A stretch of 64,000 nucleotides of DNA. Origin: Promethearchaeota archaeon. Lineage in GTDB: Archaea; Asgardarchaeota; Lokiarchaeia; Sigyniarchaeales; SOKP01. Position 1 is the first letter of the stretch. The number at the start of each line of letters is the position of its first letter. Of the stretch, positions 1 to 64,000 are shown one piece after another. A program made the position numbers and the translations under genes. The notes under the pieces are model-generated. The model saw nothing but the letters and a program-made list of their open reading frames with translations. It ran no database searches and had not been told where the DNA came from. The DNA is taken from contig JAEOTR010000023.1 in NCBI GenBank assembly GCA_016839705.1, positions 33,144-97,143 of the forward strand. Reading direction: 5' to 3'.

Positions 1-208
1 ATTCTTTATCATCAATTATCATTTTCCCATCCCCTTCAGCAAAATAGAAAGTTTCGTCTATAAACTTATGACCATGTGGTTTTTCACCCATTAGTTCACC
101 AGGATTAAGTAAAATAATACCCCAATCGATAGAAGGGCCTCGCATTAAATATTTAACACCTGAGGTTCCACCTCGATATTCAAAATCGGTTTCATGTACT
201 TTTTTAAT
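1..208 (-). CDS. Cupin-domain protein (runs off the window start); probable ATT start
   Basis: Manual translation (I/M)KKVHETDFEYRGGTSGVKYLMRGPSIDWGIILLNPGELMGEKPHGHKFIDETFYFAEGDGKMIIDDKE contains the cupin H-x-H-x4-E motif. GGTGA SD at 219-215; in-frame TGA at 217-215. Confidence 0.65.
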   Translation of the reverse strand, partial: MKKVHETDFEYRGGTSGVKYLMRGPSIDWGIILLNPGELMGEKPHGHKFIDETFYFAEGDGKMIIDDKE

Positions 209-353
209 TTCAATTCACCAGAAGTGTAATTTATACTATGAGAAAAATTATCTAGAGTAAATTATAAATCTTATCTATTACAAAGAGATTCATAGTTTGA
301 TTTCTCTGTTAAAAAATATTGACGAATTCATCAATAGATAAGAGGTATGTAGT

Positions 354-1541
354 TTGATTCCATCGTTTAATTTCACCACAATTCCACATATACTATTTGG
401 TCCCAGAAAACTAAATGAACTTTTTGAAATTATTCCTAAATTCGGAAAAAATGTACTTTTCGTTATTGGTGAAAACTCACTTAAAAACTCAGGCAGATGG
501 GATGCAATAGTAACTGAATTAATCCATAAATCACTTAATTATTATGAGATATCTATAACAGGAGAACCCTCACCACGTCTTATTGATGATTCAGTTGGGA
601 AATTTCAACACAAAAAGCTTGATTTAGTTATTAGTATAGGTGGGGGTAGCGTTATTGATGCGGGAAAAGCAATATCTGCAATGATGTTTAAAAAAGATTC
701 GATAAAAAACTATTTAGAAGGAATTGGTAATAAAATTCATGATGGAAAGAAACTCCCATTCATTGCAATTCCTACAACCTCTGGTACAGGGAGCGAGGCT
801 TCTAAAAATGCTGTCATCAGTGAAATTGGACCAAAAGGGTTTAAAAAATCCTTACGACATGATAACTTAATTCCCAACCTTTCGATTATAGATCCTGAAT
901 TGATGATCTCTTGCCCCCCCTCAATTTCAGCTGCTTGCGGTATGGATGCCTTAACTCAACTAATTGAGGCGTATGTATCACCTAAAGGAAATCCGATAAC
1001 AGACGCTTTAGCGATCAATGGAATGAAATTTATGTGTGAAAATTTATTAAAGGCATGTTCATTAGGAGCATCCAATATTAAGGTGCGAACTGCAATGGCA
1101 TATGGATCGCTTATTTCTGGAATTACTCTTGCTAATGCCGGTTTAGGCATTGTTCACGGATTAGCTTCTTCAATTGGAGGATATTTTGATATACCACACG
1201 GCGTCGTTTGTGGAACTTTATTATCTGAAGCTTCCAAAATGAATATAAAAAAGCTAGAAGAAATGGGAGTTAGTGGGAGGGAAGCGTTAAGAAAATATGC
1301 CCAAGTTGGTGCTTTAATAAAGGGAAAAAATACTGTTGAAAACCGCGATATTAAAGATCACTGTTCAAATTTAATCAACACTCTTAATGATTGGACTGAC
1401 CAATTAAAATTAGATCGATTAGGTAAATATTGTATTATTATAGATGATGTTGATAAAATTCTTAATAAAACGGGAATAAAAAACAATCCTGTTAATTTAA
1501 ACCGAGAGGAGATTAGATCTATTATAATGAATCGACTTTAG
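354..1541 (+). CDS. Iron-containing alcohol dehydrogenase
   Basis: GGGSVIDAGK, IPTTSGTGSE, GMDALTQLIE, GIVHGLA and PHG motifs. Confidence 0.93.
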   Translation: MIPSFNFTTIPHILFGPRKLNELFEIIPKFGKNVLFVIGENSLKNSGRWDAIVTELIHKSLNYYEISITGEPSPRLIDDSVGKFQHKKLDLVISIGGGSVIDAGKAISAMMFKKDSIKNYLEGIGNKIHDGKKLPFIAIPTTSGTGSEASKNAVISEIGPKGFKKSLRHDNLIPNLSIIDPELMISCPPSISAACGMDALTQLIEAYVSPKGNPITDALAINGMKFMCENLLKACSLGASNIKVRTAMAYGSLISGITLANAGLGIVHGLASSIGGYFDIPHGVVCGTLLSEASKMNIKKLEEMGVSGREALRKYAQVGALIKGKNTVENRDIKDHCSNLINTLNDWTDQLKLDRLGKYCIIIDDVDKILNKTGIKNNPVNLNREEIRSIIMNRL

Positions 1542-1552
1542 TTAATTTGGTA

Positions 1553-2074
1553 TTATACATAAAGTTTCTTTATAACTTCTTTTGCTAATAACTCGAATGC
1601 TAAATTCACATTCTCTCCTGTTTTAGAGGAAATCTTTAAATATTTAAAAAAATCATACTTTTTAGGAAAAGTTAACGCGAAATCATCGTTTACAGAAATT
1701 GATTCTGTTAAATCCAATTTAGTTCCTAGGAAAATTATCGGAATATTTGGATTTTCTCCTCTACAAATGTTTACCCATTGTTCTATTTTATCTAAACTAG
1801 ATGGACGTGTGAGATCAAAAAGTAGAAGAGCCCCTCTTGCCCCTTTGGAATAGTTTTTTAATAAAGGTCTAAAATGCTCTTGTCCACCAAAATCCCAAAC
1901 TTGTAAATTAATTTTTCTCTTTTCAATCTCTAATTCTTTCATGAAGAATTCAACCCCGAGTGTCATCTTAGTGTCAACCAGAAACCTCCCTTCAATATAG
2001 CGATAAAGGAGGGTTGTCTTCCCCACGCCTCCTTCACCGGCTGTAATAACTTTGAATAGTATTGGTTTGGGCAT
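1553..2074 (-). CDS. Rab-like small GTPase
   Basis: G1 GEGGVGKTT, G3 WDFGGQE, G4 TKLD, G5 SSK. ATG at 2074 preferred over TTG at 2089. Confidence 0.92.
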   Translation of the reverse strand: MPKPILFKVITAGEGGVGKTTLLYRYIEGRFLVDTKMTLGVEFFMKELEIEKRKINLQVWDFGGQEHFRPLLKNYSKGARGALLLFDLTRPSSLDKIEQWVNICRGENPNIPIIFLGTKLDLTESISVNDDFALTFPKKYDFFKYLKISSKTGENVNLAFELLAKEVIKKLYV

Positions 2075-2110
2075 ATTATTTCGCTTCAATTTGCGTAGTT
2101 CACAATCCTA

Positions 2111-2554
2111 TTAAGCTCTCTCAAAAGATAAATATTTCTTTTGTCTTAAAAAAATAACATTAATACTTAACTTTTTTGATCTTCGGCGTAATTCTGAATC
2201 ATTTGTAGCAAGAAAGACAGATTGATAATTTTCTTTTAATTCAGTTAACTTTCTAATCATAAAATCATCAGTTGTTTCATTTATAGCTTTTATATCTTGA
2301 ATAAATTCAATCTCAAAACGGTCCTTATTTTTTTCTAAATACGATAAACCAGATTTAAGTAATCTTATGAATCTCGTTACCCTAGGTTCTCTCTTTCTCT
2401 TTGCTTCAAGTTCATTTAGAATTTGTTGGAAAACTATAAACTTTAGTTTCCCATCTAAATTGGCTCGAATCTCATTTAGATAATCGATTTTAAACTGAAA
2501 AGGAAGAAGTATAAAATTAGCATCTAATATAATTAAAACAAGATTGGATCTCAA
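2111..2554 (-). CDS. PIN-domain ribonuclease (Fcf1/Utp24-like archaeal family)
   Basis: IILDANFILLPFQFKIDY N-terminus, TDD and ATNDSELRRR motifs; start overlaps the upstream stop (TTGA). Confidence 0.85.
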   Translation of the reverse strand: MRSNLVLIILDANFILLPFQFKIDYLNEIRANLDGKLKFIVFQQILNELEAKRKREPRVTRFIRLLKSGLSYLEKNKDRFEIEFIQDIKAINETTDDFMIRKLTELKENYQSVFLATNDSELRRRSKKLSINVIFLRQKKYLSFERA

Positions 2555-3072
2555 TAAGTTTGTCGCTCTAATATTTTTTTTGTTAAAATCTCAAAAGCTT
2601 TCCCTACATTTTCACCCGTTTTAGAAGAGATTTTGAGAAAGTCAATTAAATTATATTCATTAAGAAACATTTTAGCATAATCATCGTCGACTTGAATATC
2701 ATCATCTAAATCCAGTTTCGTCCCTAAAAAGAGAACGGGAAGATTTGGGTCACCCTTTCTTACTATATTGAGCCATTGTTCCAAATTTTCTAATGTGGTC
2801 ATCCTTGTGAGGTCAAACATGAGCAGTGCTCCTTTTGCGCCTAGAACATAGCTTTCAAGTAAAAATCGAAATCTCTCTTGCCCACCGAAGTCCCAGAGCT
2901 GCAGTGTGCATTGTTTCTCCTCAATCAACGTCTCTTTTAAAAAAAATTCCACACCTATCGTCATTTTTGTTTCAGCAGAGAATTTTCCTTCTACGTATCT
3001 ATGGAGAAGTGTTGTTTTCCCTACTCCTCCCTCTCCTGCTGTTAAGATCTTAAGTATGAATTTCTTCGGCAT
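2551..3072 (-). CDS. Rab-like small GTPase
   Basis: GEGGVGKTT, TIGVEF, WDFGGQERF, TKLD, SSKTGENV. Confidence 0.94.
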   Translation of the reverse strand: MPKKFILKILTAGEGGVGKTTLLHRYVEGKFSAETKMTIGVEFFLKETLIEEKQCTLQLWDFGGQERFRFLLESYVLGAKGALLMFDLTRMTTLENLEQWLNIVRKGDPNLPVLFLGTKLDLDDDIQVDDDYAKMFLNEYNLIDFLKISSKTGENVGKAFEILTKKILERQTY

Positions 3073-3111
3073 TTTTACAATCTCATTTTACTTATTGGAC
3101 GAATAACATTT

Positions 3112-3150
3112 AAGATTAATCTTCTGTTGTGCATATTATGAGATTAATCT
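3112..3150. promoter_or_regulatory. Pair of palindromes, possible operator
   Basis: AAGATTAATCTT (3112-3123) and AGATTAATCT (3141-3150) lie upstream of the GTPase-PIN-GTPase operon; AT-rich, so could be chance. Confidence 0.3.
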
Positions 3151-3364
3151 TTTTTTATTATAATTATAATCTTATTACTACTTAATATTCTTTATTTAAT
3201 AGAAATTTTAAAATTTAATTTAATTCTTAAAATAATTTCTTATTTTTGTTCTTTATCCTTTTTTTTAGCCATAATTCTAAAACAAACGATGACAAAATAA
3301 ATTTTATTAATATAGAAATAATACTTCTACTAATCATTTATAAAAAGATGGAATGTGATTCAAA

Positions 3365-3658
3365 ATGAAAATGAAAAAGAAAATCCCTACTGAAGCGGAT
3401 TTAAAAAAATTAGACGTTGAATCATGGGGTACATGGAGTAAGGAAGTTAGTGAATTTGATTGGTCCTATGGTGATACTGAAACGTGTTACATACTTGAAG
3501 GTGATGTGGAGGTAACAGATTCTAAAACCGGTGAAAAAATTGAATTTAAGAAAGGAGATCTTGTTCAATTCGAAAAGGGATTAAATTGTGTATGGAATGT
3601 AAAAAAACCAATAAGAAAATACTTTAATTTTGATTTGGATTTTGGTGCTATAGATTAA
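3365..3658 (+). CDS. Small cupin protein (DUF861/EutQ-like)
   Basis: WGTWSKEVSEFDWSYGDTETCYILEG...GDLVQFEKGLNCVWNV. Confidence 0.88.
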   Translation: MKMKKKIPTEADLKKLDVESWGTWSKEVSEFDWSYGDTETCYILEGDVEVTDSKTGEKIEFKKGDLVQFEKGLNCVWNVKKPIRKYFNFDLDFGAID

Positions 3659-3709
3659 TTAAATTCAAATTCTTTTTTTTTAAATTCTCAGCAAATAGCT
3701 TCAAATTAT

Positions 3710-4252
3710 TTAAGAAAATCTTTGTTTATCTTGATGTTCTTTAACAGAGGTTTCTCTCTCGCTGAGCCTTTCAAGTTTAATTAAACCCTCCTTTATAGCT
3801 TTTATCTCCGTTCGAGTATTTACTTTATAATCCTTGAGGTTATCTAGAATTTCTTTTTCAGTAAAACCCTTATTGTATACTTCCTTGAACGCTTGAATAG
3901 TTTCCTGATGGTAAAAAATGTATTGTTTATTTAGAAATACTATCAACCACTTTTTCTTCAACTGGTTCTGTGATAATTCAAACATTTCTTCTCTAACTTT
4001 TTCAAGAGATTTTTTAAGCTTACGAGCAATTAATTCATCCTCGATCTTATAAAATCCCTTCATGAACTTGTGTAATTTATTTTTAAAGAATATTCTAGGA
4101 ATGTAAGATAAGAAGAATAGTATTATAGTAATAACCGCCATCCAAATTGCGGTAACTGGATTAAAAAAAGCTATTATTATAATGGCAATAATAAGAAATG
4201 CAAACCATTTACGTCCAATAGTTTTAAAAAAGACAATATATTTTTTTGGCAT
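3710..4252 (-). CDS. Hypothetical protein with two N-terminal TM helices
   Basis: Hydrophobic residues ~16-52, then a charged soluble domain. Confidence 0.7.
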   Translation of the reverse strand: MPKKYIVFFKTIGRKWFAFLIIAIIIIAFFNPVTAIWMAVITIILFFLSYIPRIFFKNKLHKFMKGFYKIEDELIARKLKKSLEKVREEMFELSQNQLKKKWLIVFLNKQYIFYHQETIQAFKEVYNKGFTEKEILDNLKDYKVNTRTEIKAIKEGLIKLERLSERETSVKEHQDKQRFS

Positions 4253-4357
4253 AATTTTCTACTTTAGCACTAGTTATTATGATCTATAACATTAATGATC
4301 ACATAAAAAAATTATTTCTAGGTAAATCTTTATATAAATAAAGTAAGTAAGTTTCAA

Positions 4358-4533
4358 ATAACCACATAAACAAGCGTTTCCGGGTTCGGATGGGACCGGG
4401 TATTATCCTAAATCACCATGACCGTGAGCGAACTCACAGTTTGTAGTTTCCCACAGATATCAACCGCAGTACTATCTACAACGCGAGAAAGTTTAACTTC
4501 CGGCGCTTTACTTTATGTTATTTATGTGGTTAT
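4358..4533. repeat. Inverted repeats forming a processing stem around the 5S gene
   Basis: ATAACCACATAAA (4358-4370) / TTTATGTGGTTAT (4521-4533), perfect 13 bp; AAGCG (4372-4376) / CGCTT (4504-4508); CCGG at 4380-4383 and 4500-4503. Confidence 0.85.
4378..4497 (-). rRNA. rrf: 5S rRNA, circularly permuted gene (3' half - UUCG - 5' half)
   Basis: Minus strand reads GUUAAAC...UUGUAGAUAGUACUGCGG...CUGUGGGAAACUACAAACUGUGAG-UUCG-CUCACGGUCAUGGUG...ACCCGGUCCCAUCCGAACCCGGAA. The conserved 5S loop C (CCCAUCCGAAC), loop E (AGUA/GAAA) and helix I are all present, but the halves are in swapped order. Confidence 0.9.
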
Positions 4534-4550
4534 AAAACCACGAGATTACC

Positions 4551-4560
4551 ATTTAATAAG
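4551..4560 (-). promoter_or_regulatory. Putative TATA box for the 5S precursor
   Basis: Minus-strand CTTATTAAAT about 20-25 nt upstream of the start of the outer stem (4533). Confidence 0.45.
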
Positions 4561-4703
4561 GACGGTTATTTTCTTTGTAAATACCTTCTTATTTGGTAAA
4601 ATGTAAATAGAAAAAATATAGCTTAATAATTAAATTTTTTCATTAGAAAGATTAAATTTAAAAGGAGCAAAACAAATCACGCTAACGACAGATAGGATTT
4701 TAA

Positions 4704-6824
4704 TTAATTATCATTAATTCGAGCATATCTCCTTATTTCCTTAAAAATTAGGAATACAGAAAGTCCAGTAATTCCAATAATTAGAATTAAAGACATAGGA
4801 AGAATATAATCCATTATGGGTGTCGGGATTATCAATTTAAATCCTAAATCTTGAAAGATGTTTGAATTATTCGCATAATCTCTTGAAATAATACAATAGG
4901 AATAATCTCCAGGTTTAACTTTATTAAGATTAAATGTCAATAGGTTTTGATTTTCAAGTAACCCATTTGATCTACTGAAATATTCATAACTTTCAAAATT
5001 ATTGTCAGATAACAGTAAATGTACACTCTCTATTCCCGAATAATTATCAAGTATTTCGATTTTAAAATTTATTGTGTCTGAGGTCATTGGGCTTTTAGGA
5101 ATACATTCAATACCTATAAATTCAGGTTTACTTGTATCTGGAAGTGTAGTAAAATTGAAATGAGTTGGTATTAAATTATGACCAGTTACAGTTACATTGT
5201 AAGTTTCATTTGCTAATGCTGGAAGTCGGAATTTAGTGATCCCGTTTTTATCAGCATAGACAGTATTAAATTTACCATCACTACTAGTAAAATAAACTCT
5301 TGCAAATGGTATTGTTTTACTGTGAATATCCATAATAGTAATAGATGCAAGTTGACCTTCATAAATATTCTCGTAAAAAGGATTAGCTGCTTGTTGAGGT
5401 ATATTTGTATAAATATCAACTTCGGGATCACCTAAAAGATTATAGCTTAAAATATTTTTCCGTTCAAAATCGTATCTAGTTGATCCAGTTCCCTGCGTAT
5501 AATAATCACTATTTATATAGGAAACTTTAGAATCATAAAGTGCTTTCCCTTGTTGGAATTTTTCTTCCTGAAAAAATTCCTTCCAAAACATTTTGGCATT
5601 TCCACGATTAAGTTTTTCTAAATTCTCATCATCTTCGAAATACCAAGTTACTCTTAATCCCCCAATTGCCCCGATGGCACCTCCATTAATCCTTTTTATT
5701 AGGGTTTCCCCTATACTATTATCATTAGCATCATAACTAGATGTAGAACACGCATCAATATATACTAAAGAAGGCATATAAGCATTAGAACTTGAAGCTG
5801 CATCTGAACTAGAATAACCAATAGTTGAAGGATCAATATAATAAACCGTTGGGGCACCATGTCCTGCCATAATAACTGTTGAATAACCATTATTAAAGAA
5901 TGCTTTAAGATTTGACCTTGTAAGATTCCCTTCTTCTTTGACTAGATGTGAATAGTTAATGTCATATTGAGCATAGTGTTGAATAATAAAATTAGTTAAA
6001 GCACTTTCATATTCTCCCGAATCTTGACCAGAAACACTATAACTGGAAATACCCCCAGTTAACAACATTCTATTCATCCAATCTCCTATTTGTGGATTTT
6101 TTTCATATTTTAAAGTCTTATTCACCATAATTTCAAGTTCATTTGCATCATTTGCAGGAAATCTACCGACGTATACTTCTGGAGTCCAAGAGATTTCATC
6201 TAAACCATAGAGATTATCTCGGGGAGCTTCACCCCAAATATTATCTTCATCACTATCCCAACTTCCTGATAAATCTGCATAATAAAAATCTGTGGGCTTA
6301 TAATATTCACCTGAAATTGACTCAGTCCTTCCTCCTCCCCACCTCAGAACATCTGGATTATACACCATTCTGATTGGGATTAAATTTTCTTGAGCATCTC
6401 CAGCTAAAAGTACCCACTGAATGTTTTCTTTTTCGTAATAAGATTTTATCATGTTTCTTATTTTTTCTGCATCATCCCTACCCTCATACAGAGAAAAATT
6501 ACTCAAGATAATTGTCTTAACACCTTTTTCATTTTTCCAATCCATTAAAGGTTTTAACGCATCAATAAAATCCGATCTGTTAGGACAAATAATCAACATT
6601 TCAATTTTGGGGTTGTACCACATATCATGTAAAAGTTCATAATCAATATCAGGAACAAAAGATACATCAACTTCAGGATATCCATTAGTAGACATATTCA
6701 CTTTAAAAAAATTTGATGATTTTAAAGCCATCATAGAAGAATTTAAAGTTAACCCTACAATCGACAATAGGATTAAAAGGAAAGCAATAGAGTATTTTGG
6801 CTTCTTTGAGTGAATATGTATCAT
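4704..6824 (-). CDS. Peptidase C25 (gingipain-like), secreted and C-terminally membrane anchored
   Basis: WKNEKG, VLLAGD, TDFYYADL, VYVGRFP, AGHG (catalytic His), DACS (catalytic Cys), YNLLGDP; N-terminal signal and C-terminal TM. Confidence 0.9.
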   Translation of the reverse strand: MIHIHSKKPKYSIAFLLILLSIVGLTLNSSMMALKSSNFFKVNMSTNGYPEVDVSFVPDIDYELLHDMWYNPKIEMLIICPNRSDFIDALKPLMDWKNEKGVKTIILSNFSLYEGRDDAEKIRNMIKSYYEKENIQWVLLAGDAQENLIPIRMVYNPDVLRWGGGRTESISGEYYKPTDFYYADLSGSWDSDEDNIWGEAPRDNLYGLDEISWTPEVYVGRFPANDANELEIMVNKTLKYEKNPQIGDWMNRMLLTGGISSYSVSGQDSGEYESALTNFIIQHYAQYDINYSHLVKEEGNLTRSNLKAFFNNGYSTVIMAGHGAPTVYYIDPSTIGYSSSDAASSSNAYMPSLVYIDACSTSSYDANDNSIGETLIKRINGGAIGAIGGLRVTWYFEDDENLEKLNRGNAKMFWKEFFQEEKFQQGKALYDSKVSYINSDYYTQGTGSTRYDFERKNILSYNLLGDPEVDIYTNIPQQAANPFYENIYEGQLASITIMDIHSKTIPFARVYFTSSDGKFNTVYADKNGITKFRLPALANETYNVTVTGHNLIPTHFNFTTLPDTSKPEFIGIECIPKSPMTSDTINFKIEILDNYSGIESVHLLLSDNNFESYEYFSRSNGLLENQNLLTFNLNKVKPGDYSYCIISRDYANNSNIFQDLGFKLIIPTPIMDYILPMSLILIIGITGLSVFLIFKEIRRYARINDN

Positions 6825-6931
6825 GGAATATTAATAATAAAATGTTTTAAGGTATATATTTAATTTTAGAAATAAAAATATAAAAATAAGAATCTATTTA
6901 TTATAAAAAGAAAAAGTCGGGTTATTACATC

Positions 6932-7150
6932 ATGCCTGTAAGATTCAATACTTGTCCACACTGTTCTAATAAAATTACGTTTAAGATTGAAATAGAAGAT
7001 ATAGATTCTAGTCAATATCCTGCTCCCGTTTATATAGTATGCCATTCTTGTAAGAAATTATCTACTTTCTATGTAGATAGCCTCTTGAGAGTGTCATATA
7101 AAGAGCTCGAGAAGAAGATAGGTGGGAAAAAAACAATTGAAACCAGATAA
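6932..7150 (+). CDS. Small zinc-ribbon protein
   Basis: CPHC...CHSC. Confidence 0.7.
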   Translation: MPVRFNTCPHCSNKITFKIEIEDIDSSQYPAPVYIVCHSCKKLSTFYVDSLLRVSYKELEKKIGGKKTIETR

Positions 7151-7275
7151 AAGATTTTTTCTCAAATTTTTCTAAATTAAAAGGGTTTTTTGATTAATTT
7201 AATAAAAAATATTTACTTAATGTTTTATAAGAAACACTATAAACGGTAGATACAATACCTAAAATTTGTGCTAAT

Positions 7276-8862
7276 ATGTCATTTGATTTAGAAGATATTG
7301 CAGGAATTGGGAAAACAACCGCAGAAAAAATGAGAGCGGCAGGGATAGATTCAATTGAAAAATTAGTTGGAGTTAAACCTGAAGATTTAGTAAAGTTAAA
7401 AATCAAAGGTGTAGGTAAGGCTAAAGCTCAAAACATAATTTCAGATGCAACAGAAATTCTTGAAGAGCTTAGCAAAAAAGAAAAATCCTCAAAAGTGCTA
7501 ACGGAAAAAATTGATGAGAAACCAAAACCAAAATCTAAACCTGAAACAGCAACAAAATCTAAATCAAAACCAACTTCTAAAGAAAAGCGAACTTCATTAA
7601 AAGAATTAATAAAACAACAAGCAGAATGTAATATTGGTCTTGTTGGGCATGTAGATCACGGAAAAACTACACTTGTTAAATCTTTAACGGGAGATTGGAC
7701 TGATCGACATTCTGAGGAACAAGAACGAGGCATTTCAATAAAATTAGGTTATTCTAATGCTACAATTCTCTACTGTCCTGTTTGTGATGAATATACTACC
7801 GCCCATCTTATAGAAATAAAAAGAGCAAAAGGTCAACCTCGGTTTACATGCCAAAACTGTAAAGGGAATTTAGAATTTAGAAGAAATATATCATTTGTTG
7901 ATGCCCCTGGTCATGAGATTTTAATGGCAACTATGTTAAGTGGTGCGTCTTTAATGGATGGTGCTTGCCTTCTAATCGCTGCAGATGAGAGATGCCCCCA
8001 ACCTCAAACACGAGAACATCTAGCCGCATTAAATATTGCGGGGATTAAAAAAATAATCATCTTACAAAATAAAATTGATGCAGTTTCTCGGGAACAAGCT
8101 TTAGAGAATTTTCAGCAAATTAAAATATTTGTAAAAGGCACTGTTGCAGAAAATGCTCCAATCATACCAGTTTCAGCAGTTTTTGAGGCGAACCTCCATT
8201 TAGTTATAAGAGCTTTTGAAGAAATTATCCCTACTCCTACTTTTAATGAGGAGGAAACCTTTCAATTTTTAATTGCTCGATCATTTGATATCAACAAACC
8301 AGGAAAAAATATTGCAGAATTACAAGGTGGGGTAATAGGCGGTTCAGTATTAAAGGGTAATATTGAAATTGGGTCTCAAATTGAAATAAAACCAGGTATA
8401 CGCGTTAAGGAGGAGTATATTCCTATTAAATCAAAAGTTGTAAGTATTAGTCAAGGAGATCAAAATTTAGAAATTGCAAAACCAGGTGGACTAATTGGTT
8501 TAGGTACGAACTTAGATCCAGCATTGACTAAAGGCGATCATCTAATTGGACACCTAGTTGGAAAACCAGGAACACTTCCCGAAATTCTTAAAGAAGTTGA
8601 ATTAAAAGTCAATCTTTTAGACAGAGTAATTGGTTCAGAAGTACAGATGAAGGTCCAACCACTAAAACATGGTGAAAAATTGTTATTAGTTGTTGGAACT
8701 GAGAAAACGGGTGGAACTGTTACCAAAATATTAAAGAATAGTACAATAATAAATCTCACACCGCCAATCTGCCCTCCTGAAGATTTTATATATGCAATTT
8801 CTCGTATCATAAATAGACGTTATCGTTTAATAGGATATGGTGAAGAAGTAAACCACAAATAG
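7276..8862 (+). CDS. eif2g: Translation initiation factor aIF2/eIF2 gamma with an N-terminal HhH extension
   Basis: NIGLVGHVDHGKTT, RGISIKLGY, zinc knuckle CPVC/CQNC, DAPGHEILMATMLSGA, PQPQTREH, QNKID, RLIGYG. Confidence 0.95.
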   Translation: MSFDLEDIAGIGKTTAEKMRAAGIDSIEKLVGVKPEDLVKLKIKGVGKAKAQNIISDATEILEELSKKEKSSKVLTEKIDEKPKPKSKPETATKSKSKPTSKEKRTSLKELIKQQAECNIGLVGHVDHGKTTLVKSLTGDWTDRHSEEQERGISIKLGYSNATILYCPVCDEYTTAHLIEIKRAKGQPRFTCQNCKGNLEFRRNISFVDAPGHEILMATMLSGASLMDGACLLIAADERCPQPQTREHLAALNIAGIKKIIILQNKIDAVSREQALENFQQIKIFVKGTVAENAPIIPVSAVFEANLHLVIRAFEEIIPTPTFNEEETFQFLIARSFDINKPGKNIAELQGGVIGGSVLKGNIEIGSQIEIKPGIRVKEEYIPIKSKVVSISQGDQNLEIAKPGGLIGLGTNLDPALTKGDHLIGHLVGKPGTLPEILKEVELKVNLLDRVIGSEVQMKVQPLKHGEKLLLVVGTEKTGGTVTKILKNSTIINLTPPICPPEDFIYAISRIINRRYRLIGYGEEVNHK

Positions 8863-8869
8863 TTTTTAT

Positions 8870-9196
8870 CTATGAAGAATACGAAAGAAAAATTTCACGT
8901 ATCTTTCCCTTAACTAGATTTAATGATGAGTCAACACTACTAAACACACTCTTTAATGTTTTTACAACTTCGATATCAACATCAGAATTTTTAGATTTCG
9001 TTATAATTTGTTTAGTTTCGTAGAGGATAGTAGTATTTTCTACTTTAGCAAGAAAATGTAGAACAATTTCTATATTTACTTGGCTAACAAGAGAGTTGCT
9101 TGTAATTTCTTTAAATTCGTAAAAAACCTCGTCTATTGTACGTCTGTCTAAAAACCTAATAAAATCATCAATATTGTCACAAAAGATAACAATCAA
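8870..9196 (-). CDS. Hypothetical protein
   Basis: 108-aa ORF directly downstream of the 9203-10888 gene; no recognised motif. Confidence 0.65.
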   Translation of the reverse strand: MIVIFCDNIDDFIRFLDRRTIDEVFYEFKEITSNSLVSQVNIEIVLHFLAKVENTTILYETKQIITKSKNSDVDIEVVKTLKSVFSSVDSSLNLVKGKIREIFLSYSS

Positions 9197-9202
9197 TTTG
9201 AA

Positions 9203-10888
9203 TTAACGAAATTTTTTAAATTTAAGATAGGATAAGGCACCTACTACTAAAATAATCCCACTTGTCATTCCAAAAATTAAAATCCATAGAGGGAAGTGAG
9301 GAACACTAGTGAGAACATAATTAACTTCCTGATCTGTCGTAATAATGGCTTCTTTTACTATCTTTCCTTGCCATATCACTCTCGCAGTATAATTCCCACG
9401 AGGAATATCATGTAATATAATTTGCCCATTTTCATCGGTTCTACCGGGATCAATAGGTTGTGTTGTCTTATTTGAGATGTACGTTCCATACGGCGCACCA
9501 AAATGAAGTATTTCAACAGTTACACCCACTAAAGGCATTTTGATGTTATCAGTAACAATAAGATTCAGTGTTTGCGTTGCCCTGTATCTAATTGAAAACG
9601 GGCAAGTTTCACCCATGATTAGATAAGGCATATTCATTTTCAGACCGGATTGTCCCGGAACTGTATCATTAAGGTCAAAAAATTCCACTTCTCTATTAAA
9701 TAATGAACTCGAAGTTACAAATGGATCAAAAATAATACCCGTGTCATATAGCGCAACATTTTTCAGATAAATATACCGTGGTCCTGTAATTATTGATATA
9801 AAATAGATTCTCTCTCTTATATTTCTCTCGGCTAGCAATCTATCAATAGCCCATGAGTTCCCGACGGGCTCTTCGAACTTCAAGCCAAAAGTATAGGTAA
9901 AATTCAATGAGATAAAACTTCTATTTAGTTGAAATTGATCCGATATTTTAATACTTATAGATTTATCGGGATTAAGATAATCATTGACATTCACATCAAC
10001 AGTATTTATAATAAAGTCCTGATAACTCAATAACTCTCTTTCCGGTGGGAAAATCGTTAAAGCCGCATCTATAAATTCTATTGGCATTATAGTTTCCGCG
10101 TCTGGAAGTAGATAATATCCAAGGAGATAAAATTGATAAGTAAATCTTGACGTAAACTCCTGTTCTATTTCTGTCATTATTAAAGGAGTTTCTTCCCTTT
10201 GATCTAAACTCCAGTCACCCAGTGCTACATTGTACTCCCAAATTAGGTACATTTCAAAATTAAAAATGGGTTTGTTGAAATAATCCTCATAATAAAAAAC
10301 AATATATCCCTTACTATTTAAATAATAATCTGAACCTTTTGTTAGTTTAATGATTGAAGTACCGTCATCAACGTAAAAATCCAGTAATATTGCGTTGTCA
10401 AAAGCTGTACGGTATAGTAAATATCCCGCTTGTGTATTATTATAATAAACACCGAGAGTTTCATTTAATTTAAGTCCTATTGAATTTCTATTAGTTCCGT
10501 TTAAATTATCACTCGTTGCTTGACTGATAGTTTCAATGAATTCTACTCCTGATTCTGGTAGAAAATAAAATAAAGAAAATGAATTAAAATCCTCATCAAG
10601 AAGAGGATGGTCTTCAGAATCATTTACAATACCAAGTTGATAAAAATCAAAATGTAAATTATCTATTGTGACATTTCCCAATCCATACTCCTCTTTCGAT
10701 AATATAGCATTATAATCGTCTTTTGAGAACTCATTGGTACCAAGATCGTTACTATAAGGGTTATACTCTAAAGTAGGATTAAAGATGAAATTTCCTGCAT
10801 AGATGGGAATTATAAATGAGATAACTAACAAGGAAATTAAAAAAGTCCTTCGAGAGATTATATTATAATTCCTTGTCTTAGGAGACAT
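9203..10888 (-). CDS. Membrane-anchored surface protein with a C-terminal Ig/carboxypeptidase-regulatory-like domain
   Basis: N-terminal signal/TM, aromatic beta-rich body, PLVGVTVEI...TDENGQI...PRGNYT motif, C-terminal TM plus KKFR. Confidence 0.75.
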   Translation of the reverse strand: MSPKTRNYNIISRRTFLISLLVISFIIPIYAGNFIFNPTLEYNPYSNDLGTNEFSKDDYNAILSKEEYGLGNVTIDNLHFDFYQLGIVNDSEDHPLLDEDFNSFSLFYFLPESGVEFIETISQATSDNLNGTNRNSIGLKLNETLGVYYNNTQAGYLLYRTAFDNAILLDFYVDDGTSIIKLTKGSDYYLNSKGYIVFYYEDYFNKPIFNFEMYLIWEYNVALGDWSLDQREETPLIMTEIEQEFTSRFTYQFYLLGYYLLPDAETIMPIEFIDAALTIFPPERELLSYQDFIINTVDVNVNDYLNPDKSISIKISDQFQLNRSFISLNFTYTFGLKFEEPVGNSWAIDRLLAERNIRERIYFISIITGPRYIYLKNVALYDTGIIFDPFVTSSSLFNREVEFFDLNDTVPGQSGLKMNMPYLIMGETCPFSIRYRATQTLNLIVTDNIKMPLVGVTVEILHFGAPYGTYISNKTTQPIDPGRTDENGQIILHDIPRGNYTARVIWQGKIVKEAIITTDQEVNYVLTSVPHFPLWILIFGMTSGIILVVGALSYLKFKKFR

Positions 10889-11140
10889 AGTAGACCTTTT
10901 AGTTATAGAATCTTAAAAACAGAAAATTAAAACTTATTAATTAAATTTTCTAAAGATTTTAACTTTTTCCTTGATTTCATCAAAAATTCGATATTAAATA
11001 GGAATATTTATAATAATTGAATTTATTTGGAATTTATCAGATTTCAATCAGAATAAAAAAATTTGATTTAACTTACGATTTTCTAGTAATTTACACAAAT
11101 AATACAATACTCTTTGTAATCTAATATTTAATTGATGTAA

Positions 11141-12520
11141 ATGACCAAGAGCCCAAACAGAGCTAAATTTTTAGAGGTTTTTAACCATGCAGTCGATCAA
11201 TTTATTGATCATTCCTATACTCGAGTTATTAACATTTCCCATAATGATGCTGATGGTATAAGCAGCTTACACATTATCCAAAATTTATTACATAAGCTAA
11301 AATTAGATTATGATTATTTTATATATAATCGATCTGTTTCTTGGGATAATTATTTAAATGGAATTCTTTCAAAAAGGCAAAGTGAAAAGACAGCTTTGAT
11401 CTTTACCGATCTAGGGTCTAACTTAGCAGAATTAGTTCCCATTATCAGAAATAGAAAGGAACATTTTTATATACTTGACCATCATGAAGTAGAAGATTCA
11501 ATTAGTATTGATGAGATACCTGAGAATCTAATTTTTGTTAATCCCACTATTCATGGGTATGATGGTCTCGACCATATCTCTGGGGCTACTCTAGCATTTA
11601 TGTTTGCGAAACAAATAAAACACTCAATAATAAAACAAGGATGGTTAACGGTAATAGGAATTGCAGGAGATTCATTAAAGTCTATGGATAAACTTCAATC
11701 CTTTAATCGGGAAGTGTATGAAGAATTAATTGACGAGGAACTTATAGAAGATAAAAATGGACTCACTATTTTTGGAAATATGCATGAATCTATCAAAAAC
11801 GGCTTAAAATATAGTATTTTACCCTTTATTAAAGGTTTTGGGGGGGAATCTGATCAACCTATTATCTCTTTTCTTAACTCTAAAAAAATTAATCCTAAAA
11901 CAAAAGTTATTGACTTACATGTCAATGAAATCAAAATTCTTCAGCAAAAAATAAATGCCGATAGTTATGGCCATTTTGCTTTAATACCCCAAAAAGAAGG
12001 ATTATTAAAGTTTGCCTTCGAGCATGCCCTCTTAATAAATATTCTCTGTTTTAAAAATATTAGCGCGGCGCTCTCAATTATACAATTAAAATCAATAACT
12101 CGTTATGCTAAGGATATGTATGCTGAATATATTCACCATCTCGTAAATAATTTAAAAACGATTTCTAATGATCCACCATCTTATGAAACAGAAAAAGCTG
12201 TTTTTTTAGAGGTAAAAGGAAAAATACCACCAAGTAATTGGTCAGATACAGCTAGTTTCAGTGCTGTTAATGAACTTTTTAGTCCTGAGAAGATTTTATT
12301 TTTAGGTGGTCTAGAAAAAAAATCTGGAACGATCAAATTAAGTATTCGATGTTCTAGAAAATATCTTGAAAATCATAATGAGAACGGTGTAAATAATATT
12401 ATTTCTAAAATAAAAAAAGAATTGGGTGGGATAGGTGGAGGTCATAAATTAGCTGGAGGCATTAGATTATCCGTCCCATCCTATAATCGTTTAAAAAAAT
12501 ATTCTACAGATTTTATTTAA
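11141..12520 (+). CDS. DHH-family phosphoesterase (RecJ/Cdc45-like)
   Basis: HNDADG, DLGS, LDHH, VNP and DHHA1 GGGHKLAGG motifs. Confidence 0.88.
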   Translation: MTKSPNRAKFLEVFNHAVDQFIDHSYTRVINISHNDADGISSLHIIQNLLHKLKLDYDYFIYNRSVSWDNYLNGILSKRQSEKTALIFTDLGSNLAELVPIIRNRKEHFYILDHHEVEDSISIDEIPENLIFVNPTIHGYDGLDHISGATLAFMFAKQIKHSIIKQGWLTVIGIAGDSLKSMDKLQSFNREVYEELIDEELIEDKNGLTIFGNMHESIKNGLKYSILPFIKGFGGESDQPIISFLNSKKINPKTKVIDLHVNEIKILQQKINADSYGHFALIPQKEGLLKFAFEHALLINILCFKNISAALSIIQLKSITRYAKDMYAEYIHHLVNNLKTISNDPPSYETEKAVFLEVKGKIPPSNWSDTASFSAVNELFSPEKILFLGGLEKKSGTIKLSIRCSRKYLENHNENGVNNIISKIKKELGGIGGGHKLAGGIRLSVPSYNRLKKYSTDFI

Positions 12521-12550
12521 TATTTTTAAAACAAGATTTTTGCATTAAAA

Positions 12551-12847
12551 ATGACATTTCTTGAAAAAGTAAGAGATTGTTCATACCTAGCACATATTAA
12601 AGTAAAAACTAATTCGAAAAAACAAGATGTCATTAATAATGGGGAATTTCTTACAATTTTAGTTCGATCGAAAGCAATCCATAACAAGGCAAATAAAGAG
12701 TTAATAGATCTTATAAAGAGAAAACTGGAGATATCTTCAAATCAAATTCAAATTATTAGTGGTTTAAAAAGTTCTAAAAAGTTAATTCAAATAAATTTTT
12801 CAGAAGATGTTGAAGAACGAGAAATCTATTCTAAACTAATCGTATAA
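12551..12847 (+). CDS. DUF167/YggU-family protein
   Basis: VKTNSKK...KANKELI...IISGLKSSKK. Confidence 0.8.
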   Translation: MTFLEKVRDCSYLAHIKVKTNSKKQDVINNGEFLTILVRSKAIHNKANKELIDLIKRKLEISSNQIQIISGLKSSKKLIQINFSEDVEEREIYSKLIV

Positions 12848-12852
12848 GTATT

Positions 12853-13203
12853 CTAACTCCCAATTTTCTTCATTTTACCACATTTTAAACATATAATAAA
12901 GTGAGTCATTCCCTCATCAGCACTTCGTGTTTGACGAGTTTCCAAATGTGCTTTATTATATCCACAACGTGGACACCTAAAATCTTTGATGCTACTCCTT
13001 AAATACTCCTCTTTCCACGCCATAAATTCAGAAATGTTTGTAATTTCACCCCTGATAGAATGTTCTATTTTAGTCGTTAATTTATAAGCTCCAGAATTTT
13101 CTTCAGTTAAATTCTTCGTTGCTCCACATTTACATTTAAAAATTTTTTTCCCATTTAGCTTAGAAGGGAGCATCATACTTCCACATTTGTCGCAGAATTC
13201 CAT
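12853..13203 (-). CDS. tfs: Transcription elongation factor TFS (RPB9/TFIIS-like)
   Basis: MEFCDKCGSMM N-terminal ribbon; CPRCG...QTRSADEGMTHF..CLKCG C-terminal ribbon with catalytic DE. Confidence 0.88.
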   Translation of the reverse strand: MEFCDKCGSMMLPSKLNGKKIFKCKCGATKNLTEENSGAYKLTTKIEHSIRGEITNISEFMAWKEEYLRSSIKDFRCPRCGYNKAHLETRQTRSADEGMTHFIICLKCGKMKKIGS

Positions 13204-13277
13204 AAATCTTTAATCCGTCTAATAATGATTAATACCTAAATTTAAAAAATTAATTATCCCAAATAATTTTTATTCAT

Positions 13278-14252
13278 TTATAGTTTAAATCCAAAAATCA
13301 AAGCACAAAAGATTGTTCCTGCAAGAAGATCTGCAGTAGTACCAGGATTTAAATTACTGTTTTTCCCTTGAATTTCCCTATCTAATTTAAAAGTTAAGTC
13401 TAAACCTTCTTCAGATGAGATGCCCCCATGCTGTAGAATTATTCTTGCTTTCTCTGATATATCTATAGCAGCATCAATACCCGATTTTCTGATTATAAGG
13501 GTATCAGGATGATTTGATAATAACTTCAAATAAGTATTTACAGTTGTAATATTAGTGTTATGAAACTGATAAAGTGTTTCAAGGAAGTAAGGTAATCCCT
13601 CAGTTAAAATAATACTAAATCCCGTTGAATATTCATAACTAATTAGGTCATATTCTTTTGAGATTTCAAAGATCTTCTTTAAGTTAATTTTATCAACCTG
13701 AATCTCTTTAATTGAATTTTCTTTGGTAATATCATACTTTTCAACGCTCCCTAAACCCCCGGGATTACAGGTTCTTATAGCCTCATACAAATTCAGTGTA
13801 TCTTCTACTGTTGATTCATCAATTACTCTTAGTAAATGATATTTAAAATCATTAAATTTGAATGTGTTTTTTTTTAAGCATATAGTAGCAGCTGCAGCAA
13901 GAGGAGATAGTATTAAAATATGTCCTAGTAGAACATTACCCCCACTTTGCCATTTTATCATTTCTTTAGTAGCATTCTTATAAAAAAGACCTAGTCCAAT
14001 AGACTCATAATCTTTTTCAATATTAAATGAACTTTGGTATATTTTGTTACACAAAACCTTGAAACTTGGTTGGATTGCAGTAATTCCCGCTAAAAAATGT
14101 TCAAATTTTGTATCTTTAAAATCTTGAGTACGATGCACATTACCAGGCTTTGGCCAACCCGCTAATTCTAATAAGCTTGCGAGATTAATACTCCTCGTTA
14201 TATCATCAATTGATTTAATAGATAAACTGAGAATGGGTTTTGTCACAGACAC
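13278..14252 (-). CDS. citG: Triphosphoribosyl-dephospho-CoA synthase (CitG family)
   Basis: PKPGNVHR, PDTLIIRKSG and NPGTTADL motifs. Confidence 0.88.
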   Translation of the reverse strand: MSVTKPILSLSIKSIDDITRSINLASLLELAGWPKPGNVHRTQDFKDTKFEHFLAGITAIQPSFKVLCNKIYQSSFNIEKDYESIGLGLFYKNATKEMIKWQSGGNVLLGHILILSPLAAAATICLKKNTFKFNDFKYHLLRVIDESTVEDTLNLYEAIRTCNPGGLGSVEKYDITKENSIKEIQVDKINLKKIFEISKEYDLISYEYSTGFSIILTEGLPYFLETLYQFHNTNITTVNTYLKLLSNHPDTLIIRKSGIDAAIDISEKARIILQHGGISSEEGLDLTFKLDREIQGKNSNLNPGTTADLLAGTIFCALIFGFKL

Positions 14253-14302
14253 AACTAAGTATAGTTTTCAATTTATATAATAATATTGAGAAAGAAGTTG
14301 AG

Positions 14303-14623
14303 TTAGTAATAACTTAAATCGATTATTTTTTTCTCTTTTATTGAATATCCTTCTTTTTCAGATGATTTATATGAAATTGGTCTAAATTCTTTATTCAAAC
14401 CTTTTTTATATAAGAATTTTTTAATCCTAAGTCTTAAAGCTCGCTTTGATAAAGTTAGGGGTAGCGAAACATTTAGTTCATTTCCATCACGATCAAGATT
14501 AATCTGTGGTAATGCTTCTGCTAAAAATCTGACTAAGTCAACTACATGCTGATCGCTCTTAAAACTTAAATCTTTAACAAAAATTGTAACTGTTTTGCTT
14601 TCAACTTCATTCATACTATTCAC
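14303..14623 (-). CDS. rpl22e: Ribosomal protein eL22-like
   Basis: LSKRALRLRIKKFLYKKGL...R...Y resembles the eL22 SKRYLKYLTKKYLKK core; eL22 is known from Asgard archaea. Confidence 0.7.
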   Translation of the reverse strand: MNSMNEVESKTVTIFVKDLSFKSDQHVVDLVRFLAEALPQINLDRDGNELNVSLPLTLSKRALRLRIKKFLYKKGLNKEFRPISYKSSEKEGYSIKEKKIIDLSYY

Positions 14624-14755
14624 TGAATAAATTAATTAAAAATATTATAAATTTTTTATGATTTTAATAATTTAATTCATTAAAGTTGTTTCTTATTGAG
14701 AATTTTTGAGTTTATCAAAAGAAAATTAATTTTATATTAGTTAAGGTGGAATAGA

Positions 14756-16030
14756 TTGGTAAATTATGTAAATTTAGATTATACACCAAATAACAATGAT
14801 CTTATTGCTATGTACTATGTAGAATTATCACCCGAATGTACAGATTTAGAGCAGGCATGTGAAGAAATTGCAAAGGAAAGCTCAATAGGTACTTGGACTG
14901 AAATTGCTACACTTTCTGCTGATATCGCTGAACGATTGAAACCTTCAGCATTTTATATCGATCCAAAAAATAGCATTGTTAAAATAGCTTACACAGAAGA
15001 ATTATTCGAAGCAGAGAATTTGCCACAAATTTTAAGTGCTGTAGCTGGAAATATTTTTGGAATGAAAGTTCTAAAATACTTGAGATTATTAGATATTAGT
15101 TTTCCTAAAAATATAGTTGAAAAGTACAAGGGACCGAAACATGGAATCAATGGAATCAGAAAATTGACTAAAGTTAACGATCGTCCCCTCCTAGGAACAA
15201 TTGTAAAACCAAAGGTTGGATTGAATGAAAAAGAACATGCAAAAGTGTGTGGTGATGCTTGGAGAGGGGGATTAGATATAGTGAAAGACGATGAAAATTT
15301 AACCAGTATGATTTTTAATAAATTTGAAGAAAGAGTCATCGAAACATTAAAGATACGGGATAAGATTGAAAAAGAAGTAGGAGAAAAAAAAATTTATATG
15401 CCAAATATCACCGCACCCCTCACAACTATGAAAAAAAGAGCTGATTTTGTTATTGATAATGGTGGTGAATATGTGATGATAGATATTGTTACGATCGGAT
15501 TCTCTGCCTTACAAGATATTAGAGAGTATTTAGACAAAAGAGAAGTAGTACTCCACGCACATAGGGCAATGCATGCTGCTTTTACTCGTAATAAAAAACA
15601 TGGGATGACGATGTTAGCTTTAGCTAAATTGATGAGACTAATTGGGATGGATCAACTCCATACTGGAACAATTGTAGGGAAAATGGAAGGTGGAAGACAA
15701 GAAGTTTTAGAAACCAACAAGGTTATAACCGAAAACAAAATAATTGGCAATGATTTATCAATCCTCGATCAAGCTTGGTATAATATTAAACCAATATTAC
15801 CTGTAGCATCAGGCGGTTTGAGCCCTTTAGATGCACCAGAATTGATGAAGATTTTGGGAAAGGATATGGTTTTTCAATTTGGAGGGGGTTGTCATGGTCA
15901 TCCTGATGGAACAGAAATGGGGGCTAAAGCAATAAGACAAGCCATTGATGCAGTTTTAGGAGATTATGGTTTAAAAGAATATTCTAAAAACCACGCCGAA
16001 TTAGCCAGAGCTATTAAAAAATGGGGTTAA
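14756..16030 (+). CDS. rbcL: RuBisCO form III large subunit
   Basis: ESSIGTWT, GNIFGMK, KPKVG, GGLDIVKDDE, HAHRAMH, GKMEG, SGG, GGGCHGHP. Confidence 0.96.
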   Translation: MVNYVNLDYTPNNNDLIAMYYVELSPECTDLEQACEEIAKESSIGTWTEIATLSADIAERLKPSAFYIDPKNSIVKIAYTEELFEAENLPQILSAVAGNIFGMKVLKYLRLLDISFPKNIVEKYKGPKHGINGIRKLTKVNDRPLLGTIVKPKVGLNEKEHAKVCGDAWRGGLDIVKDDENLTSMIFNKFEERVIETLKIRDKIEKEVGEKKIYMPNITAPLTTMKKRADFVIDNGGEYVMIDIVTIGFSALQDIREYLDKREVVLHAHRAMHAAFTRNKKHGMTMLALAKLMRLIGMDQLHTGTIVGKMEGGRQEVLETNKVITENKIIGNDLSILDQAWYNIKPILPVASGGLSPLDAPELMKILGKDMVFQFGGGCHGHPDGTEMGAKAIRQAIDAVLGDYGLKEYSKNHAELARAIKKWG

Positions 16031-16044
16031 TTTGAACAATTTAT

Positions 16045-16980
16045 CTATTCTATAATTTCTGGGTACAGTTTGGCAAAATAATTTGATATATGACTCGAAG
16101 CAAATATTCCTGCTTCCGTAATTAAGCCATCTATATACCTACGAGATACAGTTTCGAAAGCAGGATTTAAAATATTAACATTATTGGGTGGATTTTCCCA
16201 GACTTCTTTTGGATCTCTCATTTCTATAGTCTCTAAAATTCCCAGATTTGTCTCAGGATTATATTTCAAAAGTGGTGATGCAACATAGAATGGAACATGC
16301 TCTTCATGGGCTACTAACGCTAAAAGTCTTGATCCGATCTTGTTGATAATTGTTCCTTCACTAGTAATGCTATCTGCACCAATTAAAATTAGGTCAACTT
16401 GAAAATGTCTTACAGCCCATCTCATAGCACTATCAACAACATGAATAACTTCGATATTTGACTCAATTAATTCCTTTGCAGTAATCCTTCCTTGTAATCT
16501 GGGTTGAGTTTCTGTATTAATTACTTTAAAATTTTTGTCTTGCTTCTTTGCTTCTAATAAAATAGCAGTTACAAGACTAGAATGACAATGTGTCATTATA
16601 ACAAATTTTTTGCTTGCATTAGGAATACGTCTTGCACCTATTTCAGCGATTTTTCTTTTAGATTCTTGGAGCATTTCATTATACTCGTTTTTATATCCTT
16701 CAATTATCTCTGGAATATTTTCTAGACTACAATTATGTTTTTCCCTTTCTAATTTATGCACTATAAAATATAAACCATTTTTCATTGCAGGTTCAGTTGG
16801 TCTTGTATCAATTAAAATATCTTTTGCTTTGTGAAGGCTTTCAATACACCTATCGATAGATTTGTATTGTAACCGCTTTGCATAATTATTTAAAAAATCA
16901 ATCGCATTCAAAGCTATATTTGTAGCCCCTTGTATTTCTAGTGATCTGATTTTTTCCGCATCTTCCAATAATTTTTTCAT
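16045..16980 (-). CDS. Ribose-1,5-bisphosphate isomerase (eIF2B-like)
   Basis: IQGA, TRPTEP, MTHCHS, ETQPRLQG, GADSI, NKIGS, NPAFE; adjacent to RuBisCO. Confidence 0.9.
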   Translation of the reverse strand: MKKLLEDAEKIRSLEIQGATNIALNAIDFLNNYAKRLQYKSIDRCIESLHKAKDILIDTRPTEPAMKNGLYFIVHKLEREKHNCSLENIPEIIEGYKNEYNEMLQESKRKIAEIGARRIPNASKKFVIMTHCHSSLVTAILLEAKKQDKNFKVINTETQPRLQGRITAKELIESNIEVIHVVDSAMRWAVRHFQVDLILIGADSITSEGTIINKIGSRLLALVAHEEHVPFYVASPLLKYNPETNLGILETIEMRDPKEVWENPPNNVNILNPAFETVSRRYIDGLITEAGIFASSHISNYFAKLYPEIIE

Positions 16981-17002
16981 AGATTGTCACTTACTACTTT
17001 TT

Positions 17003-17197
17003 TCAATTTTCAAAATTATTCTTCTCATGGTTTTCTTGATCTAATTCAAAATCTTCAGGGTCAATTTCTATGTAAAAGTGTCCTAGATAGCCACAATTGG
17101 TACATTCATACATATTTGGGGCTAACCAGCCCGAAACATTAACAGCATTTCTTAATTTTGGTTCTTTGCATTTGGGGCAAATTCTAATATCTACCAT
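17003..17197 (-). CDS. Small zinc-finger protein
   Basis: CPKC...SGWLAP..YECTNCGY. Confidence 0.75.
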   Translation of the reverse strand: MVDIRICPKCKEPKLRNAVNVSGWLAPNMYECTNCGYLGHFYIEIDPEDFELDQENHEKNNFEN

Positions 17198-17304
17198 AAT
17201 TTTAATACAACTAATTTTGTATCTTTAAGAAAAAATACATATTAAGAATAATTATTTTTCTATAAATTTTTAATTAGAAAAGAATTAAATCGAATCCTAA
17301 TATT

Positions 17305-18234
17305 ATGACAAATGTAGTGGTTGCCAGATCTTTTGGATTGGATTACATTTACCTTGATATAATATTTCTTATCATCTGGATTCTTTTTTTAGTAAAAAAA
17401 AAATATTGGATTCCTATTGCTTGGGGTTTGTTGGGATGGTTTGTTTATCTCTTTACTGATTATATTCTATGGTACTTGATTACCCAAACACGACAATACA
17501 TTGGACCATTAGATCCCCTTATATTCTTTATTTGGTTTTGTTTTTCCCCAGGATTTGTTCAATTCTCATATGTTATTTTGATGTTTGAAAAAAGAAATAG
17601 ACATGATTTACTATTTTTTACATTTCTTTTCTATATTGGTTGGATAATAGTATCAGTCGGATCCCAATTACTCCCAATTGATGATACTGTTATCAGAGTA
17701 TATCGCGATATGAATGTAGATAACCAAAGATTTAATATGACGATGATGGTATTTGTTAACATAATAATTGCTGTTTTTTTATATATTAAAAAAAGGTTGC
17801 GTTTAGAAGATGTTCTATATTTATTTTTAGTAGGAACCTTAGTTGAATTTGCTTTAGAACTCACACTAGCTGTTTCAGGTATACGTCAAGAACAAGGAAC
17901 ATGGAATTTAGGTTTGATGATTCTTAATTCTTTAATTGAATTTAATCTAGGAATCGTTTTAATATATCTATTATGGGTACCAATAAAAATAAAAAGATAT
18001 CAGAAATATTATCTGCAATTAAGCTATAAGGATTTAAAAAATATTAAAACAAACTTCGATATTGTTGCTTTTATCTGTAATAGTAGATCAATAAATGAAA
18101 AACATATGAAGAATTATTCCCGTTTATACACAATCGAAGATTTCCTCTCTGACATTATGTATTATTGTCAGAAATATAATAAAAAACCAATCAAAGAGAA
18201 TTTATTAAGTGAGATAAATCGTTATTGGGAATAG
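17305..18234 (+). CDS. Multi-pass membrane protein of unknown function
   Basis: About 7 hydrophobic segments and a soluble C-terminal tail. Confidence 0.75.
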   Translation: MTNVVVARSFGLDYIYLDIIFLIIWILFLVKKKYWIPIAWGLLGWFVYLFTDYILWYLITQTRQYIGPLDPLIFFIWFCFSPGFVQFSYVILMFEKRNRHDLLFFTFLFYIGWIIVSVGSQLLPIDDTVIRVYRDMNVDNQRFNMTMMVFVNIIIAVFLYIKKRLRLEDVLYLFLVGTLVEFALELTLAVSGIRQEQGTWNLGLMILNSLIEFNLGIVLIYLLWVPIKIKRYQKYYLQLSYKDLKNIKTNFDIVAFICNSRSINEKHMKNYSRLYTIEDFLSDIMYYCQKYNKKPIKENLLSEINRYWE

Positions 18235-18383
18235 CTAGTACTGAATTAGATTATTTTAAATAATTAAGTTTTATAATAATAAATTAAATTTATCCCCTCT
18301 TACTATTTAATAATAGGACACCCTACTTGTTGTTAAATACAACAGATTGATATATTTATAATCAGATTTAGTTATTTTTTTAT

Positions 18384-20210
18384 ATGAAAGATATTGAATT
18401 GCAGAGAAAGAGTTTACCTAATGAACCTGGTGTTTATCTGTTCAAGGATAAAGAGGATTCTATAATTTATATTGGAAAAGCTATAAACTTGAAAAAACGA
18501 GTGAATCAATATTTTCTAAAAACTAGTTATAATGACCCTTATTATGAAGAAAAAATAAAGGAATTAGTTAATAAAATTCAATCTGTTGAATATATAGTGA
18601 CTGAAAATGAAAAGGAAGCACTCCTTTTAGAAAATATTCAAATTAAGAAATACTTACCTCGATATAACGTAATTATGAGGGATTCTAAGACATATCCCTG
18701 GGTTGCTATTTTTTACTCTGAAGATTATCCGCGTATCCGAGTTCTTAGAAATCCCCATAAATACTCTCAAAAAAATTTATTCTTGGGACCTTATACGGAT
18801 AAAAAAGAGATTATTAGAATCTTAAGAGATTTAAGAAAAATTTTCCCTTACTGCTCATGCAAAAAACCGGTTAGAAAAGGAAAAAGACCTTGTTTATACT
18901 ACCAGTTGAAACTTTGCCCTGGTCCATGTTTTTCCGATATAACTAAAGAAGAATATCACGATAACATTAAAAAAATCGAATTATTTTTAAAAGGCGAAAC
19001 AAGTGTAATAAAAAAACAAATTGGAGAAAAAATGGAAAGAGCTTCAGGAGAACAGAACTACGAATTAGCAGCCTTATGGCGAGACAAACTAGAAGATATT
19101 GAACATGCAACAGATCAACAACATGTTTTTATGGATTATGAAGCCAATAAGGATATAATTGCAAATTATGCTGAGGATAACTTTATGACTTTGGTTGTCA
19201 TCCATATTAGAGAAGGAAGAATAATTAATAGAAATTCTTTTAACTTCGATTTAAGAGAAAAGTTAGTTCACAAAACTGAGATTTTTGCTTCAATTTTAGA
19301 ACAATATTATCAAGATTTTAAAACAAAATTACCAGATCAGATAATTATAGCTGAGTTAAATAAGAAATTTAAAATTTTAATCAATTATTTAAAAGATTTA
19401 AAACCAGATATACAAATTAGAACTCCGAAGGATGATTACGAAATCAGTTTAATTCGAATCGCAAATAAAAATGCCGAAGTTATAGTTCAACAACAGGTTG
19501 AAATGGAAAAGATTAAAATGGATGAAATCGATTTCAGGGAAGAAGTTCTAAAGGAAGCAAAAGAAATTCTGAACTTACCAAATGAACCTAGGATTATTGA
19601 AGGTTTTGACATATCGAATGTCGAAGGTACCGATGCAACGGGCTCAATGGTCTATTTTCTGGAAGCAAAGCCTTACACTAAGAATTACAGGCATTTTAAT
19701 ATTAAATCCAAGTCAACTCCTGATGATGTGGCAATGATAAAAGAAGTAATAAAAAGAAGATACGAAATGATTTTAAAAAGAAATTTAGAGCTTCCTGATT
19801 TAATAATAGTTGATGGTGGAAAAGGTCAATTGAATGCAGGGATTTCTGTTTTACAAGAATTAGGTCTCGAAATCCCTATTATAGGTTTGGCTAAAAGATA
19901 TGAAGAAATCTATTTTCCTAACCAAAAGGATCCAATTACTCTTCCAAAAAGTTCACAAATCTTAAAGCTCCTTCAAAGAGTCAGGGATGAGGCTCATCGT
20001 TTTGCTGTCAGACTCCATAAAAAACAAAGGAAGAAACGAATGATTGGTTCTATATTAGATGATATTGAAGGAGTGGGCCCAATTTCACGAAATAAATTAC
20101 TTAATCATTTTGGGAGTGTGAACAACATAAAAAATGCTTCCTTTGAAGAAATATCAAAAATTGTTGGGAAAAAATTAGCTAAAGTGATTCTGAAAGAATT
20201 TAATGAGTAA
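18384..20210 (+). CDS. uvrC: Excinuclease ABC subunit C
   Basis: PGVYLFKD..IYIGKA GIY-YIG domain, UVR domain, RIIEGFDISN, DLIIVDGGKGQL, RDEAHRFA, C-terminal HhH. Confidence 0.97.
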   Translation: MKDIELQRKSLPNEPGVYLFKDKEDSIIYIGKAINLKKRVNQYFLKTSYNDPYYEEKIKELVNKIQSVEYIVTENEKEALLLENIQIKKYLPRYNVIMRDSKTYPWVAIFYSEDYPRIRVLRNPHKYSQKNLFLGPYTDKKEIIRILRDLRKIFPYCSCKKPVRKGKRPCLYYQLKLCPGPCFSDITKEEYHDNIKKIELFLKGETSVIKKQIGEKMERASGEQNYELAALWRDKLEDIEHATDQQHVFMDYEANKDIIANYAEDNFMTLVVIHIREGRIINRNSFNFDLREKLVHKTEIFASILEQYYQDFKTKLPDQIIIAELNKKFKILINYLKDLKPDIQIRTPKDDYEISLIRIANKNAEVIVQQQVEMEKIKMDEIDFREEVLKEAKEILNLPNEPRIIEGFDISNVEGTDATGSMVYFLEAKPYTKNYRHFNIKSKSTPDDVAMIKEVIKRRYEMILKRNLELPDLIIVDGGKGQLNAGISVLQELGLEIPIIGLAKRYEEIYFPNQKDPITLPKSSQILKLLQRVRDEAHRFAVRLHKKQRKKRMIGSILDDIEGVGPISRNKLLNHFGSVNNIKNASFEEISKIVGKKLAKVILKEFNE

Positions 20211-20242
20211 AAGTCTTAATATTAAAAAAAAAAAGGATTTAA

Positions 20243-21520
20243 TCATAAATATTCAGTTTTTATCTTCGAGAGCATAGCACAGATGATTATTATCGCTCCT
20301 AATAATATAAATGTTGTGCTTAAATTCCACATTACTAAGTATCCAATAAGGGGATAAAGTATCGTTCGTATGAGACTTGAAATCATATTTATTGTACTTA
20401 TAACTGTCGCTCTATTCTGTGATTCGATCTGGTTATTAATGCTTTTAATAAATATTATCCTCCTCGAGAATCCGAATCCAATTATTGATAGAATTAAAGG
20501 AATACTAATTGGAATGTAATAGATCAACGCCACTAGAATAAATCCAATTCCAGGTACTATGGTATATAACCGTAGAAATCTTCTCTTATTTCTCACCTTG
20601 TTTTCGAGTTTAGGAATAATATTGAAAAACACTATTTGTATAATTGTCATTGATGCGCCAATGAATCCAAAAAATACCAATTGAAAATTCAATGCTTCTA
20701 GATATAGTTGATATGTCCATATTAAGAAAAATACAATAGATTCAGTTGTTATCATTTCAAATGCTAATATCCGTAGAATTTTGTTATTTATGAGCTCCTT
20801 AAATCCAGATTTTATCACAGTTAAATATTTCTCCGCTTTTACTTCTTCCAGTTCGTGATTTGGCTCTTTTAGCGTTAGCGAAACTATTGTTGCTATGATA
20901 AATGGGAAAAACATGAAAATCATCACAAGGTTTAATGAAAAGTACGCGCCTATCATAGATCCGATTGGAGCTGAAATTCCAATTCCTATCAACATGAAGC
21001 TCCTATTCTTAGCAATCACCTGTGATATATCATTTTCTCTTCCAAGTTTTCTTAAAGAATCATATATAAAGGCTTGATCCGTTCCTGATATTAAAGCTCC
21101 TGCAAATGCCCACAGTGTTTCACCAATAACAAAGATGATTATATTAGGATAGCTTCCATAGATCAGTGCTGCAACCGCAGTAATGAATGCTCCGAGTATT
21201 AAAGAGAATTTTCTACTTACATAATCAGCTATTGCTCCACATGGAATCTCAAATAATAAAACCATCATTGTAAAGTAGCTTTGCAAAAGCATTACTTCCA
21301 CGAAAGTAAGTTTTCCCCACGTCATGAAAAACGGTAATAATACTCCTGAAATCAAATGAAGACCCATGAGAAAATTAAATAGATACGATTTCCATAGATT
21401 TGCATTCCATTTGTTTAAATCTGATTTATCATGAACAATACTTTGGGTTCCTTCTGTGTTTCCATTTTCTATGCTCAAGTTTTCGAATTCTTCATTTTTT
21501 TCACAATATTCTGCTGTCAT
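20243..21520 (-). CDS. MFS transporter
   Basis: EIPCGAIADYVSRK motif A, SGTDQAFIYDSL, about 12 TMs. Confidence 0.92.
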   Translation of the reverse strand: MTAEYCEKNEEFENLSIENGNTEGTQSIVHDKSDLNKWNANLWKSYLFNFLMGLHLISGVLLPFFMTWGKLTFVEVMLLQSYFTMMVLLFEIPCGAIADYVSRKFSLILGAFITAVAALIYGSYPNIIIFVIGETLWAFAGALISGTDQAFIYDSLRKLGRENDISQVIAKNRSFMLIGIGISAPIGSMIGAYFSLNLVMIFMFFPFIIATIVSLTLKEPNHELEEVKAEKYLTVIKSGFKELINNKILRILAFEMITTESIVFFLIWTYQLYLEALNFQLVFFGFIGASMTIIQIVFFNIIPKLENKVRNKRRFLRLYTIVPGIGFILVALIYYIPISIPLILSIIGFGFSRRIIFIKSINNQIESQNRATVISTINMISSLIRTILYPLIGYLVMWNLSTTFILLGAIIIICAMLSKIKTEYL

Positions 21521-21551
21521 TTTGATCCATTCTGAGTATTTTTTTATTTTT

Positions 21552-21821
21552 TTAGCAGAAGTTAAGAAGATTATAACAGGCTTTATTCGCTTCTAGATTT
21601 CGCAAGTAAGCTTCCTTTTCTTCACGATATCTCAAATTATATAGTTCATTGATTCTAAGCTGACATAATTTACGATTTTGGTTTTCTAATTTACCCTGCC
21701 ATTTTCGTAGTATTTGTACTATTAGCTCAATCAATTTTTCATTTAATTCTCCATTTGCTCTTTCTAGGCTCTTTTTATCTCTTAATTCTGCCCATTCCTT
21801 TAATTCTAACAAAATTTTCAC
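21552..21821 (-). CDS. Hypothetical helical protein
   Basis: 89-aa ORF co-oriented with and immediately upstream of the MFS gene. Confidence 0.55.
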   Translation of the reverse strand: MKILLELKEWAELRDKKSLERANGELNEKLIELIVQILRKWQGKLENQNRKLCQLRINELYNLRYREEKEAYLRNLEANKACYNLLNFC

Positions 21822-21915
21822 CTTATTTTTTATATTTTTTACTTTTTTTTTTTAATTTTATTTTTAAAAAAACAACATATTTGATTATCCTAAGTCAAAG
21901 TTATTGTGCACTCTA

Positions 21916-22178
21916 TCTTGTCTAGTATCAAAGAAAAAAAAGAAACAAGAATTTAGATCAAATAATGAAATAGGTGTAGTAATTGTATCGAAAGTGTTAA
22001 AGAGTAAAAGCTAATATTTGCCGAATTTCGTGTATTTATTAGGATATAGTATTAATGCTATGTACCTTAAAGTACATATACATTAATGTCATGGCCATTG
22101 ATTTACATATAGACGGAGTACGGATTAGAGTATCTCCATCGAACAATCCAATCCATCTATGATCTTTAAGTACCATGA
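21916..22178 (-). promoter_or_regulatory. Structured 5' leader with uORFs upstream of the MFS operon
   Basis: Nested stems 22178-22089, hairpin 22087-22051, and hairpin 21950-21916 enclosing a U-tract. Confidence 0.45.
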
Positions 22179-22315
22179 TTTATTCAACAAATATGTTTAA
22201 AAAATATATATTATATATTAATATTTAAATCTTACTGAAGATTTCGATTCTATGACTTAAGTGGGAAAAGGGTGGGTATTGATCCAATTATACTTCTTTT
22301 AAGAACTAGAAGAAA

Positions 22316-23755
22316 TTACATTCTGGCTATAAAGAGCTTAATAAGTTCAGTTGTGGCTTCACAATAAACTCTTGCCAGGGATTCTCTTTTGGCCTCGCTA
22401 AATATTCTTATTATGGGTTCGGTATTTGAAGGGTGAATTAAAACAAACCACTCCTTTCCTATTCCAAATCGGAGATCAAAATCAATTTGTTCTACATTTT
22501 CACCCTCATCTATTAGCTCTTTTTTTACCAATTTGATTATCAAAGCTACATCTTTATTCTTAATTTTTATGTGTTTTCTATGGGAAAAATACCTAGGTAA
22601 TTGAGCTACCAGAGCGGATATCTTTTTTCCGGTTTTCACTAAAATTTCTGTAATTTTCACGGCTGCAAAAATACCATCTCTGGTTTTGTTAAAATAAGGA
22701 TATATCAATCCCCCACCTGAACCTTCTCCTCCGAAAACTAATAGATTTTCAGCGTCATTTCTCCTTTCTTTAATCAAAGTGTTCATTTTTGCAATTAAAT
22801 ATCTCTCTCCTATGGAGGTTCGAAATACTTTCGCATTATATTCTTCTGCTAGTGCTTCAAATCGTAAAGAAGAAGCTAGATTTGTAATAATAATAATTTC
22901 TTTATTTGAATTATAATGATTTTTTAGATAATCTTTTGTAATAAGTGATAAACCAATATCCCCAGAATAGTAGGCACCATCATCCCCAATAATAGCTAAT
23001 CTATCTGCATCTGAATCGTGAGCAAATCCTAAATCAAACTTACCTTGCCATACTTCCATTATTAAATCTCGAAGATTTGTTTCTATTGGCTCAATTCCTC
23101 GAGGAAATGCGCTTTTAACAAGTAATTTATTATTAATCAATTTAACTCTGCAGCCCATATCTTTTAATATCTGAGGAGTTGCAAACTTTCCTGCTCCCGC
23201 TCCAGTATCAATCACTACTCTAAGCTTATTCCTTCTAGTAATATCTTCAAGATCAATCTGCTTGAAAAGATCCTGAGTATATTGTATATAGGGATTCAGA
23301 TTCTCTATATTATCATGTACTTTTTTTCTTTTAACTGAATAGGATTTTACATTAATTAAGTTTAGCTTGCTTTTAATGTATTCCATCTCAGCGGCTTGTA
23401 GAAAATTTCCGCTAGAAAGTAATTTTAAACCATTCCATTCCTGAGAGTTGTGAGATCCGGTAATAATGATACCGGCTGGAATGTTGAGATTACTTTTTGC
23501 ATGAATTATAATGGGAGTTGGGCAAATTCCTGCATTAAATATTTTAAAACCAGTTGCAATTAAACCATCAATAACCACCTTTTCAAATTCTTTTCCACTT
23601 GGTCGAGTATCTCTACCTATTATAACTCTTTTATCTTTGTCATTAAACCACAAACCAAATGCGATCACAATTTTCTTAACAATTTTAGGATTAAGATCTT
23701 TTCCAACTCTACCACGAATTCCGCTTGGAGTAAAAAGTAAATTTTCTTTTTCCAT
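22316..23755 (-). CDS. Phosphomannomutase/phosphoglucomutase-family mutase
   Basis: GIRG, GRDTR, TGSHN (phospho-Ser), DSDADR, GGEGSGG, PSNTEP. Confidence 0.93.
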   Translation of the reverse strand: MEKENLLFTPSGIRGRVGKDLNPKIVKKIVIAFGLWFNDKDKRVIIGRDTRPSGKEFEKVVIDGLIATGFKIFNAGICPTPIIIHAKSNLNIPAGIIITGSHNSQEWNGLKLLSSGNFLQAAEMEYIKSKLNLINVKSYSVKRKKVHDNIENLNPYIQYTQDLFKQIDLEDITRRNKLRVVIDTGAGAGKFATPQILKDMGCRVKLINNKLLVKSAFPRGIEPIETNLRDLIMEVWQGKFDLGFAHDSDADRLAIIGDDGAYYSGDIGLSLITKDYLKNHYNSNKEIIIITNLASSLRFEALAEEYNAKVFRTSIGERYLIAKMNTLIKERRNDAENLLVFGGEGSGGGLIYPYFNKTRDGIFAAVKITEILVKTGKKISALVAQLPRYFSHRKHIKIKNKDVALIIKLVKKELIDEGENVEQIDFDLRFGIGKEWFVLIHPSNTEPIIRIFSEAKRESLARVYCEATTELIKLFIARM

Positions 23756-23782
23756 CCTTTCTGCGTTATTATTAGTTTATTT

Positions 23783-24805
23783 TTAAATAACTATTTTATT
23801 TTGTTCTATACAATACTTTGCATATGTCAAAGCTCCTCTTAAGCCAATTTCATCTTGAAATTTTGTGAGTTTTATTTTGGGGGGATGATTTATAGAAAAC
23901 CTAATAGGATCCTTTTCGAACTGTTCAATTAACTCCGGGATTATCAAATCTTTATCATTCATCATTGCTCCTCCCAAATAAATTGATGAGCAATCATAAT
24001 AATTGTTTATTAAACCTATACCCACTTTCGTATAAAAAATACAATCATCAACAATTTTACAAGATAAAATATCTCCCTTTCTTGCAGCTTGGAAGACTTC
24101 CTTGGCAGTGATTTTAGTTGTATCATTCTCTATAATTTCTAACAATAAATCCGCATTTAACTTTCCTTCTTTTATCCCTTCCAAAGTTCTTAATTTTACT
24201 CCAGTTCCAGAGCTATATGCCTCCCAGCACCCATAAGCCCCACAATTACACCTAACTTTACTTTTGGGATTGACTATTCCATGTCCAATTTCAGCAGCAT
24301 TACCCTCTTTTCCTAGTAATAAATGGCCATCGCAAATAACTCCTCCTCCAATTCCCGTCGACATCGTAATATATACTACATTATCTTTTTCATTTTCTTC
24401 TGCTTCAAAATAATGAACACCTAAAACACCTCCGCTACCATCATTAATAAAGTATATAGGAATCCTTGGAAATTGATTTTCAATTGGGTCCCTTAATGGG
24501 ATGATCCGAAAACCTAAATTTGCATTGTTGAAAACAACTCCAGTGTCAGTATTTAAAGGGCCTGCAGAGGCAATGCCTATGGCTAATAGCTCATTCTTCC
24601 TAATTTGATTTTCTTTCAATAATTTTAAAAGTATCTCACATATTGAAGTGCTGATAGAGAATTTATTCTCTTTTAAGGTTCTCGTTGATTTTTTCTTTAA
24701 ATTTACTTCATTCAAATCTATTGTACATATTGCAACCCGAATCCAGGTACCACCAATATCAACACCTGCAATATATCCTTCTACTATTTTTTTCACCCAT
24801 ATCAA
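23783..24805 (-). CDS. ROK-family sugar kinase (glucokinase)
   Basis: GVDIGGT, ND, STGIGGG, EIGH...CNCGAYGCWE. Confidence 0.92.
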   Translation of the reverse strand: MIWVKKIVEGYIAGVDIGGTWIRVAICTIDLNEVNLKKKSTRTLKENKFSISTSICEILLKLLKENQIRKNELLAIGIASAGPLNTDTGVVFNNANLGFRIIPLRDPIENQFPRIPIYFINDGSGGVLGVHYFEAEENEKDNVVYITMSTGIGGGVICDGHLLLGKEGNAAEIGHGIVNPKSKVRCNCGAYGCWEAYSSGTGVKLRTLEGIKEGKLNADLLLEIIENDTTKITAKEVFQAARKGDILSCKIVDDCIFYTKVGIGLINNYYDCSSIYLGGAMMNDKDLIIPELIEQFEKDPIRFSINHPPKIKLTKFQDEIGLRGALTYAKYCIEQNKIVI

Positions 24806-24890
24806 TTTATTGTTATCTGATTAAATAATCTTAATCAATAATAGTTTTTCATTAAAATATATACAAAACCGTTGATAAAAAATATCTATT

Positions 24891-25688
24891 TTAATAAAAA
24901 TTGATTGTAATACTCTTATCTTGAATCAGGTCTTCAAGATATTTGACAATTTCATTTTTTCTGGTATCATCAATGCTATATACATAATACTCAGCAGGAA
25001 TCCTTGCGGTTGTGTATATTTGCACTAAATCAGGTTTTATCCTTTTCAATGCTAGGGCTAATTTGTCTAAATTTGAATTATTATTATTTGATGTAAAATC
25101 TCTGTTGTAAGAATTGTAAATTAAACTTTGAATAACTAATTTATGATCAACCGTCTTTTCTTCTCGAAGTTTCACTAATGAATTTATTATCGCTTCAATA
25201 TTCGGTGATTTATTATGGGGACGATTAGTTCTTTTAAAATCGTCATCTGTAGCCACATCTAGTTTAGCTAATATAAACTCAAATTGTTTTACTCTTTCTC
25301 TAATCTCTTCTAAATATAGTGTGCTGGAATTAGTAAAAAGAGTAAGTAAGGGTTTTTGCCCTGTCCATTCACAATTTTCCCTCACCTCATAAGCTATATT
25401 TAGAAAATCCAATAAATGATCATTCAAAGTTGGTTCTCCATTATAACCGAAAGTAATTGAATTCAAATGAGGAACTAGTGATAGAATAGAAGCTAATTCT
25501 TTTCTAAACTTGGAAGAGGGTGGAAATTTTATTCTAAAATTTGGAGGTACTAAATTTTTTTTATCAGTACTACCTATCTCGCAATATACACAGTTAAAAG
25601 TACAAACCTTATAATTTGGTAAAACATTGATTCCTAATGAAAGGCCTAATCGTCTTGATTGAAAAGGTCCATAAGTGTAATCACGCAT
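24891..25688 (-). CDS. Radical SAM Fe-S oxidoreductase (TYW1/COG0731-like)
   Basis: YGPFQSRRLGLSLGIN, CTFNCVYC, GEPTL. Confidence 0.88.
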   Translation of the reverse strand: MRDYTYGPFQSRRLGLSLGINVLPNYKVCTFNCVYCEIGSTDKKNLVPPNFRIKFPPSSKFRKELASILSLVPHLNSITFGYNGEPTLNDHLLDFLNIAYEVRENCEWTGQKPLLTLFTNSSTLYLEEIRERVKQFEFILAKLDVATDDDFKRTNRPHNKSPNIEAIINSLVKLREEKTVDHKLVIQSLIYNSYNRDFTSNNNNSNLDKLALALKRIKPDLVQIYTTARIPAEYYVYSIDDTRKNEIVKYLEDLIQDKSITINFY

Positions 25689-25756
25689 ACTAAACTTTCT
25701 TAGTAATTTGATAAATCAATTTTATTCCAATTGTATTATTCATTCTTTTAGACTGA

Positions 25757-26488
25757 TTAATTATTTTTTAAATTATATCTAATAAAATGTTCTATTGCTT
25801 TATTTACTTGTTTAGGTTGTTCTAACATTACTAAATGCCCTGCTTTCTCAATTACTACAAGTTCAGAAATATTAATTTTTTTATGAAAAAATTCGGAGTA
25901 TTTTACAGGAGTCATATCATCTTCCTTACCAACTAATATTAAACAAGGAGTATTGATTAAGGCAGTTTTATCAAGTGTATCAAATCCATCACAAATTCTA
26001 TAATCATCATATATAACTTTCGGGTCAGTTTTCAAATATTCCTTTTTAAGATCATCCCCCATATCATCTATAAACATTTGAAAGTTATTTTTCACAGTTT
26101 CCAAGATTGAGGGCAAAACTCGCAATCTACACCCGGTCCCAATTAAAATTAAAGCAGAAACATCATCAGGGTATTTAAAGTAGAAATCTTGAATAATTGC
26201 TCCTCCTAAGGAATGTCCTGCTAAAATCACCTTTTCAACTTTTAAATAATCTATAAACGATCTAAGGACATCAGTGTATAAATTTAAGGAGAGTTCTTGA
26301 AAATCATCAGAATTATTATGAGAAGGTAAATCAAGTGCATATATATTATAACTTATTCCTAGTTTTAATTGATCCTTCCATATATTTGAATTTCCACCTG
26401 AACCATGTATAAAAATCAGTACCTGGTTCGAATTATTACTTTTTATCTGATAAAATACCTTTTTTCCAGAATAGTTAAAAAACGGAAT
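25757..26488 (-). CDS. Alpha/beta hydrolase, 243 aa; probable ATT start (the track starts it too late, at 26230)
   Basis: The open frame extends upstream: PFFNYSGKKVFYQ...LIFIHGSGG...ALDLPSH...GHSLGG...AGH. AGGTGTG SD lies 5 nt before ATT at 26488. Confidence 0.85.
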   Translation of the reverse strand: MPFFNYSGKKVFYQIKSNNSNQVLIFIHGSGGNSNIWKDQLKLGISYNIYALDLPSHNNSDDFQELSLNLYTDVLRSFIDYLKVEKVILAGHSLGGAIIQDFYFKYPDDVSALILIGTGCRLRVLPSILETVKNNFQMFIDDMGDDLKKEYLKTDPKVIYDDYRICDGFDTLDKTALINTPCLILVGKEDDMTPVKYSEFFHKKINISELVVIEKAGHLVMLEQPKQVNKAIEHFIRYNLKNN

Positions 26489-26541
26489 AAATTCACACCT
26501 AAATATTTTGTTATAACAAATATGAAAATTATTTGGTAAAT

Positions 26542-29097
26542 TTATTCATTTGTATTAACATCACTACGCTGCATTTCAAGGAGACGTTTATATTTTCCAT
26601 TTAAAGCTAACAAACTCTCATGATTTCCTTCTTCTATTACATTTTTCTTCTTAGAGTCTAAAACGATTATAAGGTCCGCATTTTTTATTGTCGAAAGACG
26701 ATGTGCTATAATGATAGTAGTTCGTCCTTCGCGTGCTTTATTTAAGGCATCTTGAATCAATGTCTCTGTATAGGGATCTACTGAAGATGTAGCCTCATCT
26801 AGAATTAAAATTTTAGGATCCGTTATTAATGCTCGAGCAAAAGCAATTAATTGTCTTTGCCCAACGGAGATATTTGATGCATTTTCCTTTAGCTTTGTAT
26901 CATATTTTTTATACAAAGTCTCGATAAAATTATGTAAACCTAAAAATTTTGAAACTTCAACCATTCTCTCCTCGTCTTCTGGAGTTGGATTTTCATATGC
27001 ATACAGAAGATTTTCCTTTATAGTTCCCGTAAAAAGAAATGCATCTTGAGGAACTAATCCAATCAAACCCCTTAGATCCTTCTTACGAACGTTCTTGATA
27101 TTAATATTATCAATTAGTATATTTCCATTATTCGTATCATAAAATCGAGCAATTAGTTTAATTAATGTCGTCTTACCCGCCCCAGTTTCCCCTACAATAG
27201 CTACCGTAATTCCTGCTGGTATTTTAACAGAAATATCTTTTAAAACATATCCCGTAGATTGTTTATGTTGGATGAGTGTTTTCTGCTCAATAATGGCATC
27301 TTTAACTATTTTTGGAATCTCTTCGTATATTTCTGGAGGAATCATTATCGTTGCAAGCATTTGGAGCATAGACTGACGTGACATTTGACCCATACTCCCC
27401 CCCATCATACCGCCTCCTTCTCCCCCCATCCCACTACTTCCTTGTATTCCTTTACTTGAAGTAAGGGATCTCTCTAAAAATTTCACCATCATAGAAATTG
27501 CTTCTGGAGGCATCATACTCCCAAATGAAAATGGTGCACTTTCTGTTCCTTCCTTCAACGGTTGACTTATTTCACTCTCATGCTCGCCTGTAAAGGAGAT
27601 TTTATACTCAGGATGCGTTTTTGCAAATTCAGTATCAGGAACAGCATAGTTTAACTCTCCAAGAAAAGTATCAATTTTATTTGGAATTTCTTCAGACTTT
27701 GCTCCCATTAAGTTAAACATTAATTTTCGTGTTAAGTCTTGTGGCATATGCATTATATTTTTCATAATAAATGATGAATATGGTTCGGGAAAAGTTTTGA
27801 TAAATTCAATGGCTCGTTTCATCATGGGATCCTGCTCCATACTTCTAGGATCATGCACCATGGGTTTTACTGGTTCCTCACTTGTGTTGGTTTGTTCATT
27901 ATTTATAATATACCCGAAACTCGCGTTTTCGAATTCGATAGAGCCTTTTACCTCATTAAAAAATAATGGTTCTTCATCATCGGCAATTTCCACTTTTTCT
28001 TCTAATAAAGAATAGATACGATCGCTTGCTGCCAGTGAAGAATTTATGACCTGTTGAATTTGCATCAACATCATAAACGGTTGGAAAAATTGCCCTAAAA
28101 TAGTAATATATGCACTTAGCACACCTACTGTAACTGTAATACCGAAAATTGAAACATTGCCTAGTATTACAAATCCACCAGCTAATAAAATGCACGCAGT
28201 AAGGATTGTTGTTATTACATTTATTAACGGGAATATTGTTGCCATATATCTCCGTATTCTTATCATTGCGTTGTAGTTTGCTTTATTTGCGTGATCAAAT
28301 TCTGAAGACGCTTTTTTTTCTTGTCCATAAGCTTGAACTACTTTTGCACCACCAATATTTTCTTGTATTGAGGAAGTTACCCTGCTAATCGTCTTCCTAG
28401 TTTCCTTAAATAATCCAATTGCCATTTTCCTAAAAAATCTTGTTATAAGGAGGAATATCGGGAAAATTGGCAGGCTAATTAAAGCTAAAAATGGATTGAG
28501 TATAAACATAAATAGCACAGTAAACGCAATTGAAACTATACTCGATATTATTTGAACAAATTGACCTCCTACTAACTGATTAAGCAAAGTAACATCATTA
28601 GTAGTTATAGACATAATATCTCCCGATGATCTTTGATCAAAATAAGCTAGGGACATGTCCTGCAATTTATAGAACAAATCATTTCTTATATCGTAAGTAA
28701 CTCTCTGAGAAATTTTTCCCATCCCATATTGTGAAAAGAAACTAGTTATCGCCATAAATAATAATAATGAGAAGTAGATGACGCTCATCAATAGTATGAA
28801 CGGGATATTACCCGCAATGATCCCTTTATCAATAATATTAGCTGTAATCATTGGTGTGAATGAAGTTATTATCGTACCCATTAGTAAAAAGATTAGATAA
28901 AGAGAAAATTTCCATCGAAATGGTTTTAAATATGAAAATAACCATCTCCATAATTTACCTCTTGAATGCTCTAACTCTGATGCGTCAATGTCCATCATGA
29001 ATTTATGGTGAGTACCTGCAGTGGGTTGGATTATTTCTTGTTGTTCTTCCTCATCTTCTTCCTGTTGAACTTCTTCCTGTTGGTTTTTAATTACCAA
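26542..29097 (-). CDS. ABC exporter, fused TMD-NBD, with a large insertion in the NBD
   Basis: GETGAGKT, ISVGQRQ, ILDEATSSVD, AHRLSTI. Confidence 0.93.
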   Translation of the reverse strand: MVIKNQQEEVQQEEDEEEQQEIIQPTAGTHHKFMMDIDASELEHSRGKLWRWLFSYLKPFRWKFSLYLIFLLMGTIITSFTPMITANIIDKGIIAGNIPFILLMSVIYFSLLLFMAITSFFSQYGMGKISQRVTYDIRNDLFYKLQDMSLAYFDQRSSGDIMSITTNDVTLLNQLVGGQFVQIISSIVSIAFTVLFMFILNPFLALISLPIFPIFLLITRFFRKMAIGLFKETRKTISRVTSSIQENIGGAKVVQAYGQEKKASSEFDHANKANYNAMIRIRRYMATIFPLINVITTILTACILLAGGFVILGNVSIFGITVTVGVLSAYITILGQFFQPFMMLMQIQQVINSSLAASDRIYSLLEEKVEIADDEEPLFFNEVKGSIEFENASFGYIINNEQTNTSEEPVKPMVHDPRSMEQDPMMKRAIEFIKTFPEPYSSFIMKNIMHMPQDLTRKLMFNLMGAKSEEIPNKIDTFLGELNYAVPDTEFAKTHPEYKISFTGEHESEISQPLKEGTESAPFSFGSMMPPEAISMMVKFLERSLTSSKGIQGSSGMGGEGGGMMGGSMGQMSRQSMLQMLATIMIPPEIYEEIPKIVKDAIIEQKTLIQHKQSTGYVLKDISVKIPAGITVAIVGETGAGKTTLIKLIARFYDTNNGNILIDNINIKNVRKKDLRGLIGLVPQDAFLFTGTIKENLLYAYENPTPEDEERMVEVSKFLGLHNFIETLYKKYDTKLKENASNISVGQRQLIAFARALITDPKILILDEATSSVDPYTETLIQDALNKAREGRTTIIIAHRLSTIKNADLIIVLDSKKKNVIEEGNHESLLALNGKYKRLLEMQRSDVNTNE

Positions 29098-29110
29098 ATT
29101 TTTACCCTCC

Positions 29111-30901
29111 CTAATTGGTTCCCTCTTCTAATTTAATTTTTGATTTTTGTTTTTGATACAATGTTTGGTAAATTTGGTTGTATAGAACATTTGAATCTAT
29201 TAGTTCTTCATGCGTACCAAATCCTACTACTCTACCCCTATCCAAAATTACAATATAATCTGCGCCTCTAATTGTAGAAATTCTTTGAGTAATTATAATT
29301 GTAGTCGTTCCTTTCATAATTCTTAATAATTCTTTTTGAATTTGATATTCCGTCTCTACATCTACTGAACTTGTAGAATCATCGAGAATTAAAATTTTTG
29401 GCTTGATTAGTAAAGCACGAGCTATTGATAAACGTTGTTTTTGACCTCCTGATAGTCTTGTACCTCTTTCCCCAACAATAGAATCATAACCCTTAGGTAA
29501 AGTCTCAATAAAATCATGTAGATTAGCAATCTTAGATGCTTCTATTATTTCATCCTCGGTTGCTTCTTCCTTCCCATAGGCTATATTTTTTGTTATACTT
29601 TTATTAAAAAGAAATGTTTCTTGAGACACGATACCAATATTTTTACGTAGATCCTTTACTACGTATTCACGAATATCTCTGTTATCAATTTTTATGCTCC
29701 CTTCATTTACTTCATAAAAACGTGGTATTAAGTTTATAATTGTAGATTTCCCTGATCCTGTTGTCCCCAATATTGCTATTGTTTTTCCGCTAGGTATATT
29801 AAATGATACATTTTTTAAGATTCTGTGATCATGAGTATATCCGAAGGAAACATCATCAAAAACAATTTCACCTTTTAATTCAAAAGATTCATCATCAACA
29901 ACAATTTCACCATTTACTATTGGAATAGCGTCAGGAAGGTCCTTAATGTCTGGAGTTGATTCCAAAACCTCTCTGACACGAGTGAGTGCCGCATCTGCCT
30001 GAATGTAAGCTAACATTATCTGACCAAACATCATTAACGGAAAACCAAGAGCCATTATATAGGATTGAAGCGTAACTACAGACACCAATACCAACGGGTC
30101 TTCAATAAACTGAATACCACCTATTACTAGATTAAATATTGTCACAATACCAATAATTATGTAAATTGCAGGTGCATATAGCGAATTGAATTTCACTGAG
30201 GAAACACTGGCATCATAAAACCTTTTGTTGTGTACTAAAAATTTTTGTCGTTCCTTATCTTGAGTACTAAACATGCGTACTACTTCAGCACCAACAATAT
30301 TCTCCCGTATTGTATTTGTTAAATCACCAAAGCTTTCCCTTGTTTCCAAAAAAATTGGTTTTAGCTTCTTCGCAATAAAATATGAGAGAAAAAGTGAAAA
30401 AGAAATTACAATTACTAATATAAAAGATAATTGAATATTAAATAGTACAAACATAATAATAACTCCTCCTATTTGAAGTGTGGATTGAAGTCCTAATGTT
30501 AAACCCATCCCAAAAATCATTTGAGTCTCTTCTATATCGCTTGTGGCACGAGATATTAATTGACCCGTTTCAGTTTTATCGAAGTAAGAGAAAGATTGCC
30601 GATAAATGGCACTACTTATATCTGTGCGAAGATGATAAATGGCTCTTGAAGAAACTTCTGCACCTCTAAGTCTGGAAGCTCTATTCGTTATATACCTTAA
30701 AAAGGAAAACAACAAGATAAATCCGAAATTAATTAAAAACGTTATTGCAGGTTGACTTGATTGGAGTCCCCCTACCATTCTCCCAATAAAAACTGGGGTG
30801 ATCATGTAAAAAATTGTTGAAACTACTAAATATATAAATTCAAGAATGAAATACTTCCTCGATCTCAACCAATATTTAAAAATCATCCGAGCTGAATTCA
30901 T
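29111..30901 (-). CDS. ABC exporter, fused TMD-NBD (heterodimer partner with degenerate site)
   Basis: GTTGSGKS, LSGGQKQR, ILDDSTSSVD, TQR. Confidence 0.94.
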   Translation of the reverse strand: MNSARMIFKYWLRSRKYFILEFIYLVVSTIFYMITPVFIGRMVGGLQSSQPAITFLINFGFILLFSFLRYITNRASRLRGAEVSSRAIYHLRTDISSAIYRQSFSYFDKTETGQLISRATSDIEETQMIFGMGLTLGLQSTLQIGGVIIMFVLFNIQLSFILVIVISFSLFLSYFIAKKLKPIFLETRESFGDLTNTIRENIVGAEVVRMFSTQDKERQKFLVHNKRFYDASVSSVKFNSLYAPAIYIIIGIVTIFNLVIGGIQFIEDPLVLVSVVTLQSYIMALGFPLMMFGQIMLAYIQADAALTRVREVLESTPDIKDLPDAIPIVNGEIVVDDESFELKGEIVFDDVSFGYTHDHRILKNVSFNIPSGKTIAILGTTGSGKSTIINLIPRFYEVNEGSIKIDNRDIREYVVKDLRKNIGIVSQETFLFNKSITKNIAYGKEEATEDEIIEASKIANLHDFIETLPKGYDSIVGERGTRLSGGQKQRLSIARALLIKPKILILDDSTSSVDVETEYQIQKELLRIMKGTTTIIITQRISTIRGADYIVILDRGRVVGFGTHEELIDSNVLYNQIYQTLYQKQKSKIKLEEGTN

Positions 30902-30967
30902 ATAATTTAATCTCTATATCTTTTCCTCTATTGTCTTAATTAACATTGTAAACAGATCCAATTAACG

Positions 30968-31483
30968 CTATATTTTTTTTTTAATTTCTTCAATACTTTC
31001 TATGATTTTTTGAAACCTTTCTTTTAACCTTGAAATATCTTGAGAAATCCGTAATTTCTGAATTTCTAAAAATTCTAATTTTTCTTTATCAGATTTTTCA
31101 TCTAATCTATCTAAAATGAGATTAAAAGGTCCAAGTTTATGAAATCCTTTAGGAATTACCCCTTTTTCATCACCAAGCATAGCTGTTTTTAAAGTCTCAA
31201 TTGATTCGGCAATAACATTTTGTTTTTCGAGCATGAGTTTAAGAGTTGCTTCACCTTTCGGAGTAACATCGTAAATTTTCCTGTTTCGCCCTTCTACTTG
31301 CTTCTCTGTATAGGATATTAGACCTTTTTCGGTCATACCTTTTAACACGGTATAGATTGTTGAGGATGGGGGATCCCATATTCCTAAGGTACGTTTTTCA
31401 ATCTCTTTGCCAATCTTATATCCATATGAAGGATCTTTTTCAAGAATTATTAAAATTAGGGCACTAATGAAACCAGTTTTCAT
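30968..31483 (-). CDS. PadR-family transcriptional regulator
   Basis: YGYKI, IYTVLKGM, RKIYDVTPKG; the frame stays open upstream to an ATC/ATA after a GGGGA SD. Confidence 0.9.
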   Translation of the reverse strand: MKTGFISALILIILEKDPSYGYKIGKEIEKRTLGIWDPPSSTIYTVLKGMTEKGLISYTEKQVEGRNRKIYDVTPKGEATLKLMLEKQNVIAESIETLKTAMLGDEKGVIPKGFHKLGPFNLILDRLDEKSDKEKLEFLEIQKLRISQDISRLKERFQKIIESIEEIKKKI

Positions 31484-31553
31484 TGCATTTTCAAATTTCT
31501 CAGCAATTTTCTCTGCGATAGCTATTCCCCTAATTTTCAGAATATCTCACTAA

Positions 31554-31567
31554 TTGATATATATCAA
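31554..31567. promoter_or_regulatory. Putative PadR operator
   Basis: Perfect palindrome TTGATATATATCAA just upstream of the padR-ABC operon. Confidence 0.5.
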
Positions 31568-31720
31568 AGATACAATTTTAAAAAACTTTTTTATTTTAAA
31601 ATAGAAGCATAAAAGTATGATATAAAAGCTTCTTATAGTCTTAATATTGTACAATTTTTTATCCTCACAATCTTCAAAATAAAGAAATTTTTTTAAAGAT
31701 AATTAACGAACAAAATTATT

Positions 31721-32470
31721 GTGAACCTTAGTTCTGTTTATTCTGAGATAAAACGACTCCTGTCAATCTCTAATGAAAACTTCGATTTAGAAAAAGTCAT
31801 TAATTTCTGCCTTAAGACTGAGTCGGCGGACAATAAACTTGAAATCTTGGGTGATATTTTGAATTTCGTTAACAAATTTTCAATGTTTCAAGATATTGAA
31901 CCTTTTATGAATTCCCTCTACACATGTATAAAGAACTCCCTTGAAATCAAGCCTGAATCTATTTATGATTTTGAGGAATTTTTAGTAAAAAATGCAATAA
32001 TCCATTTCGTTCAGGAGCATATTAAATATTCAAAATTCACTCAAAAAGATCAAGTTTTAAACTTTTTAGCAGATTCATTAGAAAAGCTTGAAACCCAACC
32101 CCTAATCATGAACCTTGGATTGTTAATTAAACCCATGTATCAGGATCAGAAATATCTTAATGAATTATCCACTGCTGAAGAAGTGGAAGTGGATTATAGT
32201 CTGATCAACGATGTTGATATAGAAATAAAAAGTGAAATAGATAATTGGCTTAAATTTCAGGAAATTAACTTGGATGATCAAGAACAACTCAGTTTAAGAT
32301 TACTTGGAGAGTTAGATAAACTTTTTTTTCAATATAATATACCTCAAAATTCCGAAAAAGCAAATAATTTAAGGATGGAGGCGTTGGAAATGCTTACTAT
32401 GAAATTAACAATGCTAAGCTTAATGGATCAGTTTTCTGATGATTCAGTTGAGCCAATTCCTATTAAATGA
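31721..32470 (+). CDS. Hypothetical acidic helical protein
   Basis: 249-aa ORF; no recognised motif. Confidence 0.7.
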   Translation: MNLSSVYSEIKRLLSISNENFDLEKVINFCLKTESADNKLEILGDILNFVNKFSMFQDIEPFMNSLYTCIKNSLEIKPESIYDFEEFLVKNAIIHFVQEHIKYSKFTQKDQVLNFLADSLEKLETQPLIMNLGLLIKPMYQDQKYLNELSTAEEVEVDYSLINDVDIEIKSEIDNWLKFQEINLDDQEQLSLRLLGELDKLFFQYNIPQNSEKANNLRMEALEMLTMKLTMLSLMDQFSDDSVEPIPIK

Positions 32471-32604
32471 TGGATAAAAGATTATAAAATCGGTACTTAT
32501 TTAAATTTTTAATAAAAATCCAAAACTTTATTCAATCTTAAATCTAAAAAGAAATAAATATTAATTTTACTATTATTTTAGAAATGGTTTCATGACTTTG
32601 AGAA

Positions 32605-33972
32605 GTGAAAAGAATGGGTGAAAATGAAAAACCTCCAACTAAGGATGAGATTGAAGAACATAAAAAACTTGTAAATGAATTATACAAAAAAGAAAAAGAA
32701 GAGAGAATGGCTTTTTTAAAAAGCATTGAAGAAGAAAGAAAGAAGTCTTTTGAGGAGGGCAAAGATCACATTTCGGATTTAATCGATGAAAAAGCGTTTA
32801 TGATTGATCGCCAAAAAGAAACTATTGCTCAATTGAAAGAATTAAAACCAGATATTGCTGGAACGGCAGAGAAAATAGAACCATCAATTGAAGAGAAAGC
32901 ATTTTTTGTAGATCGTCAGAAAGAAAGTTTTTCTCAATTAAAAGAATTAAAACCAGATATTACTGGAACGGGAGAAAAAATTAAACCATCCATTGGAGAG
33001 AAAGCATTTCGAATTGAAAAACAGCGTGAATTAGATGAACAACGCGTAGGGCTTCATCCAGACTTAAAAGGTGTTGGAGATAAAATTCAGAACTCTATAG
33101 GTGAGAAAGCATTTCGAATTGAAAAACAGCGTGAATTAGATGAACAACGCGTAGGGCTTCATCCAGATCTAAGAGGAACTGGTGAGAAAATTGAGAGTTC
33201 TATAGGTGAGAAAGCGTTTCGAATTGAAAAGCAACGTGAATTAGATGAACAACGTTCTGGGATACATCCCGATTTAAGAGGTAAAGGAAAGAAAATTGAG
33301 AGTTTTATAGGTGAGAAAGCGTTTCGAATTGAAAAACGACGTGAATTAGATGAACAACGTGCGGGACTTCATTTAGATATAAGAAGTAAGGGGGAGAAAA
33401 TTGAGCGTTCAATTAGTGAAAAGGCTTTTCTTGCTGAAAAACAACGTGATTTAGATGAGCAACGTGCAGGACTTCATCCTGATCTTAAAGGCGTAGCTGA
33501 AAAAATTGAGGGTTCAATTGGAGAGAAAGCGTACCTTTTTGAAAAACGACGTGAAGCTGATAAGCAACGTGCTGGAATTCATCCTGATCTTAAAAGCGTG
33601 GCCGAAAAAATTGAGGGCTCAATTGGTGAGAAAGCATTTCGAATTGAAAAACAACGTGAAATAGATGAGCAACGTGCTGGAATTCATCCTGATCTTAAAA
33701 GCGTAGCTGAAAAAATTGAGGGCTCGATTGGTGAGAAAGCGTTTCGAATTGAAAAGCAACGTGAAATAGATGAGCAACGTGCTGGAATTCATCCTGATCT
33801 TAAAAGTGTAGGGGAAAAAATAATTGGAACAGTCGAAAAACAAGCACATCAAATTGAAGAACAAAAGGAGATTAATGACCACCGAATTGGAATAAAAAAG
33901 GAAGCAAAAAGTATTGTAGAAAAATTCGAATCTGACGTTAATAAGCTTAAAAAAGATGAAAACGAAAGCTAA
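32605..33972 (+). CDS. Tandem 35-aa repeat protein
   Basis: About 11 repeats with consensus IGEKAFRIEKQRELDEQRAGLHPDLKGVGEKIEGS. Confidence 0.85.
   Translation: MKRMGENEKPPTKDEIEEHKKLVNELYKKEKEERMAFLKSIEEERKKSFEEGKDHISDLIDEKAFMIDRQKETIAQLKELKPDIAGTAEKIEPSIEEKAFFVDRQKESFSQLKELKPDITGTGEKIKPSIGEKAFRIEKQRELDEQRVGLHPDLKGVGDKIQNSIGEKAFRIEKQRELDEQRVGLHPDLRGTGEKIESSIGEKAFRIEKQRELDEQRSGIHPDLRGKGKKIESFIGEKAFRIEKRRELDEQRAGLHLDIRSKGEKIERSISEKAFLAEKQRDLDEQRAGLHPDLKGVAEKIEGSIGEKAYLFEKRREADKQRAGIHPDLKSVAEKIEGSIGEKAFRIEKQREIDEQRAGIHPDLKSVAEKIEGSIGEKAFRIEKQREIDEQRAGIHPDLKSVGEKIIGTVEKQAHQIEEQKEINDHRIGIKKEAKSIVEKFESDVNKLKKDENES
32782..33936 (+). repeat. 105-bp coding tandem repeat, about 11 units
   Basis: GAGAAAGC(A/G)TTTCGAATTGAAAA recurs at a 105-nt period; covers residues 60-444. 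Confidence 0.9.
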
Positions 33973-33988
33973 GTTTAACCTCTAAGAT

Positions 33989-34477
33989 TTAAAATCTTGA
34001 ATTGAATTTGAACATACTATTCAAGTTCATGCATTCAAGTCTTTTTTTATAATCAATAAATGCAGAACAAATAGCACCATTAAAAGTGTTAATTTTCTGC
34101 TTAAAGCGTAAATAAAAATCTTCTAATATTTCCCTAACAATCCCACGTTCTATTTGGATATCATTTTTCTTCGTAACTGCTATAACCAGAAGTCTCCCCT
34201 CTCTTTCATATAAAATCCTTGTATCTTTAAAGTTGATTTCTTGAAGTTCTTCATTTCCACCTTCCTTTAATTCATTGATGAAAAGATTGATTGCGTTTAA
34301 GAAGCTACAAATTAGGTCATCCCTTAAAAAGCTCAAATTATTTGAAAATCTATTACTTACAAGCAAGGATCCCGTTTCATAATCTAAAAAATAAATCGCA
34401 TGAAAAAAACTTTCTTGAGAATTAATTTTTTGTAAATCAAACCCATAATCCCCATTGGTATTTTTATAGAAAGACAT
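33989..34477 (-). CDS. Longin-like domain protein
   Basis: AIYFLD..GSLLVS...DLICSFLNAINLFINEL...EINF...ILYE...LVIAV pattern typical of Asgard longin-fold proteins. Confidence 0.65.
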   Translation of the reverse strand: MSFYKNTNGDYGFDLQKINSQESFFHAIYFLDYETGSLLVSNRFSNNLSFLRDDLICSFLNAINLFINELKEGGNEELQEINFKDTRILYEREGRLLVIAVTKKNDIQIERGIVREILEDFYLRFKQKINTFNGAICSAFIDYKKRLECMNLNSMFKFNSRF

Positions 34478-34668
34478 TTTATTACCCTAAAACAAAAATA
34501 TTCATTTTATAGTATTTTCTAAAAAGATAGTATCAATTTACCTAAAACTGATTTAAATATAAAATACAAATAATATCTTAGTATTACATTAAGAATCTGA
34601 AAAAAGTAATAAATAATAAAAATTTATATAGTTTCATTAAACTATTACCATTAATTACCCTAAAGTTT

Positions 34669-35136
34669 TTGATTATTATGGAAACTGACAATGGAGCTCA
34701 AAAAAATAAAATTTCTGTAGGACAAATTATACCTAACAATGAATTAAACAATAATCCTATCTTTCCTGCTGAAATAAAAGAGGAAATTTTAAATTCCCCC
34801 TATTATTTGCTTATCTTCATTTCAAGAGAAGATGTTGTTAAAATCAGTTGTTTTCCCACAAAGAATAACAATATAAAAAAAATTCTAATAAAATTAAAGG
34901 AATTTTCACCTGATCTTGTGAAAGGGATATCTAATGTGCTAAATGATCTGAATTTAAGCAAAGAAATCTTACATACAACCGGATTATGCTATGAGATGGA
35001 GCGTTGCTTTTACGAGACTTATTTAATAGGAGACATTATTGACTCTGGAGAATTAACAGTTGATGGTTTGAAAGACAAATTTATGGCTGTAGCCAACGTA
35101 ATGGATGTTCGAGTAGAATCTGTACCTTCTTTATAA
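34669..35136 (+). CDS. Conserved hypothetical protein (possible ACT-like C-terminus)
   Basis: 155-aa ORF, ILHTTGLC...CFYETY; its 3' end is duplicated downstream. Confidence 0.75.
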   Translation: MIIMETDNGAQKNKISVGQIIPNNELNNNPIFPAEIKEEILNSPYYLLIFISREDVVKISCFPTKNNNIKKILIKLKEFSPDLVKGISNVLNDLNLSKEILHTTGLCYEMERCFYETYLIGDIIDSGELTVDGLKDKFMAVANVMDVRVESVPSL

Positions 35137-35243
35137 CTTTAAAACTTCTTTTTATTAACATTTTATTTTTGATGGGAATCATTAAAGTTAAAAGACATCT
35201 AAATATTTTCTCTATTGATTTGGACGCCAAGCTTCCAACCTGA

Positions 35244-35384
35244 GAAAAATGCTTTTACGAGACTTATTTAATAGGAGATATTATTGACTCTGGGGAATTA
35301 TCTGTTGATAACATTCAAGAAAAATTTATGGCTGTAGCAAACGTTCTAGATGTTCATATCGAAGCAGTACCCTCAATATCATAA
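35244..35384 (+). pseudogene. Start-less diverged duplicate of the 3' end of the 34669-35136 gene
   Basis: EKCFYETYLIGDIIDSGELSVDNIQEKFMAVANVLDVHIEAVPSIS* versus ERCFYETYLIGDIIDSGELTVDGLKDKFMAVANVMDVRVESVPSL*; in-frame TGA at 35241. Confidence 0.85.
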
Positions 35385-35481
35385 TCCTAAGGTTTACTTA
35401 ATAAACAATTTATTTTTTCTTAAAATTTTATAAAGATTCACTTCTCCTAAAAACAAGTAGAATTAATTAAAATTACTTTTT

Positions 35482-35880
35482 CTATTGCTCTACTCGTTTA
35501 ATTGCTGAAATTGATCTCCAACCTGTCCAAAAAATTAGCATAATTATTGAAAAAATAAATAGTGCAGTGGCGAATGTATACCATCCAACAAATAGATATC
35601 CATGTGCAGGATTATGAAATGCAAAGGGGATACCAGCAATTGCAAAACCTCCCATGTAGCCATAACCCCAGTATCTATCTTTTAATCCAATAATGACACC
35701 AGGGATAATCGTAGTAAATATTACAGTTAAGTATGACCAGATTTGCATAGAATTAAGAATAACTAACATATTCACCCATGAAGCAATAAAACCTACAGCA
35801 ATCCAAATGATAGTTCCTATGCCAAACTTAAATTCTGGCTCCGGTCTTCCCACAGTCTGGTCCTTCTTGTCACTTGACAT
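35482..35880 (-). CDS. Small 4-TM membrane protein
   Basis: Hydrophobic, Gly/aromatic-rich 132-aa ORF. Confidence 0.75.
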   Translation of the reverse strand: MSSDKKDQTVGRPEPEFKFGIGTIIWIAVGFIASWVNMLVILNSMQIWSYLTVIFTTIIPGVIIGLKDRYWGYGYMGGFAIAGIPFAFHNPAHGYLFVGWYTFATALFIFSIIMLIFWTGWRSISAIKRVEQ

Positions 35881-36174
35881 AGAGTGCTTCAGATTCCTAT
35901 ATTTTAATACTAAAATAATTAATTATATAATTTTAACACTGAAAAAATTAATTGTTTTAAATAAATGATTGTTATAGAGTTATGTCTTAGAATTCCCATT
36001 TCTTTTAGTAGCTCTTTAATTATATAACTAATCCTTTTTTAAAATAAGATATTATAATGTTATTAGAATTAATTTATAAGGTTCTACTCATTTAATATCA
36101 TTAGGATGAAAATTTGTTACAATGTTTAAAATACATTAACAAATTATGAATTAAAATAATTAAAATAAAACCAT

Positions 36175-36290
36175 GCCTCCTGCCTACACCCTGGATTTTT
36201 GTCTTTTGGTAGTGTAAATTTTTACACTCTGATTTCGCCCTCCTCCCCCTATTGTATTTTTGACGCATATTGCGTCCGTTGGCAGGAGGC
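36175..36290. ncRNA. Unannotated structured RNA candidate
   Basis: GC-rich island with terminal stem GCCTCCTGCC/GGCAGGAGGC and internal hairpins AGTGTAAA/TTTACACT and GACGCA/TGCGTC. Confidence 0.5.
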
Positions 36291-36608
36291 TCTCTTTTAT
36301 TTGTTAACTCTTCTTAACCGATTTAATCTCTCCCTTTAGAATTTGAAGGTAATCCACTCTTTATGATGTAATCTTCCCAAAGATTATACATTTATGTATA
36401 AAGCATTAAAATCTGCCACATATCTGGATTACACACGAAAAATGGACGCTAAATTTTCAATATTATTAAAAATTTTACGGTTTTTTAATAATACCGATAC
36501 GAATATAGATATTATTAAAATATTTAAATCATTTCAATGTTTATTAAAATACTAATTTAATTAAAACATACTTTTTTTAATTAAAATATAAAACATGTAT
36601 TGATTATT

Positions 36609-38339
36609 ATGACTGAAGGAATTACTCAAACTTCGAAAGAGGATGTAGAAATCATCCGAACGACTATAAGTATCTGTCCTGAGTGTACAAAACACCTCGA
36701 AGCTGACATTTACGTAGATCCTGAAACTAATTGGGTTATGATGCGAAAAACTTGCGAAGATCACGGAGAATTCAAAGATAAACTATCAATCAATCCCGAA
36801 GAATATAAATGGCAACAGAATATTACAGACGAAATTGGTTCAACTGTAAATAATTCTACTCAACCTGAATATGTATCCTCTGGAATTAAAGAAATAAATA
36901 AGGGGTGTCCATATGACTGCGGACTTTGTTCCAATCATAAAAGTGCACCAAATATTTGTTTAATTGATATAACTAATCGATGTAATCTCACTTGTCCAAT
37001 CTGCTTCGCAAATGCCTCAGCAAAGGGCTATGTAGTAGAGCCTACATTCGAAGAACTCGTTCGAATTATGGAACATTTCAGATCTATGAAACCTATTCCC
37101 GCGGTTTTACTCCAGTTATCTGGAGGTGAACCTACCGTTAGAGATGATCTCCCAGAAATTATTCGAAAAGGACATGAATTGGGTTTTACCGAAATCCTTG
37201 TAACCACCAACGGTGTTCGATTTGGGAAATCACCAGAATTTATGAAAAAATGCGTAGATGCTGGAATGGATGCGGTATACCTGCAATTTGATGCTACTGA
37301 TGACCCTGAAGTATGGAAAAAGATCAGAGGAGTTAACTTATGGCCTCTGAAAAAGAAAGTTTTTGAAAATGCTCGTAAAATTGGATTTTATGGCATTATG
37401 TTAGTCCCAGTTATCGCTAAAGGAATAAATGATCATGAAATTGGGAACATTTTAAATTTTGCTAAAGATAATTGTGATGTCGTATCAGGTGTTATCTTCC
37501 AACCAGTTTCATTAACTGGACGTATTAGCTTCGAAGAGTTAATGGATATTAGATATACTACTTCTGATTTAAAAGAGGCAATTAATAAGTATACTAATGG
37601 TTCAGTAACCAAGTTTTACCCTATTGCATTCACAGCGAAGTTTACAAAACTGCTAGCTTGGTTTGACGAGATGCCACCCTTCAGTATGACGTCGCACGCA
37701 GACTGTGGATTTGCCACGATATGTGTAATCAACGATAAGGAGGAATGGGAGCCTATCGAAAACTTTTTTGACGCTGAAGGATTGATTCGATGGTCTAATC
37801 AAGTGTGGGATATGGTTGAAAAGCAAGAAATCCCTAAACCTACTGGATTACTAAAGGGTGTGGAGCTAGCGGACTTTGGACAGTTTGCTTCCAAAATTGG
37901 AAACTTTATTGATGATATGACCAGCCTGGGATACCGACAAATTATGAAAGCATATTACTTTGCGGGAGCAGCACGATTTATTAAAAGTCCACAAAAAATT
38001 CTTACAAGTAAAACGTATCAAGCATTTGCTCGTTTGGTAATGGCCCCAAACTTAAAATCTGCAGGGAAATTCTTTAATGACCGTAATCTAATGATATCAA
38101 GCATGCACTTCCAAGACTCTTACAATTTTGATCTTGAAAGGGTGTGCCGGTGCCTCGTCCATTACGGAGTCATCGATCCGGACGATTCTACAAAAGTCAG
38201 AGAGGTCCCATTCTGTGCGATGAACACGCTCCATAGACCAGTCATAGAAAGGCAACTCGCGTTAAAGGGTAAAACGGCAAAGAAACCAGAAGTTATTCAA
38301 GCAGAAATTGAGGAACTTCTGAAAACTATCGGGAAATAA
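36609..38339 (+). CDS. tes: Tetraether lipid synthase (GDGT macrocyclase, MJ0619-family radical SAM)
   Basis: TISICPEC...KTCEDHG, GCPYDCGLC..H, TNRCNLTCPICFA, SGGEPT, MHFQDSYNFDLERVCRC, PFCAMN. Confidence 0.88.
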   Translation: MTEGITQTSKEDVEIIRTTISICPECTKHLEADIYVDPETNWVMMRKTCEDHGEFKDKLSINPEEYKWQQNITDEIGSTVNNSTQPEYVSSGIKEINKGCPYDCGLCSNHKSAPNICLIDITNRCNLTCPICFANASAKGYVVEPTFEELVRIMEHFRSMKPIPAVLLQLSGGEPTVRDDLPEIIRKGHELGFTEILVTTNGVRFGKSPEFMKKCVDAGMDAVYLQFDATDDPEVWKKIRGVNLWPLKKKVFENARKIGFYGIMLVPVIAKGINDHEIGNILNFAKDNCDVVSGVIFQPVSLTGRISFEELMDIRYTTSDLKEAINKYTNGSVTKFYPIAFTAKFTKLLAWFDEMPPFSMTSHADCGFATICVINDKEEWEPIENFFDAEGLIRWSNQVWDMVEKQEIPKPTGLLKGVELADFGQFASKIGNFIDDMTSLGYRQIMKAYYFAGAARFIKSPQKILTSKTYQAFARLVMAPNLKSAGKFFNDRNLMISSMHFQDSYNFDLERVCRCLVHYGVIDPDDSTKVREVPFCAMNTLHRPVIERQLALKGKTAKKPEVIQAEIEELLKTIGK

Positions 38340-38404
38340 TTTAAAATTTTTTCTTTTATCTTATTTTTATTATTACTAATTATTTTAAGAGCTAGATCTA
38401 ATTT

Positions 38405-39190
38405 TCAAAAGCTTGAAAGAAATGATATTATCTCATAAGCAACTTTTTTAGGTTGTTCATAAATCATAAAATGTCCTGCATTTTCAATGCTTACTAATCT
38501 TACCCGTTCTTCATTATCTGTTTTTAGAATATGACCATTCTCTGGAACAGCTGCCCGGTCATCGAGACCTTGAATAACCAACATTGGTGTTTGTCCACCA
38601 TTCCACCATTCCATAAGAGGAGTCGCTTGGGAAGCTTTATTATGCGCTTGTTGTGCTTTTGGCCAAGTTTTGCGTCCTCTAAATACCTGAATTACGATAT
38701 CTATATCTGTTGAGGACGAGAAAAGCCAGAATTTGAGTGCTTCTAATCTTTCTTCACCGCTGCTATTTGGATTCCCCAATATTGCAATTTTTTTTAATGT
38801 TTCGGGCTCTGAGGGAACGCGACCTCCTGCAGCTAATAAAATTACCGATTTGACTAATTTTGGATGATCTTCAGCTAAACATCGAGCCACACGATTTCCA
38901 AATGCCCATCCTAATACATGCACAGGATTTTTTCCCAGCATTTGGATCACACCAGCAATATCATTAGCTAGATCATGTAATGTTATGTCCTCAAGCGGAC
39001 CTTTACTTCCAGCAAATCCTCTCCTATTTATCGCAACTGTTTTGTAACCCGCTTTGTTTAGAAGGGGTGTAAAATTATTAAATGCTGAAGCTTCTTGTCC
39101 ACCTGCTGCTAACAAAATAAAGAGTTCACCCGTTCCATTGATAATTGCTTCAATCTGAACGTTTCCCAAATCAAATGTTTCAATACTCAA
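38405..39190 (-). CDS. Alpha/beta hydrolase-fold protein with an atypical nucleophile elbow (GWAFG)
   Basis: NRRGFAGS, GWAFGNRVAR, IQGLDD, AGH. Confidence 0.82.
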   Translation of the reverse strand: MSIETFDLGNVQIEAIINGTGELFILLAAGGQEASAFNNFTPLLNKAGYKTVAINRRGFAGSKGPLEDITLHDLANDIAGVIQMLGKNPVHVLGWAFGNRVARCLAEDHPKLVKSVILLAAGGRVPSEPETLKKIAILGNPNSSGEERLEALKFWLFSSSTDIDIVIQVFRGRKTWPKAQQAHNKASQATPLMEWWNGGQTPMLVIQGLDDRAAVPENGHILKTDNEERVRLVSIENAGHFMIYEQPKKVAYEIISFLSSF

Positions 39191-39196
39191 GCAGGA

Positions 39197-39952
39197 TCAT
39201 CTCTCATTCAAATTTAAGGGTCTTCTTTCACCGGTTTTCCAATTGATTCTAACAAAATTATAGGTGACATTCTCCTTTCTGAACATAACATACTCTTTTT
39301 GATTCCAGAAAACTTTACCCGTAGGCCCTCCTCTAGGTAATGTTGCCATCCATCGAGCAGAAGGATAAACAACCTCAGGATTTTGTCCTTGTGCCATCAT
39401 GCCTGATTTAGTGGGTCCAGGAATCATGCCATTAATTAAAATATCATAATCTATGTTTTCAACTGCAGCGCTTCTTGTAACCGACCATAAAGCAGCTTTT
39501 GAAGAATTATACGGAGACATCCTATTATTTCCCGCTTCAGCAGCTCGAGATACAAGGTTAATTATACGGCCAAAGTTCTGAGCTCTCATAACAGGAATTG
39601 CAGCCCGTATCCCATACACAGGACCAAAAAGATTAACACGAATTACGTTCTCATATTCATCATCTTTGAATTCATGAATATTTCTTATTCTTCCTACTCC
39701 AGCATTATTGAAGAGGACATCAAGACGTCCTGTTTCATCAACAGCTGTTTTCACCATTCCTTTGACTTGAGCAAAATTAGTCACATCCACGATTTTTGTA
39801 ATTGCTCCCCTATCCTCAAGAGGTTTTAAACCGTCAACATTAATGTCTACCGCTACGACTTTGGCTCCATCCTCGAGAAATCCTAAGCTTATTGCATGCC
39901 CAATACCACTTGCGGCACCTGTAATACAAACAGTCATAGATCTTAGTTCCAA
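39197..39952 (-). CDS. Short-chain dehydrogenase/reductase
   Basis: TGAASGIG, NNAG, YNSSK. Confidence 0.93.
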   Translation of the reverse strand: MELRSMTVCITGAASGIGHAISLGFLEDGAKVVAVDINVDGLKPLEDRGAITKIVDVTNFAQVKGMVKTAVDETGRLDVLFNNAGVGRIRNIHEFKDDEYENVIRVNLFGPVYGIRAAIPVMRAQNFGRIINLVSRAAEAGNNRMSPYNSSKAALWSVTRSAAVENIDYDILINGMIPGPTKSGMMAQGQNPEVVYPSARWMATLPRGGPTGKVFWNQKEYVMFRKENVTYNFVRINWKTGERRPLNLNER

Positions 39953-40062
39953 TTAATTCAACCCCCTCTTAAAAATTAGTTTTTGATATTATGTTTACTA
40001 ATCTTGATAATTTAAATCTAAAATAATTTAAAAATAATTTAACACTTTCCCATTTGCTCAGT

Positions 40063-41487
40063 TTAAGTCAGTTTCCACCGAGGACCATCTGTCTTATCTT
40101 CGATTTGGATACCTACAGCTCGCAGTTTTTCCCTTATTTGATCGCTTAATTCATAGTTCTTTTCCTTTCTTGCTTTTTCTCTAATGTTGATTATGAGGTC
40201 CATTAGCTTATTTATTTTAGCATCATCTACTCCTTTCTTTTTAGTAAAATCAAGGCCAAAAACACCTAGTAACTCTAGTAATGTGTTTCCCGCTTCATCA
40301 AGAATCTCTTTCTTATTATCTAGCGATGAATTTATTTTTGTAATAAATTCATGAATCGCAGCGAGTGCTTTAGGGAAGTTAAAATCATCATCCATCGCTT
40401 CTTCAAAGACTTTCTTTACATCATCTATTGCTTGATTTAAGTTTGTATTACTTCCCCCAGGAGAATCTTTTATCAAGCTTAAACTGTTTTGAATTCTTGA
40501 AATGTTCTTCTTAGCATTTTCTATAACATCTGGATTCCAATCAACAGCAGATCTATAATGACCAGATACTAAACCCATTCGTACAACTAATCCTCCATGT
40601 TTATCAATTAGTTCACGAGCAGTCACATAATTACCAAGACTTTTGCTCATTTTTTTACCATTTAATGTTATAAATTCAGCATGCATCCAATTACGAACAA
40701 ATTTTTTTCCTGTTGCTGCTTCAGCTTGAGCGATTTCATTTGGATGATGAGTAGGGATATGATCTATTCCTCCACCATGAATATCAATTGTCTCACCTAA
40801 ATATTTCATTGCCATAACAGAACATTCGAGATGCCATCCTGGATATCCTTCACCCCATGGAGAGTTCCATCTCATAACATGTACTTGATCACCCTTCTGA
40901 GCATTTAACCACAGAGCAAAATCAAAAAAGTTCCTTTTTAAAGGATCTTGATCGACTCGAGCTTTAGCTGATTCTTCATCAAGTTTTAACCGGGAAAGTT
41001 TGGTGTAATCATTGAATTTAGAAATGTCATAATATACATTACCTTGTACTTCATAGGCGTACCCTTTTTCCAAAAGAGTTTCAACCAGTTCAATCATTTC
41101 AGGTATAAGTGAAGTTGCTCGAGGAGTAATGTTGGGCCTATTTATATTTAAATCATCAATCACATGCCAATACTCTTCTATTTGTTTATCAACAAGTTCC
41201 CATGGATTAACTTTTTGTTCTCGTGCTCTTTTCTCAATTTTATCTTCTCCTTGATCTGCGTCATCAGTTAAATGACCCACATCTGTAAAGTTTTGAACAT
41301 GAAATACATTATACCCTTTATACCGCAAATATCGAATCACCACATCCCAGGAACTATAAGTTCTTGCATTCCCTATATGTACATCATCATAAACGGTTTG
41401 ACCACATGTATAGATTTTTACAGTATCTTCTTCGAGAGGGGTAAAAATTTCCTTCTCTCTTGTCATTGTATTATAGATTTTGAGCAT
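40063..41487 (-). CDS. cysS: Cysteine--tRNA ligase
   Basis: CGQTVY, HIGN, GYPGWHLECS, DIHGGGIDH, KMSKSLGN. Confidence 0.97.
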   Translation of the reverse strand: MLKIYNTMTREKEIFTPLEEDTVKIYTCGQTVYDDVHIGNARTYSSWDVVIRYLRYKGYNVFHVQNFTDVGHLTDDADQGEDKIEKRAREQKVNPWELVDKQIEEYWHVIDDLNINRPNITPRATSLIPEMIELVETLLEKGYAYEVQGNVYYDISKFNDYTKLSRLKLDEESAKARVDQDPLKRNFFDFALWLNAQKGDQVHVMRWNSPWGEGYPGWHLECSVMAMKYLGETIDIHGGGIDHIPTHHPNEIAQAEAATGKKFVRNWMHAEFITLNGKKMSKSLGNYVTARELIDKHGGLVVRMGLVSGHYRSAVDWNPDVIENAKKNISRIQNSLSLIKDSPGGSNTNLNQAIDDVKKVFEEAMDDDFNFPKALAAIHEFITKINSSLDNKKEILDEAGNTLLELLGVFGLDFTKKKGVDDAKINKLMDLIINIREKARKEKNYELSDQIREKLRAVGIQIEDKTDGPRWKLT

Positions 41488-41562
41488 GACTAAGAAAAGT
41501 ATAAAGAAATATAATAATTTTATGGAGTTTGAATTTAATTGTAAAATTGATAAAAATAGAAA

Positions 41563-44418
41563 TTAATTTTTTATTTCTATATACGCTTCAATTATCTGAT
41601 TATCTATTTTGATTTTCTTAACACCCTCCTTACCTTCAACAGTATTAAATATATTATCTGCTTGTATCAATTTTTTAATTTTTTCTCCATGATATTTAAG
41701 TGATTCTAGAATTTCAGTACTACTTGTAGTTAAAAATAGATCAATTCTATTTCTTATTGATAAGTTTAATTTTTTTCTATAGTTGTTTAAATGTCTAATC
41801 AGATTTCTCGCAATACCTTCAAGTTTTAATTCTGATGTAATTTCTGTATCGAGTTCGACTATTAAATCATTCTTGTCCCCAACCTCAATTTTCACATTTC
41901 TCACATTTATAGCCCCTGCAATGACTTCTAAATACTCTTCTTCAAGAGTTGCTCCTCTTAATATTAATTTCTGTAAAACTTGTCTTATAGGAATTTTAGA
42001 TTCTTCTCTTAATTCTAATGATCTCTTTACAATTTCTCTTGATAATTCCATTTTCTCATGTATCCTCAGATCGATTGGTTTATCATCAAATTCAGGCCAA
42101 AACTCTAAATGAACAGAATTTGAATGGACAAATCCTCTTTCTTTTAATTTTTGATATATCATCTCAGCTATAAACGGCGTTAGAGGAGCTAGTAATTTTG
42201 ATAAATTCGAAAGAATATATGATAATGTATTCATCGCAGATGATTTTTCCTGTATATCTTCACTCTTAAACCGCTCTCTACTGTTTTTAACATACCACGT
42301 TGAGAGATCTTCAACAAAATTATAGAATAGCCTACTTACTTCTGCAGTATCATAGTCATCCATTCGTTCCGTTACTTCCCGAATTAAGACGTTCATTAGA
42401 CTTATAATCCATTTATCTAAGATATTATTTGAAAGGTGTGAATAATTTGTTAGATCGTTGGTTTTAATCATTGAGTAGAACCGCAGAACGTTTATTAACA
42501 ACAAATTGAATCTTCGAAAAACCTGTTTTACTATTTCTTCTTTAAAATTTAGATCTTGAGCTCTCATCAACTGTGAAGATAAAAGATAGATTCTCAAAGC
42601 ATCTGCTCCATATTTTTCAATCATTAAGTTGGGATCGGGGAAATTTCTTTTTGATTTAGACATTTTAGTACCGTCTTCAGCGAGTATGATACCATTTACT
42701 ACCACATTTTTAAAAGGAATATCATTAAACAAAAGAATTGATATTACATGCATATAATAAAACCACGCTCTCACCTGTCCAATGTACTCTGAAACAAAAT
42801 CGCTTGGAAAATTATTATTAAACCATTCTACATTTTCAAAGGGATAATGTTTTGCAGCATATGGCATTGAACCTGATTCTAACCAACAATCAAAAACTTC
42901 CGAGATACGATTCATAGTTTTACCACAATTTGGGCACTTAAGATGGATTTCATCGACGATATGTCTATGCAAATCCAAATCATCAGGGACTTCATCGATT
43001 GCACACTCTTGTAATTCTTTAATAGAACCAATCACTTTAACGGTTTTACAGTCCGGACATTCCCAGATTGGCATTGCTGTAGCCCAAAATCGATTTCTAG
43101 AAATACACCAATCAGGAGCGGTTTCAATTATGTTTTGATATCTTTTGGAAACTTCTTTCGGATACCAATTGATGTGATTGTTGGTTTCTAAGAGTCGTGG
43201 TTTTATTTGTTGAACATCTATAAACCACGCATCAAGGGCATTATAAATAAGTGGTGTATCGCATCTATAACAAAATGGATATGAATGGGTGTAGTCTTCT
43301 GAATCGAATAAAAGATTTCTTCCTTCCAAATCCTCTAAGACTTCTTTGTCTACATCTTTAAACCATAGTCCAATCCAATTTTTCGGACCACTCACTAAGA
43401 GTCCTTGCTCATCAATATGTTGAATTATTGGTAAATTATATTTTTTAATCATTTCATAATCAAATTCACCATAAATAGCCATGTGAATAATGCCTGTTCC
43501 TTCATCTGATAGTACATCTTCTCCACCATCTATAACTATATAACCTTTATCGTTTGTATCTGTGAATATTGGATATAATGGTTCATATTCTTTACCAAGT
43601 AATTCTCTTCCCTTAAAAGTTTCAATGATTTTATAGTCGTTTTTAATGATATCCAATTTATTTTCAATCAAAATTAGAAATTCATCACCAACTTTTATTT
43701 TGATATAGTTTTCTTCACTATTTATAGCTAAAGCAACGTTTCCAATCAAAGTCCAGGGTGTTGTAGTCCAAGCTAGAAGAAATGTGTTTGGATCTTCTTT
43801 TAATTTGAATTTAGCAGTTATAGATTGTTCTGTTACATCTTTATAACTATTATCCATTGAAATCTCAAAGTTAGAGAGGGGAGTTTCGCACCGTGGACAA
43901 TAATACAATACTTTTTTGCCTCTATACACAAATCCTTCAGTAAATATCTTCTTAAAAATGTACCACACGGATTCCATGTATGTATTATCCATAGTTTTAT
44001 AAGAATTATCAAACTCTATCCACCTACCCATTCGTTCTACAGTATTTTTCCATTCACTAGTATACCAGAGTACTTTTGAACGACAAAATTCATTGAAATT
44101 TGCAATCCCCATCTTAAAAATTTCATTTTTCTGTTTCAAATTAAGAGCTCTTTCACAGATACTTTCAATTGGGAGACCGTGACAATCCCAACCCCATCTC
44201 CTCTCACAACGGTATCCTTTCATTGTCCAATATCTGGGAAATAGATCCTTTGTTACAAAACTTAATATATGACCATAATGAGGTAATCCAGTTGCGAATG
44301 GAGGTCCATCATAGAATATATAAGATTTATTCGCTGGATTTTGCTCCACACTTTTTTCAAAGATTCGATTATGATTCCAAAATTGGATGAGTTCTATTTC
44401 TTTTTCATTATAAGACAT
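41563..44418 (-). CDS. ileS: Isoleucine--tRNA ligase (type 2)
   Basis: FYDGPPFATGLPHYGH, GWDCHGLP, WTTTPWTL, DWCISRNRFW, KMSKS. Confidence 0.97.
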   Translation of the reverse strand: MSYNEKEIELIQFWNHNRIFEKSVEQNPANKSYIFYDGPPFATGLPHYGHILSFVTKDLFPRYWTMKGYRCERRWGWDCHGLPIESICERALNLKQKNEIFKMGIANFNEFCRSKVLWYTSEWKNTVERMGRWIEFDNSYKTMDNTYMESVWYIFKKIFTEGFVYRGKKVLYYCPRCETPLSNFEISMDNSYKDVTEQSITAKFKLKEDPNTFLLAWTTTPWTLIGNVALAINSEENYIKIKVGDEFLILIENKLDIIKNDYKIIETFKGRELLGKEYEPLYPIFTDTNDKGYIVIDGGEDVLSDEGTGIIHMAIYGEFDYEMIKKYNLPIIQHIDEQGLLVSGPKNWIGLWFKDVDKEVLEDLEGRNLLFDSEDYTHSYPFCYRCDTPLIYNALDAWFIDVQQIKPRLLETNNHINWYPKEVSKRYQNIIETAPDWCISRNRFWATAMPIWECPDCKTVKVIGSIKELQECAIDEVPDDLDLHRHIVDEIHLKCPNCGKTMNRISEVFDCWLESGSMPYAAKHYPFENVEWFNNNFPSDFVSEYIGQVRAWFYYMHVISILLFNDIPFKNVVVNGIILAEDGTKMSKSKRNFPDPNLMIEKYGADALRIYLLSSQLMRAQDLNFKEEIVKQVFRRFNLLLINVLRFYSMIKTNDLTNYSHLSNNILDKWIISLMNVLIREVTERMDDYDTAEVSRLFYNFVEDLSTWYVKNSRERFKSEDIQEKSSAMNTLSYILSNLSKLLAPLTPFIAEMIYQKLKERGFVHSNSVHLEFWPEFDDKPIDLRIHEKMELSREIVKRSLELREESKIPIRQVLQKLILRGATLEEEYLEVIAGAINVRNVKIEVGDKNDLIVELDTEITSELKLEGIARNLIRHLNNYRKKLNLSIRNRIDLFLTTSSTEILESLKYHGEKIKKLIQADNIFNTVEGKEGVKKIKIDNQIIEAYIEIKN

Positions 44419-44511
44419 ATTTTTTCACCATATCTTTAGATCTCAAATGTTCTAAAATTTTATAAAAAATATTTGTTTAAATTTTAAAGATTTAAATCAT
44501 GGTCCTTGCTA

Positions 44512-44560
44512 TTCATGAAGCAGGATGTGGGAAAAAGGCTACGAGAATCTACTTCATGAA
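44512..44560 (-). promoter_or_regulatory. 12-bp hairpin in the ileS leader with a U-tract in the loop
   Basis: UUCAUGAAGUAG / CUGCUUCAUGAA; loop contains CCUUUUUCCCACAUC. Confidence 0.6.
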
Positions 44561-44569
44561 GAGAATAAT

Positions 44570-44659
44570 TTACCTAATAATAATAATGGATGTGATTATA
44601 ACTATATTTTCTAGTGATTTTAAGGAATTAAAATATTCACTCATAGCATCCACATCCAT
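44570..44659 (-). CDS. Ile-rich leader peptide (uORF) of ileS
   Basis: MDVDAMSEYFNSLKSLENIVIITSIIIIR*; 7 of the last 11 codons are Ile, including ATT x4; alternative start ATG at 44644. Confidence 0.7.
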   Translation of the reverse strand: MDVDAMSEYFNSLKSLENIVIITSIIIIR

Positions 44660-44844
44660 GTTTATATTATAAATAAGGACAGCAAATTTTAAAAACATGA
44701 TGGTGGTTTAACCTAATTTGTTATATCACAAAGAATAACAACTATTCTTAAGCTCAAATATAAAAAAAATGAATTTATCAGATAAGTATAATTCATTCAA
44801 ATCATATTGAATAATTCTAAAATTAAGAACTTTAAGGTGAATTA

Positions 44845-45273
44845 ATGAGGTCTATTGAATCCAAGATTAAACGTGTCATAGTAGGAAAAGTTGAACCTGA
44901 TGAAGATATAATTGATTCAATAATCGAAATGATAAATAACTATAATATTAAATCGGGCCTAATTAATTGTATAGGAGCTTTAAAAAAATTTACCTTGGGA
45001 TATTTTGATTTTAATTCAAAAGAATATTTGAGGAAAGAATTTGGCGAGTTTGTTGAATTAGTTTCATGTATGGGAAACATATCATTTAAGGATGGAGAAC
45101 CAATAGTTCACCTCCACGCTTCTATAGGCACAAAAGATTATACGATATTAGGGGGTCATTTATTCCAACCAAGTATAGTCTCAATAACCGGTGAAGTATA
45201 TATCTTTGAAATAGATAAAAAATTAAACAGAACCGAAGATCTTCAATTTGGCTTAACTCTTTTGAATATTTAA
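44845..45273 (+). CDS. PPC/DUF296-domain protein
   Basis: IGAL, ELVSCMGNIS, VHLHAS, GGHL. Confidence 0.9.
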   Translation: MRSIESKIKRVIVGKVEPDEDIIDSIIEMINNYNIKSGLINCIGALKKFTLGYFDFNSKEYLRKEFGEFVELVSCMGNISFKDGEPIVHLHASIGTKDYTILGGHLFQPSIVSITGEVYIFEIDKKLNRTEDLQFGLTLLNI

Positions 45274-45290
45274 TAACGGGTACATATAAA

Positions 45291-45836
45291 ATGGTAGAAA
45301 AAAAGATTGATTTGAAATTAGCACTCCTAGGAGATCCCGCTGTAGGAAAAACGTCTTTAATTAATCGTTATACAGAAGAGGGTTTTAAAGAAAATTATCA
45401 ACCCACACTAGGAGTTAATATTGTAATGAAAAAATTGAAAATTGAGGAAATAGAAGCTCAACTCGCCATTTGGGATATTGCAGGTCAAGATAAATCTGAC
45501 TTAACCCGGAAGATGTTTTTTGAAGGATGCACGGGAAGTCTCCTTGTGTATGATATAACAAGATCATCAACCTTTGACAGAATTCAATCAAAATGGCTTG
45601 AAGATTTTAAGAAATTTGCACGACCAGATGGAGTCTATATTTTAATTGGAAATAAAATCGATTTAAAGAATTTAAATGCTGTATCTACTGAAAAGGGTCA
45701 AAGATTAGTCGAAAAAATTCAAGCAAGCGATTTCATTGAAGATAGTGCAAAACTTGGGGATAATGTTGAAACTACTTTTAAAAAACTAGTTATTCAAGCA
45801 TTAAGTAATTTTGACATAAATCTTGAATTAAAATAA
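45291..45836 (+). CDS. Rab-like small GTPase
   Basis: GDPAVGKTS, PTLG, WDIAGQ, NKID, SAK. Confidence 0.93.
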   Translation: MVEKKIDLKLALLGDPAVGKTSLINRYTEEGFKENYQPTLGVNIVMKKLKIEEIEAQLAIWDIAGQDKSDLTRKMFFEGCTGSLLVYDITRSSTFDRIQSKWLEDFKKFARPDGVYILIGNKIDLKNLNAVSTEKGQRLVEKIQASDFIEDSAKLGDNVETTFKKLVIQALSNFDINLELK

Positions 45837-45898
45837 TAGCCAGGTAATTTATAGATAATATTGATTTTTAATATAATATATATAGAAATTAAGTACAG

Positions 45899-46462
45899 AT
45901 GATTGGAGACTATAAGGGAGAAGTGAAGTATAACGTTATCACAGCACTTTTTCAGGCTTATCATGATATACTTGATTATGATGGAATGAAATCCATTTTA
46001 AAAGAAGCCGAAATGCTCCATTTAAAAAATATACGAGATGAGGATCAAAATCAATATTTAGATTTTTTTTCTTTTAAAAAAATTATTTCTGCCCAAAATT
46101 GTTTATTATATGATTCTTCAATGCTGTTGTTTGAAATTGGAAAGAAGTTTTCTTTTTATTTATTCCCTTATGGTAAAAACTTTGAAGAAATCATTCAAGA
46201 AATTAATTCTACTATAATTACAGATTGGAAAGTTGAAATTTTAGAAAGGAGCAATGATTTAATTACAATTTCAGTTCAAAAGTGCATTTTTTGTTCTGAG
46301 ATTGGAGTTCCATGTGATTTGTTCAAAGGATTTTTGGTACATTCATTAGAGAAGGCATTACCTTCAGAATTTAATGTCCTATATTATGGAGACAGAGAGA
46401 ATGTAGATCATCCAGATCATAATACCTTTATTTTGAAATTGAAAATTGAGAAAAAATATTAA
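45899..46462 (+). CDS. V4R-domain protein
   Basis: LFEIGKKF, ITISVQKCIFC, CDLFKGFL. Confidence 0.65.
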   Translation: MIGDYKGEVKYNVITALFQAYHDILDYDGMKSILKEAEMLHLKNIRDEDQNQYLDFFSFKKIISAQNCLLYDSSMLLFEIGKKFSFYLFPYGKNFEEIIQEINSTIITDWKVEILERSNDLITISVQKCIFCSEIGVPCDLFKGFLVHSLEKALPSEFNVLYYGDRENVDHPDHNTFILKLKIEKKY

Positions 46463-46523
46463 ATAGACTCTCAACAAAATATAAATTGCAGAAGATCGAT
46501 AGAAGAAATCTTTATTATCGTTT

Positions 46524-46557
46524 GAACCTGAGAAGACATTATATACTTTTCAGGTTC
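46524..46557. promoter_or_regulatory. 12-bp inverted repeat/hairpin upstream of a GTPase gene
   Basis: GAACCTGAGAAG / CTTTTCAGGTTC, directly after a TATA-like CTTTATTAT. Confidence 0.4.
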
Positions 46558-46676
46558 TCAAATCTATAATTATTGATAGAAGAAAATATTATAAAGATAA
46601 AAGTCAAATTACAAATTAATCAATCTATTAAAATTGATACACTTTTATATCCAAGCAAAAATACAGAAAATTCAAA

Positions 46677-47243
46677 ATGACGGTAGAAAAGCCTAAGGAA
46701 TTACGCGAATTTGTATTTAAAATTGTTATTTTGGGGAATGCAGCAGTAGGTAAAACCTCTTTAATTAATCAGTTTGTTGAAAAAGCATTTAAAGAGGATT
46801 ACAAGCCAACCTTAGGAGCAAATATCATCAGAAAAGACGTTGATATTGATGGGGAAGATGCTCATAGTAAAATCAGATTGATAATGTGGGATTTAGCCGG
46901 ACAAGAAAAGTATAGCGTTATTCGATCTATGTACTTCCAGGGATGTGAAGGGGCATTACTAGTGTATGATGTTACTAGGTATAATACTTTTGAAAGTATA
47001 AAATCTAAATGGTTGAGAGATTTTAAGAAATATATCAGAAAAGAAAGTGTGTATATCTTAATTGGAAACAAAACTGACTTGAGTGATCAACGGGTAGTCC
47101 CTACTGAAAAGGGAAAAGAGTTAGCAGAAAATATTAAGGCTAATCATTTTATTGAAACAAGCGCAAAATTAGGAGAAAATATAGAAGAGGCTTTTCTGCT
47201 TTTAGTAAAGCAAATCTTAAGTAACCATGGTGTAAATCTTTAA
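46677..47243 (+). CDS. Rab-like small GTPase
   Basis: GNAAVGKTS, PTLG, WDLAGQE, NKTD, ETSAK. Confidence 0.94.
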   Translation: MTVEKPKELREFVFKIVILGNAAVGKTSLINQFVEKAFKEDYKPTLGANIIRKDVDIDGEDAHSKIRLIMWDLAGQEKYSVIRSMYFQGCEGALLVYDVTRYNTFESIKSKWLRDFKKYIRKESVYILIGNKTDLSDQRVVPTEKGKELAENIKANHFIETSAKLGENIEEAFLLLVKQILSNHGVNL

Positions 47244-47329
47244 CAAATTTTAATAGCCTGAAAAAACTCTTTTTTGTATCATTATATATATCCTAACTTA
47301 TTCAGAAATTCTTATATAGAGAGGTTGTT

Positions 47330-48481
47330 ATGAAAGATATTTCTCACACAGTTTCTAAAGCGCCAAAATCAGGTATTAGAGCGCTTTTTGATCTTGCTGC
47401 AGGTCGTTCAGATATTATTAGTTTAGGTATTGGTCAACCAGATTTTCAAACTCCTGATATAGTTATACAAGGAAATATTGATGCTTTAAAAAAAAAGATT
47501 ACACATTATGCTCCGACAAGGGGAGTACCAGAGTTACTAAAACTAATAGAAAATAAACTGAGAAAATCAAATAATATCCAAGTTAAATGGGAAGAAAATA
47601 TCATACTCACAAATGGTGGTAGTCACGCAATTAGCCTGGCTTATGCTTCCATATTTAATCCGGGGGATGAACTAATCATTTCTTCTCCTAATTTTGTGTC
47701 ATATTTTTACTGTGGACTTTTTTATGGTGTAAAAGTTATTGAAGTAGAGAGGAGGGAAGATTTTTCACCTAACATTGATGGAATAGAAAAAGCAATAACA
47801 GATAAAACAAAAGCATTACTACTTAACACCCCTAATAATCCTACGGGTAATGTGTTAAAAATAAATGAATTAAAGAAGATTGTAGATATTGTAATAAAAA
47901 ATGATTTATATTTGATTACTGACGAGGTGTATGAAAACTATATATTTGAAGGATTAAAACATACCAGTCCCGCTTCCTTAAATGGAATGTTTGAACGTAC
48001 TATTACAATTAACGCGATGTCAAAACTCTTCTCTGCTACAGGATTTCGATTAGGTTATGCTGTGGCTTCAGCACAAATCATTGATTTAATGGAAAAATAT
48101 CTCCAATATACTGTTGCAGGAACGAACCACGCTGCTCAATATGGATTCATTGAAGCTTTGAAAATGGATATAGAATTCTTCACTAAAGTATGGAAAAGTT
48201 TTGATAAACGACGATTATTTGTCTATAACCGATTAAAAGAAATAGGTTTTGATGTAGTAAAACCTCTCGGGGCTTTTTACATAATGCCCTCCACTAACAA
48301 TTTCAATATAAGTGGGTTACAGTTCTCTCAAAAAATAATGAAAGAAAAAGGTGTAGCTATTGTACCAGGCTCAATTTTTGGAGCCTATTCAGAGGATATG
48401 ATCAGAATTTCATATGCAACTGAATTAAAAAAACTTGAAGAAGCTATGAATAGAATTGAACAATTCGTTAAAAATTTGTAA
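47330..48481 (+). CDS. Class I/II PLP aminotransferase (aspartate aminotransferase-like)
   Basis: GQPDF, NTPNNPTG, DEVY, SKLFSATGFRLG. Confidence 0.94.
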   Translation: MKDISHTVSKAPKSGIRALFDLAAGRSDIISLGIGQPDFQTPDIVIQGNIDALKKKITHYAPTRGVPELLKLIENKLRKSNNIQVKWEENIILTNGGSHAISLAYASIFNPGDELIISSPNFVSYFYCGLFYGVKVIEVERREDFSPNIDGIEKAITDKTKALLLNTPNNPTGNVLKINELKKIVDIVIKNDLYLITDEVYENYIFEGLKHTSPASLNGMFERTITINAMSKLFSATGFRLGYAVASAQIIDLMEKYLQYTVAGTNHAAQYGFIEALKMDIEFFTKVWKSFDKRRLFVYNRLKEIGFDVVKPLGAFYIMPSTNNFNISGLQFSQKIMKEKGVAIVPGSIFGAYSEDMIRISYATELKKLEEAMNRIEQFVKNL

Positions 48482-48524
48482 AAAACATAAAAGATAAATT
48501 AATATTAAAAATGAGATTAGTATT

Positions 48525-48869
48525 ATGATTAAAATTTTAACAAACGTATGGTATCCCGTCGAGAAAAGTGAAGACGTTGGTAAAAAATATTTGGAAATTG
48601 AAAAGGTATTTCCTTTCCCTCCGGTTATAAAACCTGTAACACCCTGGGAAACTTGGGCAACTAAATATGGTTTAAAAGGATCAGGGATATTCGAAGTAGA
48701 AGATGACAATTTTGAAGAAGGAATAAATTATTTTGCCCGACGTTTGACTATGTATGCTAATGATATAGAAGGATATAAATTCGAGATAGCAGCTTCAGTC
48801 ACAAGTAAGAAAGCAAGGACTTTGATTGGTAAAGAAATATCCGAATTTCTACTTCCAGAAGAAGATTAA
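48525..48869 (+). CDS. Hypothetical protein
   Basis: 114-aa ORF with plausible globular composition. Confidence 0.7.
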   Translation: MIKILTNVWYPVEKSEDVGKKYLEIEKVFPFPPVIKPVTPWETWATKYGLKGSGIFEVEDDNFEEGINYFARRLTMYANDIEGYKFEIAASVTSKKARTLIGKEISEFLLPEED

Positions 48870-49085
48870 TACAAACAAATTATCGAAAAAAAGTATATCT
48901 TTTTTACCATTTAAAAAATTTGGATTTATTATAGATCATAACAGTCCAGCATATGAATTCAATGATGAAACAAAAATGAGTTATTGGGATTTATAGAACT
49001 AATACCATACATGAAAATTAAAACTGAATAATAAAATTTGGATAATTAAAAATAAAGAAATGTAAATTATTGATTCATTTCTCAA

Positions 49086-51386
<2,301 letters not shown>

Positions 51387-51460
51387 TTAAAATATCTAAA
51401 TACAAGTATTTAAATTATTAATGCTTTATTTTCTTTTGCCTTAATTTTTATAAAATTTTT

Positions 51461-52285
51461 TTACATAAACTTATCAGAGATTTTAATTGTTAGGTTTGAT
51501 TCAAGGTATTTTTTGAAAGCTGTAACAATTTCAAGTTCCTTAAGAGCTTTATTTTTATAGAGTTTTACAAATATCTTCCGGGTTTTAATAATTTTTTTTT
51601 TCAATGGCAAAAGCTTAGGGTTTTGCAAAAGTTTTCCCACATAAATTCTAGTTATTTTATCCAAATTTTGATTATCCCAATTCAATGAATCTTCTAAATT
51701 CCTTTCTTTTTGTAATTTCTTTTGTGATTCATTTAATTTTTTTATCAATCCATCTACTATAACTTCAACTTCATTGTGTAAATCCTTGATTCGAGATAAA
51801 TCAATTTTTACTGTCGGGTAATCCCATTTATATTTTCCAAAATCATCAAATTTCATTTGAATATTGCCTATGATTTCATTCGGAATTGGTTCTCCTCTAG
51901 TTTTATTCCATATTAAGCATATTTCAAAAGGAGTGGAGATGTAGATAATAAAAAAGTTTATATTAAAATTATCAGCAAGAATCTTCAAATCGTGCCTCAT
52001 ACTTGAGAAATAATTCAGATCATCACTGATTACTACATTACCTTTACTTAATTCGTTACTTATTTCTGCTAAATTTCTTTCCCTAACAATTGGCTCGAGA
52101 TTATAGTCAAACTTGTCAGGAGCCATTGCGCGGCGAATAATATCGGGATCTATTATTCGAATAGAAAAATTGGTAAACCTTTCTTTTAATATCAGTTTTA
52201 ATTTTGTAGCAAAAGTAGTTTTACCTGATGCTGGTAATCCCGTTAAACAGATTAAGAAGTTTTTATTTACCAACTTTATTCTCAA
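51461..52285 (-). CDS. pstk: O-phosphoseryl-tRNA(Sec) kinase / KTI12-like P-loop kinase
   Basis: LTGLPASGKTT, DPDIIR, SDDLNYFSSMRHDL, KYKWD. Confidence 0.8.
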   Translation of the reverse strand: MRIKLVNKNFLICLTGLPASGKTTFATKLKLILKERFTNFSIRIIDPDIIRRAMAPDKFDYNLEPIVRERNLAEISNELSKGNVVISDDLNYFSSMRHDLKILADNFNINFFIIYISTPFEICLIWNKTRGEPIPNEIIGNIQMKFDDFGKYKWDYPTVKIDLSRIKDLHNEVEVIVDGLIKKLNESQKKLQKERNLEDSLNWDNQNLDKITRIYVGKLLQNPKLLPLKKKIIKTRKIFVKLYKNKALKELEIVTAFKKYLESNLTIKISDKFM

Positions 52286-52292
52286 TTGACTA

Positions 52293-52580
52293 TTATATAT
52301 AGATACTATTTATTAGCTCTTTTTTTTCTTTCCTTGAAAAAGTTTTAATCTCTAATTCACGCTTCATTGCTTCCTTTCTATTTGTAAAGGTCTCAAAATA
52401 TTTCAATTCAAGATGCTTTTTTCCTCGACAAAATTTAGCACCTTTTCCACTTCGATGTTCATTCCATCTTCTATAGAGATTGTTTGTATATCCTGTATAA
52501 AATCTCTTTTTTCCATTCTTCGCGATTGTTTCTAATATATAGACGTAAAAAACGGGCAAAAAGTCTTCACTAAGTGACAA
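52293..52580 (-). CDS. GIY-YIG nuclease (UPF0213/YhbQ-like)
   Basis: YVYIL, YTGYTNNLYRRWNEH, GAKF, EAMKRE. Confidence 0.9.
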   Translation of the reverse strand: MSLSEDFLPVFYVYILETIAKNGKKRFYTGYTNNLYRRWNEHRSGKGAKFCRGKKHLELKYFETFTNRKEAMKRELEIKTFSRKEKKELINSIYI

Positions 52581-52795
52581 ATTACTATTGTCTTATTTAT
52601 TTTTTTAGTTATTCTCCATAAATTTATACCAATTATAATCAATTTTTAACCCAAAGACAATGAATCCTAATAACTTTTGATTGATTAAGTTAAGAACAAC
52701 TAAATTTTTATTGATAAATGATATTATTTTATTAATAAGGTTATTTTTTCTGGTTTTTTCCCCCAGATCTATTAATGATACAATCATAGAAAAAA

Positions 52796-53443
52796 ATGCC
52801 AACAGGTATCTTTTTAATTAAGTGGGATGAGGTTATTGGTGGAACTGTTTATATGAGATACCCAGAAACCTTAGAAATTCCAGATCCAATTGTACAACAA
52901 ATAACTATCTCCCATAATTTTACAGAGTCATATATAATTACCGAAGAAAAACAATGGAACTCTGTTTCTTATTATAATGATAATAAAGAGATGATAATTG
53001 TTTTAGTATTAAGTCGATATGATGATGGGAATGATTTTATCCCCCCCAATTCATCTCTGCTTGAGGAATTTAATAGAGAATTAGATAAAGAAATTACTGA
53101 AGAAAACTTGAAGATCAGGTTAGAAACCTTATTTAAGAGTAGTTTAGATGCTTATCGAACGATAGAAGCAGTTATGACAAAACTAAGTAAAGAAGTAGCG
53201 TATTTAAGAACAAAGGAATATGATTATGAAGTGAAATTCGGCGTAATATTAAAATCTGATCACTTATCTGTGAAAGGTAAAATTTTATTTTTATTAACGA
53301 TTAATGATGGCCTTAGTTTTGAAGATCTAAAAAAATCTGTAAAAACAAGTACAGTATGGTTAAGAAATGTACTAGAAACACTTATGAAGAATAATATCAT
53401 AGGCTTTAATTCTCAGAAAGACGTTTATTATATTCAAATATGA
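52796..53443 (+). CDS. uDENN/longin-like N-terminal domain plus C-terminal winged helix
   Basis: GIFLIKWDEVIGG...YP N-terminus; ILFLL...GLSFEDLKK...LETLMKNNIIG..KDVYY wHTH pattern. Confidence 0.55.
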   Translation: MPTGIFLIKWDEVIGGTVYMRYPETLEIPDPIVQQITISHNFTESYIITEEKQWNSVSYYNDNKEMIIVLVLSRYDDGNDFIPPNSSLLEEFNRELDKEITEENLKIRLETLFKSSLDAYRTIEAVMTKLSKEVAYLRTKEYDYEVKFGVILKSDHLSVKGKILFLLTINDGLSFEDLKKSVKTSTVWLRNVLETLMKNNIIGFNSQKDVYYIQI

Positions 53444-53611
53444 ATAAATACACGAGTATATCCTGTAAAATATGCATACAAAACACCCAAACCTCAATTT
53501 AACAATTTCGATTACGTATTTTGAAATCAGGACTTCTCCTTTCGCTGATAATATTTAGATAATATCTATGTATTATTACTGTTCAATAATGATGATTTTC
53601 AATCATTAATT

Positions 53612-53950
53612 ATGTCGGGTTATTTAAAGGGAAATAGAAACCTAAGTGAATTCAAATCTTTATCTCATACTAAAATAAGATTTCAGACTCCTTTGATTTT
53701 ACGGATGTATGGTGCACTAAATAAAGTAAATATGAGAAAAGAAAATAGGTATATACTCTGTAATTTCCTTGATCAACATAGCGACCAAATAGACCTTGAT
53801 GAAAATGTTTATGAAAGCAATAATCAAAAAACATTAAACCAATTATTCCTATTAGCTTTCAACAAAGCCAAGGAATACAAATTAATTGAAGCACTATACA
53901 AGGAATATCTTAATTCAATTGATGCGATTAATAGTAAAATAACCATTTAA
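53612..53950 (+). CDS. Hypothetical protein
   Basis: 112-aa ORF; no recognised motif. Confidence 0.65.
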   Translation: MSGYLKGNRNLSEFKSLSHTKIRFQTPLILRMYGALNKVNMRKENRYILCNFLDQHSDQIDLDENVYESNNQKTLNQLFLLAFNKAKEYKLIEALYKEYLNSIDAINSKITI

Positions 53951-54056
53951 TGTTTAATCCTATTCTTCCCTCCCCTTATTCTTTAAAGAAGAAAATCTAC
54001 AATACTATAACTTCAATTCTGTTATATAGGGTTAAGTATTAAAAATAGAAAAAAAA

Positions 54057-54737
54057 TTAAATAAATGTTATATCTTGATATTCAGAATCTCCAATATCTT
54101 TTTTCGCTACACCGAGATCCCTAACTTGCTGATTAAGTTTTAAAACAGCTTCCCTCACAATTTCTTTCTTTTTTGCTCCAGTGCAGACTATGCGTCCTGT
54201 GCTAAAAATTAAAAAAACTGTTTTAGGATCTTGCATTCTATATATAAGTCCAGGAAAAACTTCTGGTTCATACATAGCATACTCCATCACGATAGCAGCC
54301 ATGTTTAAATCAATATTAGTGTGTAGATCCCCAGAAGCTACTATATTCTGAATGGTAATTTCGGGATTGGATACTTTTATGCCTGCCTTCCTGATATTCT
54401 TTACGACTTTGTCAACAACTCGTTCTGCTTCTGCTGCCTGCCTTAATCCTGTCACAACCATTTTTCCCGTTGAGAAAATTAAGATAGTGGCACGTGGTTT
54501 TTCGATACGCATTACTAGGCCAGGGAAACGTTCTGGGTTATATTCTACATCGGCATGACGTCTAGCTATTTGATTGAGATCTATTTTCTCTGTAATCTCC
54601 ACCACAACAGTTGCTACTACATTTTCAATCTTGTAATCTAAGTCGGTTTCAAAATCATATTCCCCTTGGGGTTCTTCACCCTCTTCTTCCATCTCATCTT
54701 CAAAATCATCTTCAAAATCTTTTTCTTCATCGGACAT
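54057..54737 (-). CDS. tbp: TATA-box binding protein with an acidic N-terminal extension
   Basis: IENVVAT, YNPERFPGL, LIFSTGKMVVTG, IQNIVAS, YEPEVFPGLIYR, IFSTGRIVCTGAK. Confidence 0.97.
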   Translation of the reverse strand: MSDEEKDFEDDFEDEMEEEGEEPQGEYDFETDLDYKIENVVATVVVEITEKIDLNQIARRHADVEYNPERFPGLVMRIEKPRATILIFSTGKMVVTGLRQAAEAERVVDKVVKNIRKAGIKVSNPEITIQNIVASGDLHTNIDLNMAAIVMEYAMYEPEVFPGLIYRMQDPKTVFLIFSTGRIVCTGAKKKEIVREAVLKLNQQVRDLGVAKKDIGDSEYQDITFI

Positions 54738-54936
54738 AATAATTTTATCGTGATTTGTGATTTGAAAATTAAAAAACTGAAAACAATCTTTTTTGTATGG
54801 TTCTTTTGTTAATTGTATTTAAATAAATCCTCCTTTATAAAGGTGGTAGATTTAAAAAAGACTCATGCTATAATCATCAAATTTGGGGGATCATTAAAAG
54901 ATTTATAATAAAGAAAATTAGTAAAATATTTTCCAT

Positions 54937-55467
54937 TCACTGTGTTTTAGAAATTTTGTCTAAAATTCGTTTTGTCAGCTTAATAAAAGCTTCTTCAACA
55001 TTCTGACCGGTCTTAGCTGATGTTAGAAGTAAATCCGTATTATTCTCTTTAGCATAATTACTTGCTTCCATGTCTGTTATTTTTCTTTGCCCTTCTAAGT
55101 CAGATTTGTTCCCTATTAATAAAATCGGCTGTTCTCCTCTTGTTTCTTTAAAACTTTCAATCCAATCGTTGAGTTTATCAAAAGTTTGCCTATCAGTTAA
55201 ATCAAACATTACCAAGGCACCATTGGCCCCTTCTAAATATAGTTTTCTTAGGGACTTAAAAGATTCCTGGCCTCCTAAGTCCCAGATTTGAGCAGATACA
55301 CCGTTACCATCGACTTCCATGTCCTTTTTTAGTAAATTAACCCCTAACGTTGCTTTGTATGACTCTCTAAATTTATTCTCAATATATCTATATACAAGTG
55401 ATGTTTTTCCAACGTTTTTTTCGCCCAAAAGTGTTATTTTTATTATATACTTAGGTTCTTCTTGCAT
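54937..55467 (-). CDS. Rab-like small GTPase
   Basis: GEKNVGKTS, TLGV, WDLGGQE, NKSD, TSAKTG. Confidence 0.94.
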   Translation of the reverse strand: MQEEPKYIIKITLLGEKNVGKTSLVYRYIENKFRESYKATLGVNLLKKDMEVDGNGVSAQIWDLGGQESFKSLRKLYLEGANGALVMFDLTDRQTFDKLNDWIESFKETRGEQPILLIGNKSDLEGQRKITDMEASNYAKENNTDLLLTSAKTGQNVEEAFIKLTKRILDKISKTQ

Positions 55468-55554
55468 TGCTTATCACATGGCGTATAAACTTTAAATTTT
55501 GTTTATATTCAAAATATAGTGTACAGTTATTAAAAATTATCTAATTCAATTCTA

Positions 55555-56037
55555 TTAATCTTTTTGTGTTAAAACCACCATGAACTCACAAAAATTTTGT
55601 CCCGTTTGCAGACTACACCCAACCTCTTGAGCAAAGCAGTGCTGATCACTTAATTTTTCCACTATTCCTGCTAGTAAACCCGCTTCAAATGAACAAAAAC
55701 TTCCTGTTGCTTTAATTCCTTTTTTTACTAGATCTTTAATGGATGAATGGTCTTTCATTTTCAGTTGAATGACTTCTTGGGTTGCTTCTGTAATTTCAAC
55801 TTCACCAAGGTTAAACTGAGAAATTATGTCTTTTAACTCATTTGGAATTTGATTTATGTCCTTGACCTGTTTAACCTTTAATGTAGTCCCTAATTCATGT
55901 CCAAGATAATAAAAAATCGCTTCAAGTTGATGACCTAAAGCTAATAAGGCCCCAACCTTCATATCTCCAATAGATTTACCATCTTTTAAATTTTTTCTCA
56001 TTTGAGCTAAAATTTTAGAAAGTAATTGTCTGTCCAT
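55555..56037 (-). CDS. V4R-domain protein (Bet3/TRAPP-related fold)
   Basis: FYYLGHELG, FNLG, FCSFEAGLLAG, EVGC...G..FCEF. Confidence 0.85.
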   Translation of the reverse strand: MDRQLLSKILAQMRKNLKDGKSIGDMKVGALLALGHQLEAIFYYLGHELGTTLKVKQVKDINQIPNELKDIISQFNLGEVEITEATQEVIQLKMKDHSSIKDLVKKGIKATGSFCSFEAGLLAGIVEKLSDQHCFAQEVGCSLQTGQNFCEFMVVLTQKD

Positions 56038-56127
56038 AATCTTTCACTTTCCCTCTTGCTTTTTAATATTCTATTTCTTATTATTTTGCTTATTTTTTTT
56101 CAAATTTATTATAATTAACTTGATTTC

Positions 56128-56427
56128 TCATAATTTTACTGATGAGATGAATGCGTATAAAATCGCATCAATTATTTCCTCTTCTGCAATATTTACTGAT
56201 AACTTTTTATCTGCTATTATCAATGTTGGTACTGAAGTTATTCGATATTCTTGAGTAAAGTGTCTATTTTCTTCAAGATCGATAGAAATTTTCTCAATTC
56301 TTAATTTTTTCCCAAACATGGAAATGTTTATTCTTTTTAGCATTTCCGATATAGGAGCACACGGTGCGCAGTGAGTCGATGAAAAAAACAAAATTTTCGG
56401 ATAGCTCTGGTCAACAGCATCATACAT
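56128..56427 (-). CDS. Thioredoxin-like protein
   Basis: CAPC active site and SVPTL cis-Pro loop. Confidence 0.85.
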   Translation of the reverse strand: MYDAVDQSYPKILFFSSTHCAPCAPISEMLKRINISMFGKKLRIEKISIDLEENRHFTQEYRITSVPTLIIADKKLSVNIAEEEIIDAILYAFISSVKL

Positions 56428-56430
56428 TTT

Positions 56431-57000
56431 TTAGGCTTCTTTGTATTTGTTATATAAATTCTTTATTATTGCTTGAAATGCTTCATATACACCTGATCCC
56501 GTTTTAGCTGAAGTTTGAAAATACCCTAAGAAACCTCTTCCTTTCACAATTTCTTGAATTTTTTCATTCTCAGTATCTTCTTCTTTTACTAAATCAATTT
56601 TATTTCCAAATAACACGATAGGAAGGTCTCCTACATGACTTTTAATATCCTCATGCCATTCAGGAATTTTATTGAAACTTTCTTCATCAGTATGGCTAAA
56701 AACAATAATAGCTGCTTTCGAACCCTTATAAAACGTAGGGCGCATGAAGTCAAATTCGCGTTGACCCGCTATATCCCAGAAGAACAATTTACAATTATTT
56801 CCTTCAATATCTTCATCATATTTACTAAATTGTGCTCCTATTGTTTTAATATAATCTTTTTCAAAACTACCTTTGGTATATTTTTTAATTAGGCTTGTCT
56901 TTCCAACGGCTCCATCACCGATGACTATGATCGTCAACAATTATATATTGAAGACAGTGATCTTGAAGACAAACCCTTTTGAAGCATCATCATTTCCCAT
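56431..57000 (-). CDS. Rab-like small GTPase interrupted by a 30-nt insertion (179 aa if spliced)
   Basis: ATG at 57000 gives MGNDDASKGFVFKITV[FNI*LLTIIV]IGDGAVGKTS; WDIAGQ, NKID, TSAKTG. Confidence 0.85.
56927..56956 (-). other. Candidate archaeal BHB/BHL-type mRNA intron
   Basis: GAUC/GAUC 4-bp helix with bulges ACU and AUA, and intron hairpin GUC-UU-CAAU/AUUG-UU-GAC. Contains an in-frame UAA; removal yields AAG AUC ACA GUC AUC GGU (KITVIG). Confidence 0.55.
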
Positions 57001-57151
57001 ATATTTCACTCTGTAGAATTTTATTAAGATTTATTTGGTTATTTGTGTATTAAATTCAAAACCTATAAGTTATATTTTCTTTATTTATTTTTATTTGTTA
57101 TTAATTTATATTAATAATATCAACTCGTTTTAAATATTTATATTGGGATAA

Positions 57152-57595
57152 ATGCCTCAAAATTTAGATGATATGCAGTTTTGTAGGAACTGTCAGATGA
57201 ATGTGTTTCCTACAAGACCAGAATTCAACACTAAAATATTTGGTATTTTAGCAATCAGTTTTTTAGCAATATTAATAGCAATAACAATAGTATTTCTCTC
57301 TATTTTTACTGAATTTATTCTAATTATTTTTTTCATGTGGGGATTTATAATCTTTAATCCCTATCTGCTATATTTTATTGCTCAAAAAAAGAATAATTGT
57401 CCAAGATGTTATTATGTTGTTGATGAGAAAAATTTGGAGTATCGACCATTTGGTGAAAAAGAACCCAAAATATTTAATCTCACAATCCCACAAAAAATAA
57501 ACCATAATTGGTATTGTCCATACTGCGGTAAATCCTTGACTGAAGGAGCTAATTTTTGTACTTCCTGCGGAAAAAAATTTGAAATTCAAAGGTAA
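57152..57595 (+). CDS. Membrane zinc-ribbon protein (LITAF-like CxxC-hydrophobic-CxxC plus C-terminal ribbon)
   Basis: CRNC, about 45 hydrophobic residues, CPRC, then CPYCG...FCTSCG. Confidence 0.72.
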   Translation: MPQNLDDMQFCRNCQMNVFPTRPEFNTKIFGILAISFLAILIAITIVFLSIFTEFILIIFFMWGFIIFNPYLLYFIAQKKNNCPRCYYVVDEKNLEYRPFGEKEPKIFNLTIPQKINHNWYCPYCGKSLTEGANFCTSCGKKFEIQR

Positions 57596-57603
57596 TTGAA
57601 ATT

Positions 57604-58077
57604 ATGAGCGTTTTAGAAAGAATAGAGAGACTTGTTGTAGATTTGAATAAAAAAAATCTGAAGATTGCAGTTGCTGAATCTTGTACAGGTGGATATATTT
57701 CACATATGGTAACAAATATTTCAGGAGCCTCTAAAGTTTTTGAAAGAGGAATCGTCTGTTATAGTAATCAAGCAAAAATTGAATTACTGAATATAAAACC
57801 AAAAACCCTAGAAATTCATGGTGCAGTATCTAAAGAGGTTGTAAAACAGTTAGCATCTAACATTAAAAAGCTTTCAAATGTAGCAATAGGGATTGGAGTT
57901 AGTGGTATTGCGGGACCAACTGGTGGTACTCCAGAAAAACCTGTTGGTACAGTCTATATTGGTTTTTCAACAAAGAAAGAAACTATTATTAAAAAATTTA
58001 ATTTTAATACCACTAGAATAGAGTTTAAAAAAAGGGTTTTAGAGAAAATTTTAGATTATTTAGAGGAAAATACGTGA
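57604..58077 (+). CDS. CinA C-terminal / NMN deamidase (PncC)
   Basis: AESCTGG, SGAS, YSN.AK, GAVS, SGIAGPTGG, KPVGTV. Confidence 0.93.
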   Translation: MSVLERIERLVVDLNKKNLKIAVAESCTGGYISHMVTNISGASKVFERGIVCYSNQAKIELLNIKPKTLEIHGAVSKEVVKQLASNIKKLSNVAIGIGVSGIAGPTGGTPEKPVGTVYIGFSTKKETIIKKFNFNTTRIEFKKRVLEKILDYLEENT

Positions 58078-58118
58078 TATGAACTTAAAGGTTAACTAAG
58101 GGTATATTCCACATATAA

Positions 58119-59300
58119 TCATACTACTTTGCCGTTTTCCATCACAATTCTTTTGGAATTATCCTTATATTCTACAGTAATATTAGCTAAAGGGGCTGTA
58201 ACAAAATCCCAATGCATTTGGGAAGCTGAGGTACCTCCGAATGATTTATTAAATCCAAAAGCGACATGCACACTTCCATTTATTTTCTCATCTGTAAGAA
58301 TATATCCAATTGCTTTAGTAATTACTGGATTACATCCTATCCCAAGTTCACCTACATTGTACGTTCTTAGGGTTGGAAGATTGTTTAGTCTATCAATATC
58401 TTCAGCTTGCTTGAAAGCCTTTATCAAGATGTCTAAATTAGAATCTGCCGTAATTTTATCAAGGATTAATTTTCCCTCTTTGAAATAAATTTCTACATTT
58501 TTTAAAATTTTATGGGTTAATCGTTCTTTAGTTAGGGGAATAAATATCTTCCCTTCTCCTTCAGTCTCATTAGGAGGAAAAAAGACCTCACCTGCAGGTA
58601 AATTACCACCTATATCACCTAAGGCAATTTGCTCTTCTGATAGAATTCCATTGTCAAGATTTTTCGGGCGATTCTCTACGGAGACCCAAAAGTCTGTACC
58701 ATTACTATCATTTACATAAACTCTCTTAGCGTTTTCAAACTTTTGACCGATATCCGTGACGATGTTTGTCATTTTCTCAGTCGGAATACTCATTCCTTCA
58801 ACTATAAATTTCTCAAAGAGATCATAATTAATATTATAGAATTTAGCTGCTTTTTTTGAAGGCCAGGCCGCATAACACCATTTCTTTCCAGGGGCATATT
58901 CCTCTTTAAATCCATATATTATATCTTTATATGGTGCTACAGCTTTGGTATACGCATCTAATTTTTCTTTTGGTGCTTTATTTCGAATTGATGGATCTTC
59001 AAGCGGTTCAATTACAATGTATGAATCCATTTTTTCTATTAACTTTAAGTAATGCATAGGAGTTTTTTCAATAGTACTAGGTTTTATTAAATTATCTTGG
59101 AAAATTGATTCGTCATAATAATCACTTGTAGAAGTTATATGGGGAATCCCTCCTTTTCTAAGAACGCTTAGTCCTATTTCTTCTAATAATTCATGAGCAT
59201 ATAAACCCCCTTTTATAAGAACATATTCCCCTTCTTTTTTAATGCCTATGTAATTAGCGATATTATCAGCGCATAACTTGATTTTTGATTTATTAATCAT
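58119..59300 (-). CDS. M29 (thermophilic-type) aminopeptidase
   Basis: NLPAGEVF, GELGIG, DEK..GSVHVAFG, HWDF. Confidence 0.9.
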   Translation of the reverse strand: MINKSKIKLCADNIANYIGIKKEGEYVLIKGGLYAHELLEEIGLSVLRKGGIPHITSTSDYYDESIFQDNLIKPSTIEKTPMHYLKLIEKMDSYIVIEPLEDPSIRNKAPKEKLDAYTKAVAPYKDIIYGFKEEYAPGKKWCYAAWPSKKAAKFYNINYDLFEKFIVEGMSIPTEKMTNIVTDIGQKFENAKRVYVNDSNGTDFWVSVENRPKNLDNGILSEEQIALGDIGGNLPAGEVFFPPNETEGEGKIFIPLTKERLTHKILKNVEIYFKEGKLILDKITADSNLDILIKAFKQAEDIDRLNNLPTLRTYNVGELGIGCNPVITKAIGYILTDEKINGSVHVAFGFNKSFGGTSASQMHWDFVTAPLANITVEYKDNSKRIVMENGKVV

Positions 59301-59493
59301 GAATTATATTATTAAAATAAACATAATAATTCTTCTTGTTTAAATATCTCCCGTTTAAAAGAGTAAAATCAATTAAAAAAAGCTTCAAAATCTTGACAAA
59401 GAGTTTATTAAAACTAGTTGTTTTATTAAATTTATTGTATGAATTACTTTCTTACCAGCTCTACTAATATAAAAAAATTAAATATCATTCAGA

Positions 59494-60015
59494 ATGGTTG
59501 TTCGAGAAGCAGGGTTAATTTTTAGAGGTTTCAACTTAGTTAAGAGGAGTTACCATAAAAGCACTAAAGGAAAGATAGATGCAGATCTGAGAAGTGGACT
59601 ACTAACAGCTATTAAAAGTTTTGCTGAATCCGCATTTACAAAAGGTTCTGTAGAATATTTTGAAGGAAAAAAGTTCCTTATCGCATTCACTGATTCGGAA
59701 ATTAAATCAGAAGACGGTATAGAACTTGAAACATTGATATCCTATGTAATACTAGATAAAGAGAAAAAAATGGAAAAATACATGCAGAAAATTATTCTTC
59801 CACTATTGAAAAAAGTAATTAGTGAATTTATGAGATTTCATAAAGGGAAAAATCTATCGGAAGTTACCCAATTTAGGGGATTTAAAGATACACTAGACGA
59901 AATTTTCGGTACAGATACTCAGACTGTTGATCAAAAACTTAAAGGAATATTTACAGAAGAAAAAAAAGAAACTACAAAGAAAAAAAAATCAATGAAGAAG
60001 AAAAAAGAATCATAA
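59494..60015 (+). CDS. Longin/roadblock-like protein with a basic tail
   Basis: G..LVKRSY...DADLRSGLLTAIKSFAESAF pattern; Lys-rich C-terminus. Confidence 0.6.
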   Translation: MVVREAGLIFRGFNLVKRSYHKSTKGKIDADLRSGLLTAIKSFAESAFTKGSVEYFEGKKFLIAFTDSEIKSEDGIELETLISYVILDKEKKMEKYMQKIILPLLKKVISEFMRFHKGKNLSEVTQFRGFKDTLDEIFGTDTQTVDQKLKGIFTEEKKETTKKKKSMKKKKES

Positions 60016-60043
60016 TGGTAGAAGATTTTCCTCTATTTTGTTT

Positions 60044-60997
60044 TTAATTTTTTTTCTTTGACTCTTTCAAAAACCAAAATATTAATGGTAAAGCAACAGT
60101 AGCATCTGAGATTACTGTTGAATATTTTGCTTTTTCATTTACCTTCCCCCAAGAAATAGCTTCTTTCAATGTGGCTCCACTTAGTCCTCCAGATTCTGGT
60201 CGATCCATGGTAATTTGAATGGCATAGGATGCAGAAGTGGGACAAAATTGTAATGATTGCATGATATAATTTTTTGGAACCCCTCCTCCGATAAAACACA
60301 CTCCTGCTTTTTTAGCATCCCAGGCTAAATCTACCATCTTGAGCATATCCTTAAAGTGGTTTAAGTTTACTTGTTGATGGTTAAATCCAATTTGAAGAGC
60401 TAAACCAGAGTCCGTAAAAGCAGGACAGAAGATTGGGATGTCTTTTTTAGCGCAAATATTTAAAATAGATTCAGAATTGTTAGGTAATTGGTTGCCAAGG
60501 AATTGTAAAAAAGAACTCACAGTCATCTCATTATCAGGTATCTTTAAATTCGAAACAAAATCTTCTATTCCTTCATATACTTTATTAGGCATTAATACAT
60601 CATAGATTCTATTCATTTCTGATTTATATAAATCAGAATCATTAAATCCTTTTGCATCTATTTGGTCCCCTTGCAAATGATGATATCCTAAGGCTTCTGC
60701 TAAATCGTGAGTTAAATTAGCCCCAGTAGTAACCAGAACATCAATGTATCCCTCCTTAATAAAATCATGTAATATTTTCTGCATTCCTGCGGGAACAAGA
60801 GCTCCTGCTAAGCCAAAAAACTTTATGCAATCCTTATCATTTACCATTTCATTATAAATTTCACAAGCTAAAGCTAACCGTTTTGCGTTAAATCCTGAAT
60901 TCTTTAAAGAATCAATAAGTTCAACAATATTTGTTTCATTAGTAATTTTCAATTGATGTACTTCTTTCAAGTTTTCTTTCAAATCTTTATGAGTCAT
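60044..60997 (-). CDS. dys: Deoxyhypusine synthase
   Basis: GFNA, AGALVPAG, TTGANLTHD, NRIYD, PAFTDS, GGGVPKN, GGLSGATLKEAISWGK; ATG at 60997. Confidence 0.95.
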   Translation of the reverse strand: MTHKDLKENLKEVHQLKITNETNIVELIDSLKNSGFNAKRLALACEIYNEMVNDKDCIKFFGLAGALVPAGMQKILHDFIKEGYIDVLVTTGANLTHDLAEALGYHHLQGDQIDAKGFNDSDLYKSEMNRIYDVLMPNKVYEGIEDFVSNLKIPDNEMTVSSFLQFLGNQLPNNSESILNICAKKDIPIFCPAFTDSGLALQIGFNHQQVNLNHFKDMLKMVDLAWDAKKAGVCFIGGGVPKNYIMQSLQFCPTSASYAIQITMDRPESGGLSGATLKEAISWGKVNEKAKYSTVISDATVALPLIFWFLKESKKKN

Positions 60998-61004
60998 TTT
61001 TAGT

Positions 61005-61907
61005 TCATAGTTTACTCCTTCTGATAAAATCCATAAATTCAATAATCAATTTAACTGCTAAAATTAAAGTCATTCTATTTTCTAAATCTAAATTGGGAGC
61101 AACCTCAACTAAATCAAATCCCACCACATTAAAACTTAAAGCTATTTCCTTAAGGATTTTCCACATCTCTCGGTAAGAAAACCCTCCAGGTATCGCATAA
61201 CCCGTTCCTGGAGCTATCGATGGATTTAAAGCATCAATATCTATTGAAACATATAACTTTTTAATATTTGATTTGTGATAAAATTCCTTTATTTTATCGA
61301 TGTAATAATCTATACCATCAATGATATGATAAGCATTAAGAAACTTGAGGTTTTCAGAATTTGCTAGGTTTAATTCCTCAATATCAATATCTCGAGCACC
61401 AACTATAATTAAATTTTTATTATTAATATATTCCAAGTCAAAAATTCTATGAGAAAGAGTTGCGTGGGAATAAACCCCTTTATCCCATTCTTGATAAAAA
61501 TCCAAATGGGCGTCAAAAATTAGAACCCCAAATTCTTCTTTTTTTTCTATCTGATCACCAACAGCTTTAACCACAGGATAAGTACAGAAATGATCTCCAC
61601 CAATCATAATTGGGATAATATCTTCATTTCCTGTATAAATCTCTTTAAGAAAAGTATCGATTTTCCTTATATTTAGCTCAACACTAGTTGGGATAATCTC
61701 AACATTTCCTATATCTGCAGCTTGAAAGTTTGTAATATGAAAACCTAATTCAGTTGTAAATCCAATATCATCTGTAATATTTCTAATGCTATCAGGTGTA
61801 ATTGAAGAATTTGGTAAATCAGTAGAAGTTAAATAATCCCAAGGTATACCAAAAATAACAAAATGAGTATCATCGTTTATTTCTTCCTTAAAATTAAAAA
61901 ATCTCAT
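61005..61907 (-). CDS. speB: Agmatinase (ureohydrolase family)
   Basis: GGDH, DAHLD, SHAT, SIDIDAL, APGTG, DLVEVAP. Confidence 0.9.
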   Translation of the reverse strand: MRFFNFKEEINDDTHFVIFGIPWDYLTSTDLPNSSITPDSIRNITDDIGFTTELGFHITNFQAADIGNVEIIPTSVELNIRKIDTFLKEIYTGNEDIIPIMIGGDHFCTYPVVKAVGDQIEKKEEFGVLIFDAHLDFYQEWDKGVYSHATLSHRIFDLEYINNKNLIIVGARDIDIEELNLANSENLKFLNAYHIIDGIDYYIDKIKEFYHKSNIKKLYVSIDIDALNPSIAPGTGYAIPGGFSYREMWKILKEIALSFNVVGFDLVEVAPNLDLENRMTLILAVKLIIEFMDFIRRSKL

Positions 61908-61917
61908 TCTTCAAATC

Positions 61918-63633
61918 TCACATTTTATCTAAAGTATCAATTCCTAAAAGGTTTAGACCAGTTTTAATTACAATTTGCACACATTTTATTAAAAGCAATC
62001 TTGCTCTTTCTAATTGTTTATCTTCAGAAATAACTGGACATTGGCTATAAAATGTATTAAATGTCTGACATAATGTCAAAAGATATTGAGGTATCAAATG
62101 TATGTCATATTTTTGGGTTGCTTGTTCTATAATTTCTGGAAAATAATTTAGTTGCTTAATTAAATTTATCTCAGTTTCATGTTGTAACAAATCCCAATTG
62201 ATTTCTAAATCTATCTTTGCTTCTGATTTCGTAATTATCGATTCTATTCTCGCAAAGCAATATTGTATATAAGGACCCGTTTCTCCTTCAAAGGAAATAC
62301 TTTCTTTTGGATTAAATACAAAATCAGATTTAAGATTAAATTTTAGAAAGAAAAAGCGTAATGCCCCCATGCCTATAATATTGGCTCTCTTTTTTTTATC
62401 TTCTTCAGTAATGTTAGGGTATCTCTCATCTACTTCCTTATATGCAACTTCGAGGACTTCTTCAATAATTTCATCCGCTTCGACAATAGTTCCCTCTCTG
62501 CTTTTCATTCTCCCTTCTGGGAGGGAAATCATTCCATATGATAAATGAAAATTATCTCCCTTAAATCCGATCATTTCTAAAACAGTAAATAGTTGCTTAA
62601 AATATAAATTCTGCTCATTTGCAACCACATATAAAGACCTATCATAATTAAAATCTTGTTTTTTAAGATATGCAAGGTAAATATCTTGAGTAGGATATAA
62701 AGAAGTGCCATCTCTTCGGAGCAAAATTAAATTTGGTAAGTCATGATCTTCCTCTAAATCCGCAAAAATTGCACCATCTACAGTTTTTTTAAATACTCCT
62801 CTCTCTAAATTTTCAAATATGATTTCTCTTCCTCTAGTATAAATTTCAGATTCATTATATTCTTTAATGAATTTTAAATCAAAATTTTTAAAGGTTTCTT
62901 TGAAACCTTCCAGAGCCCAATTTCTCATTTTCTCCCATAGATTTCGAGTTTCCTTGTCCTCAGCTTCCCATAATCGTAATAATGTATAGGCTTCATTAAT
63001 TAGATTTTCGTCTTTTTGTGCCATTTCACGGTATTTCAAATAATAATCTCCTGCAAAATGATCAGACTTTTTCGTTGGTTCCTGATTATTTCCCCATTTT
63101 TTATACGCCAACATAGATTTGCAAATGTTTATACCTCTATCATTTCTTAAGTTAACCTCAAATACTTCTTGCTTCTTATATTTTAATAGATTTGATATAG
63201 AAGTGCCTATTAGTATATTCCGTACGTGTCCTAAATGGAGAGGGTGGTTAGTATTTGCAGAAGGATATTCTATGACAATTCTTAATGGCTTTTTGATTTT
63301 TTCACCTAAAACTTCATAAAGCCTTCCATAATCATTTTTCAATTCAAATATATTTTTTAACACAATTGAAGATTTAAGTTTAAAATTCAAATACGGGCCT
63401 GTAGCTTCAATTTGTTCAATAAAGTCTGGTAGTGTTAATTCTTTGACTAATTTTTGGGCAATCTCCTTTGGATTCTTTTTTTCAATTTTACTTAATCGAT
63501 AGACAGGAAAGGCATAAGAAAAATTAATATTTGGGGGAGGTATTTCGATAAGGTTTTCAATTTCTTCTGAAGAAAAACTATGAATATGTTTAGATAGGTA
63601 TTCTGCGATTGTATGTTTATCAATTATTTTCAT
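61918..63633 (-). CDS. argS: Arginine--tRNA ligase
   Basis: EYPSANTNHPLHLGHVRN, DGTSLY, MKSREG, GETGPYIQY, C-terminal KM. Confidence 0.97.
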   Translation of the reverse strand: MKIIDKHTIAEYLSKHIHSFSSEEIENLIEIPPPNINFSYAFPVYRLSKIEKKNPKEIAQKLVKELTLPDFIEQIEATGPYLNFKLKSSIVLKNIFELKNDYGRLYEVLGEKIKKPLRIVIEYPSANTNHPLHLGHVRNILIGTSISNLLKYKKQEVFEVNLRNDRGINICKSMLAYKKWGNNQEPTKKSDHFAGDYYLKYREMAQKDENLINEAYTLLRLWEAEDKETRNLWEKMRNWALEGFKETFKNFDLKFIKEYNESEIYTRGREIIFENLERGVFKKTVDGAIFADLEEDHDLPNLILLRRDGTSLYPTQDIYLAYLKKQDFNYDRSLYVVANEQNLYFKQLFTVLEMIGFKGDNFHLSYGMISLPEGRMKSREGTIVEADEIIEEVLEVAYKEVDERYPNITEEDKKKRANIIGMGALRFFFLKFNLKSDFVFNPKESISFEGETGPYIQYCFARIESIITKSEAKIDLEINWDLLQHETEINLIKQLNYFPEIIEQATQKYDIHLIPQYLLTLCQTFNTFYSQCPVISEDKQLERARLLLIKCVQIVIKTGLNLLGIDTLDKM

Positions 63634-63828
63634 TTTTCAAATTTCTTCTTATTTAACAATTCTAATGATGAAAAAGATTAAAACTTTTATCTGTTGTGCA
63701 AAATAAAGTGTGATAATCAAATTTTTTTTATCCTTAAAATAAGATTAAAATAATATTATTTTTATAATAGCGATCAAATAACATTGAAATAATTAAGTAA
63801 TAAACGAAATGACTGAATTTTTATTATT

Positions 63829-64000
63829 ATGATGACTGAGAAAGAACAAAAACTTGTGTTAAAATGGGTTGACGATAGCGGTCAGTTTCGCCCTATAGAA
63901 TCTGAGTCGGATATGAGTGAAGGAATTTTCTTAGAGTTAATTCAAGAAGAAAATACATGGAAATTTTTCTATATTAAAGGAACCTCCTTGATTTCAAGAA
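63829..64000 (+). CDS. Hypothetical protein, truncated by the window end
   Basis: Open frame MMTEKEQKLVLKWVDDSGQFRPIE...KGTSLISR runs to the end of the window. Confidence 0.55.
   Translation, partial: MMTEKEQKLVLKWVDDSGQFRPIESESDMSEGIFLELIQEENTWKFFYIKGTSLISR

What the first reader, a model, noticed from the sequence alone, without database searches (positions are those of the whole stretch)
4358..4533. Circularly permuted 5S rRNA gene built to be spliced into a 120-nt covalent circle
Seen: on the minus strand the 3' half of 5S rRNA (GUUAAAC...loop E...ACUGUGAG, 4497-4433) precedes the 5' half (CUCACGGU...CCCAUCCGAACCCGGAA, 4428-4378). The natural ends of helix I (8 bp) are joined by a UUCG tetraloop (4432-4429). 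The break falls in helix III, with CCGGAA duplicated at both ends. The flanks pair: a 13-bp outer stem, then AAGCG/CGCUU, then a 4-bp CCGG/CCGG helix with a 3-nt AAA bulge on the 3' strand and AAG on the 5' strand (that side is relaxed, BHL-like). Established: archaeal splicing endonuclease cuts after the second nt of each bulge and the inner piece is ligated into a circle; permuted tRNA genes and the Thermoproteus SRP RNA mature this way. Applying that rule joins ...AACCCGGAA to GUUAAAC..., restoring the canonical CCGAACCCGGAAGUUAA exactly, in a 120-nt circle. Inference: this organism makes its 5S rRNA as an excised-intron-like circle, which may stay closed in the ribosome. I know of no described permuted 5S gene, and linear-model rRNA finders would miss or truncate it.
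Basis: partly seen in the sequence, partly recalled or inferred. Interest (0 to 1): 0.96.

Follow-up and report, generated by a model that had tools for sequence, protein, structure and literature searches.

The report
Back-to-front 5S rRNA gene making rings
This Asgard archaeon's only detectable 5S ribosomal RNA gene is written back half first, between cut signals of the tRNA-splicing type, and environmental RNA from close relatives holds the re-joined 120-base ring, which would explain why 5S genes look missing from many Asgard genomes.

Summary
Confirmed. Window 4497-4378 (minus strand) is a 5S rRNA gene with the 3' half first. A UUCG loop joins the natural ends, and a relaxed bulge-helix-bulge (BHB) motif flanks it. 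Swapping the halves raises the score against linear Asgard 5S from 22 to 55 bits. A permuted-gene model matches 120 of 135 genomes of the family; the layout was seen in 21 Asgard families. The cut site sits at five different positions across relatives, and each time the BHB rule rebuilds canonical 5S. RNA contigs from four studies cover only 4378-4503, carry the predicted junction, and have the lengths of closed 120-123-nt rings. They come from relatives, not this organism. The genome encodes EndA, with a broad-specificity-type loop, and RtcB. Not shown: that these enzymes act here, or that the ribosome keeps the ring closed (about 60%). One correction: permuted 5S is already known from brown-algal mitochondria, but unspliced. 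I found no paper on an archaeal or splicing-dependent permuted 5S gene. This scan has noted the same layout in at least 74 other genomes.

The parts
4552..4570 (-). BRE/TATA-like archaeal promoter (TTATTAAA at 4559-4552), 19 nt upstream of the outer stem
   Evidence: Seen in sequence; a similar AATAACC..CTTA(T/A)A motif lies upstream in relatives. Function inferred, not tested.
4521..4533 (-). Leader arm of the 13-bp outer processing stem; probable transcription start near 4533
   Evidence: conserved across the genus
4504..4508 (-). Leader arm of the exon-side helix (AAGCG)
   Evidence: All 4 pairs counted show changes on both sides; 91.7% of cells paired in 18 sequences
4497..4503 (-). Leader strand of the BHB: central helix CCGG (4503-4500) and bulge AAG; predicted cut between 4498 and 4497
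   Evidence: Central helix 98.6% paired, with C-G to U-A change in 6 of 18; discarded bulge letters vary while the kept G does not
4433..4497 (-). 3' half of 5S rRNA (end of helix III, helix II 3' strand, helices V and IV, loop E, helix I 3' strand)
   Evidence: RF00001 23.1 bits; linear-5S HMM positions 47-115
4429..4432 (-). UUCG tetraloop joining the natural 3' and 5' ends of helix I
   Evidence: Helix I 100% paired with compensatory changes; 78 of 88 elements have a 4-nt loop, mostly UNCG-like; RNA contigs run through it
4378..4428 (-). 5' half of 5S rRNA (helix I, helix II 5' strand, loop B, helix III, loop C, AA bulge)
   Evidence: RF00001 positions 26-52, 22.1 bits; HMM positions 4-51
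4377..4383 (-). Trailer strand of the BHB: CCGG (4383-4380, also the 3' strand of mature helix III) and bulge AAA; predicted cut between 4378 and 4377
   Evidence: RNA joint 4497 to 4378, 'goes back 120'
4358..4376 (-). Trailer: CGCUU (4376-4372) and the arm of the outer stem (4370-4358)
4302..4314 (-). T-run, possible archaeal terminator
   Evidence: Sequence only; not tested

Best explanation
This is the organism's working 5S rRNA gene, encoded as a circular permutation. (1, shown) The halves are swapped and the natural ends are joined by a tetraloop. (2, inferred) A stand-alone promoter gives a precursor of about 180-230 nt whose leader and trailer pair. The leader's CCGG stands in for the 5' strand of helix III and captures the 3' strand, so a relaxed BHB forms. 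(3, inferred from the known rule plus covariation) The splicing endonuclease EndA cuts after the second base of each bulge, and RtcB joins the inner piece as if it were an excised intron. (4, shown for close relatives in RNA) The product is a 120-nt ring with canonical CCCGGAA|GUUAA restored; helix III can then re-pair. (5, inferred, about 60%) The ring stays closed and binds uL5/uL18 in the ribosome. My confidence in steps 1-4 alone is about 0.9; the figure given is for all five.
For: Swapped sequence 54.8 bits against 22.2. The permuted model hits 120/135 family genomes, nearly all once. No RF00001 hit over the cut-off in this genome, nor in four genomes whose 23S is assembled, three of them single-contig (G082, G137, G147, G160). 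The two linear 5S hits inside the family follow bacterial 23S genes, and both genomes also carry the permuted gene. Covariation: 93.2% of cells paired, 23 of 37 pairs with changes on both sides, against 32-43% for slid controls. Blind test: the top-scoring BHB gives the best, locally optimal, right-sized 5S circle in 54 of 88 elements, against about 2 expected (13 by the looser null; related genomes are not independent). Five cut positions, each with its own BHB restoring canonical 5S: the window's register, one base either side of it, CCGGUC|CCAUCC, and UCGGAA|ACACCC. RNA contigs of 4 studies: depth only in 4378-4503 and none in the flanks; the joint 4497 to 4378 in two runs and the same junction letters in the other two; eight contigs of 150-153 nt, the length of a 120-123-nt cycle at 31-letter words; X17 record 11 goes round the whole ring with 2 differences. 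EndA with a loop and lysine matching the crenarchaeal broad-specificity loop, RtcB, uL18 and uL5. For staying closed: the linker is a 4-nt loop in 78 of 88 elements, mostly UNCG-like, and no contig ends or joints fall at it.
Against: The RNA comes from relatives in environmental samples and only as contigs, which cannot give ends, strand or abundance; no DNA run was laid as a control. Library size selection and rolling-circle reverse transcription favour rings over a 116-nt linear RNA (own knowledge), so a reopened mature form could be hidden. The junction alone proves nothing, because relatives that break elsewhere encode it contiguously; only the closed contigs count. This assembly lacks its 23S gene, so its own lack of a linear 5S is weak evidence. 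The intron-side helix is weak (3x1 loop, 2 bp), the BHB is not the minimum-energy fold, and no EndA structural subunit was found. Low-level circles of ordinary 5S occur in Sulfolobus and Halobacterium and may be degradation products (PMC3326292, PMC12558985).
Confidence: 0.6

Rival explanations
1. Same gene, same cut and join, but the ring is only an intermediate: a nuclease opens the tetraloop on helix I and the ribosome holds an ordinary linear 5S of about 116-120 nt, as with permuted tRNAs and circular pre-16S.
For: Permuted tRNAs are re-ordered after transcription (PMC4267664), and archaeal circular pre-rRNAs are widely held to be re-linearised (PMC12918454). Contigs cannot show what share of molecules is closed.
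Against: The linker is a conserved 4-nt stable loop on a fully paired helix, not a long variable spacer. No loose ends or joints at 4429-4432 in four runs. Thermoproteus SRP RNA and some archaeal 23S rRNAs stay circular.
Confidence: 0.28
2. The transcript is trimmed but not ligated. The ribosome holds a linear permuted 5S with a nick in helix III, as brown-algal mitochondrial 5S stays permuted, and the rings are by-products.
For: Precedent for a permuted final product (PMC4267664). Low-level 5S circles may be degradation products in other archaea.
Against: The BHB register rebuilds the canonical sequence to the base at five different break points, which is hard to explain unless joining is selected. 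The junction appears in RNA of four studies at one position, unlike the variable Halobacterium circles.
Confidence: 0.07
3. Mis-assembly, a dead rearranged copy, or a reverse-transcriptase template switch at the CCGGAA repeat; a normal 5S lies in an unassembled rRNA region.
For: This assembly lacks its 23S gene. A 6-nt repeat could promote template switching.
Against: Present in 120/135 family genomes with compensatory changes, next to the same two genes in 36 of 55 loci. Single-contig genomes with an assembled 23S have only the permuted form. A template switch on a precursor would leave flank coverage, and there is none. Many relatives lack a perfect repeat.
Confidence: 0.03

Closest known systems
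Permuted, circular SRP RNA gene of Thermoproteus tenax and T. uzoniensis (Plagens et al. 2015, PMC4731332)
   Same: A universal RNA whose gene looked missing; ends moved inside the molecule; own TATA promoter; leader and trailer form a BHB; ligation restores a functional element; product circular.
   Different: Here the RNA is ribosomal 5S, the layout spans most Asgard families sampled rather than two species, the break point varies, and some copies also carry 30-nt introns. EndA cleavage and the mature circle were shown by experiment there, not here.
Permuted mitochondrial 5S rRNA of brown algae (Valach et al. 2014, PMC4267664)
   Same: A 5S gene with a hairpin in place of open helix I and with displaced ends; poorly found by linear models.
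   Different: The algal ends lie at the three-way junction, the RNA stays linear and permuted, and no cut-and-join step is described. Here the break is in helix III or loop B/C, is flanked by a BHB, and is re-joined.
Permuted tRNA genes (Cyanidioschyzon merolae; cited in PMC4267664)
   Same: 3' half encoded before the 5' half; pieces cut and ligated into the right order.
   Different: There the circle is an intermediate whose linker is removed (own knowledge); here the linker is a 4-nt loop with no sign of removal.
BHB-circularised archaeal pre-16S and pre-23S rRNA; circular or permuted mature 23S (PMC12918454, PMC7758197)
   Same: The rRNA is treated as the intron of a BHB stem and circularised.
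   Different: Those genes are colinear, and joining links the natural ends. Here the gene itself is permuted, so joining is needed to build the RNA. PMC12918454 states that 5S is not processed this way in the cultured species studied.

Membership tests
5S rRNA (RF00001) | Full-length match at the Rfam gathering score as encoded | tested here: not met
   23.1 and 22.1 bits against a cut-off of 38; expected for inverted halves
5S rRNA (RF00001) | Full-length colinear match once the halves are swapped | tested here: met
   54.8 bits on an HMM of 17 linear Asgard 5S genes; cmsearch with RF00001 itself could not be run on the swapped sequence
5S rRNA (RF00001) | Helices I-V with loops C and E | tested here: met
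   Helices I, II, IV and V covary; helix III and loop C match RF00001 positions 26-52
5S rRNA (RF00001) | Present in the large subunit with uL5 and uL18 | not testable with these tools
   Both protein genes are present; incorporation not shown
EndA/RtcB substrate (BHB or relaxed BHL) | 4-bp central helix, 3-nt bulge and flanking helix | tested here: met
   Exon side canonical and covarying
EndA/RtcB substrate (BHB or relaxed BHL) | Second 3-nt bulge closed by an inner helix (strict BHB) | tested here: not met
   The inner side is a 3x1 loop with 2 bp, so it is the relaxed BHL form
EndA/RtcB substrate (BHB or relaxed BHL) | Product joined at the predicted positions | tested here: met
   RNA joint 4497 to 4378 in relatives. 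Within the 6-nt repeat the exact cut is ambiguous; it is bracketed by variants in relatives
EndA/RtcB substrate (BHB or relaxed BHL) | Cleavage by the cognate enzyme | not testable with these tools
   EndA with a CSL-like loop and RtcB are encoded
Permuted gene with a mature circular RNA (Thermoproteus SRP type) | No linear copy in the genome | tested here: inconclusive
   None found here, but this assembly lacks 23S; met in relatives with an assembled 23S
Permuted gene with a mature circular RNA (Thermoproteus SRP type) | The functional form is the closed circle | tested here: inconclusive
   Rings exist in RNA; their share and place in the ribosome are unknown
Brown-algal permuted mitochondrial 5S | Ends at the three-way junction, product left unjoined | tested here: not met
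   The break is in helix III and the junction is joined in RNA

The most novel reading that the evidence does not exclude
Most Asgard lineages make 5S rRNA only by splicing a permuted gene, and their ribosomes carry a covalently closed, end-less 5S ring. The break point has moved several times and introns have been gained, so ribosome assembly depends on the tRNA-splicing machinery.
Probability: 0.55. Interest if true: 0.93.

Novelty: new variant of a known kind. Interest (0 to 1): 0.86.

Why it matters
5S rRNA is a near-universal ribosome part, yet it could not be predicted in closed Heimdallarchaeum genomes (PMC8813620). This layout explains that gap and gives a model that finds the gene. 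It makes an rRNA strictly dependent on tRNA-type splicing, which I found described for no archaeal 5S. It also bears on what 5S gene the archaeal relatives of eukaryotes had. The moving break point and the 30-nt introns give a natural series for testing how permuted genes arise from intron-bearing ones.

Tried and rejected
Rfam at the gathering cut-off: no hit in the window. ARAGORN: no tRNA in the window. BLAST and nhmmer for a second 5S copy in the genome: none. Target-site duplication or mobile-element origin of the CCGGAA repeat: rejected, since it is explained by the palindromic helix and varies in relatives. Linear 5S in two family genomes (L033, L045): rejected as contamination, each follows a bacterial 23S gene. 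The sigma-70 promoter scan does not suit an archaeon and was at chance level. The first HMM had one reference on the wrong strand; it was fixed and rerun. The looser count of 70/88 includes trivial passes, so I use 54/88. The anchoring failed for nine rows, which I ignored. Most of the 34 blind-test failures have a mismatch in the central helix, an intron, or a rival stem ranked higher. No EndA structural subunit was found. Ten literature searches found no archaeal permuted 5S gene; most subscription journals are not covered. No tree was built, so the direction of change is not claimed.

Full report
Setting. The window is contig C97 of a 3.36-Mb assembly, 93% complete. It carries Rab-like GTPases and aIF2-gamma. 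The element lies alone in the 451-bp gap between two minus-strand genes, and both neighbours recur in 36 of 55 family loci.

Observation. Rfam finds nothing at its cut-off. Below it, two 5S pieces appear in inverted order. An HMM built only from 17 linear Asgard 5S genes scores the swapped sequence at 54.8 bits and the locus as written at 22.2; the predicted cut pair ties for best among 289 pairs, and the ties are the same circle. The break falls just after the natural AA bulge of helix III.

Not an artefact. The stretch is found in 34 of 36 genomes of the genus by DNA search, and a covariance model of the permuted form hits 120 of 135 genomes of the family. In 18 family sequences, 93.2% of cells pair and 23 of 37 pairs change on both sides. 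Capped helix I is 100% paired, the BHB central helix 98.6% and the exon-side helix 91.7%; slid controls give 32-43%. The structure was drawn from these sequences, so the percentage leans high; the two-sided changes are the evidence. No linear 5S passes the cut-off in this genome, but its 23S is unassembled. Four relatives with an assembled 23S, three of them single contigs, also have only the permuted form. The two linear hits within the family follow bacterial 23S genes.

Breadth. I read the permuted layout in 21 coded families of the phylum, including records titled Jordarchaeia, Heimdallarchaeota and Promethearchaeia. Six families have linear genes over the cut-off. One of them, the sister family f2, has single-contig genomes of 4.4 and 6.0 Mb; from memory these sizes fit the two cultured Lokiarchaeia, which would help explain why the layout was missed. 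G160 (3,081,793 bases) matches the 3.08-Mb closed Heimdallarchaeum genome of Wu et al. by size; that paper says 5S genes could not be predicted, and G160 carries two permuted copies.

The cut rule. The strongest comparative evidence is that the break moves and the motif moves with it. Five positions were seen: the window's CCGGAA|GUUAA, one base earlier, one base later, CCGGUC|CCAUCC in many genomes of the same genus, and UCGGAA|ACACCC in family f3. In each, cutting after the second bulge base rebuilds canonical 5S. Letters that the rule discards drift while kept letters do not: the leader bulge reads ACG or AUG in L004, L005 and L074, and the trailer bulge reads GAU in L092 and L116. In a blind test the top-scoring BHB gave the best, locally optimal, right-sized circle in 54 of 88 elements against about 2 expected; kin are not independent, so this is no p-value. 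The leader CCGG pairs with the same strand that forms helix III in the mature RNA, so the precursor and mature folds exclude each other there (inference). The BHB fold is 4.2 kcal/mol above the computed minimum, and its inner side is relaxed.

Enzymes. The genome has one EndA catalytic subunit of 197 aa. Its best solved relatives are 3p1z and 3ajv (from memory, Aeropyrum pernix), and it keeps the loop and lysine that in that enzyme allow relaxed motifs to be cut. No structural subunit was found. RtcB, uL18 and uL5 are present. A recent preprint finds EndA in 58 of 60 Asgard genomes and never mentions rRNA (10.64898/2026.10.13.758758).

RNA. Contigs of four metatranscriptomes from four studies were laid on 4250-4650. 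Depth is confined to 4378-4503 and is zero in leader, trailer and flanks, which argues against DNA. The joint 4497 to 4378, going back 120, is listed in X17 and X18, and the same junction letters appear in X15 and X16. Eight contigs are 150-153 nt long, as expected for closed cycles of 120-123 nt at 31-letter words. X17 record 11 runs once round the ring, through junction and tetraloop, with 2 differences from the window. No single gene layout holds all those neighbours in a row, so rings exist. Limits: these are relatives; contigs give no ends or levels; and library chemistry may favour rings.

Mechanism and rivals. Most likely: promoter, precursor, EndA cuts, RtcB joins, 120-nt ring (0.9). 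Whether the ring is final is open. The linker is a 4-nt loop in 78 of 88 elements, mostly UNCG-like, and no contig stops there, which favours a closed product (0.6 overall). Re-opening at helix I is the main rival (0.28), then a nicked linear product (0.07) and an artefact (0.03).

What is known. The closest mechanism is the Thermoproteus SRP RNA. Low-level circles of ordinary 5S are known in Sulfolobus and Halobacterium. Ten searches found no archaeal or splicing-dependent permuted 5S gene. This scan's own notes hold 92 similar findings in at least 74 genomes; I did not count them as evidence.

Verdict. Real, conserved and expressed in relatives; a new variant of a known kind; interest 0.86.

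Noticed in passing
L008, L009, L010, L031, L119 (loop C); L007, L012, L022, L032 (helix IV); both in L255 and L256: Permuted 5S genes of relatives also carry 30-nt BHB-type introns. Removing them by the same rule raises the HMM score by 11-14 bits and restores the canonical sequence (L255 and L256 read by eye). About a quarter of the family hits are roughly 30 or 60 nt longer than the model.
   Followed up: partly
L254 (G096:C4:391530-391737): A permuted 5S with a 30-nt insert in helix I next to the capping loop, plus the loop C insert.
   Followed up: no
L102, L114, L129, L183 and other f10/f18 loci: A hairpin of about 30 nt sits between the outer BHB and the 3' half, so maturation would need two rounds: circularise, then splice a new intron across the junction. 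It fits cleanly in L102 and L114 but was not resolved in L129 and L183.
   Followed up: partly
L011, L015-L021, L023-L030, L048, L053, L067, L069: Within one genus two break points about 17 nt apart occur at the same genomic locus, using either strand of helix III as the BHB central helix.
   Followed up: yes
window 56927-57000 (minus): A Rab-like GTPase gene with a 30-nt BHB-like insert holding an in-frame stop; removing it by the rule gives an open 179-aa frame with an intact P-loop.
   Followed up: partly
G000 whole genome: ARAGORN finds only 18 tRNA genes, several implausible, in a 93% complete genome, which would fit heavily interrupted tRNA genes.
   Followed up: no
window 7276-8862: aIF2-gamma has an N-terminal extension of about 110 aa whose first 75 residues resemble the RadA N-terminal helix-hairpin-helix region. 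Its P-loop reads through without an insert here.
   Followed up: no
L172 = G057:C169: A record titled Candidatus Deferrimicrobium carries the permuted 5S and has the length of a contig of a genome placed in this archaeal class; probably a mislabelled record.
   Followed up: partly
L033:2054-2368: A group I intron in the contaminating bacterial 23S gene of G092.
   Followed up: no

What the first reader, a model, noticed from the sequence alone, without database searches (positions are those of the whole stretch)
56927..57000. Candidate BHB-type mRNA intron in a Rab-like GTPase gene
Seen: from ATG 57000 the gene reads MGNDDASKGFVFKITV-FNI*LLTIIV-IGDGAVGKT. Paralogues here have FKI(V/T)xxG running straight into the P-loop, so 30 nt with an in-frame UAA are extra. 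The RNA folds as GAUC(56962-59)/GAUC(56932-29), bulge ACU, intron stem GUC/GAC plus CAAU/AUUG, and a second bulge/loop AUA. Cutting after the second nt of each bulge removes exactly 30 nt and gives AAG AUC ACA GUC AUC GGU = KITVIG, an intact beta1 strand. Established: endonuclease-spliced mRNA introns are rare in archaea, the best-known case being crenarchaeal cbf5. Inference: splicing gates expression of a eukaryotic-signature GTPase in an Asgard archaeon. Caveats: the exon-exon helix is weak, a TTG directly after the stop could start a 169-aa protein, and the insert could be a decayed 30-nt tandem duplication.
Basis: partly seen in the sequence, partly recalled or inferred. Interest (0 to 1): 0.85.

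Follow-up and report, generated by a model that had tools for sequence, protein, structure and literature searches.

The report
tRNA-type mini-intron in Asgard GTPase gene
A small-GTPase gene of an Asgard archaeon (the group closest to eukaryotes) is broken by a 30-base insert shaped like a tRNA intron; related genomes show it is very probably cut out of the messenger RNA, a kind of splicing that the papers I could search confirm inside only one other archaeal protein gene (cbf5).

Summary
Observation confirmed. A 30-nt stop-containing insert (56956-56927, minus strand) splits beta-1 of a Rab-like GTPase in a Promethearchaeota (Loki) genome. Within the family, 63 genomes have the gene uninterrupted, 11 have an insert, and none has both. 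Among 30 distinct insert-bearing copies (two sites, 28-31 nt) the 4-bp bulge-helix-bulge helix is always fully paired. The site-1 stem covaries, exon synonymous codons follow the helix, and the canonical EndA cut restores the conserved strand in 29 of 30. At the frameshifting second site it is the only placement that does. dN/dS is about 0.08. A TTG restart is missing in 22 of 30 copies, and tandem duplication explains at most the origin of site 1. The genome encodes EndA with a CSL-like loop and RtcB, and has like inserts in EF-2, IscU, mevalonate kinase and a GTPase paralogue. Best reading (0.9): an EndA/RtcB-spliced mRNA intron of HBh' type. The scan found this kind before on other DNA, including a GTPase gene.

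The parts
56957..57000 (-). Exon 1 (44 nt, Met to the first two bases of the Thr codon of beta-1)
   Evidence: Open, conserved at protein level with synonymous variation in insert-bearing orthologues; same N-terminus as uninterrupted orthologues
56927..56956 (-). 30-nt BHB-type (HBh') intron with in-frame TAA at 56943-56941
   Evidence: Absent from 63 family genomes, present at this site in 20 distinct copies; covarying stem
56431..56926 (-). Exon 2: rest of the Ras-superfamily (Rab-like) GTPase with G1-G5 motifs
   Evidence: Pfam Ras E 3e-45; dN/dS about 0.08 among site-1 copies
56959..56962 (-). Exon strand of the 4-bp central helix H (GAUC)
   Evidence: Lys codon AAG in 20/20 site-1 copies vs 4/24 uninterrupted
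56956..56958 (-). 5' bulge ACU; predicted cut between 56957 and 56956
   Evidence: Invariant in 20/20 site-1 copies
56933..56955 (-). Intron hairpin h' (3 bp, 2x2 internal loop, 4 bp, 5-nt loop)
   Evidence: 7 of 9 pairs show two-sided changes; 0/500 shuffles reach the covariation score
56929..56932 (-). Intron strand of central helix H (GAUC)
   Evidence: 100% of cells paired across 17 distinct cassettes
56926..56928 (-). 3' bulge/loop AUA; predicted cut between 56927 and 56926
   Evidence: Sequence varies between copies while the canonical cut always completes a Thr codon
56938..56940 (-). TTG directly after the stop; start used by gene callers (169-aa product), a possible restart in this lineage only
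   Evidence: Called product P0001; in-frame start present in 8 of 20 site-1 copies and 0 of 10 site-2 copies
57006..57011 (-). SD-like GAGTGA ahead of ATG 57000
   Evidence: GT(G/T)A motif at this spacing in 24/24 uninterrupted and 22/25 insert-bearing orthologues; SD role inferred
56128..56427 (-). Thioredoxin-like gene, 3 nt after the GTPase stop (same operon)
   Evidence: Pfam Thioredoxin; syntenic in orthologous loci
55555..56037 (-). V4R-domain gene of the same cluster
   Evidence: Pfam V4R, weak; syntenic
54937..55467 (-). Second, uninterrupted Ras-family GTPase of the cluster
   Evidence: Pfam Ras E 7.5e-51

Best explanation
The insert is a tRNA-type mRNA intron. Shown: in the pre-mRNA the last exon-1 bases pair with the intron 3' end (4-bp helix), flanked by a 3-nt bulge closed by the intron hairpin and a 3-nt bulge/open loop (HBh' form). 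Shown: the genome encodes an EndA catalytic subunit with the crenarchaeal-type substrate-broadening loop, and RtcB. Inferred: EndA cuts after the second base of each bulge and RtcB joins the exons, giving the 179-aa GTPase; unspliced RNA would give a 19-aa peptide. The intron is most likely a tolerated passenger, one of several in this genome's coding genes, gained, moved and precisely lost repeatedly in Lokiarchaeia. It is not shown to regulate anything.
For: Presence/absence at exact junctions, 63 genomes without and 11 with, never both; syntenic orthologues; 30 distinct inserts all with a 4/4 helix, canonical cut restores the motif in 29/30 and is the unique restoring placement in 10/10 site-2 copies of 28, 29 and 31 nt; covariation; exon codon bias matching each site's own helix; purifying selection on both exons; a second 29-nt BHB insert in the same gene of G081; same geometry in EF-2 (19/19 distinct copies; one moved 6 nt with a matching helix change), IscU (two unrelated hairpins, compensatory helix change) and mevalonate kinase; EndA closest to Aeropyrum alpha subunit with loop and Tyr/His/Lys aligned; RtcB intact. 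PMC5829648 reports that Asgard EndA carries the L1/CSL loop that allows cleavage of HBh' introns.
Against: Site 1 lacks an outer exon helix, and one copy (L012) folds weakly (constrained 0.0 kcal/mol). One copy (L114) would splice to Asp in place of Val. Five placements restore the protein at site 1, so the register there rests on structure. All 20 site-1 inserts are in frame. Kin are not independent, so the shuffle counts overstate significance. No EndA beta subunit was found by my searches.
Confidence: 0.9

Rival explanations
1. No splicing: ribosomes stop at TAA and restart at the adjacent TTG 56940, making a 169-aa GTPase whose beta-1 comes from the insert's 3' end.
For: TTG follows the stop directly and the insert-encoded residues are hydrophobic, so they could stand in for beta-1; 8 of 20 site-1 copies have such a codon.
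Against: 12 of 20 site-1 and 10 of 10 site-2 copies have no ATG/GTG/TTG between stop and P-loop, and two put Arg in that strand; exon 1 and its SD-like motif stay conserved; it does not explain the helix or the exon codon bias. It may still occur as a leak in this lineage.
Confidence: 0.04
2. Translational recoding (stop read-through, or ribosome hopping between the matched Val codons 30 nt apart) yields the protein without RNA cutting.
For: All site-1 and EF-2 inserts are exactly 30 nt and in frame; a Val codon is repeated across site 1; a hairpin is present.
Against: Site-2 inserts are 28, 29 and 31 nt and need a codon joined from both sides; some site-1 copies carry two stops; EF-2 has no matched codons; a 4-bp exon-intron helix at a fixed 3-nt bulge spacing is not required by recoding.
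Confidence: 0.03
3. A decayed 30-nt tandem duplication or other inactivating insert (pseudogene), or an assembly error.
For: A 13-nt stretch repeats at period 30 with 10 matches, partly because the helix is a palindrome.
Against: The insert matches its flanks at only 15/30 and 10/30; it recurs in independent assemblies; dN/dS is about 0.08 at dS about 1.5; no uninterrupted copy of this orthologue exists in those genomes; site 2, EF-2 and IscU inserts show no duplication. A short target duplication may be how site 1 arose.
Confidence: 0.02
4. Add-on to the best reading: splicing is a regulatory gate that couples GTPase output (and the coupled thioredoxin gene) to EndA/RtcB activity.
For: Three separate sites in one GTPase gene plus a paralogue and EF-2; the stop is kept in all site-1 copies; site 1 is a relaxed substrate that might splice slowly.
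Against: Most orthologues have no insert; at least 6-7 state changes on the tree; unrelated genes carry like inserts.
Confidence: 0.15

Closest known systems
cbf5 pre-mRNA intron of Desulfurococcales and Sulfolobales (Watanabe 2002; Yoshinari 2006; Yokobori 2009, PMC2738675)
   Same: Short insert in a coding sequence, relaxed BHB, cut between second and third bulge residue, lineage-specific precise loss.
   Different: cbf5 is one gene, one site, one ancient gain, with splicing shown. Here it is an Asgard lineage, three sites in one gene, several unrelated genes per genome, patchy within a genus, and splicing not yet observed by me.
HVO_1309 5' UTR BHB intron of Haloferax volcanii (PMC7714728)
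   Same: EndA acts on an mRNA.
   Different: Lies in the UTR and does not break a reading frame.
Non-canonical tRNA introns of Asgard archaea (bioRxiv 10.64898/2026.10.13.758758)
   Same: BHB/HBh' geometry, repeated gains, same enzyme.
   Different: That study covers tRNA genes only; 'mRNA' does not occur in its text.
IRE1/HAC1-XBP1 unconventional mRNA splicing in eukaryotes (from my own knowledge, not tested)
   Same: A short frame-breaking intron removed by an endonuclease and joined by a tRNA ligase (RtcB in animals; XBP1 intron 26 nt).
   Different: Different nuclease and dual stem-loop signal, and it is a proven regulatory switch; no such regulation is shown here.

Membership tests
Archaeal BHB (EndA-spliced) intron | 4-bp central helix between exon 1 and intron 3' end | tested here: met
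   4/4 pairs in 30/30 distinct copies
Archaeal BHB (EndA-spliced) intron | Two 3-nt bulges with cut after the second base giving the uninterrupted sequence | tested here: met
   Restores the motif in 29/30; unique placement in 10/10 site-2 copies
Archaeal BHB (EndA-spliced) intron | Intron-side helix h' | tested here: met
   Covarying stem at site 1; 89% paired but not above shuffles at site 2
Strict hBHBh' motif | Exon-side outer helix h | tested here: not met
   No contiguous pairs at site 1 (HBh' form); 5-7 of 8 positions pair at site 2
Archaeal BHB (EndA-spliced) intron | Host encodes EndA able to cut relaxed motifs, and a ligase | tested here: met
   EndA alpha with CSL-like loop and catalytic residues aligned to Aeropyrum enzyme; RtcB; beta subunit not found
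Archaeal BHB (EndA-spliced) intron | Spliced RNA or excised circle in vivo | not tested
Archaeal BHB (EndA-spliced) intron | Cleavage by EndA in vitro | not testable with these tools
   Bench experiment
Ras-superfamily small GTPase | Ras domain with G1-G5 motifs | tested here: met
   PF00071 E 3e-45; motifs visible
Eukaryotic Rab family | RabF motifs and C-terminal prenylation cysteines | tested here: inconclusive
   No C-terminal Cys motif in the translation; RabF motifs not scored; 'Rab-like' only
Group I / group II self-splicing intron | Catalytic RNA core of hundreds of bases | tested here: not met
   30 nt; no Rfam match in the window

The most novel reading that the evidence does not exclude
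Lokiarchaeia routinely splice protein-coding mRNAs, including the canonical EF-2, with the tRNA endonuclease and RtcB, and their ~30-nt introns are mobile at the RNA level: they move between nearby sites, between paralogues and between lineages by re-insertion at sites that can pair with the intron's 3' end. This would be a spliceosome-independent exon-intron system in the closest prokaryotic relatives of eukaryotes.
Probability: 0.45. Interest if true: 0.9.

Novelty: new variant of a known kind. Interest (0 to 1): 0.78.

Why it matters
The papers I could search confirm splicing inside an archaeal coding sequence only for cbf5 (PMC2738675, PMC7714728). Multi-gene, multi-site, polymorphic mRNA introns in Asgard archaea would put routine mRNA splicing by a tRNA endonuclease and RtcB in the lineage closest to eukaryotes, a possible forerunner of XBP1/HAC1-type splicing. 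It also has a practical effect: 24 of 127 homologues retrieved lack the normal N-terminus in public databases, and the 17 such entries whose loci or length I could judge fit truncation at the insert. Asgard GTPases and EF-2 are therefore being mis-annotated. Intron gain and loss can be studied within one genus.

Tried and rejected
Cluster look-up found no full-length protein identical to the predicted spliced product; the 179-aa member P0121 comes from a genomic, uninterrupted relative. A de novo genome-wide BHB scan with shifted-cut nulls showed no enrichment: it has low power and missed the mevalonate kinase insert, so it gives no count per genome; its true hits were recognised by protein motif and confirmed in relatives. 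Folding energy of the 5' region is not significant. A longer-range exon-exon helix predicted is not kept in all insert-bearing copies and was not used. Site-2 covariation does not exceed shuffles. Alignment of the window to relatives (98% covered) found no other coding BHB insert in the window. Eight paper searches found no report of Asgard mRNA introns; subscription journals are mostly not searched.

Full report
Observation. The gene starts at ATG 57000 on the minus strand and meets a TAA at 56943-56941, seven codons before the P-loop glycine. Removing 56956-56927 gives a 179-aa frame. Its energy alone is weak evidence (z -1.7), but only about 0.5% of random 30-mers would give this geometry at the site. 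Homologues are annotated Promethearchaeota / Lokiarchaeota. The protein is a Ras-superfamily GTPase, first gene of a GTPase, thioredoxin, V4R, GTPase cluster that is syntenic across the genus.

Orthologues. Of 135 genomes of the family, 63 match the uninterrupted beta-1/P-loop pattern and 11 carry an insert in the orthologue; none has both. In the genus the numbers are 43 and 9 of 54. Adding metagenome and assembly loci gives 30 distinct insert-bearing copies. Twenty sit at the window's site and are all 30 nt with a stop. Ten sit 2 nt downstream, are 28, 29 or 31 nt, and shift the frame; two of these are in a 52%-identical paralogue next to EF-2, one in this genome. G081 has a further 29-nt insert about 55 codons downstream in the same gene.

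Structure is under selection. All 30 copies form a full 4-bp helix with a 3-nt bulge and an intron stem of at least 2 bp. The canonical cut restores the conserved strand in 29; at site 2 it is the only placement that does, in 10 of 10. At site 1 the helix is paired in 100% of cells, 7 of 9 stem pairs show two-sided changes, and no shuffle of 500 reaches the covariation score (relatedness inflates this). The exon side follows: the Lys codon is AAG in 20/20 site-1 copies against 4/24 uninterrupted ones, and Ile-Thr is ATC-ACA in 10/10 site-2 copies against 1/24 and 2/24. Each site thus fixes the synonymous bases its own helix needs. Site 1 has no outer exon helix (HBh'); site 2 has one.

The gene is alive. 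Median dN/dS downstream of the insert is 0.08 (site 1), 0.07 (site 2) and 0.06 (none), at dS about 1.4-1.6; exon 1 and its SD-like motif are kept. Twenty-two of 30 copies have no start codon between stop and P-loop, so the TTG restart cannot be the general route. The insert is not a 30-nt tandem copy (15/30 and 10/30 to its flanks), though a 10/13 repeat leaves a short target duplication open as the origin of site 1.

Machinery and other genes. The genome has one EndA catalytic subunit, best matched to the Aeropyrum alpha subunit, with the CSL-like loop and Tyr/His/Lys aligned, and an intact RtcB. PMC5829648 states that Asgard EndA has this loop and that it permits cleavage of HBh' introns. 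The same geometry interrupts the only EF-2 gene of the assembly. That insert occurs in 20 of 161 class genomes, and the BHB cut is a restoring placement in 19/19 distinct copies, unique in 18; 93 family genomes lack it. By the criterion of PMC6143161 (His kept, next-loop Arg changed to Thr) this is canonical aEF-2 rather than the paralogue. One genome has the homologous hairpin 6 nt upstream with a matching change in the helix. IscU has unrelated 27- and 30-nt hairpins at one site in two genomes with a compensatory helix change, and mevalonate kinase has a 31-nt one.

History. On a tree of the sequence downstream of the cassette, site 1 needs 7 changes (6 forced by strong branches) and site 2 needs 3; uninterrupted copies nest among interrupted ones. 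Two near-identical site-1 inserts (28/30) lie in hosts at dS 0.9 in separate clades. Repeated precise loss and lateral spread both fit, and I did not separate them.

Mechanism. Shown: geometry, conservation, exact presence/absence, enzymes present. Inferred: EndA cleavage, RtcB ligation, translation of the spliced mRNA.

Prior knowledge. Splicing within an archaeal coding sequence is confirmed for cbf5 only in the papers read; a 2026 preprint covers Asgard tRNA introns but not mRNAs. This scan has already noted the same kind of insert in at least 37 genomes, including a Rab-like GTPase, and some notes report spliced environmental RNA for other genes. I did not check those RNA claims and do not count them as support. 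Verdict: real, very probably an EndA-spliced mRNA intron (0.9), a new variant of the cbf5 kind; interest 0.78.

Noticed in passing
G000:C82:11187-11216 (+), locus L042: 30-nt stop-containing BHB insert in switch I of the only EF-2 gene in the assembly; domain IV motif fits canonical aEF-2, not aEF-2p. Present in 20 of 161 class genomes, in one moved 6 nt upstream.
   Followed up: yes
G000:C82:13869-13897 (-), locus L042: 29-nt frameshifting BHB insert in a GTPase paralogue, at the same position and of similar sequence as the site-2 insert of the window gene's orthologues; suggests transfer between paralogues or an old shared intron.
   Followed up: partly
G000:C85:74326-74352 (+), locus L043: 27-nt BHB insert with stop in an IscU/NifU gene; an unrelated 30-nt hairpin sits at the same site in G089.
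   Followed up: partly
   Followed up: partly
L044 (G081), about 55 codons after the P-loop: Second 29-nt BHB insert in the same GTPase gene, making a two-intron mRNA.
   Followed up: partly
window about 4350-4520 (-): 5S rRNA-like sequence not detected by Rfam; relatives G109 and G022 carry 31- and 30-nt BHB inserts at different positions in it.
   Followed up: no
window about 36170-36300 (-): GC-rich structured RNA closed by a terminal helix, possibly RNase P RNA (by eye; no Rfam hit); relative G002 has a 29-nt BHB-shaped insert near 36244.
   Followed up: no
L087 8860-9070 (-), contig SDBS01003791.1: 38-nt frameshifting insert in the V4R gene of the same cluster; no simple 4/4 helix found, possibly relaxed or nested.
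   Followed up: partly
window 54937-57000 (-): GTPase, thioredoxin-like, V4R, GTPase cluster conserved across the genus, upstream of TBP (54057-54737).
   Followed up: partly
L086 (LAZR01016577.1): A marine-sediment metagenome contig with the LAZR prefix (from memory, the Loki's Castle dataset) carries the site-2 insert.
   Followed up: no
G000 whole assembly: ARAGORN finds only 18 tRNA genes, 12 of them with introns, suggesting many tRNAs hidden by non-canonical introns.
   Followed up: no
L114 745-781 (+): Site-1 copy whose canonical splice product would have Asp instead of Val in beta-1; the one exception among 30.
   Followed up: no
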